Origin: a virus
Taxonomy: Duplodnaviria > Heunggongvirae > Uroviricota > Caudoviricetes > Ackermannviridae
Length of the DNA stretch: 63,904 bases
Direction: 5' to 3' (one strand)
IMG/VR virus record: IMGVR_UViG_2974516482_000001
Location: 95,225 to 159,128 of that record
A program made the position numbers and the translations under genes. Under the pieces are notes generated by a model. It worked only from the letters and a program-made list of their open reading frames with translations, was not told where the DNA came from and made no database searches. Each line of letters begins with the position of its first letter. The first letter of the stretch is position 1. Positions 1 through 63,904 of the stretch are shown here, piece after piece.

Positions 1-225
1 TGTACAGGTTGTGGAAATTCGTTTAGTGCTCGAAAATCTTGTGCTGAACGTCATACACCTGAATTAGAGCCATGTTCTGAATGTGGCGGTGAAATAAAAA
101 TGATTATTGGAGCACCAAAGATCGTATCTGGTGTTCGTGGTCCTCAGTCCGCGCCTGATGGCTTCAAAGACGTTTTGCGTCATATTAAGAAGCAATCAGG
201 GAAGGGGAATACAATCGATGTCTGA
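1..225 (+). CDS. FmdB-like zinc-ribbon regulatory protein (5' end outside window)
   Basis: Frame 1 reads CTGCGNSFSARK...PCSECGGEIKMIIGAPKIVSG...DGFKDVLRHIKKQSGKGNTIDV*. It has two CxxC pairs and sits upstream of gp33, as in T4-like phages. Not in the ORF track. Confidence 0.75.
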   Translation, partial: CTGCGNSFSARKSCAERHTPELEPCSECGGEIKMIIGAPKIVSGVRGPQSAPDGFKDVLRHIKKQSGKGNTIDV

Positions 226-460
226 TCAACAAATAGCACAAGTGCTCACACCAGATTCTTTTTCCGAATTGGTGTTGATGAGAGCAAGCCAACGCAAGGA
301 ATCAATCCTTGAAACGATGGCCAGTGTTTGTGAAGAGTATGACATCGAAGAAGCAAAGGTCAAAAAATTGATCACGCCTCCTCTTCTGTCAAGGCTAACA
401 GCTGAATGTTCTGATGCTCGGTTGTTGAAGGGTGAATTGAAATCTAAAAAACTCATTTAA
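218..460 (+). CDS. 33: Late promoter transcription co-activator gp33
   Basis: MSDQQIAQVLTPDSF...SILETMASVCEEYDIEEAKVKKLITPPLLSRLTAEC resembles gp33. Start refined to the ATG overlapping the upstream stop. Confidence 0.8.
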   Translation: MSDQQIAQVLTPDSFSELVLMRASQRKESILETMASVCEEYDIEEAKVKKLITPPLLSRLTAECSDARLLKGELKSKKLI

Positions 461-469
461 GGTTGTAAC

Positions 470-709
470 ATGAGCAAAGAGCAAATCTATAAAATGTTGA
501 AGGCGCAAGAGTATCTGCCAGGTTCTATCCGCTGGCGTCACGGTAGCCTCAATGAACATGCTGATGATATGGATCGTGTACGTTACACGACGCCGGAAGG
601 TAAATCCTATGTCATCGAATACCATACATTCTTGGAAGGACACAAAACCTTCTCGGATGTGTACGACATTATTGAAATAGACCCAGCAAAACAAATGATT
701 GCGGGTTAA
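470..709 (+). CDS. Hypothetical protein (79 aa)
   Basis: ORF track; lies in the co-oriented cluster. Confidence 0.7.
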   Translation: MSKEQIYKMLKAQEYLPGSIRWRHGSLNEHADDMDRVRYTTPEGKSYVIEYHTFLEGHKTFSDVYDIIEIDPAKQMIAG

Positions 710-733
710 CTCAATAGCAAAACGCAGTATAAT
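710..733 (+). promoter_or_regulatory. CTCAAT-N12-TATAAT promoter upstream of gp32
   Basis: Variant of the recurrent TTCAAT...TATAAT motif. Confidence 0.5.
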
Positions 734-805
734 TACACCGTCGGAATAATTGACAAATACATTTACAGAATAGCCCGAAGGGGCGGATTATAGAGGAATA
801 TTAAA

Positions 806-1837
806 ATGGGTAATTTATTTGATCGTCTTAAACAATCTCGTGGCCAACAAGCCGAAGCTATGCAACAGCGACTCGCTCAGCAAGGCCAGCGTGTTGGTGG
901 CGGTCGTGACCCACGCATCTGGAAGTGGACCTGGAATGACAAGGGTACTTCTGAAAACATCATTCGTTTCCTGCCGATCCCTTTGGTGGACATGAAGGCT
1001 CAAGAAGAAGGCACCATCCCTGAAGATGCTGTGTTAACTCCGTGTGCCATGATCATGAAACACGCATTCCAGGGTGCTGGTGGTTGGTATATCGAAAACT
1101 CTCCTCAGACTTTCGGTAACGATGATCCTGTTCGTGACCACGATCGTCCTCTGTGGGCACAACAGAAAGAAACGAACGATGAAAAACTGAAGACAGTCCT
1201 GAAAAAACGTCTGCCGGACACCAAATACTACGCCAACATCCTGGTGATCAAAGATGGTAACAATCCGGAAAACAACGGCAAGGTCTTCTTGCTTGAGTTC
1301 GGTAATGCCGTCAAGAAAATCCTGGATTCGGCTCAGAATCCTAAGTTCTCAACCGACCCGAAATTCGACCCGTTCGATATGTGGGAAGGTGCGAATCTGA
1401 TTCTGAATCTGTACGGCGAAGAGAAAGAGTTCGGAAACTGGAAAGGCCTGGTTGCCAACTTCACCAACGTGAAGTGGGATAGTCCGGCACCGCTGGGAAC
1501 CGACGAATACATTGAAGAGATCTGGGAAAAAGAGCACAGCTTGTTTGAGTTCTTTAATCCGGCCAACTTCAAATCGTATGAAGATCTGGAAAAACGTTTG
1601 CGCAAAGTTCTGGCCATCCCTGATAATCAGCCTCTGGTTGAAGGTGGTGCTTCTACTATGGCACATGCGCCTACCCAGTCTCAGGAACCCCAGCGCCCAA
1701 CAGCGCAGGAAAGTCTGAACCAACAACAATCTCAGCCTTCTAATGCACAGCAATCTGTTCCAGCCAATAATGGTGGTGCCGATGCGAAACAGACGGCTTC
1801 CATTGATGAGTTCGAGCAGTTCCTGAAGCAAGACTAA
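806..1837 (+). CDS. 32: Single-stranded DNA-binding protein gp32
   Basis: IIRFLP, HAFQG.GGWYIEN, DPFDMWEGANL motifs and an acidic C-terminal tail (SIDEFEQFLKQD). Confidence 0.95.
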   Translation: MGNLFDRLKQSRGQQAEAMQQRLAQQGQRVGGGRDPRIWKWTWNDKGTSENIIRFLPIPLVDMKAQEEGTIPEDAVLTPCAMIMKHAFQGAGGWYIENSPQTFGNDDPVRDHDRPLWAQQKETNDEKLKTVLKKRLPDTKYYANILVIKDGNNPENNGKVFLLEFGNAVKKILDSAQNPKFSTDPKFDPFDMWEGANLILNLYGEEKEFGNWKGLVANFTNVKWDSPAPLGTDEYIEEIWEKEHSLFEFFNPANFKSYEDLEKRLRKVLAIPDNQPLVEGGASTMAHAPTQSQEPQRPTAQESLNQQQSQPSNAQQSVPANNGGADAKQTASIDEFEQFLKQD

Positions 1838-1844
1838 TTTCGCT

Positions 1845-1866
1845 AAAGCCCCTTCGGGGGCTTTTT
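1845..1866. terminator. Bidirectional intrinsic terminator
   Basis: aaagcccc-ttcg-ggggcttttt between convergent genes. Confidence 0.85.
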
Positions 1867-2809
1867 AGTTTTTGACAACATCCTGTAACAATCCGAGTAA
1901 ACTACTCTTCTCAGACGCCGTCAGGTTATCATTGCCTAAGATATCCCTCTGGATGCCGATAGAGATCCTTTCGAAATCAGCCAGGCTGATACCAGCCAGA
2001 TTGTTTACAAGCTGATCGAGTTGCTTATAAGCCAGCAGGGCTTCACCTGTGAAGTTTCCTTCTTTGATCTTTTTATACAGCTGTCCGGCTTTTGACGCAG
2101 CGGTTTCCCAGTCTCCGGAAGCAAGAGCATCAGTAATACCCAAAGGAAGAAAATCGCTGGCGAGGCTGCGCGTTTCATATTCAGTCTCCGATAATACTTT
2201 GTTATAAGAAAAGGAAATGTTGTACTGATTAAATTGATCGGCGGCGCTTTTATCCAGATCTATAGAACTGAAGTTGATGGGGTGAGCCTCAGTCACATAA
2301 ACGCGATGAACAACCTGATCTTCTGTATCCATTTGTTCTATACAAATATCGGTCACGAAATCTTCATAATAACCCATCTTGGTTGTGTATGGGTCGAATA
2401 TCAGATTCTTCCATTTGTCCATGACCGACTTTTCATAATAATCGTTGGCGAGGAGGAACGACAACTCCAGATCAATGTTCGTCTTGTTGTTCGGCATTTT
2501 AATGTGGTTGCCGTTGTTGGTCATGGGAGTAGTGTCAATCCCTGTACCAGGTAAAGATGCGACCATACACATCATTTGCAGGGAACGAGACGTCTGGTTT
2601 GTCCCTCCAAAGAAAGCGTTTACAATACGGGCGCTTTGTTTGAACAGATCCCCAAATGATGAAGATGAAGGATATGCGTTCCCATCATTTGCTAGTGTCG
2701 CATTGGAATCAAATATTCCAGGCGGCAACGGAATTGTAACACGAAATCTGTTCTTGCGGGAAATACCCCGTTGAAGCAGTTGCGTTAGAAAATTGCGATA
2801 GTCTTCCAC
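1865..2809 (-). CDS. 54: Baseplate/tail tube initiator gp54-like
   Basis: RKNRFRV..., ASLPG, WKNLIFDP...MGYYEDF, HPINFSSIDLD motifs. Start refined to the GTG after a GGAG RBS, downstream of a late promoter. Confidence 0.8.
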   Translation of the reverse strand: MEDYRNFLTQLLQRGISRKNRFRVTIPLPPGIFDSNATLANDGNAYPSSSSFGDLFKQSARIVNAFFGGTNQTSRSLQMMCMVASLPGTGIDTTPMTNNGNHIKMPNNKTNIDLELSFLLANDYYEKSVMDKWKNLIFDPYTTKMGYYEDFVTDICIEQMDTEDQVVHRVYVTEAHPINFSSIDLDKSAADQFNQYNISFSYNKVLSETEYETRSLASDFLPLGITDALASGDWETAASKAGQLYKKIKEGNFTGEALLAYKQLDQLVNNLAGISLADFERISIGIQRDILGNDNLTASEKSSLLGLLQDVVKN

Positions 2810-2843
2810 GATGAGGACTCCATTTAAATAATATATCTGTTGA

Positions 2844-2851
2844 TATTTATA
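2844..2851 (-). promoter_or_regulatory. T4-type late promoter TATAAATA
   Basis: Exact TATAAATA on the minus strand upstream of gp54. Confidence 0.8.
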
Positions 2852-2863
2852 AGGAGTTGACAA

Positions 2864-3568
2864 ATGGCTAAGAACGCTATGGGTGAAGAAGACCCGTTGT
2901 TGCTTCCCGCCGAGATGGACGCCCCAGAACTGGTCAAGCGTTACATCCGCAAATATCGTCAACATTTTGGACCAGAAGCGAAACGTAATATCCGTCGTTC
3001 TCATGTGTGGTTTATGGAGCGCGTATCGAAAGATGCTAACTTATCTCCGAATCACATGATGAAAGCATTCGCTGAAAATAAACGTCCTGTTCAGGGTGTG
3101 CGTTATATTGTTGGCCGCATGTATTATTTCAAATATGATGCGCTGACTAAAGATGAACTCCCGTATTGGGATATGTATCCTCTGGTGTTCTTCTTCAATT
3201 TTGTGAAGGGGGACGGGGTGAAATTCGGTGAACGTGGTGTGACCTATCTTTATGGTCTCAACCTTCATTATTTACCACCAAAGCTCAGATTATTAGTGTT
3301 TGAAGATCTTATCAAGTTGAGGAACGAAAGAGCGTACCGTTCTAAAACTCGTTTGAGACTTACTTGGGATGCCCTGAAACGATTCGCCAATCACCCTCTG
3401 TACAACCATTGTGTGAAACTGTACCGCGCTGATCAATTTCGTTCACAACTTTATGAAATTGAACCGCAATATTGGGAGGTCGTTTTGTTTATGCGCACTG
3501 CTCGATTCCAGAAACAGAGTCAGATGTCTGTTTGGAAGGACGCACGTCGTAAACACAAAAATGGTTAG
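2864..3568 (+). CDS. 2: DNA end protector protein gp2
   Basis: YFKYDALTKDELPYWDMYPLV and GLNLHYLPP motifs are typical of gp2. Confidence 0.85.
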   Translation: MAKNAMGEEDPLLLPAEMDAPELVKRYIRKYRQHFGPEAKRNIRRSHVWFMERVSKDANLSPNHMMKAFAENKRPVQGVRYIVGRMYYFKYDALTKDELPYWDMYPLVFFFNFVKGDGVKFGERGVTYLYGLNLHYLPPKLRLLVFEDLIKLRNERAYRSKTRLRLTWDALKRFANHPLYNHCVKLYRADQFRSQLYEIEPQYWEVVLFMRTARFQKQSQMSVWKDARRKHKNG

Positions 3569-3608
3569 TTCTAAAAGCCGTTCTACGTGATAATTCGCGA
3601 ACGGCTTT
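3569..3608 (+). promoter_or_regulatory. TTCTAA-N14-GATAAT promoter inside a 10-bp inverted repeat (also terminator-like)
   Basis: aaagccgttc...gaacggcttt flanks GATAAT at 3589-3594. Confidence 0.55.
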
Positions 3609-3629
3609 CTATAAACATGAGGTTATGAT

Positions 3630-4376
3630 ATGTCACAGCTACACCGTATTTTTGGTATTGAATTCAGTTCTAATTGCGTTCGCTATGATCGCACTCATAA
3701 AGATTCGGGTGGTAAAACCGGATATGAACTCGGTAGCCAGTTGGGATATTCCAAGGAACAATTGTTCAATCAACACAGGCTGAATGAAACGGATCTTCTT
3801 AGGGTTATGGGTATTGAACTTGATTCCGAAGCCAGCTTGGATCTGGGTGACGAAATTCGTTTTGGCAAACCAGAAGCATTGGAATTCATTGAAGATTTCG
3901 TTTCTGGTTATACCCAAGCCGCTACGAACCGCCGCGCTGCTAATGATGCAGTGGGTAAATTCTACTTTGCGGCGAAATATCTTGCCGACAAACGTATACA
4001 GATGGAAGCGGAATTCAGTAAAGAAAATCTGAAAGCAGTTTTCGGCGAAGAAGGTGATTTCCGTTTAATGCCGGAATCTGGTACTGATTCAGCTCGTGAT
4101 TTCTTTGAAAAACCATTTGTGGTCAAAGGCTGTGAAATTCTTACCGACGAAGACCACGCTTTCGCAATCCATACTGAAGTCGTTTACAATGAAGAGAATT
4201 GCCTTGTTATTTCCAGATTGTTCAACAGTCTGTCATATACAGCGTATTCTTTGATTGAACGTTGTATGGAAGAAGAGCATCGTCAGGTAGTGGTGAATAA
4301 AATTCGCTTACACGTTGAGCAGAATTTTAACGGGTTTGGTTGTGAATCCGGCGAAATCCCTAATTTCTATCTGTAG
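3630..4376 (+). CDS. Hypothetical protein (248 aa)
   Basis: Long ORF with GAGG RBS. Confidence 0.8.
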   Translation: MSQLHRIFGIEFSSNCVRYDRTHKDSGGKTGYELGSQLGYSKEQLFNQHRLNETDLLRVMGIELDSEASLDLGDEIRFGKPEALEFIEDFVSGYTQAATNRRAANDAVGKFYFAAKYLADKRIQMEAEFSKENLKAVFGEEGDFRLMPESGTDSARDFFEKPFVVKGCEILTDEDHAFAIHTEVVYNEENCLVISRLFNSLSYTAYSLIERCMEEEHRQVVVNKIRLHVEQNFNGFGCESGEIPNFYL

Positions 4377-4393
4377 CACAAGCAGGGGGCTGT

Positions 4394-4681
4394 ATGAAGA
4401 AATATGTTCGTCTGAACACGGTACTGGAATCTGTAATCGAATATTTCATAATGCAGCACCTGAGAGCAGAAAATGATCATGTGAGCGATGCTTTGACTTA
4501 TGACCACCGGATAGTGGTTCATTCCGTCGAAATAGTGGACGACGAATTGTTGATTGCCAACATAGAACATGCTCTCTGGGACGAAGTTTTGGACCAGTAT
4601 GTTCAACCCAAATTCACACAGATCGAGTTGTCTGCCATGTGGCCACCTGAAACAGTTTTCAATATTGATATACAAAGTTAA
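4394..4681 (+). CDS. Hypothetical protein (95 aa)
   Basis: ORF track; GGGGG RBS-like element upstream. Confidence 0.7.
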   Translation: MKKYVRLNTVLESVIEYFIMQHLRAENDHVSDALTYDHRIVVHSVEIVDDELLIANIEHALWDEVLDQYVQPKFTQIELSAMWPPETVFNIDIQS

Positions 4682-4758
4682 TATTCACTCCAGTCCGCGC
4701 TGATACAGCGTTCCGTTGTCTAACACAGAAGTGTTAACCAACTTTTCAATAAAAAGTG

Positions 4759-4787
4759 GTTTACATCTTCTAAAAAGGCAGTATATT
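4759..4787 (+). promoter_or_regulatory. T4-early-like sigma70 promoter GTTTAC-N17-TATATT
   Basis: Preceded by an A-rich UP element. Confidence 0.65.
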
Positions 4788-4854
4788 AATGTTCCAGACG
4801 CACAGTTGAACATTAAACTGCCAAAGAAGGTTACTACACAAAAGGGTTTTTATT

Positions 4855-5814
4855 ATGTCCTATATTCTTCATATCGAGTCCGGCCTGAAATTTGAAATTG
4901 ATGGTAAAACCGCTGCTGATCTTCAAGCAGAAATCAAAGGTGCAGACCTTATCATCGGCAACGTCACGTTACGCCGTATGATGGAAGGCGTCCTCCAGTC
5001 AGCCAACGGCTTTGAACTCATTGAAGGTCTGAGCCAGGAAGAGAAAGAAGAGACTCTCGAAGCTCTTGACCGCGCTGAAGCCGAAAAAGTTAAACCGACC
5101 GAAGATGCGGGGGTTAAACAGGGCGACGGTGAATCAAATCCGGTGATTGACGCCGAAGAAACGGTTGGGCAACCTGTCGGTGATCAAAATTCCCAGACCG
5201 TCGAAGACGGTTCTCTTGAAGTCAACAAAGACGGTTCCATTTCCCTGGTAGTTGAAGGCGAAGAAGTTCTTGACGAAGAAGCGCAAGCCCGTGCTGAAGA
5301 AGTTCGCCGTCGTATGCTGGGCACAACCGTTGCTGAAGCAATCGCCGACGTTGAAAATCCGAAGGATGATCAGGCTTTAGCGAACGCGAAGGCGGTTCTG
5401 GCCAAGAAATCTTCTGAAATGCGCCCTGCATCTTCTACCGAAGAACGCAAGCGTCGTCATAACAAGCGTGAAGAAATGGTTGAAGCGGCTCGCGCATCCA
5501 ATTATGGTCCTATCCTGGCTGCGGTTGAATCGGGGGTTGTGCCTGGGGTTTATTTGAGCTATGTGAATCCGGATATGCGCTGGTTCCAGTTCCCTGTTAC
5601 CGAACTGGCAGATGAAGCCAATCCACACGCCCGCACCAATACTTATGTTGATCTGGCGCCGATCGTTTCCGGCGGCTGGGGGTTCAGTCTGTATGTGAAT
5701 GGTAAATCATTCACCAAACGCCAGAAAATCAAAGAAACTGATGCCGAATCTCTGGTGAAAGCAATCAATGAATGGTTGCCACAGGCGTTGGCCGAAGCGA
5801 AAGCTGCTGCGTAA
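4855..5814 (+). CDS. Acidic hypothetical protein (319 aa), likely early
   Basis: Long ORF downstream of an early-type promoter. Confidence 0.8.
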   Translation: MSYILHIESGLKFEIDGKTAADLQAEIKGADLIIGNVTLRRMMEGVLQSANGFELIEGLSQEEKEETLEALDRAEAEKVKPTEDAGVKQGDGESNPVIDAEETVGQPVGDQNSQTVEDGSLEVNKDGSISLVVEGEEVLDEEAQARAEEVRRRMLGTTVAEAIADVENPKDDQALANAKAVLAKKSSEMRPASSTEERKRRHNKREEMVEAARASNYGPILAAVESGVVPGVYLSYVNPDMRWFQFPVTELADEANPHARTNTYVDLAPIVSGGWGFSLYVNGKSFTKRQKIKETDAESLVKAINEWLPQALAEAKAAA

Positions 5815-5829
5815 TTTAACTCAGAAGCA

Positions 5830-5870
5830 TTCAATAGATGAAGGGGCTGCTATAATAGCAGCTCCTTTTG
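5830..5870 (+). promoter_or_regulatory. TTCAAT-N15-TATAAT promoter with the -10 box in a hairpin loop, followed by a U-tract
   Basis: aaggggctgc-TATAATA-gcagctcctt-ttg. Confidence 0.7.
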
Positions 5871-5886
5871 TTTATTGGAGCACGTC

Positions 5887-6549
5887 ATGTCTTATTCGCT
5901 CAAAGGGCTGTTGAAGCGCCCTGTGCATTTGTTTGTCAAACCACCTGCTGTAGAAGGGGAATATTCGGCACGAGGAGAGTTGTATTACATTAAAGGCTCC
6001 AATGGTAGTGGTAAGTCTACTGTGCCTTCTTATTTGGCGGAGAATGATCCTCAGGCGTATGTCGTAACCCATAACAGTAAGATCATGCTCACGGTTTGTC
6101 CATCTTACAATATTGTCTGTGTCGGTAAATATGACAAGTCTAAGTCCAAAGGGGTTGATTCTCTGAAGGATACTGAGCAGATGTTGTTCGCGTTGTCTAT
6201 TGCTGACCAACCAGAATACCTGAAATATGATGTGATTTTTGAAGGCATCATTCCGTCTACATTATTGAGTTCTTGGATTCCCCGCCTGACACGCCCACCA
6301 CGTGAATTGGTCGTCCTCTTTATGGATACCCCTCTTGAAACCTGTATTGCCCGTGTTAAATCGCGTAACGGTGGCGCAGACTTCAATGAAAGTCTGGTGG
6401 TCGAGAAGTGGGAGAGAGTTCATGATCACCGTCAACGGCATAAAGGCTTGTTCCCTACCGTTCCCGCAGGTATGATGAAGTCCGATGGCCTGACTGTAGA
6501 GCAGGCTGTTTTTGCGTTTCTCAATCGTGATTTTGGGAGTATTGATTGA
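5887..6549 (+). CDS. P-loop nucleotide kinase-like protein
   Basis: Walker A GSNGSGKS, DVIFEG Walker-B-like, and a DTPLETCIARV.SR lid; directly upstream of the dUMP hydroxymethylase. Confidence 0.75.
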   Translation: MSYSLKGLLKRPVHLFVKPPAVEGEYSARGELYYIKGSNGSGKSTVPSYLAENDPQAYVVTHNSKIMLTVCPSYNIVCVGKYDKSKSKGVDSLKDTEQMLFALSIADQPEYLKYDVIFEGIIPSTLLSSWIPRLTRPPRELVVLFMDTPLETCIARVKSRNGGADFNESLVVEKWERVHDHRQRHKGLFPTVPAGMMKSDGLTVEQAVFAFLNRDFGSID

Positions 6550-7604
6550 TGGAGATTTTTGCTTTAAACAATAATGATATGCTGAAGAAGGCTGTGCTGG
6601 CTATCCGTGAACACGGGATTGAGTCAGATCCTGGCAACGCAGAGATTAACACTGACGGCACTCGTTTTATTGATGGCGTGACGATTACGGTGTCTGACCC
6701 TCGCGATCGTTGGTTATCTGTTGAAGGTCGTAATTCATCTGCGCTTGCTGCGATTGGTGAAACATTCTGGGTTCTGTCAGGCCGCAATGACATCCGTTTC
6801 CTTTCCCGAGTCCTCCCTCGTGCGGTCAACTTCTCGGATGATGGCGTAACGTGGCGTGGTGCTTACGGACCACGTCTGTACAACTATGGCCAGCTGGATA
6901 GTGTCATCAACCGTTTGCGCAATAACCCCAACACCCGTCAGGCATATCTCACCATCTATGATCCAGCTCTGGACTCAGATGAAAGTTTGGCCGCGCATAA
7001 TGAAACAGGCGAAGCCAAGACCAAGGACATGATCTGTAATCTGGCTCTTTTGTTCTCTATTACAAACCGCTGTCTGAACATGACTGTCATCAACCGTAGC
7101 CAGGATGTTCTTTGGGGAATGTCTTCGATTAACTTCATTGAATTCTCTATTATTCAGGAAGTGATCGCTAATGTTTTGGGCGTGAACGTCGGCCAGTACA
7201 AGTTGTTCTCCAACAATCTTCATTATTACAACAATGAAGTAAGCCAAAAACAGCTGAGTAAAATCACGGTGGATACCGTCGTGGTGGAAGAAGGAATGTT
7301 CAAAGACAAGATTATTTTCAATAATGAAATTGTTGAAGAGCAGAACGGAATCCTGTATATGTTCCGTGACGTGTTGGAAGCGTGTGAAAGTGGATTATCC
7401 TGGTCTTCTGTAGTGGGGATGTTGGAACGCTATGGCGCGGACAGAGGGTTGTTGATGCAAATGGCGTATTGTTTGTGGTGTCGTTTGAACGGTGTTCTTA
7501 TCAATCATATGTATATTGCTGATGATGGGTTACTGAATGCTCTCCGTCATTCTCCTGTTGATCGCAAATATATGAATCCTCGTTCTTTGGGTGGTGACAA
7601 ATGA
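6549..7604 (+). CDS. Thymidylate synthase-family dUMP hydroxymethylase
   Basis: YGPR, QLD.VI..L..NP.TRQA, catalytic C in DMICN, NRSQD and HYY motifs. The hmdU assignment comes from family context. Confidence 0.85.
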   Translation: MEIFALNNNDMLKKAVLAIREHGIESDPGNAEINTDGTRFIDGVTITVSDPRDRWLSVEGRNSSALAAIGETFWVLSGRNDIRFLSRVLPRAVNFSDDGVTWRGAYGPRLYNYGQLDSVINRLRNNPNTRQAYLTIYDPALDSDESLAAHNETGEAKTKDMICNLALLFSITNRCLNMTVINRSQDVLWGMSSINFIEFSIIQEVIANVLGVNVGQYKLFSNNLHYYNNEVSQKQLSKITVDTVVVEEGMFKDKIIFNNEIVEEQNGILYMFRDVLEACESGLSWSSVVGMLERYGADRGLLMQMAYCLWCRLNGVLINHMYIADDGLLNALRHSPVDRKYMNPRSLGGDK

Positions 7605-8170
7605 TGTATCCTAATCTGGAATTCTTCACGGGGCGCAAGCGCTCCGGTAAAGACTTCTGCCTTGAATCTCTGATAAGTTTCCATGAAATTCAGGGTTACA
7701 AAGAAATCCGTCGTCTTTCATTCTCAGACGAGTTGCGACGTGTCGCCAATTTCATCTACCCATGGCTACCAGCGGAGGTGGAGGATGCTGTGAAGGACGT
7801 TTCATTCATACACCCCGATAACCCCAAGGGCTTAACTCCACGGCAGATCTGGCTTCATCTCGGCAGCGATACGGGCTTGCGTTACGTACAGCCTGATCTG
7901 TTCCTGGCGTTCTTCAAGCGCTTCCAGCTTCCTCTGGTAGAGCAGAACCCTCACGTCCATTATATCGTGAGCGACCTGCGCACCCCCCAGGAATATGAAT
8001 GGGCGCTGAGCACTAAATGTCCCATCACCCGCATTTCAAAGGCGGATCGCGGTGGTATCATAGAGGATGACATTGAGGCTTTCATTGATAAGATGGAAGT
8101 TGATTATGAATTTGTCAATCCGTTTGAAGGTTGGCAACCGTTCGTCAAATTTTATAGGGATCGGAAATGA
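7601..8170 (+). CDS. 1: Deoxynucleoside monophosphate kinase (gp1-like)
   Basis: GRKRSGKD, SFSDELR, TPRQIW...G and VSDLRTPQE motifs. Confidence 0.85.
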   Translation: MMYPNLEFFTGRKRSGKDFCLESLISFHEIQGYKEIRRLSFSDELRRVANFIYPWLPAEVEDAVKDVSFIHPDNPKGLTPRQIWLHLGSDTGLRYVQPDLFLAFFKRFQLPLVEQNPHVHYIVSDLRTPQEYEWALSTKCPITRISKADRGGIIEDDIEAFIDKMEVDYEFVNPFEGWQPFVKFYRDRK

Positions 8171-8718
8171 TTACAGCAGAGCATATCAAAAGTCTGCTCG
8201 AACTTCAAAAGGCCACCAACGTGGCCTATTTTGGGGAAGAGTGGCGTAAACATTGGACTCATGTGGCGGTGATGAACTCCATCTATCGTGAGTGGGCAGA
8301 GTTCCTTGACGAAACAACCCAGGACTGGAAAATCTATGGCGGTGGGATACAATATGACCGAGAAGCAGCTGTCTACGAATTGGTGGACGTGGTACATTTT
8401 ATGTTGTCTTCCATTTTATCTGGATTTGGTTCTGCTTTCCCAGTTGAAATGCAGATTGACATTTTCTTCAAGGACGGACGAGTGATAGACAAATCGGCCA
8501 ATCTGGAATCGGTCACAGAATGTTTTACGTCATTTATGGAACAACCAGATGTTATCCGTTTTGTGCGGTTTTTATCAAAGGCTTGTGGTTATTTGGATCT
8601 GGACACCGAAACCTATATGCTGGCCCACAAGCGCAAGAACGATCGCAATCGTCTACGTGCTGCTGGCGGTGCGAACTATGACAAGTCTGCCGAAACCCCT
8701 CTGACTCTGGAGTTCTAA
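8167..8718 (+). CDS. dut: Dimeric all-alpha dUTPase
   Basis: EWAEFLDE, ELVDVVHF and KNDRNRLR motifs of the dUTPase_2 family. Confidence 0.75.
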   Translation: MITAEHIKSLLELQKATNVAYFGEEWRKHWTHVAVMNSIYREWAEFLDETTQDWKIYGGGIQYDREAAVYELVDVVHFMLSSILSGFGSAFPVEMQIDIFFKDGRVIDKSANLESVTECFTSFMEQPDVIRFVRFLSKACGYLDLDTETYMLAHKRKNDRNRLRAAGGANYDKSAETPLTLEF

Positions 8719-9248
8719 TGTTTACAGTCGTCGTATCATATTATGCGGAACATGCCCCGCACATGGCAGAGAACTTTGCTGAGTTTATTAAACCTGGCAG
8801 ACATGTCGTTATCGCGACCAAATTCAACAAAGAACCAGATGGTGCGGCTACTGTAACGCAACATATTACAACTCCAGAGCCGGAAACACTTTTTAAACGC
8901 ATTGAAAATTTTGCTTTTGGCGGGGAAGAAATTCCAGAGTCATTGCAGCATATCTATTTTGAAGATGCGATATATTATGTTCATGCTATTCCAAAGGATG
9001 TTACAACTGAACAAATGATGTATATCCTGAATATCGCATTGAATGTTTCTTGTGTCAACAGGGCACAGCACAATCGTCTGCGTAATATGTATTTAACAGA
9101 ACGCGGGGGTTCCGAAATTAACGATGAAAAACTCCCGTCAATAATGGCGATTCACGAAGCAATCAATATATTGTCCAAGAAAGTCTTGGGCACCGATTTA
9201 TTAATTACGATCAACAAGCAAGAGGAAACGAAATGGCCGATTCATTGA
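8718..9248 (+). CDS. Hypothetical protein (176 aa)
   Basis: Translationally coupled ORF (TAATG overlap). Confidence 0.75.
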   Translation: MFTVVVSYYAEHAPHMAENFAEFIKPGRHVVIATKFNKEPDGAATVTQHITTPEPETLFKRIENFAFGGEEIPESLQHIYFEDAIYYVHAIPKDVTTEQMMYILNIALNVSCVNRAQHNRLRNMYLTERGGSEINDEKLPSIMAIHEAINILSKKVLGTDLLITINKQEETKWPIH

Positions 9249-10318
9249 TGGCTCGCATGCTCAAGACAGCAAAGAAACTGGACCCGAATGCCGAAGTGCT
9301 GTCAAAGACCGATGCGCTGAAGCCTGACATTATTTGCAGTACGGGTATTCCTATTCTGAATTTGGCCTGGTCCGGTCGTATTGATGGTGGTCTGATATCA
9401 GGCATCAAACAGTTGGTGGGGGATTCTCGTACATTCAAAACCATGTTTGGGTTGGTGGATGTTAAGGCTTACATGGATAAGTTTCCTGACGCAATTTGTA
9501 TTTTCGCGGATTCAGAAGGCGGTGCGAATGAAAACTACTGGACATCTATGGGTATTGACATGGACCGTGTCTTGTATCTGCCGATTGAAAACGTTGAAAA
9601 GACGAAGATCAAGCTGACACAGCTTCTGAATGATGCTCAGAAAGGTGACAAGATCATCGTATTCATTGACTCAATCAGCCAGTTGCCGTCTACCAAAGAA
9701 GTTGATGATGCCATCGCGGGCAAAGACACACAAGATATGACCCGCGCTCGCGCTCTCAATAGTTTTTGGCGTGTTATCACTCCGTTGGTCACTGAAAAGA
9801 AATTCGTTTTGGTATGGATCAACTCGTACTATGATGAAATCGGGAACCAATACGCCGAGCCGAACATCAAAGGCGGTAAACAGGGGTTCCTGTCTTCTAA
9901 CCAATTGTGGTTCATCACGCGTTCTCAAGTAAAAGAAGACAAAGACCTTTTGGGATGGCAGTTTACAGTCAACATCATGAAAGGTCGCTTTGTCCGTGAA
10001 AAATCCAAGTTCCCTGTCACTGTGTTGTATGAAGGCGGTATTGACCGTTGGTCCGGTATGTTAGAAATTGCGCGCATGCTGGGGTATGTGGATTTGGTGA
10101 GTGGTTCTTGGTATCAACGTACTGCCAAAGGCGGGTTTGATCCAGAAAAAGAAAAGAAATATCGTAAGGCAGAGCTGGGGGATGACTTCTGGTATCCGTT
10201 GCTGGAAAACCCAGACTTTGTTGACGATGTGAACAACATGTTCGGTATCTCTCAGAGTTCGGTTATGCCTGCAGATATGCTGGAGCGCCTCGATAATGTC
10301 ATCAAAACAACCGAGTAA
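9233..10318 (+). CDS. uvsX: RecA-like recombinase UvsX
   Basis: STGIPILNLAWSG, GDSRTFKT, DSE and IDSISQLPS...DMTRARALNS motifs. Confidence 0.95.
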   Translation: MADSLMARMLKTAKKLDPNAEVLSKTDALKPDIICSTGIPILNLAWSGRIDGGLISGIKQLVGDSRTFKTMFGLVDVKAYMDKFPDAICIFADSEGGANENYWTSMGIDMDRVLYLPIENVEKTKIKLTQLLNDAQKGDKIIVFIDSISQLPSTKEVDDAIAGKDTQDMTRARALNSFWRVITPLVTEKKFVLVWINSYYDEIGNQYAEPNIKGGKQGFLSSNQLWFITRSQVKEDKDLLGWQFTVNIMKGRFVREKSKFPVTVLYEGGIDRWSGMLEIARMLGYVDLVSGSWYQRTAKGGFDPEKEKKYRKAELGDDFWYPLLENPDFVDDVNNMFGISQSSVMPADMLERLDNVIKTTE

Positions 10319-10625
10319 TATTGCAGGGGGAGGAGACTCCCCCGTTAATTACAAAATCATCGACCCTGGTTCTGATCAGTTAGCTATTATCGAAATAACG
10401 GACGGCAAGTTCCGCGGTGTTCAATTTCGTATAGGAAAAGTGGGTGTCCATCTAGACAATGGAGAGCCTCGGTTATCCTTTACAACAGATATATTGAAGA
10501 AACCATGGCGTTTGTTATTTGTTAATTTGAAAGAAAATGACTTGTTCACTGTGGTGTCTGGGGATATCTTAGTTGATCTGATACAGCAAAATGCTCAGGA
10601 TTACAACAAAATTTTGGTGGGGTAA
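10296..10625 (+). CDS. Conserved hypothetical protein between uvsX and 41
   Basis: ORF track and synteny. Confidence 0.7.
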   Translation: MSSKQPSNIAGGGDSPVNYKIIDPGSDQLAIIEITDGKFRGVQFRIGKVGVHLDNGEPRLSFTTDILKKPWRLLFVNLKENDLFTVVSGDILVDLIQQNAQDYNKILVG

Positions 10626-10632
10626 GTTACCA

Positions 10633-12057
10633 ATGTTACTCGAATCTGTCGTGCTTTCCCAATTAATCTATAACGAAGAATATCAAAGAAAGATCCAGCC
10701 GTATTTGAAAGCCGATTATTTCGATAACGAAGGCGAGAAGATTATATTTGGTCTTATAGACCATTACACTTGCGAATATAATGCTCGTCCTTCGGTTGAA
10801 GCGCTGTCTATTATGCTGGAAAAGACTTCGCTCAACGAACACGTATTTGATCAGGCCATTTCTGCTCTTGAAAATATTAATGACAATACTTTTCATCAGG
10901 ACTGGTTAGTAAAAGAAACAGAAAGTTGGGCGCGTCAGAAAGCTGTTCATAACGCAATTAGACAAGCCGTTAACATATACGGCGATGAGAAACGCAAAGA
11001 TGAGATGAACAACATCCCTACTTTGTTGCAAGAAGCCCTGGCGATTCAGTTTGATTCATATCTCGGTCACATCTATTGGGAAATGGCTGAGCAACAATAC
11101 GACCACATGAACTCTAATGAAGCGAAGATCCCTTTCGCCGTAGAGATATTCAACAAAGCAACTCGTGGTGGTGTTGGCAAGAAGACATTGAACATCGTTA
11201 CAGGCGCAATCAACGCAGGTAAGACAACAACTCTGATTGATTTGGCTGCTGGTTATGCCGAGCAGGGGTTGAATGTGTTCGTATTTACCCTCGAAGTGGC
11301 CGAGAACGTCTGGCGACACCGCCTTGATGCCCGTATGATGCGCAGGGACTTCGAGTCCTTAGAGAAGCTCTCACGGCACGAGTATATTGCCACCATACAA
11401 AAACTGAGAACCCGTCAAGACGGTTCCATGAAGGGTGATATTGTTATCAAGGAATATCCTTCGGGCGCGGGGCATACAGGTTTGTATCGTCGTGATATTC
11501 TTGATTATGCGACTGCAACAGGAATTACACCCGATGTCATCATTATTGACTACTTGGGGGAATCTGCATCTTCTCGCCTTCCCGCTCACTTGATGCAAAA
11601 CACCAACGTGTATTATACATCCGTGGCGCGAGAATTCCGTGCGCTTGGATTTGAATTTGATTGCCCTGTATGGACAGGTATGCAGTTTAACCGTGAAAAG
11701 CAATCAGCAACTGATGGTGATATCAGTGACCTGGCAGATGCTATCGGTATTCCGAAGGTTGCAGACTTCATCATGGCGTTCTATGCCCCTGATGAACTGG
11801 CGGCTGTTAAGAAAGCCAGAGCATCAATCTTGAAAAATCGTTATGCCAACAAGCAGAAACTCAAATCATTCTTGTTTGGTATGGACCAAGATAAACAGAT
11901 CTTGTTCGACTTGGACTGGAATGAAGTCAAACGAGACCTGACTGATGAAGAAGCCCGTTATGTTGAGAACGTGCATATCAAGCATGACTTGAATAAAACG
12001 GGGGACTCAAATGATGTTAAAAAAGCCGAGACCGTCAATAGTTGGAATTTCGGTTAA
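10633..12057 (+). CDS. 41: Replicative DNA helicase gp41
   Basis: Walker A GAINAGKT, IVIKEYP, IIIDY and SDLADAIGIPKVADF motifs. Start refined to MLLES. Confidence 0.95.
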   Translation: MLLESVVLSQLIYNEEYQRKIQPYLKADYFDNEGEKIIFGLIDHYTCEYNARPSVEALSIMLEKTSLNEHVFDQAISALENINDNTFHQDWLVKETESWARQKAVHNAIRQAVNIYGDEKRKDEMNNIPTLLQEALAIQFDSYLGHIYWEMAEQQYDHMNSNEAKIPFAVEIFNKATRGGVGKKTLNIVTGAINAGKTTTLIDLAAGYAEQGLNVFVFTLEVAENVWRHRLDARMMRRDFESLEKLSRHEYIATIQKLRTRQDGSMKGDIVIKEYPSGAGHTGLYRRDILDYATATGITPDVIIIDYLGESASSRLPAHLMQNTNVYYTSVAREFRALGFEFDCPVWTGMQFNREKQSATDGDISDLADAIGIPKVADFIMAFYAPDELAAVKKARASILKNRYANKQKLKSFLFGMDQDKQILFDLDWNEVKRDLTDEEARYVENVHIKHDLNKTGDSNDVKKAETVNSWNFG

Positions 12058-12058
12058 C

Positions 12059-12094
12059 TTCAATAATGGTGGTCATAGGGTATAATCTCTATGA
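12059..12094 (+). promoter_or_regulatory. TTCAAT-N16-TATAAT promoter with the -10 box in a hairpin loop
   Basis: tcataggg-TATAAT-ctctatga. Confidence 0.65.
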
Positions 12095-12120
12095 TCTGAA
12101 TATTAACCCAGGAGCACATC

Positions 12121-12453
12121 ATGTCGGATGTTGCATTTATAGCTGACCTGATTCGGGCGGCACAACAGGTGTGCCAGTCTGGAGAAACCAGTCTCAAACT
12201 CACTACAGAGCAGACTCTAGAATTTTATAAGAATCGTCGGCATTGGGGTAAGAATGTCAAGATACATTGCGAACCAGGTGAATTGGTTCAGCTTGATCTT
12301 CCGTCTTTTCCATTGCCAGTACAGACCAACACTCAGGAATATTACAATGTTGAAGGCGTTGATATTATTCCTAAGTTTGGTTTTCACAGTATCGTTTATT
12401 TCTTCCTGCGCCGTTTGGGAACCAGTATCGGTCCACTCGGTTCTCGTCATTAA
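12121..12453 (+). CDS. Hypothetical protein (110 aa)
   Basis: ORF with GGAG RBS. Confidence 0.75.
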   Translation: MSDVAFIADLIRAAQQVCQSGETSLKLTTEQTLEFYKNRRHWGKNVKIHCEPGELVQLDLPSFPLPVQTNTQEYYNVEGVDIIPKFGFHSIVYFFLRRLGTSIGPLGSRH

Positions 12454-12465
12454 TGAGGATATATT

Positions 12466-12762
12466 ATGTCAGTTGAACAAATTGGTTTTTATCAACTCCC
12501 TTCTGATCCAAAACTGCGTCAAAAGATGATGCAGACTTTAGAAAATTGTCGCGCCGCCCAGATCCGTATCAAGTCTGAACAGACCTTTGTTACCGAAGCC
12601 CTGGCTGAATTGGCAAAAGAAACAGGCATCAAAGCCGTTGATCTGCGCAAAGTCGTTACTGACCGCGCGGCAGGAACTTTTTCTAAAACTATCGAGACCA
12701 GTGAAAAATATCAAGATTTGTATTCTTCGCTGTTTCCGAATGACGTTCCTTCAAAACCTTAA
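12466..12762 (+). CDS. dsbA: DsbA-like double-stranded DNA-binding protein
   Basis: Size and helical pattern (I...Q..I...L..LAKETGI....LRK......F......Y..L) resemble T4 DsbA. Confidence 0.6.
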   Translation: MSVEQIGFYQLPSDPKLRQKMMQTLENCRAAQIRIKSEQTFVTEALAELAKETGIKAVDLRKVVTDRAAGTFSKTIETSEKYQDLYSSLFPNDVPSKP

Positions 12763-12768
12763 TACGAG

Positions 12769-12789
12769 GACCCCCGAAAGGGGGTTTCT
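12769..12789 (+). terminator. Intrinsic terminator
   Basis: acccc-cgaaag-ggggt-ttctt. Confidence 0.7.
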
Positions 12790-12790
12790 T

Positions 12791-13165
12791 ATGGATCACA
12801 ATAAAATTTACAATTTAATCATCGCTAATGCTAAAGGCAGACCCAAGGCCGTTGGTCTGGAAACACACCACATAATTCCTCGGTGTGTCGGTGGGACAAA
12901 CGATGAGTCCAATCTTGTAAACTTGACCAGGAGAGAGCATTTTGTTTGCCATAGATTACTGGCAAGAAACGGCGGGAAACTGGAACTGAGTTTTAGAATG
13001 ATTCGCAATAGGACGCGATCAGGTAACAAGGGCAAAACTGAGGAAATTATGATTCTTTTACAATTTGTTTTGAAAGCATTTGCATTCGGTCTTATCGCAT
13101 GCGGAGTGATCACAGCTATGCTGTTAATCATAGCCCTGATCATCCCCTTTAAGAGGAAACGCTGA
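12791..13165 (+). pseudogene. Truncated HNH endonuclease remnant in frame with a small membrane ORF
   Basis: ETHHIIPRCVGGTNDESNLVNLTRREHFVCHRLL HNH core with no DNA-binding extension; it runs into an ATG at 13049 that has its own GAGG RBS. Confidence 0.65.
13049..13165 (+). CDS. Small membrane protein (38 aa)
   Basis: MILLQFVLKAFAFGLIACGVITAMLLIIALIIPFKRKR; GAGGA RBS. Confidence 0.65.
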   Translation: MILLQFVLKAFAFGLIACGVITAMLLIIALIIPFKRKR

Positions 13166-13374
13166 TGGAATGTTCATGCGGAGGGCAAGGCACAAGTGCA
13201 TACTTGCCATTTAACACCGTCAAGGAAGCCGAAGACGCTGGATATGCCGTGGACAAGGCTCCCTGTGTAATTGCCACCAAGGATTGTCCGTGCTGTAAGA
13301 GGCACTCTCAGAACGTTTGGTATGCCCCAGAAGCAAAGGGCAAAATTAATTTATTGAATATGATGAGGAAGTAA
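13165..13374 (+). CDS. Hypothetical Cys-rich protein (69 aa)
   Basis: CSC and CPCC motifs; coupled start. Confidence 0.65.
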   Translation: MECSCGGQGTSAYLPFNTVKEAEDAGYAVDKAPCVIATKDCPCCKRHSQNVWYAPEAKGKINLLNMMRK

Positions 13375-13375
13375 T

Positions 13376-13714
13376 ATGACCACACTCGTAGAAACATTAT
13401 TCCCAGGATGCGCCCTTGGGCGCGGTGGTAGCGAAGCCAACGGGCTGGCAATTGACGCCGAACCCCAGAACTGCGTTGTTATCGACAAATTCCATGACAA
13501 TCATTATGCTCTGAATGATCGTCGCGATCATTATTTGGTTTCTGTGGGAGAATCTTTGGTTCACCTTCGAATCTGTTCTGCTTTACCAGGATATGGGTAT
13601 GACGCATTTGCTTATATCCATGATGTTTCCAACGGCGAGATGGGGAAAGAATCCCTGATTGAAAAATTCAAGAGTTGGAAGGAGTCCTTCACCTCTGTCA
13701 AGGAAAGGAGTTAG
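13376..13714 (+). CDS. Hypothetical protein (112 aa)
   Basis: ORF with GAGG RBS. Confidence 0.75.
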   Translation: MTTLVETLFPGCALGRGGSEANGLAIDAEPQNCVVIDKFHDNHYALNDRRDHYLVSVGESLVHLRICSALPGYGYDAFAYIHDVSNGEMGKESLIEKFKSWKESFTSVKERS

Positions 13715-13719
13715 AATAA

Positions 13720-13769
13720 TTCTATTGAAGTCTCTGGGGTTATAATAACAAGACGAATAACCCTGGAGA
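13720..13769 (+). promoter_or_regulatory. TTCTAT-N15-TATAAT promoter within an inverted repeat covering the ligase RBS
   Basis: tctctggggttat ... ataaccctggaga. Confidence 0.6.
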
Positions 13770-13775
13770 CACACG

Positions 13776-15200
13776 ATGCTTCCTCTTTTAGAAATAATTC
13801 AAAATCTTCGCGATACCAAAGGCACCAACGCCAAGAAAGCTGTGCTGACCGAGGCGTTCAGAAACAACCCAGAATTGGTTGATTTCCTTCAATACGTCTA
13901 CGACCCGATGCGTTCTTATTACCGCACTCAATTCAATCTAAACGCATTCCCTCGCATGCTTTCGCGCGGCGTTGTTGGTAGCTGGGATCAGGTTTATGAC
14001 GTTCTCGATATGATGGCCGAACGCAAGATCGGTGGGATGAAGGCAGATCAAGAACTTGCGAAGGCCGCGACCAACATCCATCCGGATTACCATACCCTGA
14101 TACAAATTATACTCGACAGAGACATCAAAGCGGGAATTGCCGAGAAAGGTATAAACGCAGCATTCAATGCGGTAGGTGGTACAGGGCGTCTGATTAATAT
14201 CCTTCCATATCACCGTTATGATAACATGACGATTGACTTGCTGAAGAAGATGGACTTTAAGCGTGGCGTCTTCAGCCAGCTGAAGTCAGATGGCATGTTC
14301 GCCAACATCATCTGTCGTTATGAAAGAGACCCAGAGATTCGTTCTCGTTCCGGTTCTCTTATTGCAGGAGGTTCTGTCGATAACCTGTCATTAGTTTTCA
14401 AAGACCTGATCTACGATGCGGGGATTGGTGAAAGCGTCTTCCATGGTGAACTGCTCGTCATTGATCTGAAAACGAATACAGTGTTGCCTCGGGCCATCGG
14501 CAATGGTAAGCTCAACAGTGTTATCCAAACGGGTGAACCCCTGGAAGATCGTTACAAGGTGATCTATCGGGTATGGGACGTCGTGCCGTATGATAATTGG
14601 TTCAATGCTCAGCGTGTGGACACCCCATATGAGCGCCGTTTTGATATCATACAACAGTTGTTCGAAGGGGATGACGGCCTGGTTCAGGTTCAAGAAACCC
14701 GTGTTGTTCATTCATTTGAAGAGGCGGTCGAACACTTCAAAGACGCTTTGGCTCGTCGGGAAGAAGGCACGATTTGTAAGGCCGCAGATATGCCTTGGGA
14801 AGATGGAACATCATCTGAAGGGTTAAAGCTGAAAATGGAAGTAGAATGTGACCTTGAAATCGTTGGCTTCAATGAGGCCGACAAGAAAGGGAAACACGCC
14901 AAGACATTTGGTTCCCTCCTCTGCAAGACATCCGACGGCCTATTAGTCGTTGGTGTCTCGGGGATCTCGGATGAGTTGAGACTACGAATGTGGGAAAACC
15001 AAGAGGACTTCATTGGTAAGATTGCCGCCGTGCTCTCTAATGGCGTACAGGATAAAACCGATGACGCCATGAAGTCTCTATTCCTTCCACGTCTCGTTGA
15101 AGTACGCACAGACAAGAAAGTCGCTAATACACTGGCTGAAGTCTATGCTATCCAGAAAGCATATATCGAAAATATTTTGGTGTTGTTGGAAGCAGCATGA
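13776..15200 (+). CDS. 30: ATP-dependent DNA ligase gp30
   Basis: Motif I QLKSDG, FHGEL, VWDVV, EEGTICK and LFLPR. Confidence 0.95.
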   Translation: MLPLLEIIQNLRDTKGTNAKKAVLTEAFRNNPELVDFLQYVYDPMRSYYRTQFNLNAFPRMLSRGVVGSWDQVYDVLDMMAERKIGGMKADQELAKAATNIHPDYHTLIQIILDRDIKAGIAEKGINAAFNAVGGTGRLINILPYHRYDNMTIDLLKKMDFKRGVFSQLKSDGMFANIICRYERDPEIRSRSGSLIAGGSVDNLSLVFKDLIYDAGIGESVFHGELLVIDLKTNTVLPRAIGNGKLNSVIQTGEPLEDRYKVIYRVWDVVPYDNWFNAQRVDTPYERRFDIIQQLFEGDDGLVQVQETRVVHSFEEAVEHFKDALARREEGTICKAADMPWEDGTSSEGLKLKMEVECDLEIVGFNEADKKGKHAKTFGSLLCKTSDGLLVVGVSGISDELRLRMWENQEDFIGKIAAVLSNGVQDKTDDAMKSLFLPRLVEVRTDKKVANTLAEVYAIQKAYIENILVLLEAA

Positions 15201-15205
15201 AAATT

Positions 15206-15223
15206 GGGGTTCTTCGGAACCCC
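15206..15223 (+). terminator. Terminator-like hairpin
   Basis: ggggttc-ttcg-gaacccc. Confidence 0.65.
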
Positions 15224-15224
15224 A

Positions 15225-15250
15225 TTCAATAAAGACAGTAGCAGTATAAT
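15225..15250 (+). promoter_or_regulatory. TTCAAT-N14-TATAAT promoter
   Basis: Exact consensus. Confidence 0.75.
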
Positions 15251-15277
15251 TCCAAGAAATCATTACCAGGTGTTATT

Positions 15278-15541
15278 ATGAAACTTATTGATAAGAAACC
15301 AAGGAAAGACAATGATTCTCTTAATCTCATAAACATTATGAGGGAATTGGGAGTTTCTGAATTACAGATGATGAAGATGATGAATTGTTCTGATGTCGTT
15401 TATAATTGGACCAACGGCTATCGTCTTATCCCAAAATCATTCCGTCGTTTTATTTTGGCGTTGGTGTTTATTCATCGCCAAGGAAAAACAGAAGAGTTTC
15501 AACGTTTCGTTAAATCAGAGGAGAGATCACGTGGTTGGTAA
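15278..15541 (+). CDS. Hypothetical protein, possible HTH
   Basis: IMRELGVSELQMMKMMNCSDVVYNW resembles an HTH pattern. Confidence 0.65.
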   Translation: MKLIDKKPRKDNDSLNLINIMRELGVSELQMMKMMNCSDVVYNWTNGYRLIPKSFRRFILALVFIHRQGKTEEFQRFVKSEERSRGW

Positions 15542-15695
15542 AAATCCGCCGTCATATGCCAAGATTGGAATTGCTTTTCGAAACGCCATTCTCTTTATAA
15601 AGGAGAAAGGCTTGGTGACGGAGTTCAATCAGTTCTGTTCTGAACGCCGCAGATTACAGAAACAGAAAAGCAGGGAGAAACGCCATGATAACTGA
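15531..15695 (+). CDS. Small basic hypothetical protein (54 aa)
   Basis: GTG start after GAGGAG, within the ORF-track frame 15393..15695. Confidence 0.55.
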   Translation: MVGKNPPSYAKIGIAFRNAILFIKEKGLVTEFNQFCSERRRLQKQKSREKRHDN

Positions 15696-16347
15696 GTGGG
15701 AGAAAATGCAATACGAACGTGCATTTAACGTTTATTGCATATATATGGCGATCAAGTTGCATTTCACCACCAAAGATTTTGATTATGGCCTGTATGGGCC
15801 GATGAACAATTACAAGTTTGAAACGTTCTATTCTAAACAGGGTGTGGCCAAACAATTTGCCAAACTTGCTCGTCGGTTTGAATCTTCCCAGGGTGAAGTT
15901 GTGGAAAATTATATCATCGCCAACTTTGTTAAATCACCAAAAACATGGGTGACAACATTACTCACCCGTCAGGCTCAAGAAAATTATAATGAATATCGCC
16001 GCCTGTATGACAACTTCTCATATAATTTTCTTGAACATTTTGAGAGATATATGATCCCTGAGATAAAAGAAAGAGGCGTGAATTTTATCCAATATATCAA
16101 AGGAAATGGTAATGGGCATCCACCTTTACTGACAGATATTATTGTTAAACGCTATCCAATTTGGTTTCTAGTTGGATTGAATAAAGTAGTGGGGTTCATC
16201 CATTTATATGATACAATACTCAAGGATGACATCTATTGGAACTCTGAGTCCTTTTTATTAAAGAAAACCAATTCAGTTGTTCCTGATGAAAACACAGAAT
16301 ACACAAAAGGAAAACTCCGTGAGCTAATCCTTGCCCACGGAATTTGA
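15685..16347 (+). CDS. 59: Helicase loader gp59
   Basis: AFNVYCIYMAIKLHFTTKDFDY N-terminal motif. Confidence 0.9.
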   Translation: MITEWEKMQYERAFNVYCIYMAIKLHFTTKDFDYGLYGPMNNYKFETFYSKQGVAKQFAKLARRFESSQGEVVENYIIANFVKSPKTWVTTLLTRQAQENYNEYRRLYDNFSYNFLEHFERYMIPEIKERGVNFIQYIKGNGNGHPPLLTDIIVKRYPIWFLVGLNKVVGFIHLYDTILKDDIYWNSESFLLKKTNSVVPDENTEYTKGKLRELILAHGI

Positions 16348-18288
16348 TTACCAATCCCAGAGAATGCGCCCTGTATCAGTACGGTTGGACGGCTCCAACT
16401 GTGAACTATTGAAGTTGTTCGTCGTACTGACTTTCTTCGAGTTGTCCACATTTTGTTGTACTGGAACCACAACACTGGCTGGCGGGTTAGCATAGGCGGA
16501 TTTAACTTCTTCGATGTTATTGGCTGCTCTTCCTTGAACCGGATAAGCCCCGCCCAGAGTACCTCCCCCAATCCCTGCGTATGCGTCTTTCAATTGTGAA
16601 GTTCTATCCGTAACGTTGACAGCGTCTGAGGGCACCCCAGAAGGCATTGGAGTTAACGTGCTGATATTGGCATTGGGTTGTGCTGGTGATTGGCTGCTTG
16701 GCGGCGTAGACGCATTCTCAGGAGCCTTATCGTCTTGGCTGATTAGCATAGACTGTCTTGCTTCCGCCATTTTGTTCCTGGCTGCTTCACCACCCAGAGC
16801 ATCAGGTATGATACTCACGAATTTATCCACGATATCAAACATGGCATTGGTTATGGCATTCAACATATTAAAGAATGGTTTCTTCACGTTTTCCGCAAAT
16901 CCTTTCTTCATATCTTCAACGACTTTATTTGCAGCCGCCATGCCATCATCAATCAATCCCGATATCCCGCCCGTTACCCAATCAACCAATTTTATCAATT
17001 GGCCTTGTAAGTTGTCTGCAAGTTTACCAGGGATTTCGGTCAGTGATGTACTCTTCCCGATACCCGCAAACAAATCGTTGGTGACCCAATCAACAATCGA
17101 GTTCAACCAACGCACGGGCGCTTCGGTCATTTTCAGCACTTGTTCACGGAACGCCTTTCCAAACCCAGCATTGTTCCATCCGAATATTTCAGCAACCCAA
17201 TCAGCGAGATCCCCGAAACTACCGACCAGCTCTGTTATCCCTGCCTGAACCCGATCAACGATCGATACTTGCGCTTTACCAAGGATTTCTTTAGCATTAA
17301 AGAAACCTTTACCGAATTCAAATACAGATGTTATTAACGCCAGAGGTCCAACTCGAAGCATCTTGGTCGCTGCTTTCAAAGGCTTCAATAGACCGCCGAT
17401 CCCAGCACCAAACCCCATGAATAATTTGATGAAGCCGCCAATCAGTTTTAATGGGGACGTCAGGAGTTTTAACGCACCCAATCCAAGGAGTGCCCCCAGC
17501 GCCGCGCCTAACCCAGAAGATTGTCCATCCTGTTTCGGTTCCGTTGGAGGGATAGAATGGGCTTGAGGATTATCCTTGTTCTCTTTACCTTCTTCGCCGC
17601 GACGGAATTTCTCTTCTTCTCTATATTTTTGATCACTTTCATAGATACGTGTCAGAGTATCATTAAGATCTTCGTTCATGTATCCTAATTTGTCATCAAT
17701 GCTGTCGAGGCGGGTAACAGTTTCGTTACTGGCATCTTTATTGAAGTCTAGCGTGTCCTTATGCGTTTGAAGCATTATGTCAGTCAGGTTTACGATCTCC
17801 CCTCCGACCAACGCCAGCTTATCCTTTAATCCATCAAGACGTTCTAGACTATCTTCATTCGCTGCTCCTAATTGATCCGATATCATGTCAAGATATTCAA
17901 CAGACATATCATCAACAGGACCATTCGCCGCTTCGCCAAATTTTTCTATTTTGGTTGCGATTCGCATCAGTTCTTCATTTCCGTCCTTGGAAAGGCTGAC
18001 GGTGTCTTTCATCCAAGTGCTGTAATCCCTTGTGAAAATAGGACTGACGCGGACAAACCCACCAACAATATCATTCACCGATGGGAATTTAATTGGCGGG
18101 ACTTTCTGCTCCTGATTAGACGCCTGGCGTGTCTTCAGAGATTGCAGTTGTTTGTTGACATCTGCGAGCTGTTTATTCGTCTCGGATTGGGCGCGCAATT
18201 GCTTGCGCTCCATCATTTCTTTTTTGATTTTATCCAAAACCTTGACGATGTCTTGCTGCCCTGGTGTCGGTTGATTGTTATCTGCCAT
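16348..18288 (-). CDS. Tape measure / baseplate hub protein (gp29-like)
   Basis: 646 aa, coiled-coil with a Gly/Ala hydrophobic middle; downstream of the gp27-like gene. Confidence 0.65.
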   Translation of the reverse strand: MADNNQPTPGQQDIVKVLDKIKKEMMERKQLRAQSETNKQLADVNKQLQSLKTRQASNQEQKVPPIKFPSVNDIVGGFVRVSPIFTRDYSTWMKDTVSLSKDGNEELMRIATKIEKFGEAANGPVDDMSVEYLDMISDQLGAANEDSLERLDGLKDKLALVGGEIVNLTDIMLQTHKDTLDFNKDASNETVTRLDSIDDKLGYMNEDLNDTLTRIYESDQKYREEEKFRRGEEGKENKDNPQAHSIPPTEPKQDGQSSGLGAALGALLGLGALKLLTSPLKLIGGFIKLFMGFGAGIGGLLKPLKAATKMLRVGPLALITSVFEFGKGFFNAKEILGKAQVSIVDRVQAGITELVGSFGDLADWVAEIFGWNNAGFGKAFREQVLKMTEAPVRWLNSIVDWVTNDLFAGIGKSTSLTEIPGKLADNLQGQLIKLVDWVTGGISGLIDDGMAAANKVVEDMKKGFAENVKKPFFNMLNAITNAMFDIVDKFVSIIPDALGGEAARNKMAEARQSMLISQDDKAPENASTPPSSQSPAQPNANISTLTPMPSGVPSDAVNVTDRTSQLKDAYAGIGGGTLGGAYPVQGRAANNIEEVKSAYANPPASVVVPVQQNVDNSKKVSTTNNFNSSQLEPSNRTDTGRILWDW

Positions 18289-18298
18289 TTGTCACCTC

Positions 18299-19687
18299 TC
18301 AGACCTTCTGGGCTTGTCCTTTCTCTATTGGCGTCGGAGTTGGTGTAGAAGCCACAGTTTGACCAGTCTGAGGCGGTAAGACCTTCTGGATCATACTATC
18401 TTTGGCAATCTCGGCGACGCATTGATAATCATTTGTCAGGCGTGAAATCTTATGGCGTATCTTTGTGACGATATAATGGCCTGTTGATAACTTACTTAAC
18501 TCGGCAATGTTTTCATTAGATTTCGGGCGGTTCGACAAATCTTCAATATAATAAACCTGCCCAACATTCAGACGGTTATCCCCCACGACCAGCAAACGCA
18601 TAACCGTTGACGCGAGGCTGAATTCTATAACGCGTCGTGCGTAATCTATTTGTTCGGCACCATCCGGTTGCGCTTCAATGTACCTAACGTTCTCGCGGTC
18701 GAATTGATCAGAGAACAAAGGGAAAGGATCAAGGTGAGCAGTGCTGTCAAACCATTCTGAATAAATGCGTTGGGTCGCTGTCGTGGATTTTGTACTAAAG
18801 TCATACACGCGCTCGTTCACTGCCAAGATATCCCGATAATTCGCCATGTATTGATCACGCGCCAGTTTCTTTTCAGCCTTGATTATAGTCCGCATGAAAC
18901 GTTCTGAGTTGAAATTGTTATCCTGCATCAACGGCGCGTCTTGAGGGTCTCGGAAGAATTTCTTTTCAATAGAAGCCTCTTGCTTCTCTTCAGCAGTCAT
19001 AGACTGGTTGCCCTGGTTGAACAACGTCGTCATGCTTTTGAAGTGATAACCCGTAAAGTCTTCATAGAAAACGAATGGCATGAATAATTCGTCATATGCA
19101 CGGCTGGCCATATAATCTATGGAGCGGAGTACAGGCCAAAGAGGGGTAGCGAACCTTTCTTGTATCCCATATGAAGGATCTATGTCTTCAAATTTGGTGC
19201 GTGAATTCAGTTGCTCAAAGATTTTAGCTGCCATCTCAGAATAAGAACCGCTTAATCCAACAGATTTACGCAACATGCTATCTCGATATGCGTCTGTTGT
19301 CACCAAGTGCAACCAGAATGCCTTTTTCGAAGAAGAGTTCGATTCGTCAGCAACTCTCCCCACCCGACTGACTCGCAATGAAAGCGTAGTGTAGTCGGAA
19401 GCCGCAGGTGATTTGAACGATACCACTACTTCCTCACCTCCGAGGATTGGCATTGTATCCAATATATCCCAGCCTTCTTTGATCAGAATATTAGCTGTCA
19501 GCGACGGTGAAGCATTCCCTTCCAGACCAAGATCCTGATATACGTTGAATTCTTGAAACAACGATGAAAGGTCATAAGGCTTGGGAGTACCGCCTTCAGG
19601 CGTGTGTGGTAATATCGCCATATATTTCAAATCAAATGTTGTGGACGGAGTTAAAATTCCGTCCTGGGATTCTTTATTTTCGATCAT
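18299..19687 (-). CDS. 27: Baseplate hub protein (gp27-like)
   Basis: Synteny 48-53-27-TMP; GDNRLNVGQ and GHYIVTKIRH are hub-like motifs. Confidence 0.65.
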   Translation of the reverse strand: MIENKESQDGILTPSTTFDLKYMAILPHTPEGGTPKPYDLSSLFQEFNVYQDLGLEGNASPSLTANILIKEGWDILDTMPILGGEEVVVSFKSPAASDYTTLSLRVSRVGRVADESNSSSKKAFWLHLVTTDAYRDSMLRKSVGLSGSYSEMAAKIFEQLNSRTKFEDIDPSYGIQERFATPLWPVLRSIDYMASRAYDELFMPFVFYEDFTGYHFKSMTTLFNQGNQSMTAEEKQEASIEKKFFRDPQDAPLMQDNNFNSERFMRTIIKAEKKLARDQYMANYRDILAVNERVYDFSTKSTTATQRIYSEWFDSTAHLDPFPLFSDQFDRENVRYIEAQPDGAEQIDYARRVIEFSLASTVMRLLVVGDNRLNVGQVYYIEDLSNRPKSNENIAELSKLSTGHYIVTKIRHKISRLTNDYQCVAEIAKDSMIQKVLPPQTGQTVASTPTPTPIEKGQAQKV

Positions 19688-20241
19688 TTGGTCAGCTCCT
19701 GTTCCAGCTGATTAACAAAGGAAGAAACATAATCTGGGTCTAGAACCCGAATATTCCGTTTGGCTTCGTTTTTGTTTATTGCATCATCGTGATATGTAAT
19801 GCCAGTCAGCCCGTAATTCGCGATGATTGTCGCGTCGTCCATAGCGCCAAGGCCATATGCCAAACGGATAGCGCGGGGATCTGTTTCATTCCCAAATTCG
19901 TCAACGTAGTATTTTACGTCCCACATCCCATCGAGTCCATAACGAGCAGTTAGCTCTTCAATGATTCTGCGTTCTGGTTTTGGCCAGTCTTCTGTGATAT
20001 CCATGATACCATTGATAAGACATGGTATCCAGAACAACTCGAAGGAACCATAGACCCGTTCCGCAAAAGACCTTGGGGTTTCCCCATCGAAAACAGTATA
20101 CGGCAGGAGAAGCCCTTCTATGTCCCTAATTTTCTTAACAACCATAACCCGTCGTGTTAAGTTCTGCAACAGGACTTGGTCATCCTCTTTGACACCAATT
20201 AATTGATGCCACACGAGTGGAAATTTCTCAAAATATTTCAT
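19684..20241 (-). CDS. 53: Baseplate wedge protein gp53
   Basis: MKYFEKFP...YTVFDGETPRSFAERVYGSFELFWI (LysM-like). Confidence 0.85.
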   Translation of the reverse strand: MKYFEKFPLVWHQLIGVKEDDQVLLQNLTRRVMVVKKIRDIEGLLLPYTVFDGETPRSFAERVYGSFELFWIPCLINGIMDITEDWPKPERRIIEELTARYGLDGMWDVKYYVDEFGNETDPRAIRLAYGLGAMDDATIIANYGLTGITYHDDAINKNEAKRNIRVLDPDYVSSFVNQLEQELTK

Positions 20242-20254
20242 GGCATCTTTCTCC

Positions 20255-21223
20255 TTAGAAGCTGTCGCCTTCGGTATCAAAGCGGCCTTTGTGCAACGGT
20301 TCCAGTTCGATAAATGTCATATCAATCTGGGTTGACACGATGCTGTCATCTTTGTGGACAGCATATGAAGAATCCGGCGTCTCGTTGACAAACATGTTTG
20401 ACAAAACACAAGTCGATATTCGATGTAACCATTTATTGCGTTCCCCCTGCACCATGAACGTGATGTCAAATGTGAAAGGGTGTAGATAGAATGCACTGGA
20501 ATTCTTGTTGTATTTGTATTCTGGATACATGTGCATCTTGAATAAACGGATAATCTCCCGCACCATTTTCGCCTCTTTTTGCGATCTTGGAGTGAATTTG
20601 AATGTGAACGGGATTTCTCGGTTGCGCACCCCTTGGAAAATCATTTCCACATACGGGTTGGTCATCGTACCTGTAAACAATTCTAATGTATCATGAGCAT
20701 TAATTGTCGGCAAGAAAGGAATTGCTTCCGAAGCAGATTGGATGGCCTTTGTCGCCGCAAATCTCCCCATTTCTTTCCCAACATTCAAAGCATCCCCAAG
20801 TTTGAATTGACTCATATCTTGGGCGGCGCGTGATAAGAATTGGGCACCCATACCTGCTAATCCCAACTCGGAGCCGTTCCAGCCAACGCCATAGTTGGTT
20901 GTAATAGATTCAGGCATACACAACACTATGGACTCGTTAGAGCGGACGTGACGCGCCCAAGCATATTTGCTAATAGAACCCGATTTAGAACCATAAACCA
21001 CAGGAGTCTTACCCAATGGATTTTGTATCGGATTTTCGACGGTTTGGGTTGTGGTGTCCCCATATGAAGAACCAGATATTCGGTTGATGTTGAATAGAAC
21101 ATAATGGCCGAGGGTTTTACCCCCTGTTATGTCTAATGGATAGACCAATTGCTTCTGAGACTTGGCCAAGCCTTTTGTGTTCAGAACTTTGATCTTATCG
21201 ATGGTCGACTTGAAATTCGCCAT
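20255..21223 (-). CDS. 48: Baseplate tail tube cap gp48
   Basis: NPYVEMIFQGVRNREIPFTFKFTPRS.KE and FYLHPFTF motifs. Confidence 0.9.
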   Translation of the reverse strand: MANFKSTIDKIKVLNTKGLAKSQKQLVYPLDITGGKTLGHYVLFNINRISGSSYGDTTTQTVENPIQNPLGKTPVVYGSKSGSISKYAWARHVRSNESIVLCMPESITTNYGVGWNGSELGLAGMGAQFLSRAAQDMSQFKLGDALNVGKEMGRFAATKAIQSASEAIPFLPTINAHDTLELFTGTMTNPYVEMIFQGVRNREIPFTFKFTPRSQKEAKMVREIIRLFKMHMYPEYKYNKNSSAFYLHPFTFDITFMVQGERNKWLHRISTCVLSNMFVNETPDSSYAVHKDDSIVSTQIDMTFIELEPLHKGRFDTEGDSF

Positions 21224-21260
21224 GGTCTGAAGCCCTTTAATTAGAATAGAGTGATGACAC

Positions 21261-21268
21261 TATTTAGG
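21261..21268 (-). promoter_or_regulatory. Late promoter CCTAAATA
   Basis: Vi1-like late motif upstream of the gp48 operon. Confidence 0.65.
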
Positions 21269-21276
21269 ACTAGAAT

Positions 21277-21897
21277 ATGGCTATGTATTTGCAGGGGAAG
21301 TATGTTCCCGTAAATCCCAAGAAATATAAAGGCGACGTGAACAAAATAGTATTCCGTTCTTCTTTAGAACTGGTCGCCTTTAAATTTTGTGATATGAATC
21401 CCGCCATCATTTTTTGGGAAAACGAAGAAACTGTAATCCCTTACATATCTCCGGTTGATGGCCGCGCCCATCGTTATTTCATGGATTTGAAGGTTTGGAC
21501 TCGTCGGCAGGATTCCGATGAATTACAAATTACTCTTATTGAAATAAAACCCAAAGACCAGATTAAAGAACCTCGCAAAACTAAAACGATGAAGGAATCA
21601 ACATTCAATAATTCAATGCGCACTTGGTTGGTAAATCAGGCAAAGTGGACAGCAACTAAAGAACATTGCGCAAAGGTAGGTTGGAAATTCATTATCTGGA
21701 CAGAAGAACATTTGGTGCCAGGTGAAGACCCAGAAGTTAAAAAACAATTTGCTCTTCGTTCTAAGAAAAAGCGCGAAGTCGAAATGGAAGATCGACGCCG
21801 CGCTCAAAGGATTAATGCGTTGAAAGAGCAAATGAAGAAGGAAACTGCTAATAAACAACCAACGCAATCGGAAGATGATGGTTTGTTATTACCCTGA
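21277..21897 (+). CDS. 4: Head completion nuclease gp4
   Basis: GKYVPVNPKKYKGD, RSSLE, HRYFMD and EIKP motifs. Confidence 0.92.
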   Translation: MAMYLQGKYVPVNPKKYKGDVNKIVFRSSLELVAFKFCDMNPAIIFWENEETVIPYISPVDGRAHRYFMDLKVWTRRQDSDELQITLIEIKPKDQIKEPRKTKTMKESTFNNSMRTWLVNQAKWTATKEHCAKVGWKFIIWTEEHLVPGEDPEVKKQFALRSKKKREVEMEDRRRAQRINALKEQMKKETANKQPTQSEDDGLLLP

Positions 21898-22107
21898 TTT
21901 CCTTGGATGTCCAGGGGCAAAGCAAGTTTGTTTGTCCCTGCATATCATCCACCCATCAGCACGGGCTTGTCTAGCACAGTCTCCCCAAGATTCACCAGCA
22001 TAAGACTTCATCCCACATCTGGGGTGATGCTCTTGCCAAGCCCAATTACAAGATTTGCATTCAACACACTCACAATACAAATCGACGGTGTATCCTGCAG
22101 TAATCAT
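21889..22107 (-). CDS. Hypothetical Cys-rich protein
   Basis: ORF track; probable Zn-binding. Confidence 0.65.
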   Translation of the reverse strand: MITAGYTVDLYCECVECKSCNWAWQEHHPRCGMKSYAGESWGDCARQARADGWMICRDKQTCFAPGHPRKSG

Positions 22108-22515
22108 TTAGTCACCCAGATGATCATAAATTTTTTGACGGAATTCGTTCCCTTTAGCACAACCTGTAGCCAACAGGCGAGTACCGCCCGTACCAATAAC
22201 ACTGATTGTTGAAAACTTCAGGATACGGCCTGTAATAGACTGGTCCACCTTAATGGTTTCTACTTTACCAAGACGGAGTTCATCAGCATCACGACGAATA
22301 AATCCCCGTTTGACAATAACACGCTTGTTGGTGACTGCGAATTCAGTTGTCAATACATTTAAAATTGTTGGTATCAGAAATAACAAGCTGAATCCAAATG
22401 TTGGGATAATCGTTAAAATAACCAGAACATAAATCCAAAAACCGCTCCACCAAGTCGGGCGGGTGAAAGCGATGACATGTTCATTTTCGCCGAGCATGCG
22501 GTCTACATAACGCAT
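22108..22515 (-). CDS. Membrane protein with a bacterial PH domain (YdbT/bPH_2-like)
   Basis: Two TM helices followed by TEFAVTNKRVIVKRG...ELRLGKVETIKVDQSITGRIL. Confidence 0.75.
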   Translation of the reverse strand: MRYVDRMLGENEHVIAFTRPTWWSGFWIYVLVILTIIPTFGFSLLFLIPTILNVLTTEFAVTNKRVIVKRGFIRRDADELRLGKVETIKVDQSITGRILKFSTISVIGTGGTRLLATGCAKGNEFRQKIYDHLGD

Positions 22516-22516
22516 T

Positions 22517-23038
22517 TTAATTCCTTACTTTGTCTGGGTTGGATAAGATTTGTTCGTATCCGACTTCGCCTTGATCGTCGAAAACATGCTGAAGAATCGC
22601 CATATCGTCTACCATCCGATAAACTTCAATTCCAGCGTTCATCAATTTTTTGATTCCATCCATGATACGATATGGCTCTTGATAATATACTTTATCGATC
22701 TTGCCGTTGTCGATGATCTTCTGAGTGCAATCAGGGCATGGGCTATGTGTCACAAACATAACCAACCCTGTAAAATCATCTGCATTTTCGGGGATACGCA
22801 TTAGAGCATTTTCCTCCGCATGAATGACACACGGGTTTGTAACAATTTGCCCGTGTTGTTCCATCTCACAAACATTCGGCATGCCAGGAGGCGTTCCGTT
22901 CCATCCGATAGCCACAGGCTGATCAGTTTCAGGGTTTACGATAACACAACCGACTTGCAGACGCCGTGCATAACTGGTTACACCATATGCTGCAGCTGAT
23001 CGCATATGGGCGAACATCATACGTGGTTTGATAGCCAT
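22517..23038 (-). CDS. cd: dCMP deaminase
   Basis: RLQVGCVIV, GWNG, HAEEN and THSPCPDC motifs. Confidence 0.92.
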   Translation of the reverse strand: MAIKPRMMFAHMRSAAAYGVTSYARRLQVGCVIVNPETDQPVAIGWNGTPPGMPNVCEMEQHGQIVTNPCVIHAEENALMRIPENADDFTGLVMFVTHSPCPDCTQKIIDNGKIDKVYYQEPYRIMDGIKKLMNAGIEVYRMVDDMAILQHVFDDQGEVGYEQILSNPDKVRN

Positions 23039-23355
23039 TATTTTATCAGAGCCTTTTCAAGTAAAAAGATCATGTCATCCTGGTCGGCGCGGCCAAAGAT
23101 CTGACCGAGGGACACCATGGAATGAACCTCTTTGACAATCAGGTCTTTGCCTGTTACACCGCTGTTGTCCAATTCGAGAATTGTAGACATGCGCTCAACC
23201 ATATGAGGTGGATGATTGATATAACGTTGAAGATACTTTTCACGCAACGCAATTTTTTCGATAAGATCTGACATTTCTGCATTCTCTTCTGAATACAGAC
23301 GTTCTTTGGATTTCAGTTCTTCGAGGCGTTCGTACATTTCTTTTAATGAAATCAT
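23038..23355 (-). CDS. Hypothetical protein
   Basis: Start refined to MISLKEM after GGAG. Confidence 0.7.
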   Translation of the reverse strand: MISLKEMYERLEELKSKERLYSEENAEMSDLIEKIALREKYLQRYINHPPHMVERMSTILELDNSGVTGKDLIVKEVHSMVSLGQIFGRADQDDMIFLLEKALIK

Positions 23356-23418
23356 GTTTGTCTCTCCCAATAAATTAAAGGGAAGTATACCTTCCCCTTT
23401 CTTCAATAACCTAAAATA

Positions 23419-23769
23419 TTATTCAGTGCATGCTTTACCGAGGTCTGTAAGTCTATAGAATGTTACTTCAGACTTCGGCCAATGCTTATACTCTTCAGAG
23501 TTGTCGTGAACCATTGTAAACGCAGGTTCGATCAGACCTTTAGACAACAAGGATTGACCTGAACGCGTATCCCATGGATCACCCTTTACAGAACGAAACC
23601 CGCCAGATATCGGTGGCGCATGAAAAGTCCAAACCGTTTTCCCTTTATCGTTCGTCCAAGATTTGGGATTGAAATACCAATGACAAAGGCGTCTGGCTTC
23701 ACCTTTTTCAAAATTCAACATTCCTAAAAGGACGCAGAGTTGATGTCCTGTGATGCGTGGCTTTTTCAT
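23419..23769 (-). CDS. Hypothetical protein (116 aa)
   Basis: ORF track; overlapped operon. Confidence 0.7.
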   Translation of the reverse strand: MKKPRITGHQLCVLLGMLNFEKGEARRLCHWYFNPKSWTNDKGKTVWTFHAPPISGGFRSVKGDPWDTRSGQSLLSKGLIEPAFTMVHDNSEEYKHWPKSEVTFYRLTDLGKACTE

Positions 23770-24098
23770 AAGATCCCCAAGTCAGTAAGGTAACGATAAA
23801 ACAAGATTATAGACAGAAATCCAATTAACGCCCAAGACGACAGGATAGGCTTGCAATTTAGCGTAGTCTTTCCATTGGGTATGTTGGGACTTCCAGTAAT
23901 AACAACCGAATCCGTTTTAGCTCTCAGCGTCATGACAGAACCCATGAGAATGATTGGGCGCACATAATGTCCTTCATTATTGCGCTTTACGATACATGGT
24001 GAAGAAAATCGCAGGAACGGATCACCGCTTTTATAACCGAATAACTCGACATTTTCTATTTCTTCGGGTACTTTCTGACCAGGAAAGAATATTCTCAT
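23766..24098 (-). CDS. Hypothetical protein with a C-terminal TM helix
   Basis: ATGA overlaps with both neighbours. Confidence 0.7.
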
Positions 24099-24673
24099 AA
24101 CACAATTCCTAAATTTGTGTATAATAACTCAGCCAGGGTTACAGGACGCTTGAATTGTTCCCAACTGCAGTTCAGGTATTCGCGCTCTTCGCGAATATTT
24201 TCGTGAAGATGACCATGGATATTATACGCCCAACGGTCTAATTGATAAGGAACATGTGTTGTCAACACACGGCCAACAGGCGTGTCACGTTCATACATAG
24301 CGCCGAAGGAGCTAATCCAGCCGTCCAGATACAGAGACAACAACATCTTAAAGCTGTCATGGTTGCCTTGTGCCACCTTGATGATAAAGTTCGGACGCCA
24401 GTCATCGGGAACGGGGCGTCGCTTAAACTCATCAATGTTTCGCTTGGCACCCTCTCGCATCAGGCGAATGAACCCTTCAGCCCCGATGAAGCATATATCA
24501 CCAGCCAGTTCAAGAACGTCCCGAGACTTCAACCCCTGAAAGATACTGTCAATGACCGCAGCGTCATGGGCTTCCTGTGTATCAAATCCACGCGGTTTAA
24601 AGACCTTCTTATGCCCAAGATGAGTGTCACCAAGGTGCTTTACAATTCCCGCCATTATGGTTTCCTCAGCCAT
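24095..24673 (-). CDS. Calcineurin-like metallophosphoesterase
   Basis: GDTHLGH, LAGD, GNHD, THVP and HGHLH motifs. Confidence 0.88.
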
Positions 24674-24996
24674 TCTAAAATCGGCACGTTCACAAACCCT
24701 TTATGCCAACGATGCGGTTTGTGACCTCTATTATGTTCGAGCAAACACGTGTCTGGTGGGACACTGAAGTGGATGCCTTCGATGTCATAATAATTCCCAT
24801 CAATCAGAGTGTATACATGACCTTCAATCTGGCTATAATGGATCTCTGCTTGAGGATACACATGCTTCAGAACCAGAGCAACCTGATAGCACTTTCCGTT
24901 CTTCCCAACATACTCAACATCCACCTGTTGTGGGAACACGTCTTTGATAAGATTTATCAATCTCGTGATATCATTTACAACAACCGAACGTTTCAT
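24655..24996 (-). CDS. Hypothetical protein (113 aa)
   Basis: ORF track. Confidence 0.7.
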
Positions 24997-24998
24997 CT

Positions 24999-25661
24999 CT
25001 ATGATAACTCATGGCGATGTCGAACACACGCAGGACAATCACAATTCTTTTTCAAAATTGGCAATTCACACCATGTCATTAAGTCATGTATTGGGGACAT
25101 GTGATGATAGAACCAAGATTTCTTGAGACTAATCAATGGATATAAAATTTCAATAGGTCTTTCCCCGTCTCTGGTCATCATGTTGTACCCTTCAATGACT
25201 TTATTAAAGGCGGGTATCCAGTGTATTGCGTCATCGCCGTTAACATATGCCAAGATATACGTGGAAGGCAAGCCACTGCCTTTAAATTGCGTGTTTAATA
25301 ACCATATCGGGGCTTGTGCTAAACAAGCGCGAAAACCACCGTTCGGGACGTTGATGCTACTGATAGGTTCTTGATGATGTGTCCAACGATACATGAGAAG
25401 TGGGGCATTTTTATTAATCCAGTTGTGTATTTTATTCCTCGCCCAATTTTCGCGCTTAGATTTAAATTTATTATTTTCGAGGTGGCAATACACAGTATGA
25501 ACTGAATATCCTTTCGATAACAACCAAATCAACATGTATGTGCTATCCACCCCACCAGACCAGAACAACGTCACTTCTTGATTATTCTCCGGCAATGGAG
25601 CATCCCCTTGAAGAACACGGTATACAAAATCACAATCAGATACTGAGACAACAATTTCCAT
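24999..25661 (-). CDS. QueC-like PP-loop ATPase
   Basis: FWSGGVDST PP-loop and a C-terminal WC...CDCPAC Zn site. Confidence 0.7.
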   Translation of the reverse strand: MEIVVSVSDCDFVYRVLQGDAPLPENNQEVTLFWSGGVDSTYMLIWLLSKGYSVHTVYCHLENNKFKSKRENWARNKIHNWINKNAPLLMYRWTHHQEPISSINVPNGGFRACLAQAPIWLLNTQFKGSGLPSTYILAYVNGDDAIHWIPAFNKVIEGYNMMTRDGERPIEILYPLISLKKSWFYHHMSPIHDLMTWCELPILKKNCDCPACVRHRHELS

Positions 25662-25740
25662 TAAAATATTCCTCTTAAAGAATCATTTGTTGTGCGCCAT
25701 AAAGATATGATGGTACAATGATAATACATTATACAAATAG

Positions 25741-25763
25741 AAAAGCCCCTTTCGGGGCTTATT
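25741..25763. terminator. Intrinsic terminator
   Basis: aaaagcccc-tttc-ggggctt. Confidence 0.75.
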
Positions 25764-26049
25764 TGTCTTCAGATTCGTACAAACGCCAATTGCCGATGCT
25801 AAACCATTCCCCCACATTATTTGAATATCTGGTTGTTCGGACTCCTCCGACTTCATACGCCCATTTGAAGAATTTCCATTTGGACGATAAAGAAGGACAT
25901 TCGCTTCCAGATTTCAAAGAACACGCTGTGAGCCAACGTGTAATACTGAGAGCCTGAAAAATCGGATGGATAAATGAAGAATACAATATCCAAAGCGTTA
26001 TGACAACAAAAACAATGGTCGTGATCACCCCGACAATTTGAAAGAACAT
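25759..26049 (-). CDS. Hypothetical membrane protein
   Basis: N-terminal TM helix; GGAGG RBS. Confidence 0.7.
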   Translation of the reverse strand: MFFQIVGVITTIVFVVITLWILYSSFIHPIFQALSITRWLTACSLKSGSECPSLSSKWKFFKWAYEVGGVRTTRYSNNVGEWFSIGNWRLYESEDK

Positions 26050-26125
26050 TTAAGAACCTCCAAAATATTGAACACAGACTATGAAGAAAACTATGATTGT
26101 AAACAACCATGAAACAAGGAAAGAT

Positions 26126-26758
26126 TCATCCTTCCACCTTCAGTCCCATCAGGTCTTCCATGGTTTTCTGAATGCGTAGCCAATCAAGCGCCGCATCATA
26201 ACGAGGGTCATGATAGATCATGCCTTCCAGTTCCCACGCCTTGATACCAGCATATCGATCCTGCTGCCCAACACCCTTCAGCCAGCTTACGATGTCAAAT
26301 GTGTGGTGATAGTCCCAAGGTTCGTTGGAATCTTGCTTACACGTCACCTCAATGATGTGCTGAGCCTTGCGTAGGTCAAACAGATTCCTATCACACCAGT
26401 CAACCGATCGCGGGTCGATCCCAAGGCGATGGCATCCCTTGCGAATTTCATCGGCCAATTTGAAAATAGAAATATCCTTGTCGGTCGGATATAGACTGAT
26501 AGCTCGGGCGGCGTCGCACGGGTTGCGTTTACCTGTACCTAACCACCATTCCACAGTGCCCTGGTCCTTCACGCGACCGAGTTCGATCTGCTCTTTGACA
26601 TTCAGTTTGATAAATGTCGTGCGCTCTTCAACAAGCTGCTGAAGAGTATAACGCTTGGTCAGGTCGGCGATAGTCTGTGCCCAAGATAACATGACAGCAT
26701 CATCCCAACGACCGAGAGTTTCGCTATCAGCGACGGCCAAGAAATTAGATTTATACAT
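26126..26758 (-). CDS. dexA: DnaQ-like 3'-5' exonuclease (DexA-like)
   Basis: ADSETLG, FDL and HDPRYDAALD exonuclease motifs. Confidence 0.75.
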   Translation of the reverse strand: MYKSNFLAVADSETLGRWDDAVMLSWAQTIADLTKRYTLQQLVEERTTFIKLNVKEQIELGRVKDQGTVEWWLGTGKRNPCDAARAISLYPTDKDISIFKLADEIRKGCHRLGIDPRSVDWCDRNLFDLRKAQHIIEVTCKQDSNEPWDYHHTFDIVSWLKGVGQQDRYAGIKAWELEGMIYHDPRYDAALDWLRIQKTMEDLMGLKVEG

Positions 26759-27095
26759 CAGTTTCCCCTGCTTTCTCTAAAAGGAGTTTCAAAGGATATG
26801 TCCCACAAGCGGTGGCATACTCGACTTTGAAATATGAATTATCGTTCATGGCGAAATTGCGATGTGGGAAATATTCCCCGTCATCCAACCCGCCTAATCC
26901 CCCGCCGACGCGATATTGTTTCAACTCAACTTCGCCGCCATAACGGAGTTGGGCATATAGGCCGATAGGAGCGCGAACGTAATGCTCCAGCCATACCCAA
27001 TTTCCGTCGTGTAAACGTGTAGGGATAAATGCAAAACGCACCTTGGGATGAAGAACGGCTTTGGCGAGCATCTCTTCTGTTATTTCACGCTTCAT
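26751..27095 (-). CDS. Hypothetical protein (114 aa)
   Basis: ORF track. Confidence 0.7.
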   Translation of the reverse strand: MKREITEEMLAKAVLHPKVRFAFIPTRLHDGNWVWLEHYVRAPIGLYAQLRYGGEVELKQYRVGGGLGGLDDGEYFPHRNFAMNDNSYFKVEYATACGTYPLKLLLEKAGETDV

Positions 27096-27697
27096 CCAAT
27101 ACCTTCCTCTTCGATGATATCTTCTTCACTAGCGACGACAGAGATTCCGTAGTCTACCATCTGGGAAAGTTCTTGTAAATCTTGTTCAAACCCGTCACCC
27201 TGTCGGATATAAAAGACGGGTACGACACGACGCCTGGTATCTTCGAAGATAGTCTCCGCGATTTTATTAATCTGGCTCACCACGTGAAACAGTTTCAAAC
27301 CACCGATACCACAGCCGATGGCGGGTAAACCGACATAGACTGTTTCGTCGGTTTTTGCCTCAATGATATCGTGAACTTGTTCAAACATAATCTGAACTGA
27401 ACTGATAATGGAAGGCATGCGTGCGTTAGGACCAGGGTAGAACTGAGTGTACAAATTGAATCCCCAGACACCCGTGTCATGATCAAACGCATAGGACATG
27501 TTCCCCAAACGTTGTTCCGGACCACGTTCATCTAATTGGTCGGCTCGGTAAATTTCTGGGAAATCCAATCGAACATGGTTGGCGATACCTGCGCCCATCA
27601 CAGACCAACAATTTGCTCCATGAGCGAAAGCATTGATGAGATTAAAACTCGTAGCGGCTTTCAGTAAATCGCCGTTTGTGATAACATATGTGGTCAT
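27092..27697 (-). CDS. Macrodomain (ADP-ribose hydrolase) protein, Tk.4-like
   Basis: GDLL, AHGANCWSVMGAGIA, NLYTQ and LPAIGCGIGGL motifs. Confidence 0.88.
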   Translation of the reverse strand: MTTYVITNGDLLKAATSFNLINAFAHGANCWSVMGAGIANHVRLDFPEIYRADQLDERGPEQRLGNMSYAFDHDTGVWGFNLYTQFYPGPNARMPSIISSVQIMFEQVHDIIEAKTDETVYVGLPAIGCGIGGLKLFHVVSQINKIAETIFEDTRRRVVPVFYIRQGDGFEQDLQELSQMVDYGISVVASEEDIIEEEGIG

Positions 27698-27936
27698 GCG
27701 TAACGTCTCCATTCAATGATGCTGTTGTCAACACATAACACCTGAAAGATGCCTGTGTGGTGGCGATAATCGGTTATCTGCAGGATAAAGTTGTTGCCAT
27801 TGCGAATAATGGTGTTGACAACGATACCCTTGGCAGCAAGGCGTGTTACAATGTCAGTGCAAAGGCGGTCCATGTAACCGGACACAGAACCTGGTTCAAA
27901 GCAGCGCTCGAACAGATTTTCAAATTCTGGGTTCAT
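27694..27936 (-). CDS. Hypothetical protein (80 aa)
   Basis: ORF track; ATGA overlap. Confidence 0.65.
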   Translation of the reverse strand: MNPEFENLFERCFEPGSVSGYMDRLCTDIVTRLAAKGIVVNTIIRNGNNFILQITDYRHHTGIFQVLCVDNSIIEWRRYA

Positions 27937-27986
27937 TTGTTGTTACTAAACAAGGGGTCGAGGCGGTAATAATACCGCCTTTTTCT

Positions 27987-28400
27987 TCAATAGAGGTCTT
28001 CGGAAAAGAGTTCTTTGAAAGGAGTGTTCTTCAAACGGACCTGATTAGTTTGCCCGGCTTCACGGGCTACAATAGCCGCCTCTTCCCTAGACATCCATTG
28101 CCCATAGTTATCGATAAACCCTTGTTCACGCGTGTGGGTGGTTTCGATAACACCCACTTCCTTCAATCGTTTCAGTTGCGCATTCATCAATTTGTCGTGA
28201 TGTCGAGCGCTTACAACGATGACATCACCATATCTGTTGGCAGCGGCCACTACGCGCCGATCAAACTTGGTTGGGTCAGGTATATCACGAGCATACAAGG
28301 CGATGTGGGTGTCGTCCACGTCCCCTTTCACTTCAGAGTATAACTGACACCCATTAGGAGATCCAGTAGGTAAAGAACGAAAATAACCGAGTAATTTCAT
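27987..28400 (-). CDS. Conserved phage hypothetical protein
   Basis: VVAAAN...ARH...EQGFIDNYGQWMSREEA pattern is common in phages. Confidence 0.75.
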   Translation of the reverse strand: MKLLGYFRSLPTGSPNGCQLYSEVKGDVDDTHIALYARDIPDPTKFDRRVVAAANRYGDVIVVSARHHDKLMNAQLKRLKEVGVIETTHTREQGFIDNYGQWMSREEAAIVAREAGQTNQVRLKNTPFKELFSEDLY

Positions 28401-28403
28401 AAT

Positions 28404-28715
28404 CTAGTCTATCCATATTTCAGGTTCGGGGATATCAACCATCTCCACCGTTTGATTCTTTAATTCGTGGAAACAGTCACCAAGGAATTGTAATTTACCA
28501 TCAGTCAAGAACAAATGACAACGACTCGCCGGATCAGAATGGTTCACCAATAAACTCGGAGTGAAAGTCGGTGATTTGAGATCGTGATTCCATTGCCATA
28601 TTGGGCCAGGCATTTGCCCTGAAATGCGATAAGGATGAAGCATATTACATCCAGGACAATGAAAATATATGGAACCACCCATTGATAATAATTTTGGAGT
28701 CAATAATTTTGACAT
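28404..28715 (-). CDS. DUF6527-like Cys/His protein
   Basis: CPGC..LH...W.WN....PTFTPSLL...CH.F..DG...F..DC.H. Confidence 0.7.
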   Translation of the reverse strand: MSKLLTPKLLSMGGSIYFHCPGCNMLHPYRISGQMPGPIWQWNHDLKSPTFTPSLLVNHSDPASRCHLFLTDGKLQFLGDCFHELKNQTVEMVDIPEPEIWID

Positions 28716-28716
28716 A

Positions 28717-28995
28717 TCACACCTCCACTTCTTCATCAGGATTGTATGGGTGTAATTCTCCAATTAACTTAGGGAATAATGCGAATCCAAATAAATTAAA
28801 TGAACGCATGGTGCCAACCATACCCACTTCATCCGATTCGGTTACATCAGAAAGAGCGCAAAGAGGTATCCATAAATCTTGTTGGCCTTCATGATTGACA
28901 AAAGCAACTTCCTCTTTAATAAAACGAGGGCATAAGATATCGAACAACCAATAGAAGAAAGTCAGCAATGAGAGACTGCGGAAATATACAAACAT
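28717..28995 (-). CDS. Hypothetical protein
   Basis: Start refined to MFVYF. Confidence 0.6.
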   Translation of the reverse strand: MFVYFRSLSLLTFFYWLFDILCPRFIKEEVAFVNHEGQQDLWIPLCALSDVTESDEVGMVGTMRSFNLFGFALFPKLIGELHPYNPDEEVEV

Positions 28996-29037
28996 GGTGA
29001 ACCCCTTGCTTGTTTGGAGGGAATTCACCCTCCGGAT

Positions 29038-30363
29038 TTATAGGCCCAATGCCTTTTCAAGATCATCTAAATCTTCAGTATAAAGATCGATGTCTTGCTT
29101 ATTATTTAATTCTTCTCGTTGAACTTCTAAATTCTTTATCTGGTTCAACAAACGTTCACGGGCATCTAGTGTAATTGATGATAAAGACATCTTGAATAAA
29201 TCATCGAGATCGCCATCAAAATCAGGATAGTCTGTCTGGAATAACGCTTTCAGTTCCGTGAGGCTCCGGCGCATATCTGTAACGACAGCCCACCCAATGA
29301 ATATGGCACGATTGTTCAAACGGTGTATTTTGTCGGTCAATTCCTTGATAAGATACTGACGTCTATCTTCATAGCGACTCAGGCGATAATTGAAAAATGG
29401 AAGCAACATGTCTTTCCAACCATCATAACGGTGAATAACACCATCTTCATCCCAAGCTGTCCACACGGGCTTATTAGCTGAGTAGAGACGGAACATCTGT
29501 TCAACCTGTTCGTCATTCAACTTAGACAATTCACCCCGCTTGAATACAACAGTGATATCCCAACCATCTTCGGTCGTATCGTTGGCGTACTCAGTGAGGA
29601 CACCCGCCTTGTACAGGGGCAACAGCACTTTGGTCTCATAGGTTTTAGAGAACCAACCAATAGGAACCTCGGTGATGTTCAGAGTGGTTGCATTGACGCG
29701 GGTGAACAAACCACGACTGTATGCTCTTCCTTCCTCAGTATAGCCTGTCTCTCCTTTGAAACCATTCCAGTACGGTTTTAAGTCCTTCGGGTCTTCGCCA
29801 CGGAGAAGTGCTCTCAGGGCACTGAGCACGGACTTAACGCAGTGACATGGGGTGTCGGTGGCATAACCCGAGCCGATACCATTGATACCATTCACGAGAA
29901 ACATGGGCAGGATGGGTAAAAAGAATTTCGGCTCCAGTTTCTCTTCCCCAAGATAATTGTATTCCAATATCCCATCGTCCTCCTTTCGGAAGATTTTACG
30001 GATAACTTCAGACACTGCCACTGAAATATAACGAGCGGAAGACGCTTCGCGCCCCATGATTGAACCAAACTGTCCGTCGCGGTCAAAGTATGGGATGTTA
30101 TTCGTACCTGGGAACCCCTGAGCCATGTTCACAATAGTGCCGCTCATGTTCTCGCCACCAGATTTGTAGTTGGTGCGGGCGGCGGCGAACATGCCAAGGC
30201 GGTCAACGATCTCCTCCTTGTTGTACTCAAGAGCAGCAAAGAGGATCTTGCGCTGGCTGGGCTTGAGGCTGTCGATCAGTTGAGGGATTTGACGGATGCT
30301 GTTGACCACAGAGAACTCCTTGTGGTCACCATTTATGAAATCCGTCACGGTAATAGTCGTCAT
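29038..30363 (-). CDS. 52: DNA topoisomerase II medium subunit gp52
   Basis: IDSLKPSQRKIL, catalytic SARY and NGINGIGSG motifs. Confidence 0.95.
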   Translation of the reverse strand: MTTITVTDFINGDHKEFSVVNSIRQIPQLIDSLKPSQRKILFAALEYNKEEIVDRLGMFAAARTNYKSGGENMSGTIVNMAQGFPGTNNIPYFDRDGQFGSIMGREASSARYISVAVSEVIRKIFRKEDDGILEYNYLGEEKLEPKFFLPILPMFLVNGINGIGSGYATDTPCHCVKSVLSALRALLRGEDPKDLKPYWNGFKGETGYTEEGRAYSRGLFTRVNATTLNITEVPIGWFSKTYETKVLLPLYKAGVLTEYANDTTEDGWDITVVFKRGELSKLNDEQVEQMFRLYSANKPVWTAWDEDGVIHRYDGWKDMLLPFFNYRLSRYEDRRQYLIKELTDKIHRLNNRAIFIGWAVVTDMRRSLTELKALFQTDYPDFDGDLDDLFKMSLSSITLDARERLLNQIKNLEVQREELNNKQDIDLYTEDLDDLEKALGL

Positions 30364-30809
30364 TTATCGTATCCCCCTAAATTAAATACGTCCACTTGGT
30401 AATCGACCAACCAAGATACCAGTTTAATCGCTTGTTCCGATTCATCTGATTCATCAAGAGTGTAATATGGTTTACCCGTCCCTTTAAGCGGGTCATACAC
30501 CACCAATTTACCATCTCGAGTGTCCAACAATATCTGATGTAATATGCCAGGGGAAGTCAGGGAAGGGGCGACCAGGACATAAACATAATCGTGATAAATC
30601 GTTATATTTTGATTAGCCCCACGCCCAGCTATAAATGGCACACCATTGAGATGCAGTGCGTCACCAATAGTCATCTCAAATGATTCGAATGAATCATGGA
30701 ATTCGTCAATAACATTCTGTACAGGGCGGTCGAGAATCATGGCCAAACACGCAGACATACAAGTGTTGCCTGTCGGTTGTTTTTGGTGTACTAATGGATT
30801 CAAAACCAT
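30360..30809 (-). CDS. Peptidase C39-like (papain-fold) protein
   Basis: QKQPTGNTCMSACLAMIL (Q..C), HQILL (H) and YDP (D). Confidence 0.6.
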   Translation of the reverse strand: MVLNPLVHQKQPTGNTCMSACLAMILDRPVQNVIDEFHDSFESFEMTIGDALHLNGVPFIAGRGANQNITIYHDYVYVLVAPSLTSPGILHQILLDTRDGKLVVYDPLKGTGKPYYTLDESDESEQAIKLVSWLVDYQVDVFNLGGYDK

Positions 30810-30810
30810 C

Positions 30811-32712
30811 TTATTCCCCTTCCGTTTCAAATAGGCAAACGTCGCTAAACCAGGTTTTGCGGTAGTCGGCGGCCTCATCACCGAAGCCATTCTTCAGTGA
30901 CTGCTTGTATCCATCGTCCAGCGTGACCGTCGTAGTATACGCATCCAGGTTGTTTAGAATACGCTTGAAGTCTTCAGTGCTGTTACCGCCAAGACCTTTC
31001 AGATATTTCTTCTTCGTGATCTTCTTGGCGTCAGGTGTCTTCAGGAACTCCTCATATTCGGCATTGTTCATGAATTCGTGCATTATATTACCACACCACA
31101 CGCGCATGTATGGAGTACGAAGGAGCTTCAGCCTACCCTGACGAACGTATTCAGGCCAGAACGTACAATACAGAGTTATTAACAACCCACGGATATGAAT
31201 GCCGTCGTCATCCGCGTCTGTTGCCACGACGGTCTGTGGATAGCGACTGATATCAAGCGGTTGGCCTGGCACAGCACCGCCGTGAATGGTGCATAAATTC
31301 TTGAATTCTTCGTTCGCCATCACCTTTGAGCGCGGGGCGTTCAAGCAGTTGATGAACTTACCACGAAGCGGGAACAAACCAATTTTCTTGGTATCACGAG
31401 CGTTCAGGATAGGGTTGGATGCGCTATCACCTTCTGTCAGTAGCAGCGAACACCCACTGCGGTCGCCTCTGGCGGTCGCCGGATAATACTTCTCAATCTC
31501 ACGATAATCCCGTTTGCTGATATCCTTCTTCGCCTTTTCAAATTCGGCATCTTCTTGTTCATTGCGTAATGAAGCTAGTTCTTTACTCAGCCCTGCTGTC
31601 ACGAACTCAAGCGCCTTGCGAATCAGTTTATCGCTGGGCTTGTAGGAAGTACCAAACTGGCTCACAGGAGTCGTCATGCGCTCCTTGGTCTGGCTGTCAA
31701 AACGAGGGTTGTTGATGTCGGCGGCGATGAACAATGACATGTGGTTCTTGATCATCGCTGGCTTCAGTTCGGTCTTGAACTTCTTAACCAGCTGAGGGCG
31801 TATCGCCGCCACGATCTGGTCAGCAACATAATCAACGTGAGGTCCACCGATGTGCGTGGCGATTGAGTTCACGTATGATGCATGCATGAACGCACCAGAT
31901 GAGGGAGTGATAGCAACAGACCAATCATCCGTTTCATCAACAGCCGAGCCAGCGTAGAAGTAATCAACGAAGTGACCAAAGCGATCAATGCGGATTTGCT
32001 TGCCGTTGAGAACAACCTTCAGGCGCGGGTTGCATGCCGCCACTTCGAATGCACGACGGTAAATCATGAGCAGGTTGTTCTGGTCAAGCCCCTTAACACC
32101 CAGGCGCGCATAATCAGGGATCCAGGCAATAGTGGTGCCGAACTCTTTCGGTGTATTGCCGATGACCGGATTGGACTTCTTGCTCATGTTGTCTTCAAAC
32201 AGTTGAGTATAAGACTTCTTGCCGTCACTGGTAGCAACGCGGAACCACTTTGAGAACACGTTGACGAGCGAAGCCCCTTCACCGTTCTGGCCGCCGGACT
32301 TCTGGTTGTTGTACTCCTCGTCATCGTCGTTGAAGTTTGATCCCGCAAACAATTCTGAAAATAACATTTCTGGCAACCACATACCAGATTCATGTTTTAC
32401 CACAGGAATACCCCCGTTATCAGCCACGATGATCTGCCCGTTCATGGGGGAGATAGTAATGGTGATTTCCGTCAGGGTTTTACCCTCGAGCGTCTTGCTG
32501 TGGTCAACACAGTTGGTGATGATTTCATCAAACTGTTTGATAAGGGCGGGGTTATATTCAAAATTGTCTTTAAACACAACTTTGTCTTTGCTGGGATCAT
32601 ATACCCATGCCATGCCGACAGAAGAACGGATACTCCCCAGATGGCGCTCTGGGCGAAGGAGTATATGCTCGATATGTGAGAGCTTTTTGTATTTTCTGTT
32701 TACATCAACCAT
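30811..32712 (-). CDS. 39: DNA topoisomerase II large subunit (fused gp39+60)
   Basis: DEIITNCVD, GGQNGEGA, LTEGDSA, PLRGK, DADDDG and YLKGLG motifs. Confidence 0.95.
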   Translation of the reverse strand: MVDVNRKYKKLSHIEHILLRPERHLGSIRSSVGMAWVYDPSKDKVVFKDNFEYNPALIKQFDEIITNCVDHSKTLEGKTLTEITITISPMNGQIIVADNGGIPVVKHESGMWLPEMLFSELFAGSNFNDDDEEYNNQKSGGQNGEGASLVNVFSKWFRVATSDGKKSYTQLFEDNMSKKSNPVIGNTPKEFGTTIAWIPDYARLGVKGLDQNNLLMIYRRAFEVAACNPRLKVVLNGKQIRIDRFGHFVDYFYAGSAVDETDDWSVAITPSSGAFMHASYVNSIATHIGGPHVDYVADQIVAAIRPQLVKKFKTELKPAMIKNHMSLFIAADINNPRFDSQTKERMTTPVSQFGTSYKPSDKLIRKALEFVTAGLSKELASLRNEQEDAEFEKAKKDISKRDYREIEKYYPATARGDRSGCSLLLTEGDSASNPILNARDTKKIGLFPLRGKFINCLNAPRSKVMANEEFKNLCTIHGGAVPGQPLDISRYPQTVVATDADDDGIHIRGLLITLYCTFWPEYVRQGRLKLLRTPYMRVWCGNIMHEFMNNAEYEEFLKTPDAKKITKKKYLKGLGGNSTEDFKRILNNLDAYTTTVTLDDGYKQSLKNGFGDEAADYRKTWFSDVCLFETEGE

Positions 32713-33535
32713 TATTATCTCCGTAAAATTTCAACCAGGCGGGATCTTCTTTTGGTATCCAACCTTTCTGAAATTTAGATATACAAGTTTGAGCTGTGGC
32801 CTTAGAACACACAGAGCTTAACCCGGTTTCTTTCAACATTAAACAATAACGGTTCTTCACTTTGTCTTCACCGTTACCACGCCACCATTCAAAGAATTCA
32901 CCAGCCAGAAGCCATTGTCGGGATTTACCCGTCTTTAAGACAGTCGGGTGTTCCCAAGGTTGTATATTATTCATGGGATTGTTCTGGCGCCACATAGCAG
33001 AATACCTCTCCCTTTCTTCTGGTCGCCTCATCCGTTCGGCGACTGATTTGGTAAGGTTGGCTTTGTGTGCTTCAGAGTGTGGTATCCCTTTCCTGGATTT
33101 TGATAACATACGCCTTGATTCGTCATCCCAAGTGTAACCCCTCAAGCTACCCGCGCGTTTCTTCTACACTTCTGGGTCTATTGAGTTTTTCTTGGATTGC
33201 CTACGACAACGTTCCTTTTGTTCATCGGACGACATCACTTCTTTCATTCTGGTGGAATTATTTCTTCTGAATTCCCCAAACTCTTTGTTGTTCCTAGACA
33301 TGTTGTTCATCCCAGTCCATGCCTTCCTGATACCGGGGTTGAGTGGTTTTGTTCTCCAAAGTAGGTGATGTACGACATAATGTTCTTCTGGTGTCAGCCA
33401 TACAAGATTAGAGAAGTGGTTAGTGCCACCCAAGCACACAGGGATTATATGGTGGCGTTCTTGATAAACGCCACCCATTTTACCTCTCTGTATTGCTCTC
33501 TGTATGAGAGCGTCTAAGATGATTTCGTATTTCAT
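32705..33535 (-). pseudogene. HNH homing endonuclease interrupted by a single in-frame TAG
   Basis: HNH domain (ERHHIIPVCLGG...EEHYVVH), then IDPEV*KKRAGSLRGYTW in the same frame, then NUMOD3-like repeats. Confidence 0.8.
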
Positions 33536-34116
33536 AAGCCAAATTTAGTACGCCACTTTTCGACTTTGTGTTCAATGGCGTGCTCTACTTTGATGCGGGT
33601 GCTCAACATGTTCACGCTGTGTAAGGCACCTTCCCCACACGCCATGCGAGCAACATGCGTTATCAGATTGGCAACGAGTCGTACCAGGACGTCTTGGCTG
33701 CGATATGGCTGATTGCATAATCGGATTATCCGACCATGGTAATGATGGATGAGGTTCAGGTGCTTCTGGGGATCACGATCGATTAGACGGAACCAATCTT
33801 CTTCAAGATATTCGGGAGAACAATCGCTACACAATGCCAAACATGTCTGAACTGAGTCGGCCAACTCTTCCTTGGTCATGCAACCATGCAGCTGCTGGTC
33901 ATTGAAATCCATAATGTACAGAAGGTCAATGGCGGAGATAATGACGTCGGCAACTTCGCCGTTCAGTGGTTCTGAAGGCATACCGATACCGTGGAACACA
34001 TCGGACAGTTCACAGATCTCTTCACCCAATTTGTTCAGGACAAACACAGGCGAGCGGTTTGGCTCGCGCGCAGTGCAATCATAGGAAGTGTCGATGATAG
34101 TGTGTATAAATTTCAT
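33532..34116 (-). CDS. MazG-like NTP pyrophosphohydrolase-domain protein
   Basis: LNKLGEEICEL...GEVADV motif. Confidence 0.55.
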   Translation of the reverse strand: MKFIHTIIDTSYDCTAREPNRSPVFVLNKLGEEICELSDVFHGIGMPSEPLNGEVADVIISAIDLLYIMDFNDQQLHGCMTKEELADSVQTCLALCSDCSPEYLEEDWFRLIDRDPQKHLNLIHHYHGRIIRLCNQPYRSQDVLVRLVANLITHVARMACGEGALHSVNMLSTRIKVEHAIEHKVEKWRTKFGL

Positions 34117-34601
34117 TTCAAAGTTCCTTGTATGCGGAGACGATTAATGTGGTCTATGATAAAGTCCATAGAGTTTTGAAAACAGTATTTCCCGTTCCGA
34201 ACGTATGCATGGATCAGGGGAAGTCGACTGTATGCCAATCTGATTTTCAGCAGGTCAGGCATTGTCTGGAGTTTCATGCTGGTTGCAAACAGGATGTTGT
34301 GCTTGAATTCTTCGGTGGACGGGTCCAGGACGATGACACGGGTGGCCGCCAACTCCTGGCCATACTGCTTGGCCTCGTAGCCGTCGAGAAGACGCAGATT
34401 GTCGTCCCGGTACTTCAGCCAATACCAGTAGCCCTCCATGGAGTTGAACACACCATGTTCGTAAGTGGCTGTAGGATGATGAGTGAAGTGAGACAAAAAG
34501 CGACCGAGTTCGGTATTGCTCCGACTGTAGATATTGAAGTGATTCTTACCCTCTGTCGCAGGGGTCATCTTGTTCTGTGGAACACTCATTAACAGCATCA
34601 T
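34113..34601 (-). CDS. NADAR-like protein (T4 30.3-like)
   Basis: NIYSRS..LGRFLSHF..HP....G.FNSMEGYWYWLK...G..AK..G. Confidence 0.6.
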   Translation of the reverse strand: MMLLMSVPQNKMTPATEGKNHFNIYSRSNTELGRFLSHFTHHPTATYEHGVFNSMEGYWYWLKYRDDNLRLLDGYEAKQYGQELAATRVIVLDPSTEEFKHNILFATSMKLQTMPDLLKIRLAYSRLPLIHAYVRNGKYCFQNSMDFIIDHINRLRIQGTLK

Positions 34602-34644
34602 GATATAGTCTCTCAAATCAGGGGTATTGCTGTGTGTAGTGAAA

Positions 34645-34842
34645 TTACTTCTTCATACAACCCACATAACTGCAGGCCAGGCCGATGGCGGCGAATACAA
34701 TGGCAAGAAGGAACCGGGTGATCTGCATTTGTGATATTGTGAGCAGCCCGATCACGTTTTCGATCGTCAGGAAGAAACACACTCCAGCGACGACACCTAA
34801 TTTGAACGAATTTCGTTCTTTGTTGATCTTGAACTTGTACAT
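34645..34842 (-). CDS. Small membrane protein
   Basis: Two TM helices; GGAGG RBS. Confidence 0.65.
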   Translation of the reverse strand: MYKFKINKERNSFKLGVVAGVCFFLTIENVIGLLTISQMQITRFLLAIVFAAIGLACSYVGCMKK

Positions 34843-34887
34843 ATGTGCCTCCTGGTTGAAGCGGGGAGTTTCCTCCCCTGTAACTAT

Positions 34888-35367
34888 CTAGCCCAGAAAC
34901 ACTACTAAAGTCAAACTAGTTTGTAGACCTGGGTTATTTTGGATGATACTCCAGACTTTAGATAGATACGCCGGATCATGCAAAGAGTCTGATACGATCA
35001 GGACTTTCGGATTTCTGCCGATAAGCACATCACCCTTTTCAAACTGAAATGTGGTGAACGCATTGTTCATACCCACTTCTTCACGATTCAAAGTGAGTTT
35101 GATCGTCTCCTCTTTCGCGAACATGGCTATGACTTCGAGTCCAGTTTCTTCCAAGAATTGTTTTGAAAGAATATGTTTCAGGGCTGTGGAGTGGCCTGTC
35201 TGGCGCAGAAATCGATGATAGATCGCATCATCACGCCGTAAAAAATCAGGTTTTGATTTACCACGACGAAATTCAACAACTTCAACGGCATCAAGGATCA
35301 TCTGAGTGATGAGTTCGATATGTGGGGTGATGGCTATGTTCACATCACGTTTAACCATAGATTTCAT
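34888..35367 (-). CDS. Hypothetical protein (159 aa)
   Basis: ORF with GAGG RBS. Confidence 0.75.
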   Translation of the reverse strand: MKSMVKRDVNIAITPHIELITQMILDAVEVVEFRRGKSKPDFLRRDDAIYHRFLRQTGHSTALKHILSKQFLEETGLEVIAMFAKEETIKLTLNREEVGMNNAFTTFQFEKGDVLIGRNPKVLIVSDSLHDPAYLSKVWSIIQNNPGLQTSLTLVVFLG

Positions 35368-35410
35368 TTGGTGTATCCTCAGTTAGGTTCCGCTCATGGG
35401 GAACGGGTCC

Positions 35411-35436
35411 ATTATACGCCGAATGCTGGAAATGAA
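35411..35436 (-). promoter_or_regulatory. TTCATT-N14-TATAAT promoter
   Basis: Variant of the recurrent motif. Confidence 0.6.
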
Positions 35437-35457
35437 AAAGAGGCCGGAGCCTCTTTT
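35437..35457 (-). terminator. Intrinsic terminator
   Basis: aaaagaggc-cgga-gcctctttt. Confidence 0.7.
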
Positions 35458-35485
35458 GTTAACCCATGATGATCGTGTTCATGAC

Positions 35486-35710
35486 TTATTCCTCTTCATA
35501 TTTGCCTGTCCTGAAGTTCCACTTTCGTGCATTCTTCAGATCCAGGTCTTTGAAGATGTTTCCAAAGATCTTTTTAAAATCAGACTCTTCTTCAAGATCT
35601 TTTGGTTTTTTGACAGGCTCCTTGACCATACCGCCTTCGGGTTTCCCCACATCGGCGGTCGTGGTTGCCGGAGCAGAAGAGTCTTCAAGGAAATCCTGGA
35701 AGCTCTTCAT
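35486..35710 (-). CDS. Small putative head internal protein
   Basis: MKSFQDFLED N-terminus resembles the T4 capsid-targeting sequence. Confidence 0.65.
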   Translation of the reverse strand: MKSFQDFLEDSSAPATTTADVGKPEGGMVKEPVKKPKDLEEESDFKKIFGNIFKDLDLKNARKWNFRTGKYEEE

Positions 35711-35713
35711 AAA

Positions 35714-36523
35714 TTACACCACAGCCATTTCACAACGAGTAGACGTGACAGAATGGCCATCTGCATCAGAAACAACACACCAATATTCGCCTTCATTTGC
35801 GGCTTCAACTGCTGTGATAACCAGGTTAGCAGTGGCGGCGGTGGCATTAGTGCCAGCATCGATAACTGACCCCGCACCCCCAGGAGTATCAGAGAAATGC
35901 CACACATAAGTGTATGGAGTTGTACCGCCCGCAGCAACAACACTAAAGGTTCCGTCTTGTCCAGAAGTTACGTCTTTGGTGGCAGGTAAATCAGTCGACA
36001 GCGACAGAGCGCCTGCAACTGTAATAACCGTAGAATCTGTGTGATTCCCTTCAACCGTGACACCATAAACCGTTACAGTTCCTGAAGCCAGCAATTTGAA
36101 TTTACCACCACCGACATGTACAGCTTTCGTAATATCACCAGAATACCAATTAACGCCTTGATATGTGGCATTGGCAGGGGATACCGTCGCTAGCAATTCA
36201 ACAAATTGTCCGATCTCTCCGCTGGCTGTAGCTGGAGTAATCACAAGTCCGGTGGTTAAAATAGCATTCGGATCGTGGATTTCATAAGATACTTGAAAGC
36301 CGATAGGCTTGGTGGGATCCACTTTGGTGACACCGTCCGCTTGTAAATTGCTCTTGGTGAGCAGAGCGTCAAGACCTTTACATTCGGTCAGGATCTCATC
36401 AGGATCTTGGTTGAGGCTGGTCTTTTGCCAACCCTTTGCAACACCCGTCACGACATGATTGCGTTCGGTTTCCGGTTTGTTGCGGACAACTTCCGGCGCG
36501 ACTAATACTGTGATTGTTGGCAT
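35714..36523 (-). CDS. Ig-like domain virion protein (Hoc-like)
   Basis: Big_2 domain (LATVSPANAT..GV.W.S) and I-set domain (YVW...L.I..V...NEGEYWCVVS). Confidence 0.8.
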   Translation of the reverse strand: MPTITVLVAPEVVRNKPETERNHVVTGVAKGWQKTSLNQDPDEILTECKGLDALLTKSNLQADGVTKVDPTKPIGFQVSYEIHDPNAILTTGLVITPATASGEIGQFVELLATVSPANATYQGVNWYSGDITKAVHVGGGKFKLLASGTVTVYGVTVEGNHTDSTVITVAGALSLSTDLPATKDVTSGQDGTFSVVAAGGTTPYTYVWHFSDTPGGAGSVIDAGTNATAATANLVITAVEAANEGEYWCVVSDADGHSVTSTRCEMAVV

Positions 36524-36894
36524 GGTTTCCTCCACTCATCCAAATCGTTGTTCAGAGCCATCATCAGCTCGTTATCTGGTTCGTATGAACCGGAACATAA
36601 ATCATCTCGCCAAACTCCTAACGTCAACAGCGCTGCTTTAAGACGAGGATGTTGGTTCTTATCCGTTTTCAACACCAACATTCGACACACGGCTTCGGTT
36701 TCAAAGGTATTGAAAAGGATAATCAATTGATTGATAAGTACGCGAGGACTTTTCCCTGGCACAAATCTTTTCAATGATTGATTAATTAGCGAAATTCGCT
36801 GAATGTCTACCATCAAATCATCCCGTGAGACACCAGGGGTGATATAATGTCTTAGAGCGTACTCCATCAAATTGCTTTCGTCAACGATAGCCAT
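36502..36894 (-). CDS. Conserved T4-like hypothetical protein
   Basis: YALRHY...LINQLIILFNTF pattern. Confidence 0.75.
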   Translation of the reverse strand: MAIVDESNLMEYALRHYITPGVSRDDLMVDIQRISLINQSLKRFVPGKSPRVLINQLIILFNTFETEAVCRMLVLKTDKNQHPRLKAALLTLGVWRDDLCSGSYEPDNELMMALNNDLDEWRKPCQQSQY

Positions 36895-36926
36895 ATTGAA
36901 TTATAATCAGCAGTTATACACTGAGA

Positions 36927-37340
36927 TTATTTAATCTGCAGTTTTTCAGTCAATTGCGAGATTATTTCATTACGGTCAGTCGCGTCGATACCCAGGGGTT
37001 CCGCAAGTGTCTTAAGATCATTGATATCAAGCAAAAGAAGAACTTCAGCTGTAATATCGGTTGATACCACAGTACCTGGTTTCATAGGTTTACCGAATTT
37101 ATCTAACCCATAACGGCGCAAAGTTCCGGCAAGTCCGGTGAGTTCCTCTAGAAGCTCCTTAGAGCCGTCTTTATATTCACACACCCAACCGTAGTCACCA
37201 GCGTAGACAATACCGCCGTCGCCGCCCTGAGGCACGTTATCCACCACGCGTTGCAGATAACTGGGAAGTTTATTTTCTTCCTGTGCAGTGATTTCTTGAA
37301 TGGTTTGGGTGTTTTCAATTTTCTTTTGTGTCTTCGCCAT
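36927..37340 (-). CDS. Hypothetical (probably virion) protein
   Basis: Start refined to MAKTQKK after AGGAG; a TAAATA core lies upstream (37367-37372). Confidence 0.7.
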   Translation of the reverse strand: MAKTQKKIENTQTIQEITAQEENKLPSYLQRVVDNVPQGGDGGIVYAGDYGWVCEYKDGSKELLEELTGLAGTLRRYGLDKFGKPMKPGTVVSTDITAEVLLLLDINDLKTLAEPLGIDATDRNEIISQLTEKLQIK

Positions 37341-37614
37341 GATCAGTTCTCCTATAGACTGTAATATATTTACCACAACAATTGCAGCAATAAACATGCA
37401 TGGAATATCCGTCGTCGTTAAAATCACAGCCGCCACAACGACAAAATAATTTCACGAACTGGTCACCACTGACTTCTCTCGGAGGAAAATTCCTGAACGA
37501 GTATTCTCTGGGTTCACCCTCAAATTGGAATGAATCAACAAGGAATTTTGTTTTTCGGCGCAGTGATCCAAATGCCTGTTGCTCATACACGAAGTAAACA
37601 TCTCTAGTTTCCAT
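37315..37614 (-). CDS. Hypothetical Zn-finger protein
   Basis: CRCGGC and CCNCC motifs; GAGG RBS. Confidence 0.65.
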   Translation of the reverse strand: METRDVYFVYEQQAFGSLRRKTKFLVDSFQFEGEPREYSFRNFPPREVSGDQFVKLFCRCGGCDFNDDGYSMHVYCCNCCGKYITVYRRTDHGEDTKEN

Positions 37615-37627
37615 ATCGACCTCAAAG

Positions 37628-37654
37628 AAAAGGAGGCCGAAGCCCCCTCTTTTA
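37628..37654 (-). terminator. Intrinsic terminator after rIIB
   Basis: Minus strand gaggggc-ttcg-gcctcc-tttt. Confidence 0.65.
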
Positions 37655-37667
37655 TGTCAGTTCGCGG

Positions 37668-39251
37668 TTACTTGTATAGACCGTCAACATCAATAGATTT
37701 ATGTTGGCGGTTGTATTCCGTAGTATAGTCATCCAACACGAGATATTCACAGCAGCGGATTTTACTAGAACCGTAATCATCAGTGATAGACACGATGTCT
37801 TTCGGGTTCAGCTTACAACGCACAACCCGCTGGCCCAGGCTACCGAAACATTGTTTCAGATACGCCAGAGAACAAACGTGAAGACCGTAAGAGCACAGAT
37901 CTTTGTTGTTATCGTTCACGAATGAGCGAGCCATCCGAACAATGGTGCCAGGAGCATTACTAACTTTTCCTGTGCGCTTGTCCATGTAGTTACCGCGAAC
38001 GGATTTATACAGAATGATATCACCGTCTTCATGAATTTCGATATCCGAATATGCCATGAATTCATAGATTCGACCGGACTGAACCAGCGCGGCGCTCGGG
38101 TTTTGGAACATTTTGTCCAGGAAACGACCCAAGCGTTCCAAGTTCGGATAATCGCCTTTTAATGCCAAAGCCAAAATGCGTTTGGCAACGGAAGTTCCGG
38201 TGATATCATAGCCACCCCAGCGAACACGATTGTCTGAAAGGTCAACCATGCCTGTGGTGAATTGTTTGATGGCTTCACGCGGTTTCATCAGAGTGTACGC
38301 TGTTTTGACGTCACGATTTTTAATCGCTTCAACAATACGGTCATACGCCTGGTGGCTCGTTGTGATCGTTTCCGGTTTACCATCAACCACGATCACGATA
38401 CTTTCCGGCAAAATCATGATCTGGTGTTCGTTCAGGAACACAGACAGATCTTTTTCATTAAATGAATTCTGAGTTTGCTTGTCGCCTGTTTCTCCAACAA
38501 CTGCAACCGTCTTGACCACGAATAATACGGATGACAATGCCAGACGAAGTGTACGGCCTAAAATTACATCAAAGTAACCCACGCGCCGACGGGCATCAAG
38601 GGAACCGCGCATCGGGTATGTTTCGCCGTCATGTTGTACACTGATTACCACGCCATCATTGACTTTGGTAACGCCATCAACCAGTGCTGTCGCCAATTCG
38701 GCCAACGGAGAAATGTTTTCTTCATTGAAGCGGCTAGACCGAGTTTCTAACGGTTTCAGTTCTTCGCTTCTGAAAAGTTTGGCCTGAATAGCAGCAGAGC
38801 TATCGTAACGCATACAGATAAACACTGTTTGGTTTTCCAGGAAACGGCCAACATACCATTCTTCGCCTTCAGAATCGACAGACACCGAACCTTCCAGAAC
38901 TTCATAGGTGTCGGGGATTTTCCCTTCTTCAGTCAATTCTTTAATTGGCGAAATCACGACCACGTTATTAGATTCTTTGATGATACGAACCATCAGGGCG
39001 CGGGCAATTGTTTTGGCACTGACGCCATAAACTGATGCCAGAGAAGAATTGCTTTCACCTTTGCTGCTCTTGGTTTGTATTTCTTGAATCTGTTCAGTGG
39101 TCAGAGACTTAATCGAAGCTGGATCCACTCCCAGTTCTTTATCCGACACGCGTTGTATCATTGAGCGCGGTACGCCCAATTCACTGGCTATTGAACTTTG
39201 ACTTCTGTTCTCATTCAACAGCTTGAGAATACGTTTTTCTATAGCATTCAT
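37668..39251 (-). CDS. rIIB: RIIB lysis-inhibition accessory protein
   Basis: N-terminal HTHs; YKSVRGNYMD and DLCSYGLHVC...VSITDDY..SKIRCCEY motifs. Confidence 0.92.
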   Translation of the reverse strand: MNAIEKRILKLLNENRSQSSIASELGVPRSMIQRVSDKELGVDPASIKSLTTEQIQEIQTKSSKGESNSSLASVYGVSAKTIARALMVRIIKESNNVVVISPIKELTEEGKIPDTYEVLEGSVSVDSEGEEWYVGRFLENQTVFICMRYDSSAAIQAKLFRSEELKPLETRSSRFNEENISPLAELATALVDGVTKVNDGVVISVQHDGETYPMRGSLDARRRVGYFDVILGRTLRLALSSVLFVVKTVAVVGETGDKQTQNSFNEKDLSVFLNEHQIMILPESIVIVVDGKPETITTSHQAYDRIVEAIKNRDVKTAYTLMKPREAIKQFTTGMVDLSDNRVRWGGYDITGTSVAKRILALALKGDYPNLERLGRFLDKMFQNPSAALVQSGRIYEFMAYSDIEIHEDGDIILYKSVRGNYMDKRTGKVSNAPGTIVRMARSFVNDNNKDLCSYGLHVCSLAYLKQCFGSLGQRVVRCKLNPKDIVSITDDYGSSKIRCCEYLVLDDYTTEYNRQHKSIDVDGLYK

Positions 39252-39276
39252 CTTGTAGTTCTCACTGTGAGGTAAT

Positions 39277-39308
39277 GGGGCTATTATGCCCCGAGAATAC
39301 GTTTTGAA
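39277..39308 (-). promoter_or_regulatory. TTCAAA-N14-CATAAT promoter for rIIB, in the rIIA 3' end, with the -10 in a hairpin loop
   Basis: ggggc-ataata-gcccc on the minus strand. Confidence 0.55.
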
Positions 39309-42015
39309 ATAGCCTTCACAAATCTAGTGGCATCTTCAATCGCGTTGTGTGCCGAAGGCTGATATGTTGACATCATGAATTTCACCAAACGATGACATTC
39401 AACTCGGTATCGGTTTTTGGCCTTTTGCTTTTGAGATATAGTGCTAGTGACCTTTATCTCATCAAATCCTTCAGCAGTTAATTTTTCATTCAATAAATCA
39501 ACAACTTGAGTTAACTGGTTACAGGCGCGGAAAAATCTCGTAGTTGAGAAAGGCATTTCTATATGATAATGTAATTCCTCAACAGCCTTGCGGAAATAAC
39601 CGTACCCCGATCCAGACGGATTTCGTTTGGCCAGCATACGAACAATCTTCCATTCTTCTTCAGTGATTTGTTGTTTCGCATAACTGATGATTGCTTTTGC
39701 CCTGTGTTGATGATGGGCATAGCCATCCGTAACTTTTCCATGGGAATCAATCAACAGCTTGGCACCATAATCAATGCGATGAGACATGATGTTTATGCCC
39801 TTGCGAAGTTTCAGGAGTTTCTTAGACTCAAGAGCCTGAAATTCATCTTTGTAATGCTCAAGCAACATATCAAACACTGCGTCAATGGGAATGAACACTT
39901 CTGGAAATTTCTTCATCATTGGTACGGATTTACGACGCGCAAGAACAATTGTTGGATGTGCTCCCAGCAAATCGAACATATTTTCGTTTCCATTCTCGCC
40001 GAACTTCGTTTTTTCCATCGCTTCACGTAAATGTCCCGCCGTGGATTGTCGTAAGGTATTACCCTGAATTTTATGGATACCTTCTCGGCCAGATACTTCG
40101 ATATATACGATCTTTTTGCCTGAATCAATAATATCTGAAACGGTTTTTCCATCCAATTCATGAACGCTGTCGAAGTTAAATGAATTGTAATAGAAACTAA
40201 ACATCCCAGGATCTTTTTCAACGGTCGGGCGAACATATTCCATTTCATGCATGAAATAGACTTCATCCGGATTGAATAAATCGCCAAAGACCTCGATCAG
40301 TTTATCGGCAAAGACCAGGTAGTCCGGCGTTGTTTCTTGTACACCGATCCATGATTCAAAATAAGACTTCAATTCCTCATGGTTGGTAAATGATTCTTTA
40401 TGTGCCGCCAGCTGATTCCGATTACTGAAATAATTTTCATTCGGTTTGACGACGATAACGACATTGAAGTTATTGCGTGCTGTTTGTATCTTCAGGTTTC
40501 GAGCACGATTCGAGTTATCAATAATAACAGCAATTTTTGATTTAGATTTCAACCAATTTCCGACAGAGTCCACATAAATGCTGTCGTGTACTACACCGTT
40601 GTCGTGTACTTCAATTTCGTAAGGACTACCAATAGACCGGAAAGGTGCATCCAAAGAGTAATCGCGCACGACGTCCGGCGCTCCGATATAACGGAACGTA
40701 CCTTTGTAGAAACGGTTATCTGCAGGAAATTCTCGCTCCACTAATTTACGGAAACCGCTACCGAACATATCGGTCAATTGAGCCTTCTTCATATAAAGCA
40801 TAAGAGGACCCATAGATTCGGCCTGGCGAAGTTCATACATCTTCGCCTGCATAATATTGTCAGCCACATATTTGAACACTCGGTTCAGGCTTTCACGAGT
40901 GAATTCGTCGTATGACAAGTCTTCGCGTGAAGGCGGTACATTCAGTTCCCCAAGTTCGAAGAAGGTATAGGAACTCGGGAATTTTTCCAGCACCGTGCAT
41001 ATTTCGGAGTCTAATTGGTCGAGGTCTATTGGGTAAGAAACCCCGCCCATGACAGCATAGTGGATGTTGTCGGAATCTGACTTCGGTTGGATATATGTGT
41101 TGCCTACACGGTTTTCGAAGTTGATGTCAGACCAACGGAAAGAATAACTGGCGTTTTCAACCTTCGGACGCATTGAAGGTCGCATCACTCGACCCAAACG
41201 GACCAACTCTTGTTCAAAGGCGGTAAACCGCTGATTCTTTACAGGAACTTTAACAGTCAGGCCGTTGAACTCATCAGTGTCTTCCGGTTTAGGATCACGG
41301 GTATCTAAATCCTTAGTAATGAGATCCACAGTTGGGATTCTGTCCGCATTCAGATACATCAGGAAGCGATACAGTTTACCTTCATAACGACTTTCTACAG
41401 TAAATGAGTCCGACACTGCAAATGGGGATTTAGAACCCAGCCCGAACGCGCCGATCTGTCCGTCGTCGTCCTCTTTGGTACTGTTGTGTACAAACCAGGT
41501 CCGCGGATGATCTCGCCATCCTCAGCGCGAAATACCAGTACCCCATTATAATAACCAGGCGTCCCAATAACAGCAGTGCTGTCGGGGATTTCGTCTTCCT
41601 TCACGACGATATTACCTTCAACCAGCACTTCATCTTCCCGCGCTGTAATAGGCTCACCGATGATCATTTCTAATGGAAGACCAATCCCATAATCCTTGAT
41701 TTCCAACCATGGTTCCATAACATCCGGTAAATGGACCACAACGGGCGTCCCTTTGGGAGCAAGATGCTTGCTGTATCTTTGAGGCATAGGGGTAAGAGGG
41801 GCATAATGGGACGGCAACCAACGCTGTTGGCGATCACGCATATTATGCGAGTCTATACCATTACACAACGTCTCACGCAAAGATGCGGCCTCTTTATATT
41901 TGTAGAGACTTGAGAATAATGTTTCAAATAATTTATCCGTCATCTTGACATTAAATGTCTGTCCGACGATAGTGGAAGAAGAGCGCACGAAATGCTCAGA
42001 CTTGCGCATTTTCAT
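39284..42015 (-). pseudogene. rIIA: rIIA, frameshifted at about 41482 (ORF-track pieces 41395..42015 and 39284..41416)
   Basis: GHKL motifs are split across frames: RETLCNGIDSH...IKDYGIGL...GLYTT in one frame, STKEDDDGQIGAFGLGSKSPFAVSDSF in another. Confidence 0.85.
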
Positions 42016-42092
42016 AGTATAGAATTCCTATTCAGTTTCAAAGGGAACACATTATTGGGGTATGGGTATGATACTAGCGGGGGACTCAATAG

Positions 42093-42116
42093 AAAAGCCT
42101 CCGATTGGAGGCTTTA
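42093..42116 (-). terminator. Intrinsic terminator
   Basis: aaaagcctcc-gatt-ggaggcttt. Confidence 0.75.
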
Positions 42117-42123
42117 ATCAGGA

Positions 42124-42477
42124 TTAACTTCCCTGAACGTTTACAACGGCGGCGTTGAAATTGAATATTGGGTGGGTGGCACCTGGTTCTAACGTCTCTT
42201 CCAGATAACCCGCGATATTGCGTGTCACAGATTTCGGCTCTGCGCGGGAAGGCTTCGTTGCGCCGAGGTCAATAATGCTCGAAGTGACTTGTTCAACCTG
42301 AGTGTGATTGACAACAAAATGATAACGACTACCGAAGGCCGCAACTTCAACTTCTGTGATTTCTAAACCACTCAATTCAGAGCTGTTCAACTGCTTCACA
42401 TTCAATTGAGAGCGGAGGTGCTCTACGATATTACTGTAAACATATTGTGGTGTGATCAGCTGTTCAATAGAACTCAT
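42124..42477 (-). CDS. Hypothetical protein (117 aa)
   Basis: ORF with GAGG RBS. Confidence 0.7.
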   Translation of the reverse strand: MSSIEQLITPQYVYSNIVEHLRSQLNVKQLNSSELSGLEITEVEVAAFGSRYHFVVNHTQVEQVTSSIIDLGATKPSRAEPKSVTRNIAGYLEETLEPGATHPIFNFNAAVVNVQGS

Positions 42478-42645
42478 GACATATCCTCATTTCTTTGGGG
42501 GTTATTGTTACTTAAACGGATCACCTCTGCTCGAAGGAAGAGGATTTCATCGGCCATCATTTTACCTTCTTGAAACATCACATGACATCGTGATGATCGG
42601 GGTTCACCTTCCGATAATGCGTGAAGGCGATATTCGGGAATGACT

Positions 42646-42852
42646 TCATTTACGGCGTTTCTTTTTGTTCTTTCCATGGGTCTTGGCCTTTTTAGGACGA
42701 CTGACGGAAGGACGAGCATGCCCAGGTTCCCCAGGGGTACACCCCTGTGCATAACGATGATCATCCCAGAGACGACCATTATGCATCATATCTTCAGCCA
42801 TGGCGGACAAAGCAAGGGTTGCTACAGTCGCAGCAGATAATGGTTTAGACAT
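42646..42852 (-). CDS. Small basic hypothetical protein
   Basis: Lys/Arg-rich C-terminus; start refined to MSKPL. Confidence 0.6.
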   Translation of the reverse strand: MSKPLSAATVATLALSAMAEDMMHNGRLWDDHRYAQGCTPGEPGHARPSVSRPKKAKTHGKNKKKRRK

Positions 42853-43291
42853 TTGTTTCACCTTTTGCTGCATACGACAGAGCTTTTACGATCATAACAG
42901 CCAAACCGATAGGATCGTATGCATTGTCGAATTCTTGTTCTATGTTCTGACGAATTTCATCAGAAGATTGTACTTCAGAGCAGTTCTTACTCTGTCTGCG
43001 TTGCTCTTGCTCGACTAGATCTTTGAACAGAAGGTCTTTGAAAGAATACTCATCGAAGTTTTCAAGATACCGTTGGATGCTTGGTTGTTTTACATCCATC
43101 GTTTGACGCAAATTGCTAATAGTTGAACTTGCCTGTTCGCGGTGTTTGTTCATAACAGCAAAGTTAACGGGCTTGCCCCAAGCATTCATCACTGGATTAG
43201 AGCATACTTGGCCAAAGAGATCTTGGAAGGCATCATCCATGTGGATCAACGCAGTGGCCAATTCTTCATAAGTTGGTTTTTGAGTAGTCAT
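42845..43291 (-). CDS. Hypothetical protein (148 aa)
   Basis: ORF track. Confidence 0.75.
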   Translation of the reverse strand: MTTQKPTYEELATALIHMDDAFQDLFGQVCSNPVMNAWGKPVNFAVMNKHREQASSTISNLRQTMDVKQPSIQRYLENFDEYSFKDLLFKDLVEQEQRRQSKNCSEVQSSDEIRQNIEQEFDNAYDPIGLAVMIVKALSYAAKGETNV

Positions 43292-43593
43292 TTTCGTTTA
43301 CTCCGATTTTTATATTTCTTAGCCTGACGTTTATGTTGGGCGGCTCCATATAGGCGCGGCGGCTTTTGATAACGTTGAGCCACCGCTTGAGATACCAATG
43401 TTTTGCGTTCACTTTCTACCAGATCATCACAAATTATCATGCGTTCACCTGGTTCACAACGACGTTTAGGAATATCGTCTACACTGATACATTCTACTTC
43501 AACGCCTTTCAACTTTTCTTGAAGGATAATGGCCATAGTACGAGCGCCCACCCCTCCTCCAATAATTGCAATCTTTCTTGGCTTGTCAGACAT
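43288..43593 (-). CDS. Hypothetical protein with an N-terminal GxGxxG-like motif and a basic tail
   Basis: KIAIIGGGVGA; too short for a full Rossmann enzyme. Confidence 0.65.
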   Translation of the reverse strand: MSDKPRKIAIIGGGVGARTMAIILQEKLKGVEVECISVDDIPKRRCEPGERMIICDDLVESERKTLVSQAVAQRYQKPPRLYGAAQHKRQAKKYKNRSKRK

Positions 43594-43613
43594 AATACAT
43601 TCCATAAAAAAGA

Positions 43614-43649
43614 GGATAGAGCAATAATACCCTATCCCCCTTTATTGAA
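43614..43649 (-). promoter_or_regulatory. TTCAAT-N14-TATTAT promoter with the -10 in a hairpin loop
   Basis: ggatag...ctatcc flanks the -10. Confidence 0.65.
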
Positions 43650-43655
43650 GAACGA

Positions 43656-44081
43656 TTAGTCTTTGGATTCTACTTTATCACCGCGCAGATCCTGGACGGG
43701 TTTGCCATCCGGTGACATGATGTAGATGGTGTTAATTGTCTCAAACCAGGATAGTTCATCAACTCCTTCAGTGTATGGTGTTACCGGAACTGAAGTTTTG
43801 ATATGATCACCATCGTTATTTGGGGTGCCATCAGACTTCAGCACTGGCTCCAGGAAGGCGAAACGACCATTTGGATAAATCACCCCGCCTTTAAACATCC
43901 GGATCTTCTTGCGAGGGTTGTTGGCCTCGCCAAGGCACACGACCAGATGATGGATCATCTCAGGGCGGGTGATCAGCGTGTCGTCACGGATGATCCCCTG
44001 TTTGATAGCAGAGATCACCACTTCGTCCAACAGCGCCTGCTGCTGATCCAGCGTCAGCGATTCAGTGAGTTTCAGAGCCAT
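43656..44081 (-). CDS. Hypothetical protein
   Basis: Start refined to MALKL (TAATG coupling). Confidence 0.7.
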   Translation of the reverse strand: MALKLTESLTLDQQQALLDEVVISAIKQGIIRDDTLITRPEMIHHLVVCLGEANNPRKKIRMFKGGVIYPNGRFAFLEPVLKSDGTPNNDGDHIKTSVPVTPYTEGVDELSWFETINTIYIMSPDGKPVQDLRGDKVESKD

Positions 44082-44209
44082 TATTCGTACCCCAAACATT
44101 TGTTTAAGAAAGTCAGGACATCATCCATGGTCTTGACCTCAATTTCAATGCCGAGTTGTTCCGCCAACTTGTTGGTGTTCTCGACGATCTCTTTGTCTCG
44201 CGCAGACAT
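44081..44209 (-). CDS. Small hypothetical protein (42 aa)
   Basis: MSARDKEIVENTNKLAEQLGIEIEVKTMDDVLTFLNKCLGYE*, read manually; fills the gap. Confidence 0.6.
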   Translation of the reverse strand: MSARDKEIVENTNKLAEQLGIEIEVKTMDDVLTFLNKCLGYE

Positions 44210-44213
44210 GATG

Positions 44214-44783
44214 TCAGCCTTTGAAGTTGATCGGTTTCTGAACCCCAGCGTCAAACGCGGCCTGGGTACGGGTATCGCTCACCACCTGGCAGGTCTTGTC
44301 AAGATCGATGCGCGGGTAGCCAAACACACCAGCAATCAACGAACCAGGGAACTGAGCCAGCTTGGTTTCGTACATCGCGCAGATGTCAAGCTTCTTGGTC
44401 TGACTGATACGGAACTCATCGCGGCCTGAGCTGATGACAACCTGGATCTCTTTGTACAGGCTGGAATCGAACTGAATGTTCTGTTCCTGGATCCACTGCA
44501 TCACAGCCTTGGAACCATCAGCGCCATAACGCCCTTCGAATGTACCTTTGATCACTTCCTTCAGGCCGTCTTTGTACATGTCAGGAATCTGCGCCGTCTC
44601 CTGAACTTTGAGCGTATAGTTGCTCAGGTAATTCTCGGAGTCTTTGTTGAACTTCTTGACCTGCTGCTCAGTGCGGTTGAAGTCGTTGAAATAACTGACG
44701 AAACTACCAACACCGATTACAACAAAAGCCAGAATCGCCAAACCGATGATCCAACCAATTGAAATACCTTTACGCTGCGACAT
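44214..44783 (-). CDS. LemA-like membrane-anchored protein
   Basis: N-terminal TM helix and helical body; C-terminal YETKLAQFPGSLIAGVFGY resembles LemA (YN.....FP..LIA..FGF). Confidence 0.6.
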   Translation of the reverse strand: MSQRKGISIGWIIGLAILAFVVIGVGSFVSYFNDFNRTEQQVKKFNKDSENYLSNYTLKVQETAQIPDMYKDGLKEVIKGTFEGRYGADGSKAVMQWIQEQNIQFDSSLYKEIQVVISSGRDEFRISQTKKLDICAMYETKLAQFPGSLIAGVFGYPRIDLDKTCQVVSDTRTQAAFDAGVQKPINFKG

Positions 44784-44798
44784 CTTTACTTCCTCTTG

Positions 44799-45908
44799 TT
44801 AAAACAAACGTTTGTAAGTGCGACCATTATACTGCATATGGCCTAATATGAAAATTGCGGTAAACGGAACACAACCTAATAAAACGACGATAATCACTTC
44901 CCATGTCTTGAGGTCACGCCATTTCAGATAATCCATTTCCTTCATTTCAACGCGGTTATAGCCTTTGCTTATATTGACTGCAACTTCTTGGAATACTGAT
45001 ATCCCCATGGGTTTGCCAGTCAATGAAAGACCGTTCCGGGAATGAAGTTCCATGTTATTCATCCCATCAGCAAATGACGTGGATTTACCCCAATTGATTT
45101 TCATATCCTTCGATATGTCAGTAACCACAATGACATCGTTCTTTTTACCACCAGACCATGCATATAGCAGCCCCTGAAAATATTCCACAGGCTGGCCAGA
45201 AGTCACTACCCACACGATATTGACCTGACGTGATGCCCCCAATGTTTTCAAAGTGTTGTTCAGATAATCATTCCAGTAATCAACAGGAATGTCCATCCCT
45301 GACATATTCAGAACACGAGTTACTCGGTAATAATCATACACCCTCGGATATGAAGGGATATGCTCTTTGAACTTCTCAGCGAATTGCTGGTCAGATTTAG
45401 AGAATAATGAATCTTTGTTGCCCAGCACATAATTCATATATGAATGTTCACGTGCCGCAGGTTCCCCGATTTTAACTTGTGCCCAACGCGGAGGCTCTGT
45501 AGTACCCTGACGATCAATACGGTCAATGCTCAGATCACCGACGGTTGTTAATACGTCCCAATCAACGTCATAAGAGTGCTCATAGCACGTGCTGCAATGA
45601 CGCGTTTGTGTACAAGATCGGTTATTTCCTGAACCAGAGCAAGAAGTTGTGTAATAGCACATACATTCATAAGAATGGCTACAACCCACCTTATTTCGTT
45701 GCTTGTCAGTAACGTACCCATTTAAAATTTCAACATCTCCCGAACTACCCAGGGAAAATGCAGCGTATGCTCCCGCCTGGATAAGACAGGATAATACAAC
45801 CACTATCGCAGTAGCAATTAGCGTTTCTTTTGGTTCATGGGTTTTGCGATGGTAAACCACGAACAATATGGCTAAAATAATAGGGACCACAAACAGAAGG
45901 TAAATCAT
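44799..45908 (-). CDS. Membrane protein with a Cys-rich periplasmic region
   Basis: Two N-terminal TMs, a Cys cluster, an alpha/beta domain and a C-terminal TM. Confidence 0.75.
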   Translation of the reverse strand: MIYLLFVVPIILAILFVVYHRKTHEPKETLIATAIVVVLSCLIQAGAYAAFSLGSSGDVEILNGYVTDKQRNKVGCSHSYECMCYYTTSCSGSGNNRSCTQTRHCSTCYEHSYDVDWDVLTTVGDLSIDRIDRQGTTEPPRWAQVKIGEPAAREHSYMNYVLGNKDSLFSKSDQQFAEKFKEHIPSYPRVYDYYRVTRVLNMSGMDIPVDYWNDYLNNTLKTLGASRQVNIVWVVTSGQPVEYFQGLLYAWSGGKKNDVIVVTDISKDMKINWGKSTSFADGMNNMELHSRNGLSLTGKPMGISVFQEVAVNISKGYNRVEMKEMDYLKWRDLKTWEVIIVVLLGCVPFTAIFILGHMQYNGRTYKRLF

Positions 45909-46291
45909 AACACACCATCCACGAGTTGTTCCTTCGTCATACCAAGAAGTTGATTTTTATGACCTGATTCAGCTCCATTTTTCAACAACAGATCCCAACG
46001 TTCTTCATGATACCGTGGAGTCATTGCATCGTCAAAAGAAACATGGTGGCGATGCATAATTGTTGCAACGGTATGAAGAACGATTGCTGTCGCTCTTTTT
46101 AAAGCACGTGTATCAGTGATATGGTCTTCATATTCGATACCCATCAAATCGAGTTCTTTCCGAATATATGCAATAGACAAATCACATTCAGAATGCAATT
46201 TAACAATAGTCGCTTTCTTAGGATGTAACACGCCGTCTGTTTCTTTCATGAACAGATCGTACAAATATTGTTTGTATTCGGGGCGCTTCAT
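45905..46291 (-). CDS. Hypothetical protein (128 aa)
   Basis: ORF track. Confidence 0.7.
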   Translation of the reverse strand: MKRPEYKQYLYDLFMKETDGVLHPKKATIVKLHSECDLSIAYIRKELDLMGIEYEDHITDTRALKRATAIVLHTVATIMHRHHVSFDDAMTPRYHEERWDLLLKNGAESGHKNQLLGMTKEQLVDGVL

Positions 46292-46527
46292 CTCGTAATC
46301 CCTCCGGCACAGATAATATTCAGTTCACCGCGACGGAAACCGCCTTGCCCATCGTCCAACTTAGTCAGAGGTGTATGTGCATCTCGAACTTTCTGAGCGA
46401 ACTCTTCCGACACCACCAGATGACCCATCAGAGGAGTCTTTTCTTGTTTTGGGGTGGATTCAAAATAGTCACCAAACGTCGCTTCCATATCGAGCACAGA
46501 CATGTCTTCAATTCGTTGCATTGCCAT
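46288..46527 (-). CDS. Hypothetical protein (79 aa)
   Basis: AAGG RBS, downstream of a promoter. Confidence 0.6.
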   Translation of the reverse strand: MAMQRIEDMSVLDMEATFGDYFESTPKQEKTPLMGHLVVSEEFAQKVRDAHTPLTKLDDGQGGFRRGELNIICAGGITR

Positions 46528-46550
46528 GATGTATTTCCTTGTAAAAGAAA

Positions 46551-46589
46551 GGGGAATGGGTTATTATTAACCCGTTCCCCTTTATTGAA
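46551..46589 (-). promoter_or_regulatory. TTCAAT promoter with an AT-rich -10 at the top of a 13-bp hairpin (also terminator-like)
   Basis: ggggaatgggtta-ttat-taacccgttcccc. Confidence 0.65.
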
Positions 46590-46608
46590 GAACGCAATCG
46601 CAGTCAGA

Positions 46609-46776
46609 TTACTTTTTCTTCAGCTCTTCCAGCTTGGCTTCAATTTGGTCCAGAATCTCTTTACCTTTCTGGACGATGGCTTCACCGTCTTGCGCGTGTT
46701 TACGAAAAACCAGAGCGCCAGCAATGAAACCAACAACCACGCCTGGGAGCGCATACACCAACAGATCTTGTAACAT
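46609..46776 (-). CDS. Small late single-TM protein (55 aa)
   Basis: MLQDLLVYALPGVVVGFIAGALVFRKHAQ...KLEELKKK*, read manually; GAGG RBS. Confidence 0.75.
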   Translation of the reverse strand: MLQDLLVYALPGVVVGFIAGALVFRKHAQDGEAIVQKGKEILDQIEAKLEELKKK

Positions 46777-46806
46777 GATTTATATCCTCACTTTTATAAG
46801 CAAGGA

Positions 46807-46814
46807 TATTTATA
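46807..46814 (-). promoter_or_regulatory. Late promoter TATAAATA
   Basis: Exact motif upstream of the 55-aa TM ORF. Confidence 0.75.
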
Positions 46815-48050
46815 TCATCGTTTCAACAAAGACATGAGGTTTACACTGGTCGACTTCGGATTGTCCTCTATCTTCCGGACGGGCATTTTCAGATTAGTGT
46901 AAACCTCAGATGGTTCCCAACGCGTACCCTGCTGCAGGTGCCATATATGTAGAGGAACACCTGTCTCAAAGAACACAGGCATCTTCCACTTCTGGACGCC
47001 AGGAACGTGCCCTGCAGGAGCTTTTTCGCATAACAGGGTATCTGGTAGCCAGAGGGAACGGGCTTCCCATAATGCCTTACAGGAGTACTCAGGCCAGATG
47101 CGTTCCATGTAGTCGATCTCATCCCAAGTACGCTCAGCATCCCACCCGATGTAACGAGTGTTTTTCAGACGGAAGAATTTCTTAAGCCAACAAGCACCGG
47201 AAGTCTCAAAGTTCAAACGATTGATGAACGTGATGTGACCAAACTCGGCGACACAATCTTTGAATGCCTGTTCAAGATCAGCCTCAAGGATGTCGCATTC
47301 TTCATCGGTGATAGGACAGCCGTTGATCTTTTTCTTTCCGTGCTTGGTCACCCAGTCGTCACGGTTTGACAAGAATGCCGCGCCGTTGCGGTTGGACTCA
47401 CTACCATCACGGTCACGCAACATGAACCCAGGGACGTCGATCTGATACATGTTGCCGAATACCATGTTCAGGGCTTCCAGGAAGTTCCAGGCGCTCAGGC
47501 GACCGAAGTATTTCCACCCCATAGCCGTGTCCCATAGCTTAACGAATTGATCACTTTGCAGTTTAGTCTCCAACAACGGACGGAAAGCATCCATCTGAGT
47601 ACGACCAGCCAGCCAATCAATGTAGGACTGAACACACGGGATCATCTTCGACTTACGATAACGACAATCTGTATCGAAGCGCATACGATCAAAGTTCAGG
47701 TTATACCAATCAGAAAATCGCTGAAACTCTTTCGGAGATTGTGGGGGTACAGGAAATTCACTGTAAATTGTCCATGGTCCAATCCCATTATAGCAACAAC
47801 CCCACAAAAAGGCCATCCAAATCTTGCGCTCGATCTTCTCGAGCTGTGTGATGCCTTCTGTAACCTCTATGGCATAATCCATCAGACGGACTTGCTGGTT
47901 ATGCTCTTCAGTGTAGGATAGCGCCTCCACCCATGCCTTGAGCAGGTACATGCGATTTTCTGGCTTACGATAATCTACTGCCAGATCAATCGGGTATTTC
48001 CATTTTTCAGGGGCTTTATACCCCTGCGGCATTTTAGAAATGTGTATCAT
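46815..48050 (-). CDS. aGPT-Pplase-family amino-acid:DNA transferase (thymidine hypermodification)
   Basis: HhH-glycosylase-like KYFGRLSAWNFLEAL, DGSESNRNG and NFETSGACWLKK motifs, plus family context. Confidence 0.7.
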   Translation of the reverse strand: MIHISKMPQGYKAPEKWKYPIDLAVDYRKPENRMYLLKAWVEALSYTEEHNQQVRLMDYAIEVTEGITQLEKIERKIWMAFLWGCCYNGIGPWTIYSEFPVPPQSPKEFQRFSDWYNLNFDRMRFDTDCRYRKSKMIPCVQSYIDWLAGRTQMDAFRPLLETKLQSDQFVKLWDTAMGWKYFGRLSAWNFLEALNMVFGNMYQIDVPGFMLRDRDGSESNRNGAAFLSNRDDWVTKHGKKKINGCPITDEECDILEADLEQAFKDCVAEFGHITFINRLNFETSGACWLKKFFRLKNTRYIGWDAERTWDEIDYMERIWPEYSCKALWEARSLWLPDTLLCEKAPAGHVPGVQKWKMPVFFETGVPLHIWHLQQGTRWEPSEVYTNLKMPVRKIEDNPKSTSVNLMSLLKR

Positions 48051-48232
48051 CCGATTTTACTCCCGAGTTCAACACGGAACGCCAGATAGAAGAAAGTGGC
48101 GATCGATACTGGACAGATCACCAAGAATGGGCGCTGTTGCACCCCTTCTGTGACCATGACGCCGACCAGCGAAACCGTAAAGATAACGAACATCAGCATC
48201 ATGAAGATAAAATCAACCTGCTTGATTTTCAT
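48047..48232 (-). CDS. Small membrane protein
   Basis: Two TM helices. Confidence 0.65.
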   Translation of the reverse strand: MKIKQVDFIFMMLMFVIFTVSLVGVMVTEGVQQRPFLVICPVSIATFFYLAFRVELGSKIG

Positions 48233-48599
48233 CTTTCACTTCCTCTACAGGAGAAACAACTTCAGGCTCAGCTTCGGGAGCCAGCTGAATTTCTTCGGGG
48301 CTTACTACGGGCTGTCCCAGAGACCAGATAGGCAGGAAACGACGATCATTCGTCACCAACCAAATTTGCTTGGCGGTTTTCGTCTTTTCGGAAATAAAAT
48401 GCTGGGCATTGACTTGGGTACGAGCCAAACCCACCTGACGCCAAGAACCGAAATCCTTAGAAGAAGGATTGGTATTCAGTTGAAATTGTGGGACGATTTT
48501 ATTCTGTTCCGGATAATAACGGACAGCGTTAATCATCTTCGCATCACCACGGTAATCAATAGCAACAGCGACAACGTTGCGTGGAATGAGGATTTTCAT
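48213..48599 (-). CDS. Hypothetical protein (128 aa)
   Basis: ORF with AGGA RBS. Confidence 0.7.
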   Translation of the reverse strand: MKILIPRNVVAVAIDYRGDAKMINAVRYYPEQNKIVPQFQLNTNPSSKDFGSWRQVGLARTQVNAQHFISEKTKTAKQIWLVTNDRRFLPIWSLGQPVVSPEEIQLAPEAEPEVVSPVEEVKDENQAG

Positions 48600-48600
48600 T

Positions 48601-48804
48601 TTAATTCCTTTTGAAACTCTGAATTATGTTATAGACGAAAGGCGTTAATAAGATAGCACCCCCCAAATAATATAACGCGTAAACGTTCAATATTTCGGTT
48701 GAATCCAACTCAACGATGCCCAAATATTTCATGACACCGACAAGCACAGCTGTGATACACATCACCAATCCGACGAACACAAAATATTTAGACATCTGTT
48801 TCAT
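48601..48804 (-). CDS. Small membrane protein
   Basis: Two TM helices. Confidence 0.65.
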   Translation of the reverse strand: MKQMSKYFVFVGLVMCITAVLVGVMKYLGIVELDSTEILNVYALYYLGGAILLTPFVYNIIQSFKRN

Positions 48805-48806
48805 TT

Positions 48807-49712
48807 CTAACCCTTACTCAACAGGCCGAGAAGGGATACAGAGGACTTTGTTACCTCTCCCTTGGCGCTCGCCTTGGTTTTAGATTTGGTCGCCTTCTCA
48901 GGGACTCGATGCGCTAGAGGATCATCCCCACCGACTTCACGCGTCATTGGGTCAGTTTCACAGAATCCGTAGAAATCTTTGATGTCCAGACCCATGGCGT
49001 GAAACTCACCACGCATTTGATGATGAATAGCGTTGCCAATCACCCACAAAGGTGCATCAAACGGCATCATGGCTAATTCGCTATCATTTCCTGTTTTGAA
49101 TTCTTGAGTGTTTGTAGACGATTGGCGATACAACACGTCTTGACCGCTGTAATCATTGACCACCACTTCCCAACCCAGCGCCAGCATTTCAGTCTTCGAC
49201 TTCTCAAACTCCTTGGAGTAAGATTCGTTGCGTGACCAGCCGGAGTCCCCTGCTTCCTTACCAGAGCGACCACGGATGCGTGCATCATACTGATAGCGGT
49301 CTGGGTATGCAAAATAAAGCAACGCCAGAGATTCAATCGGATAGTTCTTGAACATCCATTCAGGACGCCATTTATCCGATAGCATGAGGGGTTCACCCTC
49401 GCACACCAAAGTGTAACCCTGAGCCAGCCAGCCTTTGACCAGATCACGGGCGATATCACCCGAGCCTGTGGCAGCATGAATAGCATCCATGGAAGTCCAG
49501 GAAGCCAGACCGGATTTGTTGGACACAGTATACTGGCCAACGAAGATTAACTTCAGCTCTTCGAATTTCAGACCGAATGGGCGCGTCTTGTCACCAATGG
49601 TGTAGGTGAGTTCAGTAGGCTCCAGCTTAGTTCGGAGCCATTCGATGAACTGGACCACTCTCGTACCCTTGCCCGTGGCCGAGGTGCCTTTCACTACAAT
49701 TATTTTAGCCAT
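48807..49712 (-). CDS. P-loop kinase-like protein (301 aa)
   Basis: KGTSATGKGT Walker A and LVCEGEP. Confidence 0.7.
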   Translation of the reverse strand: MAKIIVVKGTSATGKGTRVVQFIEWLRTKLEPTELTYTIGDKTRPFGLKFEELKLIFVGQYTVSNKSGLASWTSMDAIHAATGSGDIARDLVKGWLAQGYTLVCEGEPLMLSDKWRPEWMFKNYPIESLALLYFAYPDRYQYDARIRGRSGKEAGDSGWSRNESYSKEFEKSKTEMLALGWEVVVNDYSGQDVLYRQSSTNTQEFKTGNDSELAMMPFDAPLWVIGNAIHHQMRGEFHAMGLDIKDFYGFCETDPMTREVGGDDPLAHRVPEKATKSKTKASAKGEVTKSSVSLLGLLSKG

Positions 49713-50391
49713 TTAATATTCTCCAACCGAGACATGTTTTAGCCCTACCTTTCAAGAGATTCGTTATATTACCAGAAGGGAGGCCATATTGAAGTTCCAT
49801 ATCGCATCTTCTTAATTCAACGATGCGACCATCTTTGTGCTGCCATTTGTAAATCGTTTCATCGCGGCCAGGACCGATGTCTATCAGGCCAAGAGCATGC
49901 AGCCTCTTCCTGGTTTCCCCTCCACGTGTTTGAGATTCTGAGGATGGTCTTGGCGGCTTTGGTATCTTCCCTTCTGACATCAATTTGCTTATGATCTTCC
50001 CCTTCCTGGCATTTGCTTCAGGGGTGAGTCTTGGAGGTGGCTTGATCTTACCTTCAGCGATCAAACGTTTGCGGGTTACGGCGCTCTTTGCGGATGACTC
50101 TGGCGTGGCCAATGGAGGCTTCCCACCCCCAGCGACCATGTTATAACACCACCCACTATCGAGGATCTCCTGGCAGACCAGTTCAGACTCTATCTCAAGG
50201 ATAAGCGAATCTTTCCCTCGGAACAGAACTTCAAACCTAAACTGATCTTCACCATATTTCTTGAACGCTCGTTGTAATGCAATGCTCCCCTGACCACACT
50301 TGTGTTCGGCCAACCGTCTATTCGGTTCAGAAGTGACACCTATATAGAATTTATGGTTAGTGAGGTTTGTGATCAGGTAGAGCGACAACAT
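49705..50391 (-). mobile_element. Free-standing GIY-YIG (Seg-like) homing endonuclease gene
   Basis: LYLITN...FYIGVT...RRLAEH, ESELV, YNMVAGG and repeated IKPPP DNA-binding modules. Confidence 0.88.
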
Positions 50392-50732
50392 TACACAGCA
50401 TCCTCAATACGCCAGCTCACACCGCCCATCCATGGTGCCCAGAACACAGCAACCTGTGGGCGGCCATTCTCTTCAAACTTCACTTTATACTGGTCGTCGA
50501 AGTTATAGAAAATTTCATCGTCATCTTGTGCCATACCGTTTTCTATCAGAACACGCTTTAACTCCAGCGCCGCACCAACGGAAGTGGGTGTGGTTTGTTT
50601 ACGAATGAAGTTGTTCACATGGATAATAACGCCATCCATATCGCTATCACCGGAACGCTTGTCTGGGGTTTCCCCAAACTTAGATTGTTCTTGCACGATG
50701 TCCTCCTCAACGGACGTATTGATAATGGCCAA
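50391..50732 (-). CDS. Hypothetical protein (113 aa)
   Basis: ORF track. Confidence 0.7.
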   Translation of the reverse strand: MAIINTSVEEDIVQEQSKFGETPDKRSGDSDMDGVIIHVNNFIRKQTTPTSVGAALELKRVLIENGMAQDDDEIFYNFDDQYKVKFEENGRPQVAVFWAPWMGGVSWRIEDAV

Positions 50733-51489
50733 TCAGGCGATTCACCACTTCGACAATATTACAGTTCAGGAAGTCGAAGTGGTTCTGGCCTTCTACTGGT
50801 TTAATATAAAGCATATCTTCCGAGTTCGAAAGATCCAGTTTTTCATAATTTCCCTGAGGAACAAAGATGACAAAAATATTGTTCATCGCACAGGGTTCAA
50901 CGTATTTCGGGTTATCATCAATTAAAACATCACCTGCCAAAAGATGCTTTTCGTCGGTGCTGACAAACCCGTTGAAGATGCCAGGGAACTTGTCATAGAC
51001 AAACTGGCGCTTGCTGCGCTCGTGTTCTGGCTCACACTTAGATACTGCGATCAATTCAACATTTTCAAAGTCTTCGAGAAGGATCTTCTTCAGATTCACC
51101 AGGAACTCGTAAGCGCCTGGAAGCGGGTTCATCTTGGCATACAGGTCCGGCATGCGCCACCAATCCATAGGATCACGTCCTGTAGGTGAATCCATCCATT
51201 GACCAGCAACAAACACACGGCGTGTCAACCATGCTGGGTGAGCGCGTTCCCGCATGAGGATCGCCAAATCACCAGCATGAGCCATATAGCACTCTTTGGT
51301 GATACGCTGGAAATCATTGGGATAGTCATGGCAACCCATGTTTTCAGCAGCAGCTTTTGAATTAGAAATATTAAACCAATCCACCCAAGGAGAGAGGCTA
51401 TCAACCAAAGTCAAGTCTACGTCTACCAGGATACGATACATTCCACCGATTTTAGAATTGGCATCATACAGACCAACATGATTATTCAT
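50707..51489 (-). CDS. HAD-family 5'(3')-deoxyribonucleotidase
   Basis: ILVDVDLTLVD, PLPGAYE, K..F and DVLIDDNP motifs. Confidence 0.8.
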   Translation of the reverse strand: MNNHVGLYDANSKIGGMYRILVDVDLTLVDSLSPWVDWFNISNSKAAAENMGCHDYPNDFQRITKECYMAHAGDLAILMRERAHPAWLTRRVFVAGQWMDSPTGRDPMDWWRMPDLYAKMNPLPGAYEFLVNLKKILLEDFENVELIAVSKCEPEHERSKRQFVYDKFPGIFNGFVSTDEKHLLAGDVLIDDNPKYVEPCAMNNIFVIFVPQGNYEKLDLSNSEDMLYIKPVEGQNHFDFLNCNIVEVVNRLIGHYQYVR

Positions 51490-51844
51490 CAGACTTCTCC
51501 ACTTGATCATAACCAGTTGCGGTGCATTGCTCTTCTGTGCAATCTGCATACAGAACCACAGAAGATTCCTTCACGTAAGTGGTGCAGTGATAGGTTTCAT
51601 CTTCCTGGATGGAGTCATCATAATTGCAAACAGTTTGCAACGGACCAGGAGTGGTGTTATCCAACGCTGCATGTGCCTTGATGGTGTCTTCCATCTTTGA
51701 CATTGCTTGTTGATTGGTGAACGTCGGCGCGTCAAGGTCAACCGAATCCAGAAGAGTTGCACATGCTGACAATGAAAACGCCATGGTCGTCACAGCGAAC
51801 ACCTGCATGATTTTGTAAAAAAGGACATCTTTTTTAAGTTTCAT
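51482..51844 (-). CDS. Putative lipoprotein
   Basis: Basic N-terminus, hydrophobic stretch and LSAC lipobox. Confidence 0.7.
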   Translation of the reverse strand: MKLKKDVLFYKIMQVFAVTTMAFSLSACATLLDSVDLDAPTFTNQQAMSKMEDTIKAHAALDNTTPGPLQTVCNYDDSIQEDETYHCTTYVKESSVVLYADCTEEQCTATGYDQVEKSDE

Positions 51845-51872
51845 AACAATACCTGTTGTCAAAGGGATAACA

Positions 51873-51904
51873 GGGGGAATTATATCCCCCTTTGGTTTAT
51901 TGAA
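51873..51904 (-). promoter_or_regulatory. TTCAAT-N14-TATAAT promoter with the exact -10 as a hairpin loop
   Basis: ggggga-attata-tccccc on the plus strand. Confidence 0.75.
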
Positions 51905-53035
51905 TCAACCTTTCTTGCCCATCATGGACAACAGGTTAACTCGACGTTTATGAGACCAACCAACCACATCCAAGATAGACTGAATTGGCTCTATAAAGGT
52001 CTTTTCAAACGTGGTGTGGTAATCCACCCATTTATCCAATCCCAATTCTGGAGGAAGGAAGTCAGGGAAGGCTATGCGATCATTCCCCACAGGATTGCCA
52101 GGTTTCAGGTTAATGATTTTAACCTTATCACCGGATTCGATAGGCGGAAGACCGAGATCTTCGTGCTTATCGATCAGCTTGTTGTACATAATACAAGCCT
52201 TGGCAGCGAAGTGCGTACCGCTGATGTAATTCCCGTTCGCGTCTAACCACTTCTCAATATCGCTTACACCAGATGCCTGAGCGATATCATCCACGGTGAG
52301 TTCCATATATTCCTTTTTGTATCCAGCGATTAATTCCTGAACCTCCGCCTCAGTACCGAGCAGGACTTTCTCATAACATTTGACAAGACGCTCACGACAC
52401 CATTCCGGCGTTGTAGATTTACGCGCTTCCAGACCTTTGAATTTGATCTTTGGTTTCTCATACTTGATGCCTTCGCTATCGTATACTGCCATGCAATACA
52501 TCTTCTTGGCTCGCCATACAGCAGACGATGCGATGACCTCACGTTCCCAGACCATGCGCTGCTCAAACCCGTTCATGGTATTACACAACAACTGCGCCCA
52601 TTCACTGGTTTTTGGCTGGTAATTCTCTTTGATCCATTGGTCAATGTTATCAACGAGTTTGTGATGGTCCTTTTCTTCAGGCCACAATTGCTTGACCAGG
52701 CGTTCAATGCAAATGTAGTTGGAGTCTGTATCACCTGCGATAACAAAATCCTGACCAGTAGTACCACAAAGTTTGTTCAGATAATCATCAGTGTGGCGTT
52801 TGTTCCATTTATTGATCAGCTGGCCGGAAGTGGTAATTGCTTCAGCGATGTTGATGTTGAAGTATTCTTTAAACCAGACGTTGCTCAGAGCGCCGTAGCC
52901 AGCATTCATGAGGATTTTAAGCCCCTGCTGCATCGTATCTTGGGTGGCGGTTCTCTCATCCTGGTTAAGGATCTCTGTTTCCAACTCTTCGTCCGTCAGA
53001 GTCGTTAACCAATTTTTGTATTCTTCTGGGCTCAT
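51905..53035 (-). CDS. 43: DNA polymerase gp43, C-terminal subunit (gp43B, 376 aa)
   Basis: QGLKILMNAGYG (motif B), AGDTDS (motif C) and a C-terminal clamp-binding-like tail; own AGGTG RBS. Confidence 0.9.
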   Translation of the reverse strand: MSPEEYKNWLTTLTDEELETEILNQDERTATQDTMQQGLKILMNAGYGALSNVWFKEYFNINIAEAITTSGQLINKWNKRHTDDYLNKLCGTTGQDFVIAGDTDSNYICIERLVKQLWPEEKDHHKLVDNIDQWIKENYQPKTSEWAQLLCNTMNGFEQRMVWEREVIASSAVWRAKKMYCMAVYDSEGIKYEKPKIKFKGLEARKSTTPEWCRERLVKCYEKVLLGTEAEVQELIAGYKKEYMELTVDDIAQASGVSDIEKWLDANGNYISGTHFAAKACIMYNKLIDKHEDLGLPPIESGDKVKIINLKPGNPVGNDRIAFPDFLPPELGLDKWVDYHTTFEKTFIEPIQSILDVVGWSHKRRVNLLSMMGKKG

Positions 53036-53081
53036 ACCAATTCACCTATATATTAACGTTAGCACCGTAGAGGACACCAAC

Positions 53082-53924
53082 ATGAATTTTGAAAGATATA
53101 TTAACTTTGTTGTCGCTTGTGACAAATCCAACAGTGGTTCTTCAGCTTATCTAGAGCGCCATCACATAGACCCACTGTGTATGGGAGGGGAAGACAAACC
53201 GTACAATATTTGTTCTCTAACCGCTCGCCAACACTTCATAGCCCATTGGATGTTGTCTAGATTATACCCCGACAACCTGAAGATACTTCAGGCGTTCAAT
53301 ATCATGTTCCACGGAACAACTCGCGTTTCCCGCAATCACTTCAATTCCAAAGCATACGAGGCGCTCAAGATAAAAAGATCCTCACTGATGAAGGGTAAAT
53401 TCCCCGAACACTGGTCGGAAGAACACCGCCCGTCTAAAACAAACTCCACCCGATTTAAAGGGAAAGTGAGAGTATTCCACAAATCGAATCCGAATAAATC
53501 ATACTACGTGGCAAAGGAAGAATTCGAATCCAATCCTGACCTCACTTCATGGTCTAAAGGTTCCACTCTTGCGTATGACAAAGATGGAAACAAACACAGA
53601 GTTCGGGTTGACGATCCCCGCCTCAAAGACGGGTCTCTTACTCCTTCCGGTCGTATCATTGCCCAAAACAACAGAGGCATCAACAACGCAATGTTCAAGG
53701 GACACTACAAGACACCGTTGGGTATCTTCGCGTCCGCAAAAGAAGCCGCCGGAGTTCACGGTATACTTTGGCAAACTGTTATCAAACGGTGTCGGGATGA
53801 GAACAACAAAATCATATCTCATCCCAACACAATCAACCGATCCCAAGACCTGAACATGAACGAACATTCACATTATATCGGAAAGTCCTGGGAAGAACTC
53901 GGCTGGGGATTTATCCCTTGCTAG
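53082..53924 (+). mobile_element. Free-standing HNH homing endonuclease inserted antisense within gene 43
   Basis: ERHHIDPLCMGG...LTARQHFIAH; GAGGA RBS; start refined to 53082. Confidence 0.88.
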
Positions 53925-54343
53925 AGCGATGTTGTTTCTCCTCTTTCGCCCAAGTGAGGAGCTGTTCATGGTTCAACATGACACGTTTCTCTCCTTTACG
54001 GTCAGCGTATATGCCTCGCATAATTTCGGAAAGGAAGGACATCTTCTCATTACTGAAGAACTGAACGTTCGGGGTAAACGAAACGTTATAACGGCGTAAC
54101 GTTTCAAAATGGAATTCACCCAGCGCGACCAATTCATCAACAACTTGTATGCGTTCATCAATAGCACGCTGCAGCTTGTCGTGAAGATTTTTGAGATGAC
54201 GGCGCTTGTTCATAGGCGTTGTCATATCATTCATCGCTTTGGTCAATTCTTCACACATGGACTCAATGATATCGCGACGTGTGTGCTTGTCAGATACGAT
54301 AGTCTCCGGACCGAGGTTGTACTGCTGAATGATGTGTGGATAT
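53911..54343 (-). CDS. 43: DNA polymerase gp43A, exon 2
   Basis: (L)YPHIIQQYNLGPET...FLSEIMRGIYADRK...HRSSKG*. Confidence 0.88.
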
Positions 54344-54503
54344 CGCTTGTGTTCAGGGATGCTCGCTATTTCATCCCCCGTGTTCGTCATTCAGTTTACC
54401 GAACACTGCTGTATGTCACCATACAGGCCAGACTATATCACAATCTCCAGAACTGTCTAGAGATTCTCTCCATTTCGAGGCGCTTGCCCCTACTCTACTC
54501 GCT

Positions 54504-55382
54504 TCAGATCAGACGCTTAGTCGTCGGTCTTGCTTTCGATAGTCGTTGAACCTTGTCACCCACTACTTCAAGGAAATCATCTGGGTTCAACCCAGCGTAA
54601 CCAAAGAGTCGTTTGAAGTTTCTTGCCAACTTGCCCCACTCTACAGTCTTCTTACCTAAATCCTGTTGTGACAAGCAATGAGCAGTTATTTCTTCCCCAT
54701 TCATTCTGGCAAACATTTCCTTTCTTTTCTCTAAAGAATCTTTAAATTTCTTCTTCGCTTTCGGGTCGGTGTTTGGTCCCACCTGACCTTTCTTTGCGCC
54801 TATTATACATTTCAACTCACCTCTCAAATATCTTGGGTCTTGTGTTGAAACTTTAATAACACTACCATCCGGGAGCCTTACGGGTGCTGTTCCTTTATGA
54901 ACTCGACTGGAATTAGCTTTAATTCTTTCGGTAGTTTCTTCATCAGCACCGAAGTAAGTTTTGCCTGCCATGTCTTTCCGTTTGACACCCTTCTTAGATT
55001 CTGATATCTTTCTTCTGACATCATCCCTCTTCGAAGGATTCCCTTCTCCTGTTAACATTTCAACGTTCTTTCTTCTTAGTTCTTCACTTAATTCCCCGTT
55101 ATGGGATTTCATCATGAAGTAGGCGAAGAACGCCGACTTGTCTCCTGGTAATGCTTCGTGTAACAGGCGATGAGCCTCCACATGATCTTTGTACAACAGG
55201 TTTACGATGTTCCATTCTTCTTTAGAGAACTCAGGATAATGCGCCTGAGGCAGTATGTGATGGCGTTCACTGTATTCATCACCACCATAACTGTGTTCCT
55301 TACAAAACTTCAAATATTCTTCTATCTTAGATTCTTCAATTACCAAATCTTTTCGATAGAACAGACTCTTGATTTCCTTCAT
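54504..55382 (-). CDS. Intron-encoded HNH homing endonuclease (292 aa)
   Basis: ERHHILPQA...NIVNL..KDHVEAH and NUMOD-like GNPSKR; the 3' end overlaps the intron core. Confidence 0.9.
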   Translation of the reverse strand: MKEIKSLFYRKDLVIEESKIEEYLKFCKEHSYGGDEYSERHHILPQAHYPEFSKEEWNIVNLLYKDHVEAHRLLHEALPGDKSAFFAYFMMKSHNGELSEELRRKNVEMLTGEGNPSKRDDVRRKISESKKGVKRKDMAGKTYFGADEETTERIKANSSRVHKGTAPVRLPDGSVIKVSTQDPRYLRGELKCIIGAKKGQVGPNTDPKAKKKFKDSLEKRKEMFARMNGEEITAHCLSQQDLGKKTVEWGKLARNFKRLFGYAGLNPDDFLEVVGDKVQRLSKARPTTKRLI

Positions 55383-55421
55383 GACCTTACTCCTTCACCG
55401 TGGTTACAGAGTATTTAGGTC
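55383..55421 (-). promoter_or_regulatory. Late promoter CCTAAATAC with an RBS-sequestering hairpin for the intron HNH
   Basis: gacct..tactc / gagta.aggtc arms; the 3' arm overlaps the AAGGAG RBS. Confidence 0.7.
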
Positions 55422-55526
55422 TTCATGGCCGACCTTGGCTGCTGATTATCTCTGATGAGACTTCCCAGCAATTAAGAGAGTTATTCGATGGTTGTCGCCA
55501 ACCAAAGCCCCTATGCTGCTAATTTA

Positions 55527-56944
55527 AGGGAGTTCAAGTCCTCAGAGAAGACCCAGAAATATATCCCTGGTGTAACCTCCATGACATATGCGCCTTCAAA
55601 GTCCGTTGGACCATCATATACGCGCTGTATTTTAGGGACAATCCCTTTTTCATAAAGACGATAGTAACACATCGCCAGCCATGGCGCTACAGTCCCCAGA
55701 CCGTCTTCATAGTTAGATTTGGTGCGATACGCCAATACGAACATCAGCTGTATCAAACGCAGCTTTTGTTCTAAACGCCACACGAGTTTGACGTCTTTGA
55801 TACCATATCGGGTGTGCTTGCAATAATCATTAAAATATAGATCATACAATGACTTGCTTTCACTATAATCCAACTTCTTCTCACCAAGTTCACAATAAGC
55901 GATCCAATCCAGTGAGTATTTTTCGCGGGTTGTGTACGTGTGTTTCTTGTAAACTTGCATGTAGTCCATCATAGGACAACCCACGAATTGATAAGAAGTC
56001 ACGTCGCCTTTACGGTCTTTGATGAAACGTTTCTTGAGTTTGCCCCAAGGACTGAGGCGCTCTGCCTGAGTTTCACCGAGAACCTGCGTAATACGTTCAA
56101 CCAAGTACGGGCTATCAAACGTTTCGATGTTCCAGCCAGTCCAACCATCAAATTGACGTTCAGACCAATAATCTAAGAAAGCGCGAAGAAGTTCTTGTTC
56201 AGTCGTGTATTCTTTGTATTCAACCTCAAGACCACCTATCTCTTCATCATTTGTATCATATTTGAATTTATGGCGATCCTTAGAGCACGGCATACCCCAG
56301 ACATAGAACTTGTTGGTGTTCATGTCTTGAAGCTGGATGAGCGTAATAGGGAAGGCGGCATTCATGTTCTGTGTGATCTTACCATTACTATCAATGATAG
56401 GGAACTGGTCAGTCACGTTGTTGGAAATAAAGGAACCTGGGAAATGCTCTCGAACGAAATCATGGTTGGCCAACACTTGCTTATGGAATCGGCGAACACG
56501 CGCCTCGCTCCCCTTAAACGTGTGGGATTCAATCGTCGCGTGAGGAAATGGGCCTTTAGTCATTTCTCCATCGCGCCACCCAGCCGAGAAAACTTCGATA
56601 TCCACGTTGGCGATGTGAATATTTGAGTAATCGGGGGTAATCATCCCAGGAAAACTATGCGCTATGAATTGATATGCATAATCCGTTTGTCCGTAAACGG
56701 CAGCGCCTTCGACCTCCTTATACTCCTCCAGATAGTTGTCGGCGTCACGCATTGACGCAAATTTTTTAGACACCAACGGTTCATTGAGGAGGCCAATCTT
56801 TTCAACTTTGGAATAATCGGCTGTGGGTAAATACAAGGTGGGTTCGAATTTCTTACGCAACATACGGCGATTGCCGTTGTCGTCTGCAATACGAATCAGA
56901 AGGTCGTTACCCTGTCGGGCAACGTTCGTATAGAAAACAGTCAT
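55527..56944 (-). CDS. 43: DNA polymerase gp43A, exon 1 (3'-5' exonuclease and palm motif A)
   Basis: DIEV, TGWNIETFD, YSLD, YGIKDV and FEGAYV...DLNS motifs. Start refined to MTVFYTN after GGAG. Confidence 0.93.
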
Positions 56945-57023
56945 TGTTTGTCTCCGGTTAACCGTGCCGTCAGCACGTCCCCGTAATTTAGCCGAGGAAC
57001 GTTCAATGACCAAGGAGTTTATT

Positions 57024-57596
57024 ATGGCAATCCCCTTTGTGAGTATGATCCCAGGGGCGCTCAAGCAACTCTGGAACCTCGGGACTGATTTGATCCAATA
57101 CAAGCGGGAAGTTGTTCAGGCCAAACACGATGTCAAGCTAGAGGCTATCAAGTCCTCCTCAGATTGGGAGCTGTCTAAGATCACCGAAGTCGGCGGGTCT
57201 TGGAAAGACGAATTCTGGACTATCGTGTTAGCTGTTCCCGCTATCCTCGTCATGACTGCTCCGGTTGTGGAACTAATCCTGTTCCCTGATGAGTATCATA
57301 AAGGGGATTTCATCAAAGCAGTAATCGGCGGCCTCCAGGCGCTCGATACCGCACCTGAATGGTATACCTATTCGTTATTGACAGCAATTAGTGCATCATT
57401 CGGTATCAAGGGGTATAACCATTACAAAAGCAACAGCCGGAAGGCGCAAGCTGTGGATGCTCTCAAACAGTTTGGGGTCAAAGTGGTTAACAAAGATCCC
57501 ACTGTTGTTACTCAGTCGGGTTCTCCCGATCTTGAGTCTGCTCCCCCAGCTGGGTCTACTGCGACCTCTGGTGCGTGGCCTGATCTGAAGAAATAA
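57024..57596 (+). CDS. Membrane protein, 3TM-holin-like candidate
   Basis: SWKDEFWTIVLAVP...WY...L...ISASFG pattern with 2-3 TM segments; AAGGAG RBS. Confidence 0.6.
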   Translation: MAIPFVSMIPGALKQLWNLGTDLIQYKREVVQAKHDVKLEAIKSSSDWELSKITEVGGSWKDEFWTIVLAVPAILVMTAPVVELILFPDEYHKGDFIKAVIGGLQALDTAPEWYTYSLLTAISASFGIKGYNHYKSNSRKAQAVDALKQFGVKVVNKDPTVVTQSGSPDLESAPPAGSTATSGAWPDLKK

Positions 57597-57600
57597 GTTA

Positions 57601-57625
57601 GAGGGGAGGAAACTCCCCTTTCTTT
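57601..57625 (+). terminator. Intrinsic terminator
   Basis: aggggag-gaaa-ctcccct-ttcttt. Confidence 0.8.
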
Positions 57626-57637
57626 TGGTGTTAAGGA

Positions 57638-57850
57638 ATGAAAGTGGTAAACAAGAGATTGCTCGTCACCCAAGGCGGGGCGACGATAGTAAGAGGAAGG
57701 ATTTACGAACAGATTCAGCTGGGTGATCATAAGACACGCCTGACTGTCAAAGCACCGGACGGCGGATGGCCCACAAAGGTGGTTGTCCCCGACGGCCTCA
57801 TAGAACGAGGGAAAGCAGTGTACAAAGGAGCAGAGTTCAAAATTTATTAA
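57638..57850 (+). CDS. Hypothetical protein (70 aa)
   Basis: AAGGA RBS. Confidence 0.65.
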   Translation: MKVVNKRLLVTQGGATIVRGRIYEQIQLGDHKTRLTVKAPDGGWPTKVVVPDGLIERGKAVYKGAEFKIY

Positions 57851-57867
57851 AATATTTATTGAATAAA

Positions 57868-57896
57868 GTTTACTTCTTCAATAACTGGCGTATACT
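57868..57896 (+). promoter_or_regulatory. T4-early-like promoter GTTTAC-N17-TATACT
   Basis: Near-consensus with an AT-rich UP element. Confidence 0.75.
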
Positions 57897-57945
57897 TCTA
57901 ATTGTAGTACGAACAAACAACAATCTGAAGAGAAGGAAATACATC

Positions 57946-58503
57946 ATGGCAATCGAAATTATCGCTCAATCTAAATCCGGCAAAACTGTATTGTTCGGCA
58001 CCGAAGAAGGCCGTGTAATCACCACTTTGGGCACAGTTGACGGCAGCAACCCCGTAAAAGGCGGTCGCTTCCTGGTTGAGTACGGTTCTCGTGTCGTGAT
58101 GGTAAGTAAAATTGATGGGCGTGATATCACCGCTCCTCGTCAAGAATTCTTTGATTCACGTTCTGCCGCCATGCAATTCTTTCTCTTCCAGAAACGTCAT
58201 GAACTCTTTGTAGAAGCGAAAGACGCAGGTCTGGACGACGCAACGGCTGAGCTGATTGCCGAAGGTAAAATGACTCTTGAGACTGCTCTGGGAGACATGG
58301 ATTGCGAAGCCGAAGCGCATTATATTGAATATTCCGCATATCAGAACGAATGTGAAGATGATCCGGAAGATGATGGATTTGATCCAGATCTTCACGGCGG
58401 CGAGGATGACAATACTCCTTCTCTGGAAGTGATTATGGCTGGTGGTCAGGCCGCTTGGGAATGGCAGAATGAAAAGAACGCATGGTTGGATTCCCGCCTC
58501 TAA
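57946..58503 (+). CDS. Early hypothetical protein with an acidic C-terminus
   Basis: Start refined to MAIEII after AAGGA. Confidence 0.75.
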   Translation: MAIEIIAQSKSGKTVLFGTEEGRVITTLGTVDGSNPVKGGRFLVEYGSRVVMVSKIDGRDITAPRQEFFDSRSAAMQFFLFQKRHELFVEAKDAGLDDATAELIAEGKMTLETALGDMDCEAEAHYIEYSAYQNECEDDPEDDGFDPDLHGGEDDNTPSLEVIMAGGQAAWEWQNEKNAWLDSRL

Positions 58504-58509
58504 TATGAC

Positions 58510-58529
58510 AAAGCCCCTTCGGGGGCTTA
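58510..58529 (+). terminator. Terminator-like hairpin
   Basis: aagcccc-ttcg-ggggctt. Confidence 0.7.
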
Positions 58530-58553
58530 CCTTGAAAACTGAAGGACTATATC

Positions 58554-59099
58554 ATGAATATGCCAAAAACTCCTGTCCGTATCGCAGTTGAGCCTCTGTT
58601 GTCCCAGGCTGAAGACGCCGCAGTCATGTCGGCAACGAATATTATTAACAAAGTCATGGAAGATTTAGAATCTCACGGCTGGGATATTAATGCTTGTGCT
58701 CCATGGCCGTCCAGCGTAGGGATAAGACTTGGTCATCCAGATTACGTGGGCATGAAATCTAAACACACATTGTATCATTCATTGGTTCAACTCGTTTCTT
58801 CAACATATCAGCCTGGTAAACCAGAAATTGTTAAGCGCGACCCAGACCGTCAAAAACGATTTATTGATGAAGCTCGTCGTAACGCTGCATTTCAATATGA
58901 AGCATTCATCATTAAACTAGAAAATAAAATCGGTGGGCACAGTGATGCAATCTTAAAGGGTTCCCATATCTGGGATTATTCGATTCTGGAAGTGACTACA
59001 CCAGAGGGAATTGAATATTGGAAGACACACACGATCATCAACGTGTCGAAACTCGGCAAAATTTTTAACCAATATCCAACAAGAAAGGTCAAAGCATAA
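58554..59099 (+). CDS. Conserved phage hypothetical protein (181 aa)
   Basis: C-terminal WKTHTIINVSKLGKIFNQYPTR pattern. Confidence 0.75.
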   Translation: MNMPKTPVRIAVEPLLSQAEDAAVMSATNIINKVMEDLESHGWDINACAPWPSSVGIRLGHPDYVGMKSKHTLYHSLVQLVSSTYQPGKPEIVKRDPDRQKRFIDEARRNAAFQYEAFIIKLENKIGGHSDAILKGSHIWDYSILEVTTPEGIEYWKTHTIINVSKLGKIFNQYPTRKVKA

Positions 59100-59100
59100 A

Positions 59101-59124
59101 CAAGGGGGCAATAGCCCCCCCTTG
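59101..59124. terminator. Bidirectional terminator
   Basis: caaggggg-c-aata-g-cccccccttg between convergent genes. Confidence 0.7.
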
Positions 59125-59125
59125 T

Positions 59126-59584
59126 TTATTTCCCGTCCCAGAAATCGTCTTCATCGTCTACTTCATCAAACGCAGAATCCAATTCTTCGTCAGAGTACTC
59201 TGGAAGACGACCATTCTGTTTCAGATATTCAATTTCGTCATCTTCCAATTGAAGATCCGTGGCTATAAACAGCGCCCCTGTTTCTTCATCGTGCTCAATA
59301 CTGTAAGATGTATATTCAGCACCCTGGACTGTAATGATGATAGACGTCGGGTCTTCTGGGTCCACATTGGCTTCAAACGGGATACCGTCAATCGGGGCGT
59401 CCTCTAAAAATGTAGCAAGAGCTACGGCGGCGCGGACGACGTCTGTCCCTTGTACGGAAGCATAAATCTCTTCAGCGCCTGTTTCCCCGCGCTCAAAGAA
59501 TTCAATCGTAGTCCCGTCTTGAACACCAGTCCAGATAGGCATATCTGCTGGGGAATCAGATTCAAATAATTTCGAAATTGGCAT
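59126..59584 (-). CDS. Acidic late hypothetical protein (152 aa)
   Basis: Late promoter CCTAAATA at 59617-59624; GAGG RBS. Confidence 0.75.
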   Translation of the reverse strand: MPISKLFESDSPADMPIWTGVQDGTTIEFFERGETGAEEIYASVQGTDVVRAAVALATFLEDAPIDGIPFEANVDPEDPTSIIITVQGAEYTSYSIEHDEETGALFIATDLQLEDDEIEYLKQNGRLPEYSDEELDSAFDEVDDEDDFWDGK

Positions 59585-59616
59585 GGCAATGTCCTCTTGA
59601 ATAAAACGCTTTGGAC

Positions 59617-59624
59617 TATTTAGG
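59617..59624 (-). promoter_or_regulatory. Late promoter CCTAAATA
   Basis: Motif match. Confidence 0.6.
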
Positions 59625-60069
59625 CTTCTCTGGTCGCCAACCCTGGCTTAAACACCACCATTTCCTCAACGTTATTGGCACTCATAGAGGCTATGGAATC
59701 GAACCCTTTGTTGATAAGTTCTTTCACATTATCATGTATCTTACCAGGCTTTATCCCCAACTCACGCATTTTATTTTCCCACACCGAAACATTGTTGGAA
59801 TCTATTACAAGAGTCTTCTTGGCCTTGACACGAAATGCCATGACGACAGGTTCACCAGATTGACGATAGCGCACGGCATTTTCTGCGTAGATCTGTGCCT
59901 TTTCTGGATCCCCTGTCAGGTAAAACCCAGCACCCATCGTACCAGAGTCAGTCTGGCCAAATTTTTCAAAATCAAATATATCGAATTCAACATTAGACCC
60001 ATGATACAAAACGATATTCGTAAAATCAGGCAACGTTGATTCGCGATAAAACTCTAGAAAGGTTTTCAT
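59620..60069 (-). CDS. ADP-ribosyltransferase-like (ART-PolyVal-like) protein with a capsid-targeting N-terminus
   Basis: MKTFLEFYRE; LYHGS, GAGFYLT.DPE.A..YA, GFDSI and EEMVVFKP motifs. Confidence 0.7.
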   Translation of the reverse strand: MKTFLEFYRESTLPDFTNIVLYHGSNVEFDIFDFEKFGQTDSGTMGAGFYLTGDPEKAQIYAENAVRYRQSGEPVVMAFRVKAKKTLVIDSNNVSVWENKMRELGIKPGKIHDNVKELINKGFDSIASMSANNVEEMVVFKPGLATREA

Positions 60070-60091
60070 AGATACCCCACACTGGTCGTAT

Positions 60092-60103
60092 GGGGTATTT
60101 AGG
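60092..60103 (-). promoter_or_regulatory. Late promoter CCTAAATACCCC
   Basis: Full Vi1-like late motif. Confidence 0.75.
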
Positions 60104-60108
60104 ATGGT

Positions 60109-61302
60109 TTAGCTGGGGACAAACTCATTCACAGGGACATGTTCGGGGATTGATAATTCAGGACAAGCATCTTTCATCGCTTCCAGATATGGCTTGCTAC
60201 CCACGATCCAAAACAATGAGTTCTCATTAAGCAATTCTGGTTTGTGTTCCTGTATCCATGTCATCACCTTCCCTTCATAACGAGGATGCAACTCAATATC
60301 TCCCCACTGGTAATCCATGAGGTCGTTGTAACGAACCCAATTAGTGGTATGAAGATCCCAATGGTGTACCTCAAAGCGAGGAAGCACGATATCCGGCTCG
60401 TTCTTTGGCCTGATACCACTTAGGAGGCCAGCCAACGAAACGCTCTTAGAGGCATGCTGAAGATCCTTCTTACCATACACATAATCTGGGTTGTCGTGAT
60501 AGCGACGAGTGAAATCAGTTATGTGAGGGAGGTTTGCTTGCTTACCGATAATGCGCAAACGACTTTCAATGAAATCTAATCGGTTTGGGCCAATCCCGAT
60601 CAGATAGACATTCTTCAGATTTGGTTTCGGATGCATCGCCAAACCTGTCAGGATACTGGTGCATGAATTACAAGAACCAGCAGGAATGATCAGATCAGTG
60701 ATATGGTCTGGGATATTGGCAACCTGCTCACCACCCAGCATATGGAATCCAGCAATGCGTTCTGGTGAATGAACGGTATGATCCAATGTAATGCCATATT
60801 CCAGATAATACGCCTTTGGATTTAATTGTTCAATGAGTTTCTTACAGCGCGGCTGAATGGTGCTATTGTAACCAGATCCAACAAAGTTGAACTCACTACC
60901 AAACCATGATGACATTGAAACCATATCATGATTCATGCATGTGGTTGGTTTAGTGGCACCCAGCACAGTGGTTGTCTTGCCGCCGAAATGCCGTGAGACT
61001 GCCGTCGCCATAGGGGACTGCGGACTACCAACGACAGTACCATGGATAAGATCTGGGGATCCTCCAGCTTTCAGATGCTCCATCATGAGCCAGATGGCCT
61101 GACGGAGTTTGCTGCCATTGATCCCCTGCTTGCCATTCATATAGCATGACAAAGGTGCGAAGTAATCTTCACGTTTGAACCAAACCTGCTGATTGGTTTC
61201 TGGATTGGCAATGAGTTCGCACGGGGTATGTTTGTAGAGATAATCTTCCCAATGAACCAAATCGCGGTTGAGGGAAAGGGTATCGAAGATGGTTTTGTTC
61301 AT
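60109..61302 (-). CDS. Fold-type II PLP-dependent enzyme (thymidine hypermodification decarboxylase)
   Basis: WFKRED, GSKLRQ (PLP lysine), IIPAGSCNS and LHPRYEGKV motifs. Confidence 0.8.
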   Translation of the reverse strand: MNKTIFDTLSLNRDLVHWEDYLYKHTPCELIANPETNQQVWFKREDYFAPLSCYMNGKQGINGSKLRQAIWLMMEHLKAGGSPDLIHGTVVGSPQSPMATAVSRHFGGKTTTVLGATKPTTCMNHDMVSMSSWFGSEFNFVGSGYNSTIQPRCKKLIEQLNPKAYYLEYGITLDHTVHSPERIAGFHMLGGEQVANIPDHITDLIIPAGSCNSCTSILTGLAMHPKPNLKNVYLIGIGPNRLDFIESRLRIIGKQANLPHITDFTRRYHDNPDYVYGKKDLQHASKSVSLAGLLSGIRPKNEPDIVLPRFEVHHWDLHTTNWVRYNDLMDYQWGDIELHPRYEGKVMTWIQEHKPELLNENSLFWIVGSKPYLEAMKDACPELSIPEHVPVNEFVPS

Positions 61303-61309
61303 TCTATTT

Positions 61310-61357
61310 CTCCTGTAGGCATTGGCTTATCATAGCGTATCTACAGGAGTATAGAAA
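61310..61357 (-). promoter_or_regulatory. TTCTAT-N16-TATGAT promoter within a perfect 9-bp inverted repeat that covers the RBS
   Basis: ctcctgtag (61310-18) and ctacaggag (61342-50). Confidence 0.6.
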
Positions 61358-61371
61358 AGGAGAATCTCAGA

Positions 61372-62022
61372 TTACTTAGTCAGGAAGTCCAGCAGACGGC
61401 GGAAGAACGATTTGCGTTCTACTGGTTTCTTAGATTCAGGAACCGGAATAGAACTATCATGTTTAACAACCGGAGCACCACTGGCCAGAGGAGTTGGCTT
61501 CAAAGATTTAATTGCCTGATCCAAATAGGAATTGTCCACGACACTCACTTCTTCACCGACCGTAACGCATGGTTTGATCAGAACAGATTTCTTAGACTGC
61601 TCATATTGATGAGCGATGTCCAGATATTTCTTGCGCTCTGCGTAGAAATCAACATTCTTTACTTTACGGCGGCGAGCAGTAGAACTCTCTTCACCATAGA
61701 AATCATAACCATTTTTGAATAACCAATTCACGGCTTGCTCAAATGTATTGAACACCATATACAGACCGCGTCGACCATTTACCATGTCGTCTTCGCTGGA
61801 ATAACCAATGAATACCGCTTGCCCTTTCTTGTTGATATCGAAAGGAGTGCACACACCAGTTTCTTCAAGTGATCGCGGAGCAAGATGCCCGTCCCGATAG
61901 ATATATGCCGGATACAAGAACTCATTAAGAGTACGTTTGTTCCCTTTGTATGTGTACAGGCGAGCAAATGGAGGCAGGTCACAAACGACATCGTTGTAAT
62001 CCCAAATCGTAACATTACGCAT
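61372..62022 (-). CDS. Hypothetical protein (216 aa)
   Basis: GAGG RBS. Confidence 0.75.
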   Translation of the reverse strand: MRNVTIWDYNDVVCDLPPFARLYTYKGNKRTLNEFLYPAYIYRDGHLAPRSLEETGVCTPFDINKKGQAVFIGYSSEDDMVNGRRGLYMVFNTFEQAVNWLFKNGYDFYGEESSTARRRKVKNVDFYAERKKYLDIAHQYEQSKKSVLIKPCVTVGEEVSVVDNSYLDQAIKSLKPTPLASGAPVVKHDSSIPVPESKKPVERKSFFRRLLDFLTK

Positions 62023-62043
62023 GTTGTTTCCTCAAATCAATGA

Positions 62044-62089
62044 AGGGGTTTATAAACGGTTAAATTTTAAACCCCTCTTCCTCATTGAA
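62044..62089 (-). promoter_or_regulatory. TTCAAT-N14-TAAAAT promoter inside an inverted repeat
   Basis: aggggttta ... taaacccct. Confidence 0.6.
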
Positions 62090-62182
62090 CAAATCAAATA
62101 CTAGTCATATAAAGTGGGACAACCTGCTCAGCGATCAACACGACCTCGGTAATGGTAAAGTCACCACCATAAGAGTACAGTT

Positions 62183-62320
62183 TCATTTGCGCCCCGTTGG
62201 AGCGCTGGGGCTATCACACAGATACACAGAACCGTGAGTCACTTGAAGAGTTTTCAAAGATGTGCCGTCTGAGACTTGCGTCCATGTACTTGCGTTTGGT
62301 GTGATCTTAGCAGTTGCCAT
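62183..62320 (-). CDS. Small late hypothetical protein (45 aa)
   Basis: MATAKITPNASTWTQVSDG...CDSPSAPTGRK*; AGGAGG RBS; AATAAATA upstream. Confidence 0.55.
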   Translation of the reverse strand: MATAKITPNASTWTQVSDGTSLKTLQVTHGSVYLCDSPSAPTGRK

Positions 62321-62360
62321 AATAGACCTCCTTTACAAGTCAGATCTATTTATTACAGAC

Positions 62361-62390
62361 AAAAAGAAGCCCGATCGTCCTGATCGGGCT
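62361..62390 (-). terminator. Terminator of the tRNA/ncRNA cluster
   Basis: Minus strand agcccgatc-aggac-gatcgggct-tcttttt. Confidence 0.8.
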
Positions 62391-62448
62391 ATGTTAAACC
62401 ATCGTGGGGATGGAAAGACTACTCACAGCAATTTCTGATAATGGGCGT

Positions 62449-62605
62449 TGGGAGAGTGCGTCGGGAATCGAACCCGAAACCGTCAGGACAATGAAAAGCT
62501 ATTGCATTTCACCTTGCATATCCTCCGGCTTTCTTAACTTCCTTAACCCCAGATTGTTATGAAGTCGGCATGCACACCTTCTTCATCTTCAGGAAGTCAC
62601 ACTCA
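62449..62605 (-). ncRNA. tRNA-like ncRNA (acceptor stem, T-arm and CCA; about 156 nt)
   Basis: GAGUGUG/CGCACUC stem and UCGGG-UUCGAUU-CCCGA T-arm; no D or anticodon arm. Confidence 0.65.
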
Positions 62606-62614
62606 TTATTCTGA

Positions 62615-62700
62615 TTGCTTCAACTGGATTCGAACCAGTGACCTCAGGCACCTTGTTCTCTCGAAACTTTCCTGCGCTCTACCACTCGAGCTATGAAGCA
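62615..62700 (-). ncRNA. tRNA-like RNA with an expanded anticodon loop
   Basis: Normal acceptor, D and T arms; a 22-nt segment replaces the 7-nt anticodon loop; no encoded CCA. Confidence 0.7.
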
Positions 62701-62703
62701 ATT

Positions 62704-62792
62704 TGGCGGAAGGTGAAGGATTCGAACCTTCGGGGGCTAAAAGCCCCACTCGATTAGCAGTCGAGTCCCTTAAACCTCTCGGGCAACCTTCC
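62704..62792 (-). tRNA. trnS: tRNA-Ser(GCT)
   Basis: CUCGA-CUGCUAA-UCGAG anticodon arm, long variable arm and CCA. Confidence 0.93.
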
Positions 62793-62796
62793 AATT

Positions 62797-62880
62797 TGGA
62801 GCGGGAGAACAGGATTCGAACCTGTCCAGTGATCGTCGCCGATGATCAGTCGGCTACTGGCCAACCCCTATGGCTCCCGC
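62797..62880 (-). ncRNA. Atypical tRNA-like RNA (GAT pseudo-anticodon)
   Basis: GCGGGAG/CUCCCGC-UCCA, canonical T-arm and GCCGA-CUGAUCA-UCGGC; non-canonical D-arm. Confidence 0.6.
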
Positions 62881-62886
62881 GAAATT

Positions 62887-63177
62887 TGGACGGGCTTCAC
62901 ACCCGATTGTGCATTTGATCTACCGTAGCCCAACTCCCCGCGCTTCTCAGCGCCGATTGGTTAACTGGCACCAGTGCCTTCTGGTTCGATCTCCTGGAAC
63001 TTTACAGGCTTCGCGCCTGACCATTTCTGGAAGTTGGGGCATCGTTTCCGATGTGGAGTCACCCATTTTATACACAGCTGGCTGCAACGCTTACTGTGTT
63101 TGGTCTGCCGCTGCGTGCTGGGCCACGCTCGAGGACATCGGCCATCCTTCCTCAGCTAATCCACGCGGTGGTAGATT
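62887..63177 (-). ncRNA. Large structured ncRNA (about 290 nt)
   Basis: Closing helix AUCUACC/GGUAGAU, several GNRA-capped hairpins, 3' end ...CCCGUCCA. Confidence 0.55.
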
Positions 63178-63181
63178 TGTA

Positions 63182-63240
63182 TCAGAGCGTCCGGTGTAGC
63201 TTTCCGTGAGGTGCGCACTACTGTAGCCTCTACACTCTGA
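63182..63240 (-). ncRNA. Compact structured RNA element (about 59 nt)
   Basis: Nested stems UCAGAG/CUCUGA, GUGUAG/CUACAC and GAGG/CCUC. Confidence 0.45.
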
Positions 63241-63243
63241 ATT

Positions 63244-63351
63244 TGGTGGGCGTTACTTTCGTCGGGTTCAGATTCCGTTCGGCTATTGGACGTCGCTCGA
63301 GAGAACTTGTCGTTCGCGTACTTCGTGCTTACTTGCTTTCGTTTCACACCC
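63244..63351 (-). ncRNA. CCA-ended ncRNA (108 nt)
   Basis: GGGUGU/ACGCCC-ACCA acceptor-like stem. Confidence 0.55.
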
Positions 63352-63357
63352 ATTGTC

Positions 63358-63433
63358 TGGCGACGATGGCAGGACTTGAACCTGCGACATACGGTTTAAC
63401 AGACCGCCGTTCTACCGACTGAACTACATCGTC
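63358..63433 (-). tRNA. trnN: tRNA-Asn(GTT)
   Basis: Canonical cloverleaf, CUGUUAA loop and CCA. Confidence 0.95.
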
Positions 63434-63442
63434 TTGCAAATC

Positions 63443-63467
63443 ACTATACCATATAAAGTTTATTGAA
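63443..63467 (-). promoter_or_regulatory. TTCAAT-N13-TATAGT promoter inside the tRNA cluster
   Basis: Directly upstream of tRNA-Asn. Confidence 0.6.
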
Positions 63468-63495
63468 CAAACATTTATTTTACAACAAACTGTAT

Positions 63496-63598
63496 TGGCG
63501 GGGTCTGAGGCTTTTCACCTCACCTGCTGGGTTTGGCCGCCCAGCCGTTCTCTATGAGGATTCACTGTCCGGACAGCTATCCATTAAACTATCGCCCC
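63496..63598 (-). ncRNA. Degenerate tRNA-like RNA (103 nt) with CCA
   Basis: 5' GGGGCGAUAGUUUAAUGG, long variable-arm hairpin, UGAGG-UGAAAAG-CCUCA and ...CCCCGCCA. Confidence 0.5.
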
Positions 63599-63604
63599 TT
63601 AATA

Positions 63605-63681
63605 TGGTGATCCTGATTGGGTTTGAACCAATGACCAATGAATTATGAGTTCACTGCTCTAACCGACTGAGCTACAGGACC
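63605..63681 (-). tRNA. tRNA-Met/Ile2 (CAT)
   Basis: Canonical cloverleaf, CUCAUAA loop and CCA. Met versus lysidine-Ile cannot be resolved by eye. Confidence 0.92.
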
Positions 63682-63689
63682 AAATTATT

Positions 63690-63894
63690 GTGTACCAACC
63701 AAGGACTGTCAACCCTTTATCCCGTTTGTGCATGATCAGTTCATGCATGCCTGTTTGTGCGCCTCACGGCAACGCGCTTCTGTGGGTCTTTGGCTTGCAC
63801 CGTAGCCTCACCACAGGCGTTTATTTTTCCAGGGCTTTCCACTTGCAAGTCTTGACCATATAGGGATACGGGCTTGCAAGATCGGGTTGGACAC
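63690..63894 (-). ncRNA. Structured ncRNA (about 205 nt)
   Basis: Closing helix GUGUCCAACC/GGUUGGUACAC with multiple internal hairpins. Confidence 0.5.
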
Positions 63895-63904
63895 AACTTT
63901 GATG

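Follow-up and report, generated by a model that had tools for sequence, protein, structure and literature searches.

An antisense nuclease gene most likely divides the essential DNA polymerase gene of a Kuttervirus phage into two separately translated halves

The gene for the family B DNA polymerase (PolB) of the Salmonella-type phage considered here is interrupted twice, and the second interruption is filled almost completely by an HNH gene on the opposite strand. Is this second insert an intron, which is removed from the RNA to yield one polymerase chain, or does it separate two cistrons that are translated into individual subunits? We addressed this question in a window of 63,904 nt, representing positions 95,225 to 159,128 of the IMG/VR record IMGVR_UViG_2974516482_000001; all coordinates refer to this window. 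With a probability of roughly 0.8, we regard the second interruption as a free-standing HNH gene and PolB as being made from two polypeptides, gp43A and gp43B, with no intron between them. An initial annotation of the locus had proposed the same, and its reading is supported by the missing ribozyme signal, the conserved Shine-Dalgarno (SD) sequence, start and stop codons, the selection acting on the open reading frames and a break point that is known from other phages.

Anatomy of the polymerase gene

The PolB gene is located on the minus strand and starts with an ATG at 56944. It is interrupted by a group I intron (intron 1, 55526-54344) and further downstream by the 875-nt insert (53910-53036). 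Exon 1 (55527..56944) encodes the protein from its N-terminal domain through the exonuclease domain to motif A (...DLNSL) and exhibits 98.8% identity to the intact allele of phage PhaxI, which encodes 999 aa and lacks both inserts. Exon 2 (53911..54343, minus strand) closes with a TAA codon (53913-53911). Following splicing of exons 1 and 2, gp43A comprises 616 aa (72.6 kDa), the final 24 codons of which (53985-53914) represent a Limestonevirus-type tail, RVML...SSKG. The intercistronic insert (53036..53910), which is missing from intact alleles, covers the 875 nt between this stop codon and the ATG of gp43B. The gp43B cistron (51905..53035, minus strand) encodes 376 aa (43.3 kDa), i.e. motif B together with the second fingers helix, the remaining palm (DTDS) and the thumb. 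It matches PF00136 in Pfam, and its profile aligns with gp43 of T4 and RB69 from residue 525/527 to the end (E=1e-117 to 1e-119); both pieces match the T4 and RB69 gp43 structures. The hallmarks of T4 gp43-type family B polymerases are present when the pieces are taken together: the exonuclease domain, motif A (DxxSLYP; DLNSL|YP across intron 1) as well as motifs B (KxxxNxxYG; KILMNAGYG) and C (DTDS; GDTDS), the latter two in gp43B. The coordinates and numbers given by the initial annotation were reproduced to the base.

Intron 1 (54344..55526, minus strand, 1183 nt) is inserted in motif A (SL|YP). Its ribozyme is detected by Rfam model RF00028 at 54680-54409 (29.8 bits, E=1.2e-4). A U precedes the 5' splice site, the terminal nucleotide is a G, and joining of the exons restores Leu-Tyr-Pro. 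The intron carries an HNH ORF of 292 aa on the same strand as the polymerase (55382-54504; phrog_12434, E=1e-160), which is preceded by the late-promoter-like motif CTAAATAC at 55418.

The second break maps to the fingers tip, at RB69 residues ~506-526. The gp43A tail aligns with residues 477-505 of RB69 gp43, comprising the R482/K486 helix, while the gp43B head begins at residue 527, ahead of motif B. Alignment of both new termini to RB69 gp43 thus confirms that the break lies within the fingers domain, as initially assigned. Tail and head can also be aligned to polymerases of other Ackermannviridae in which the fingers tip is uninterrupted, and both are under purifying selection, as judged from comparison with the 82% identical copy in XF4 (tail, 24 aa: pN 0.18 vs pS 0.93) and from an omega of 0.07 for the head (29 aa).

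The HNH homing-endonuclease gene (53082..53924, plus strand) is antisense to the polymerase gene, encodes 280 aa and ends with TAG. It accounts for 96% of the insert and overlaps exon 2 tail-to-tail by 14 nt. Profile searches assigned its product to phrog_655 ('homing endonuclease', E=1e-45) and phrog_12434 (E=2e-10), and a Pfam-A search with the protein returned no match. The catalytic motif ERHHIDP...YNI...QHFIAH is kept in XF4 and the omega value of 0.08 vs XF4 indicates strong purifying selection; endonuclease activity of the protein is accordingly a prediction from its sequence. The gene possesses its own translation signals, GAGGA-N7-ATG at 53070-53084 (SD GAGGA at 53070-53074). KE30 has been annotated with a longer form of 338 aa that starts at 52908; we did not adopt it because XF4 lacks its ATG and carries a stop codon inside the extension. 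Parts of the ORF display low synonymous divergence (pS 0.08-0.30 at 53350-53500 and 53742-53831), and these patches could reflect an overlapping RNA element.

Intron or two cistrons

The HNH gene corresponds to 'I-LimIII' of phage LIMEstone1, where the same element was annotated as 'putative intron I-LimIII' only because the gene is interrupted, with neither splicing nor RNA or protein being tested in that study (Adriaenssens et al. 2012, PMC3296691). Such a label had been mentioned by the initial annotation; it does exist, and no splicing experiment stands behind it. Literature searches found no paper on an intron in a Kuttervirus DNA polymerase, and those on the Limestonevirus transcriptome and on gp43A/gp43B returned nothing relevant. 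If the LIMEstone1 label were correct, the insert would be a self-splicing intron, either of group I or of an unrecognised class, with an antisense homing endonuclease gene (HEG), and its removal would leave a single polymerase of ~990 aa. Apart from the label itself, this idea draws on the genuine group I intron 430 nt upstream, whose HNH protein is related to the antisense one (28% identity), on the patches of low synonymous change in the ORF and on unusual structure in the polymerase-strand RNA, as the insert folds better than shuffled sequences (z -4.45) and contains two hairpins with a z-score of -6.75. In addition, in-frame junctions obeying the splice rules (U before the 5' site, G last) can be drawn in the window and in XF4, albeit such junctions are easily met by chance. 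However, an Rfam search of both strands of 52900-54050 yielded no group I or group II match at E<=10, although the same approach detected two related introns that served as positive controls, i.e. intron 1 (29.8 bits) and, in a small-window search, the motif-A intron of the uncultured T4-like phage L013 (38.7 bits); the sensitivity of the group I model is limited, as both controls remained below the gathering score. Likewise, R- or S-like group I core motifs are missing from the insert when 1 mismatch is allowed, which upholds the initial observation. A ribozyme also has no room, as the antisense ORF under strong purifying selection leaves only 46 nt. The z-score of the whole insert was rejected as ribozyme evidence because a strand without any function as RNA, the antisense of intron 1, attains a similar value (-3.7) and RNAalifold provided no covariation support (covariation term +0.88; 5/303 pairs compensatory, in a comparison of two diverged lineages only and hence of low power). 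Finally, a conserved SD sequence and ATG are positioned exactly where homology resumes, and these elements would have no role in an intron. Considering this evidence, we judge an intron to be improbable, and splicing of the 875-nt insert is not expected from its sequence.

Could the two pieces be united at another level, or could the gene simply be defective? Translational bypass as in T4 gene 60 was rejected in view of the length of 875 nt, and read-through at the gp43A TAA was dismissed since the frame closes again ~31 codons on. Joining of the halves by a split intein after translation would require intein sequences at the break. The layout of host half, HEG and host half does resemble the fractured genes reportedly described by Dassa et al. 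in 2009, in which split inteins are said to accompany a homing endonuclease gene located between them, and intein domains (PF14890) are present on two distant gp43B relatives (P0051 and P0061). Here, the host gene is likewise in two with the HEG in the gap, but no intein halves exist: the tail and the head comprise only 24 aa and 29 aa, respectively, so that an N-intein of ~100 aa does not fit; both termini align with ordinary fingers sequence of intact polymerases; and Pfam finds DNA_pol_B alone on both pieces, with no Hint/intein domain. Therefore, joining at the protein level is not expected and this scenario is hardly conceivable. That the allele is broken and decaying, encoding a non-functional or only partly functional polymerase in a phage kept alive otherwise, might be entertained since the record derives from a sequence collection and viability of this exact genome is undocumented. 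This is very unlikely given that both halves are under purifying selection and that the cassette is present in all 19 Dickeya Limestonevirus records. Moreover, no second PolB is found elsewhere in the complete 159,128-bp genome, and phage KE30, the cassette of which is 100% identical, is a productive, plaque-forming lytic phage; the polymerase gene must therefore work. Synthesis of PolB as gp43A and gp43B thus remains the reading that we prefer.

Lateral transfer of the split

The same arrangement is present in 19 Dickeya phage records and in 2 other Salmonella phages. This recurrence, together with the existence of intact alleles without the inserts, argues that the arrangement is not a product of chance. 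Most of the Kuttervirus records have an intact allele, and the split is confined to KE30, KE31 and the present genome. As a result, near-isogenic backgrounds display intact (PhaxI, SFP10), intron-only (SeF6a) and intron-plus-split alleles (KE30, this genome).

Base-level mapping placed crossovers at 53985-53989 and 52871-52883, which delimit a laterally acquired tract of ~1.1 kb (52877..53988) comprising the tail, the HNH gene, the spacer and the head through motif B. Identity in this tract amounts to 98.5-98.9% to 17 Dickeya Limestonevirus records and to 100% to KE30 and KE31, whereas the neighbouring exon sequence is only ~65-83% (about 75%) identical to Dickeya Limestonevirus. Concordantly, ORF180, I-LimIII (ORF181) and ORF182 of LIMEstone1 constitute the same element in colinear order with a 98.6% identical cassette; unlike LIMEstone1, it resides here in a Kuttervirus background, the exons of which are only ~75% identical to those of LIMEstone1. 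Presence/absence polymorphism among close relatives and co-converted flanks are thus both observed for the HNH insert. Because the tract is 98.5-100% identical to Limestonevirus as compared to ~75% in the exons, the split appears to have been imported ready-made, by homing with co-conversion, from a distantly related Limestonevirus-type phage of a plant pathogen, which is new here. The initial idea that the endonuclease created the split in this genome does not hold, as stop codon, HEG, SD and start codon came in as one tract. The conversion would have replaced ~75 nt upstream and ~155-160 nt downstream of the break in a single homing/gene-conversion event.

A scan of IMG/VR for diverged copies of the HNH cassette recovered only LIMEstone1 itself and distant HNH genes. 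Four of these distant genes belong to other PolB loci, in which they are located behind the motif-A region.

On these grounds, it is probable that the fission is passed on by homing. In this event, a Limestonevirus-type module consisting of stop codon, antisense HNH gene, ribosome-binding site, start codon and divergent fingers tip would have made an intact single-chain Kuttervirus polymerase two-subunit in one gene conversion, and the fingers tip would be a site on which this HEG lineage has landed repeatedly, in Ackermannviridae as well as in T4-like phages.

Expression of the two halves and comparison with other split polymerases

The start codons of gp43B and of the HNH gene are separated by a divergent spacer of 46 nt (53036..53081), which accommodates both ribosome-binding sites. 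That of gp43B, AGGTG (53047-53043), is located 7 nt upstream of the ATG at 53035. The XF4 copy keeps the gp43A stop, the AGGTG sequence, the 7-nt spacing and the gp43B ATG, and a 23-nt block within the spacer, GCTAACGTTAATATATAGGTGAA, is identical among the window, LIMEstone1 and XF4. The box CCTATATA at 53045-53052 had been proposed as a late promoter of the HNH gene. Its position and its overlap with the gp43B SD were verified, but its identity as a late promoter was not, as it does not match the CTAAATA(C) motif, which is located upstream of the intron HNH gene and is annotated as late promoter in LIMEstone1.

The initial annotation also assumed that the polymerase must be transcribed through the antisense gene. 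This is not required, given the candidate promoter ahead of gp43B and the strong hairpins beyond the gp43A stop. The candidate, a sigma-70-like promoter (53098..53125, minus strand; TTGTCA-16-TAATAT), has both hexamers kept in XF4; it is regarded as a candidate only, since matches to the promoter consensus are no commoner in the region than in shuffles (12 vs 9.9). The two tandem hairpins (53789..53905, minus strand) form in the polymerase-strand RNA directly after the gp43A stop; their folding energy of -53.4 kcal/mol (z -6.75) was equaled by 0/200 shuffles. XF4 has the same two hairpins (z -3.2), and the plus-strand versions are weaker. Transcription of gp43B may thus proceed from its own promoter.

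Based on the anatomy, conservation, selection, lateral transfer and lack of ribozyme signal established above, we propose that the sole family B polymerase is broken at its fingers tip by the antisense, free-standing HNH gene. gp43A would be produced after group I splicing of intron 1 and end at the TAA, with the 24-residue tail finishing the first fingers helix. gp43B would be translated independently from AGGTG-N7-ATG, its first element being the second fingers helix, ahead of motif B. By analogy with the split gp43 of Aeromonas T4-like phages, both subunits are predicted to assemble non-covalently into the active enzyme.

Many T4-like metagenomic phages encode PolB in separate A and B cistrons with the same break point, and in some of them the cistrons directly abut or overlap by ATGA, without an insert. 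In the uncultured T4-like phages L011, L012, L013 and L014 the break is at the equivalent fingers-tip position (alignments A1, A2), but PolB identity is only 30-43%; L012 and L014 lack any insert, unlike the present genome. Of note, Pseudomonas phage pf16, to which the split L012 gene is related, possesses an intact PolB. A simple frameshift was rejected as the difference between L012 and pf16, the fingers-tip sequences of which differ by more than that. In L013, motif A is likewise interrupted at this very position by a group I intron that bears a related HNH gene (34% identity, E=7e-39), and an antisense HNH gene (31% identity, E=1e-12) is found directly upstream of gp43B, but the L013 halves are separated by ~2.9 kb with six ORFs rather than by 875 nt.

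In the T4-like phages 44RR and 25 of Aeromonas salmonicida, gene 43 is split into 43A and 43B, which are separated by the free-standing endonuclease gene seg43(25) and of which 43B contains a group I intron, and the split products are reported to co-purify with polymerase activity (Petrov et al., in Edgell, Gibb & Belfort 2010, PMC2988022). Our phage resembles 44RR and 25 in its presumed two-polypeptide PolB, in the free-standing homing endonuclease gene that is flanked by the two cistrons and in a group I intron at another position of the gene. In contrast, it belongs to the Ackermannviridae, its nuclease is of the HNH rather than the GIY-YIG (seg) type, the nuclease gene runs antisense and extends across the 43A stop, the A part rather than the B part harbours the intron, and the whole split module moved between subfamilies. 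Comparable cases are mobE, which splits nrdA in Aeh1, and T4 mobA beside the split topoisomerase gene; the polypeptides reassemble into active enzyme (PMC2988022). Like mobE in nrdA, a free-standing HNH-type homing endonuclease gene is found here inside an essential enzyme gene, but the host gene differs, and mobE is on the nrdA strand while the HNH gene is antisense. Inter-family transfer of the split is not known for mobE/nrdA or mobA/topoisomerase.

The two-cistron interpretation would correct the annotation of ~20 Dickeya and several Salmonella phage genomes, in which the label 'intron I-LimIII' and entries of the type 'DNA polymerase x3' are found. Some of the Dickeya Limestonevirus phages that carry the cassette were used in biocontrol trials (PMC3296691). 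It would also extend split replicative PolB from T4-like Aeromonas phages to the Ackermannviridae. The near-identical 1.1-kb tract in a 75% background provides a clean and recent example of a homing endonuclease spreading a structural change, by which an essential enzyme would have turned from one chain into two, across subfamily and host-genus boundaries. The alleles in near-isogenic Kuttervirus backgrounds would represent a natural experiment on the cost and benefit of splitting a polymerase at its dNTP-binding fingers.

Anatomy of the polymerase gene and its interruptions

The window belongs to a complete virus record of 159,128 bp, identified as Kuttervirus (Ackermannviridae) by nucleotide identity, and the only family-B polymerase (PolB) gene of this genome lies on the minus strand in three pieces. 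Exon 1 (56944-55527), which extends up to motif A, is followed by intron 1 (55526-54344; 1183 nt) and exon 2 (54343-53911), which ends with a TAA at 53913-53911. Joining of the exons at CT|A restores motif A (DLNSL-YPHII) and generates gp43A, a product of 616 aa and 72.6 kDa. The second interruption (insert 2; 53910-53036, 875 nt) separates exon 2 from the downstream cistron gp43B (53035-51905, minus strand; 376 aa, 43.3 kDa), which starts with ATG at 53035 and carries AGGTG 7 nt upstream. Re-derivation from the sequence reproduced all coordinates of the initial annotation.

The first interruption is recognizable as an ordinary group I intron, with an Rfam RF00028 match at 54680-54409 (29.8 bits, E=1.2e-4) and splice sites that follow the U/G rule. 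The HNH ORF that it carries belongs to phrog_12434 over its full length and is preceded by a CTAAATAC motif, which is annotated as late promoter in the Dickeya phage LIMEstone1. Towards its ends, the intron matches its counterparts in phages KE30, SeF6a and LIMEstone1 at 91-100% identity, but the middle of the HNH ORF (54900-55100) is only 64-75% identical, and therefore the endonuclease gene is a mosaic within a conserved ribozyme.

Insert 2 is occupied by an antisense HNH ORF (53082-53924, plus strand; 280 aa), whose ATG follows GAGGA at a distance of 7 nt. The ORF shares 14 nt with the end of exon 2, and its start codon is only 46 nt apart from the divergent start codon of gp43B. The ORF matches the phage homing-endonuclease family phrog_655 (E=1e-45), and its protein is a distant paralogue of the intron 1 HNH protein (28% identity) that a Pfam-A search did not recognize. 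Comparison with the diverged copy in Dickeya phage XF4 (82% nucleotide identity) gave an omega of 0.08, demonstrating that the ORF is a maintained gene. Synonymous divergence between these copies drops to 0.08-0.30 at 53350-53500 and 53742-53831, compared to 0.5-1.0 elsewhere, which could reflect a recombination patch or an overlapping RNA/DNA signal. In the GenBank record of Salmonella phage KE30 (L004 3680-4696), the antisense endonuclease is given as 338 aa with a start inside the gp43B coding region. This longer ORF, from 52908 in the window, is closed by a stop in XF4; the extension is thus not conserved, the 338-aa form is probably an over-call and the real start is 53082. A third gene of homing-endonuclease type, encoding a 228-aa GIY-YIG protein (49705-50391, minus strand; PF01541, E=4.5e-8), is located nearby between the gene for a 5-hmdU DNA kinase (PF18747) and a small ORF.

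Two cistrons or a second intron

The initial annotation had interpreted insert 2 as a break between two polymerase subunits rather than as an intron, and had placed this break in the fingers domain ahead of motif B. Alignment with the intact polymerases of Ackermannviridae bears out the position: the last 24 codons of gp43A (tail) and the first 29 codons of gp43B (head) align with the fingers tip, and only ~7-14 residues at the very tip are lost. In RB69 gp43 numbering, the R482/K486 helix is covered by the tail (residues 477-505), and residue 527, before motif B, is the first of the head; the cut is thus located in the loop that connects the two long helices of the fingers. Both ends appear to be read as protein, with a pN of 0.18 versus a pS of 0.93 in the tail and an omega of 0.07 in the head. 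Moreover, the gp43A stop, the AGGTG, its spacing to the ATG and the gp43B ATG itself are all kept in XF4, and the 46-nt spacer contains a 23-nt block that is identical across all variants.

On the side of an intron, in-frame junctions compatible with the group I rules can be drawn in both the window and XF4, the polymerase-strand RNA is well structured, and the locally low synonymous change within the HNH ORF would fit as well. However, only 46 nt lie outside the strongly constrained ORF, and RNAalifold provided no covariation support, albeit with three sequence types only. A permissive covariance-model search detected no group I/II signal at 52900-54050 on either strand up to E=10, and, as the initial annotation had stated, R- or S-like core motifs are absent from insert 2. 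Since intron 1 was detected by the Rfam search and an intron in an unrelated T4-like contig (38.7 bits) by the permissive small-window search, this lack of a ribozyme signal is meaningful, though not absolute. We therefore regard a second intron as improbable and consider it likely, at a probability of roughly 80%, that the polymerase is split into two cistrons by a free-standing antisense HNH gene. The two-subunit reading of the initial annotation gains from the conserved translation signals, the constrained termini and the lack of a ribozyme signal, and is tempered by the drawable junctions and the structured RNA.

Expression signals and function of the probably split polymerase

A box previously described as late-promoter-like, CCTATATA (53045-53052), is present, but it is not close to either the CTAAATA(C) motif upstream of the intron HNH gene or the T4 sequence TATAAATA, and the late-promoter reading is not supported. 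The initial annotation had also inferred that transcription must cross the antisense gene. For gp43B this need not be so, as a candidate promoter, TTGTCA-16-TAATAT (53125-53098, minus strand), is located upstream of gp43B. It is conserved in XF4 and overlaps the first 20 HNH codons, which show low synonymous change; promoter-like matches are not enriched in the region, and hence it is a candidate only. The 10-mer GTTAATATAT occurs twice upstream of gp43B on the minus strand, 52 nt apart (53098-53107 and 53046-53055); of these, one makes up the -10 of the candidate promoter and the second lies directly beside the SD, and XF4 has retained the pair. The gp43A stop is followed by two strong hairpins (53905-53789; z -6.75), also kept in XF4, which may serve as a 3'-end stabiliser, a pause site or a processing site.

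The interrupted PolB must work, because KE30 is a productive lytic phage with a cassette identical to that of the window, the LIMEstone phages were propagated and applied on potato (PMC3296691), and no second PolB exists in the window's genome. The precedent in the literature is gene 43 of Aeromonas phages 44RR and 25, which is split and whose halves are reported to co-purify and to be active (PMC2988022). The present locus would work in the manner of the split gp43 with a free-standing homing endonuclease gene (HEG) of phage 25, and of mobE in nrdA of Aeh1. It differs in phage family, in nuclease class, in the antisense, stop-overlapping layout of the HNH gene and in a demonstrable transfer between subfamilies. 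The element itself is not new, since it is already in GenBank and in print, where the LIMEstone1 insertion is indeed called a "putative intron" (PMC3296691), as the initial annotation had stated; new are its reading and its history.

Origin of the cassette and recurrence of the break

In most Kuttervirus records, among them PhaxI and SFP10, the PolB gene is uninterrupted and encodes 999 aa; a few (SeF6a, LPST94) carry intron 1 only, and both inserts are found in KE30, KE31 and the window's genome. Both are also present in 19 of 19 Dickeya Limestonevirus records. The exons of the window are ~65-83% identical to LIMEstone1; by contrast, the stretch from 53988 to ~52877 shares 98.5-98.9% identity with 17 Dickeya records and 100% with KE30 and KE31. 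In a base-level comparison, one crossover mapped to 53985-53989, at the GEK|RVML boundary, and the other to 52871-52883, shortly after motif B. Exon 2 between both inserts is of Kuttervirus type, and therefore intron 1 and the cassette were acquired in separate events. As the cassette is fixed and diversified in Limestonevirus (XF4 type) but rare and uniform in Kuttervirus, transfer would most simply have proceeded from a Limestonevirus type to Kuttervirus. The initial annotation had proposed that an endonuclease created the split; the transfer indicates instead that it entered this genome as a finished module. For phage 25, a review leaves undecided whether an endonuclease caused the original break (PMC2988022).

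The break is widespread: a search with gp43B retrieved dozens of proteins of 360-400 aa (30-43% identity), and most of those aligned begin at the same position with the same L..L(S/T)..EL helix cap. The arrangement of both cistrons was read on long contigs of uncultured T4-like phages: they abut in L014, and two ORFs lie between them in L011. In L012, a metagenomic relative of pf16, they overlap by ATGA at the fingers tip (L012:5990-6010); cultured Pseudomonas phage pf16 has one 878-aa PolB gene, whose tip differs from L012 by more than a frameshift. In L013, an ENA metagenome contig of 154,627 bp, ~2.9 kb separate the cistrons and an antisense HNH gene is located at the end of this interval, directly upstream of gp43B. 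Here (L013:400-7200), the whole architecture of the window is repeated although PolB is only ~33% identical: the same SL|YP site holds a group I intron whose HNH gene is related to that of intron 1 (34% identity, E=7e-39), and the antisense HNH gene is related to that of the window (31% identity, E=1e-12). This suggests that two site-specific HEG lineages persist across phage families.
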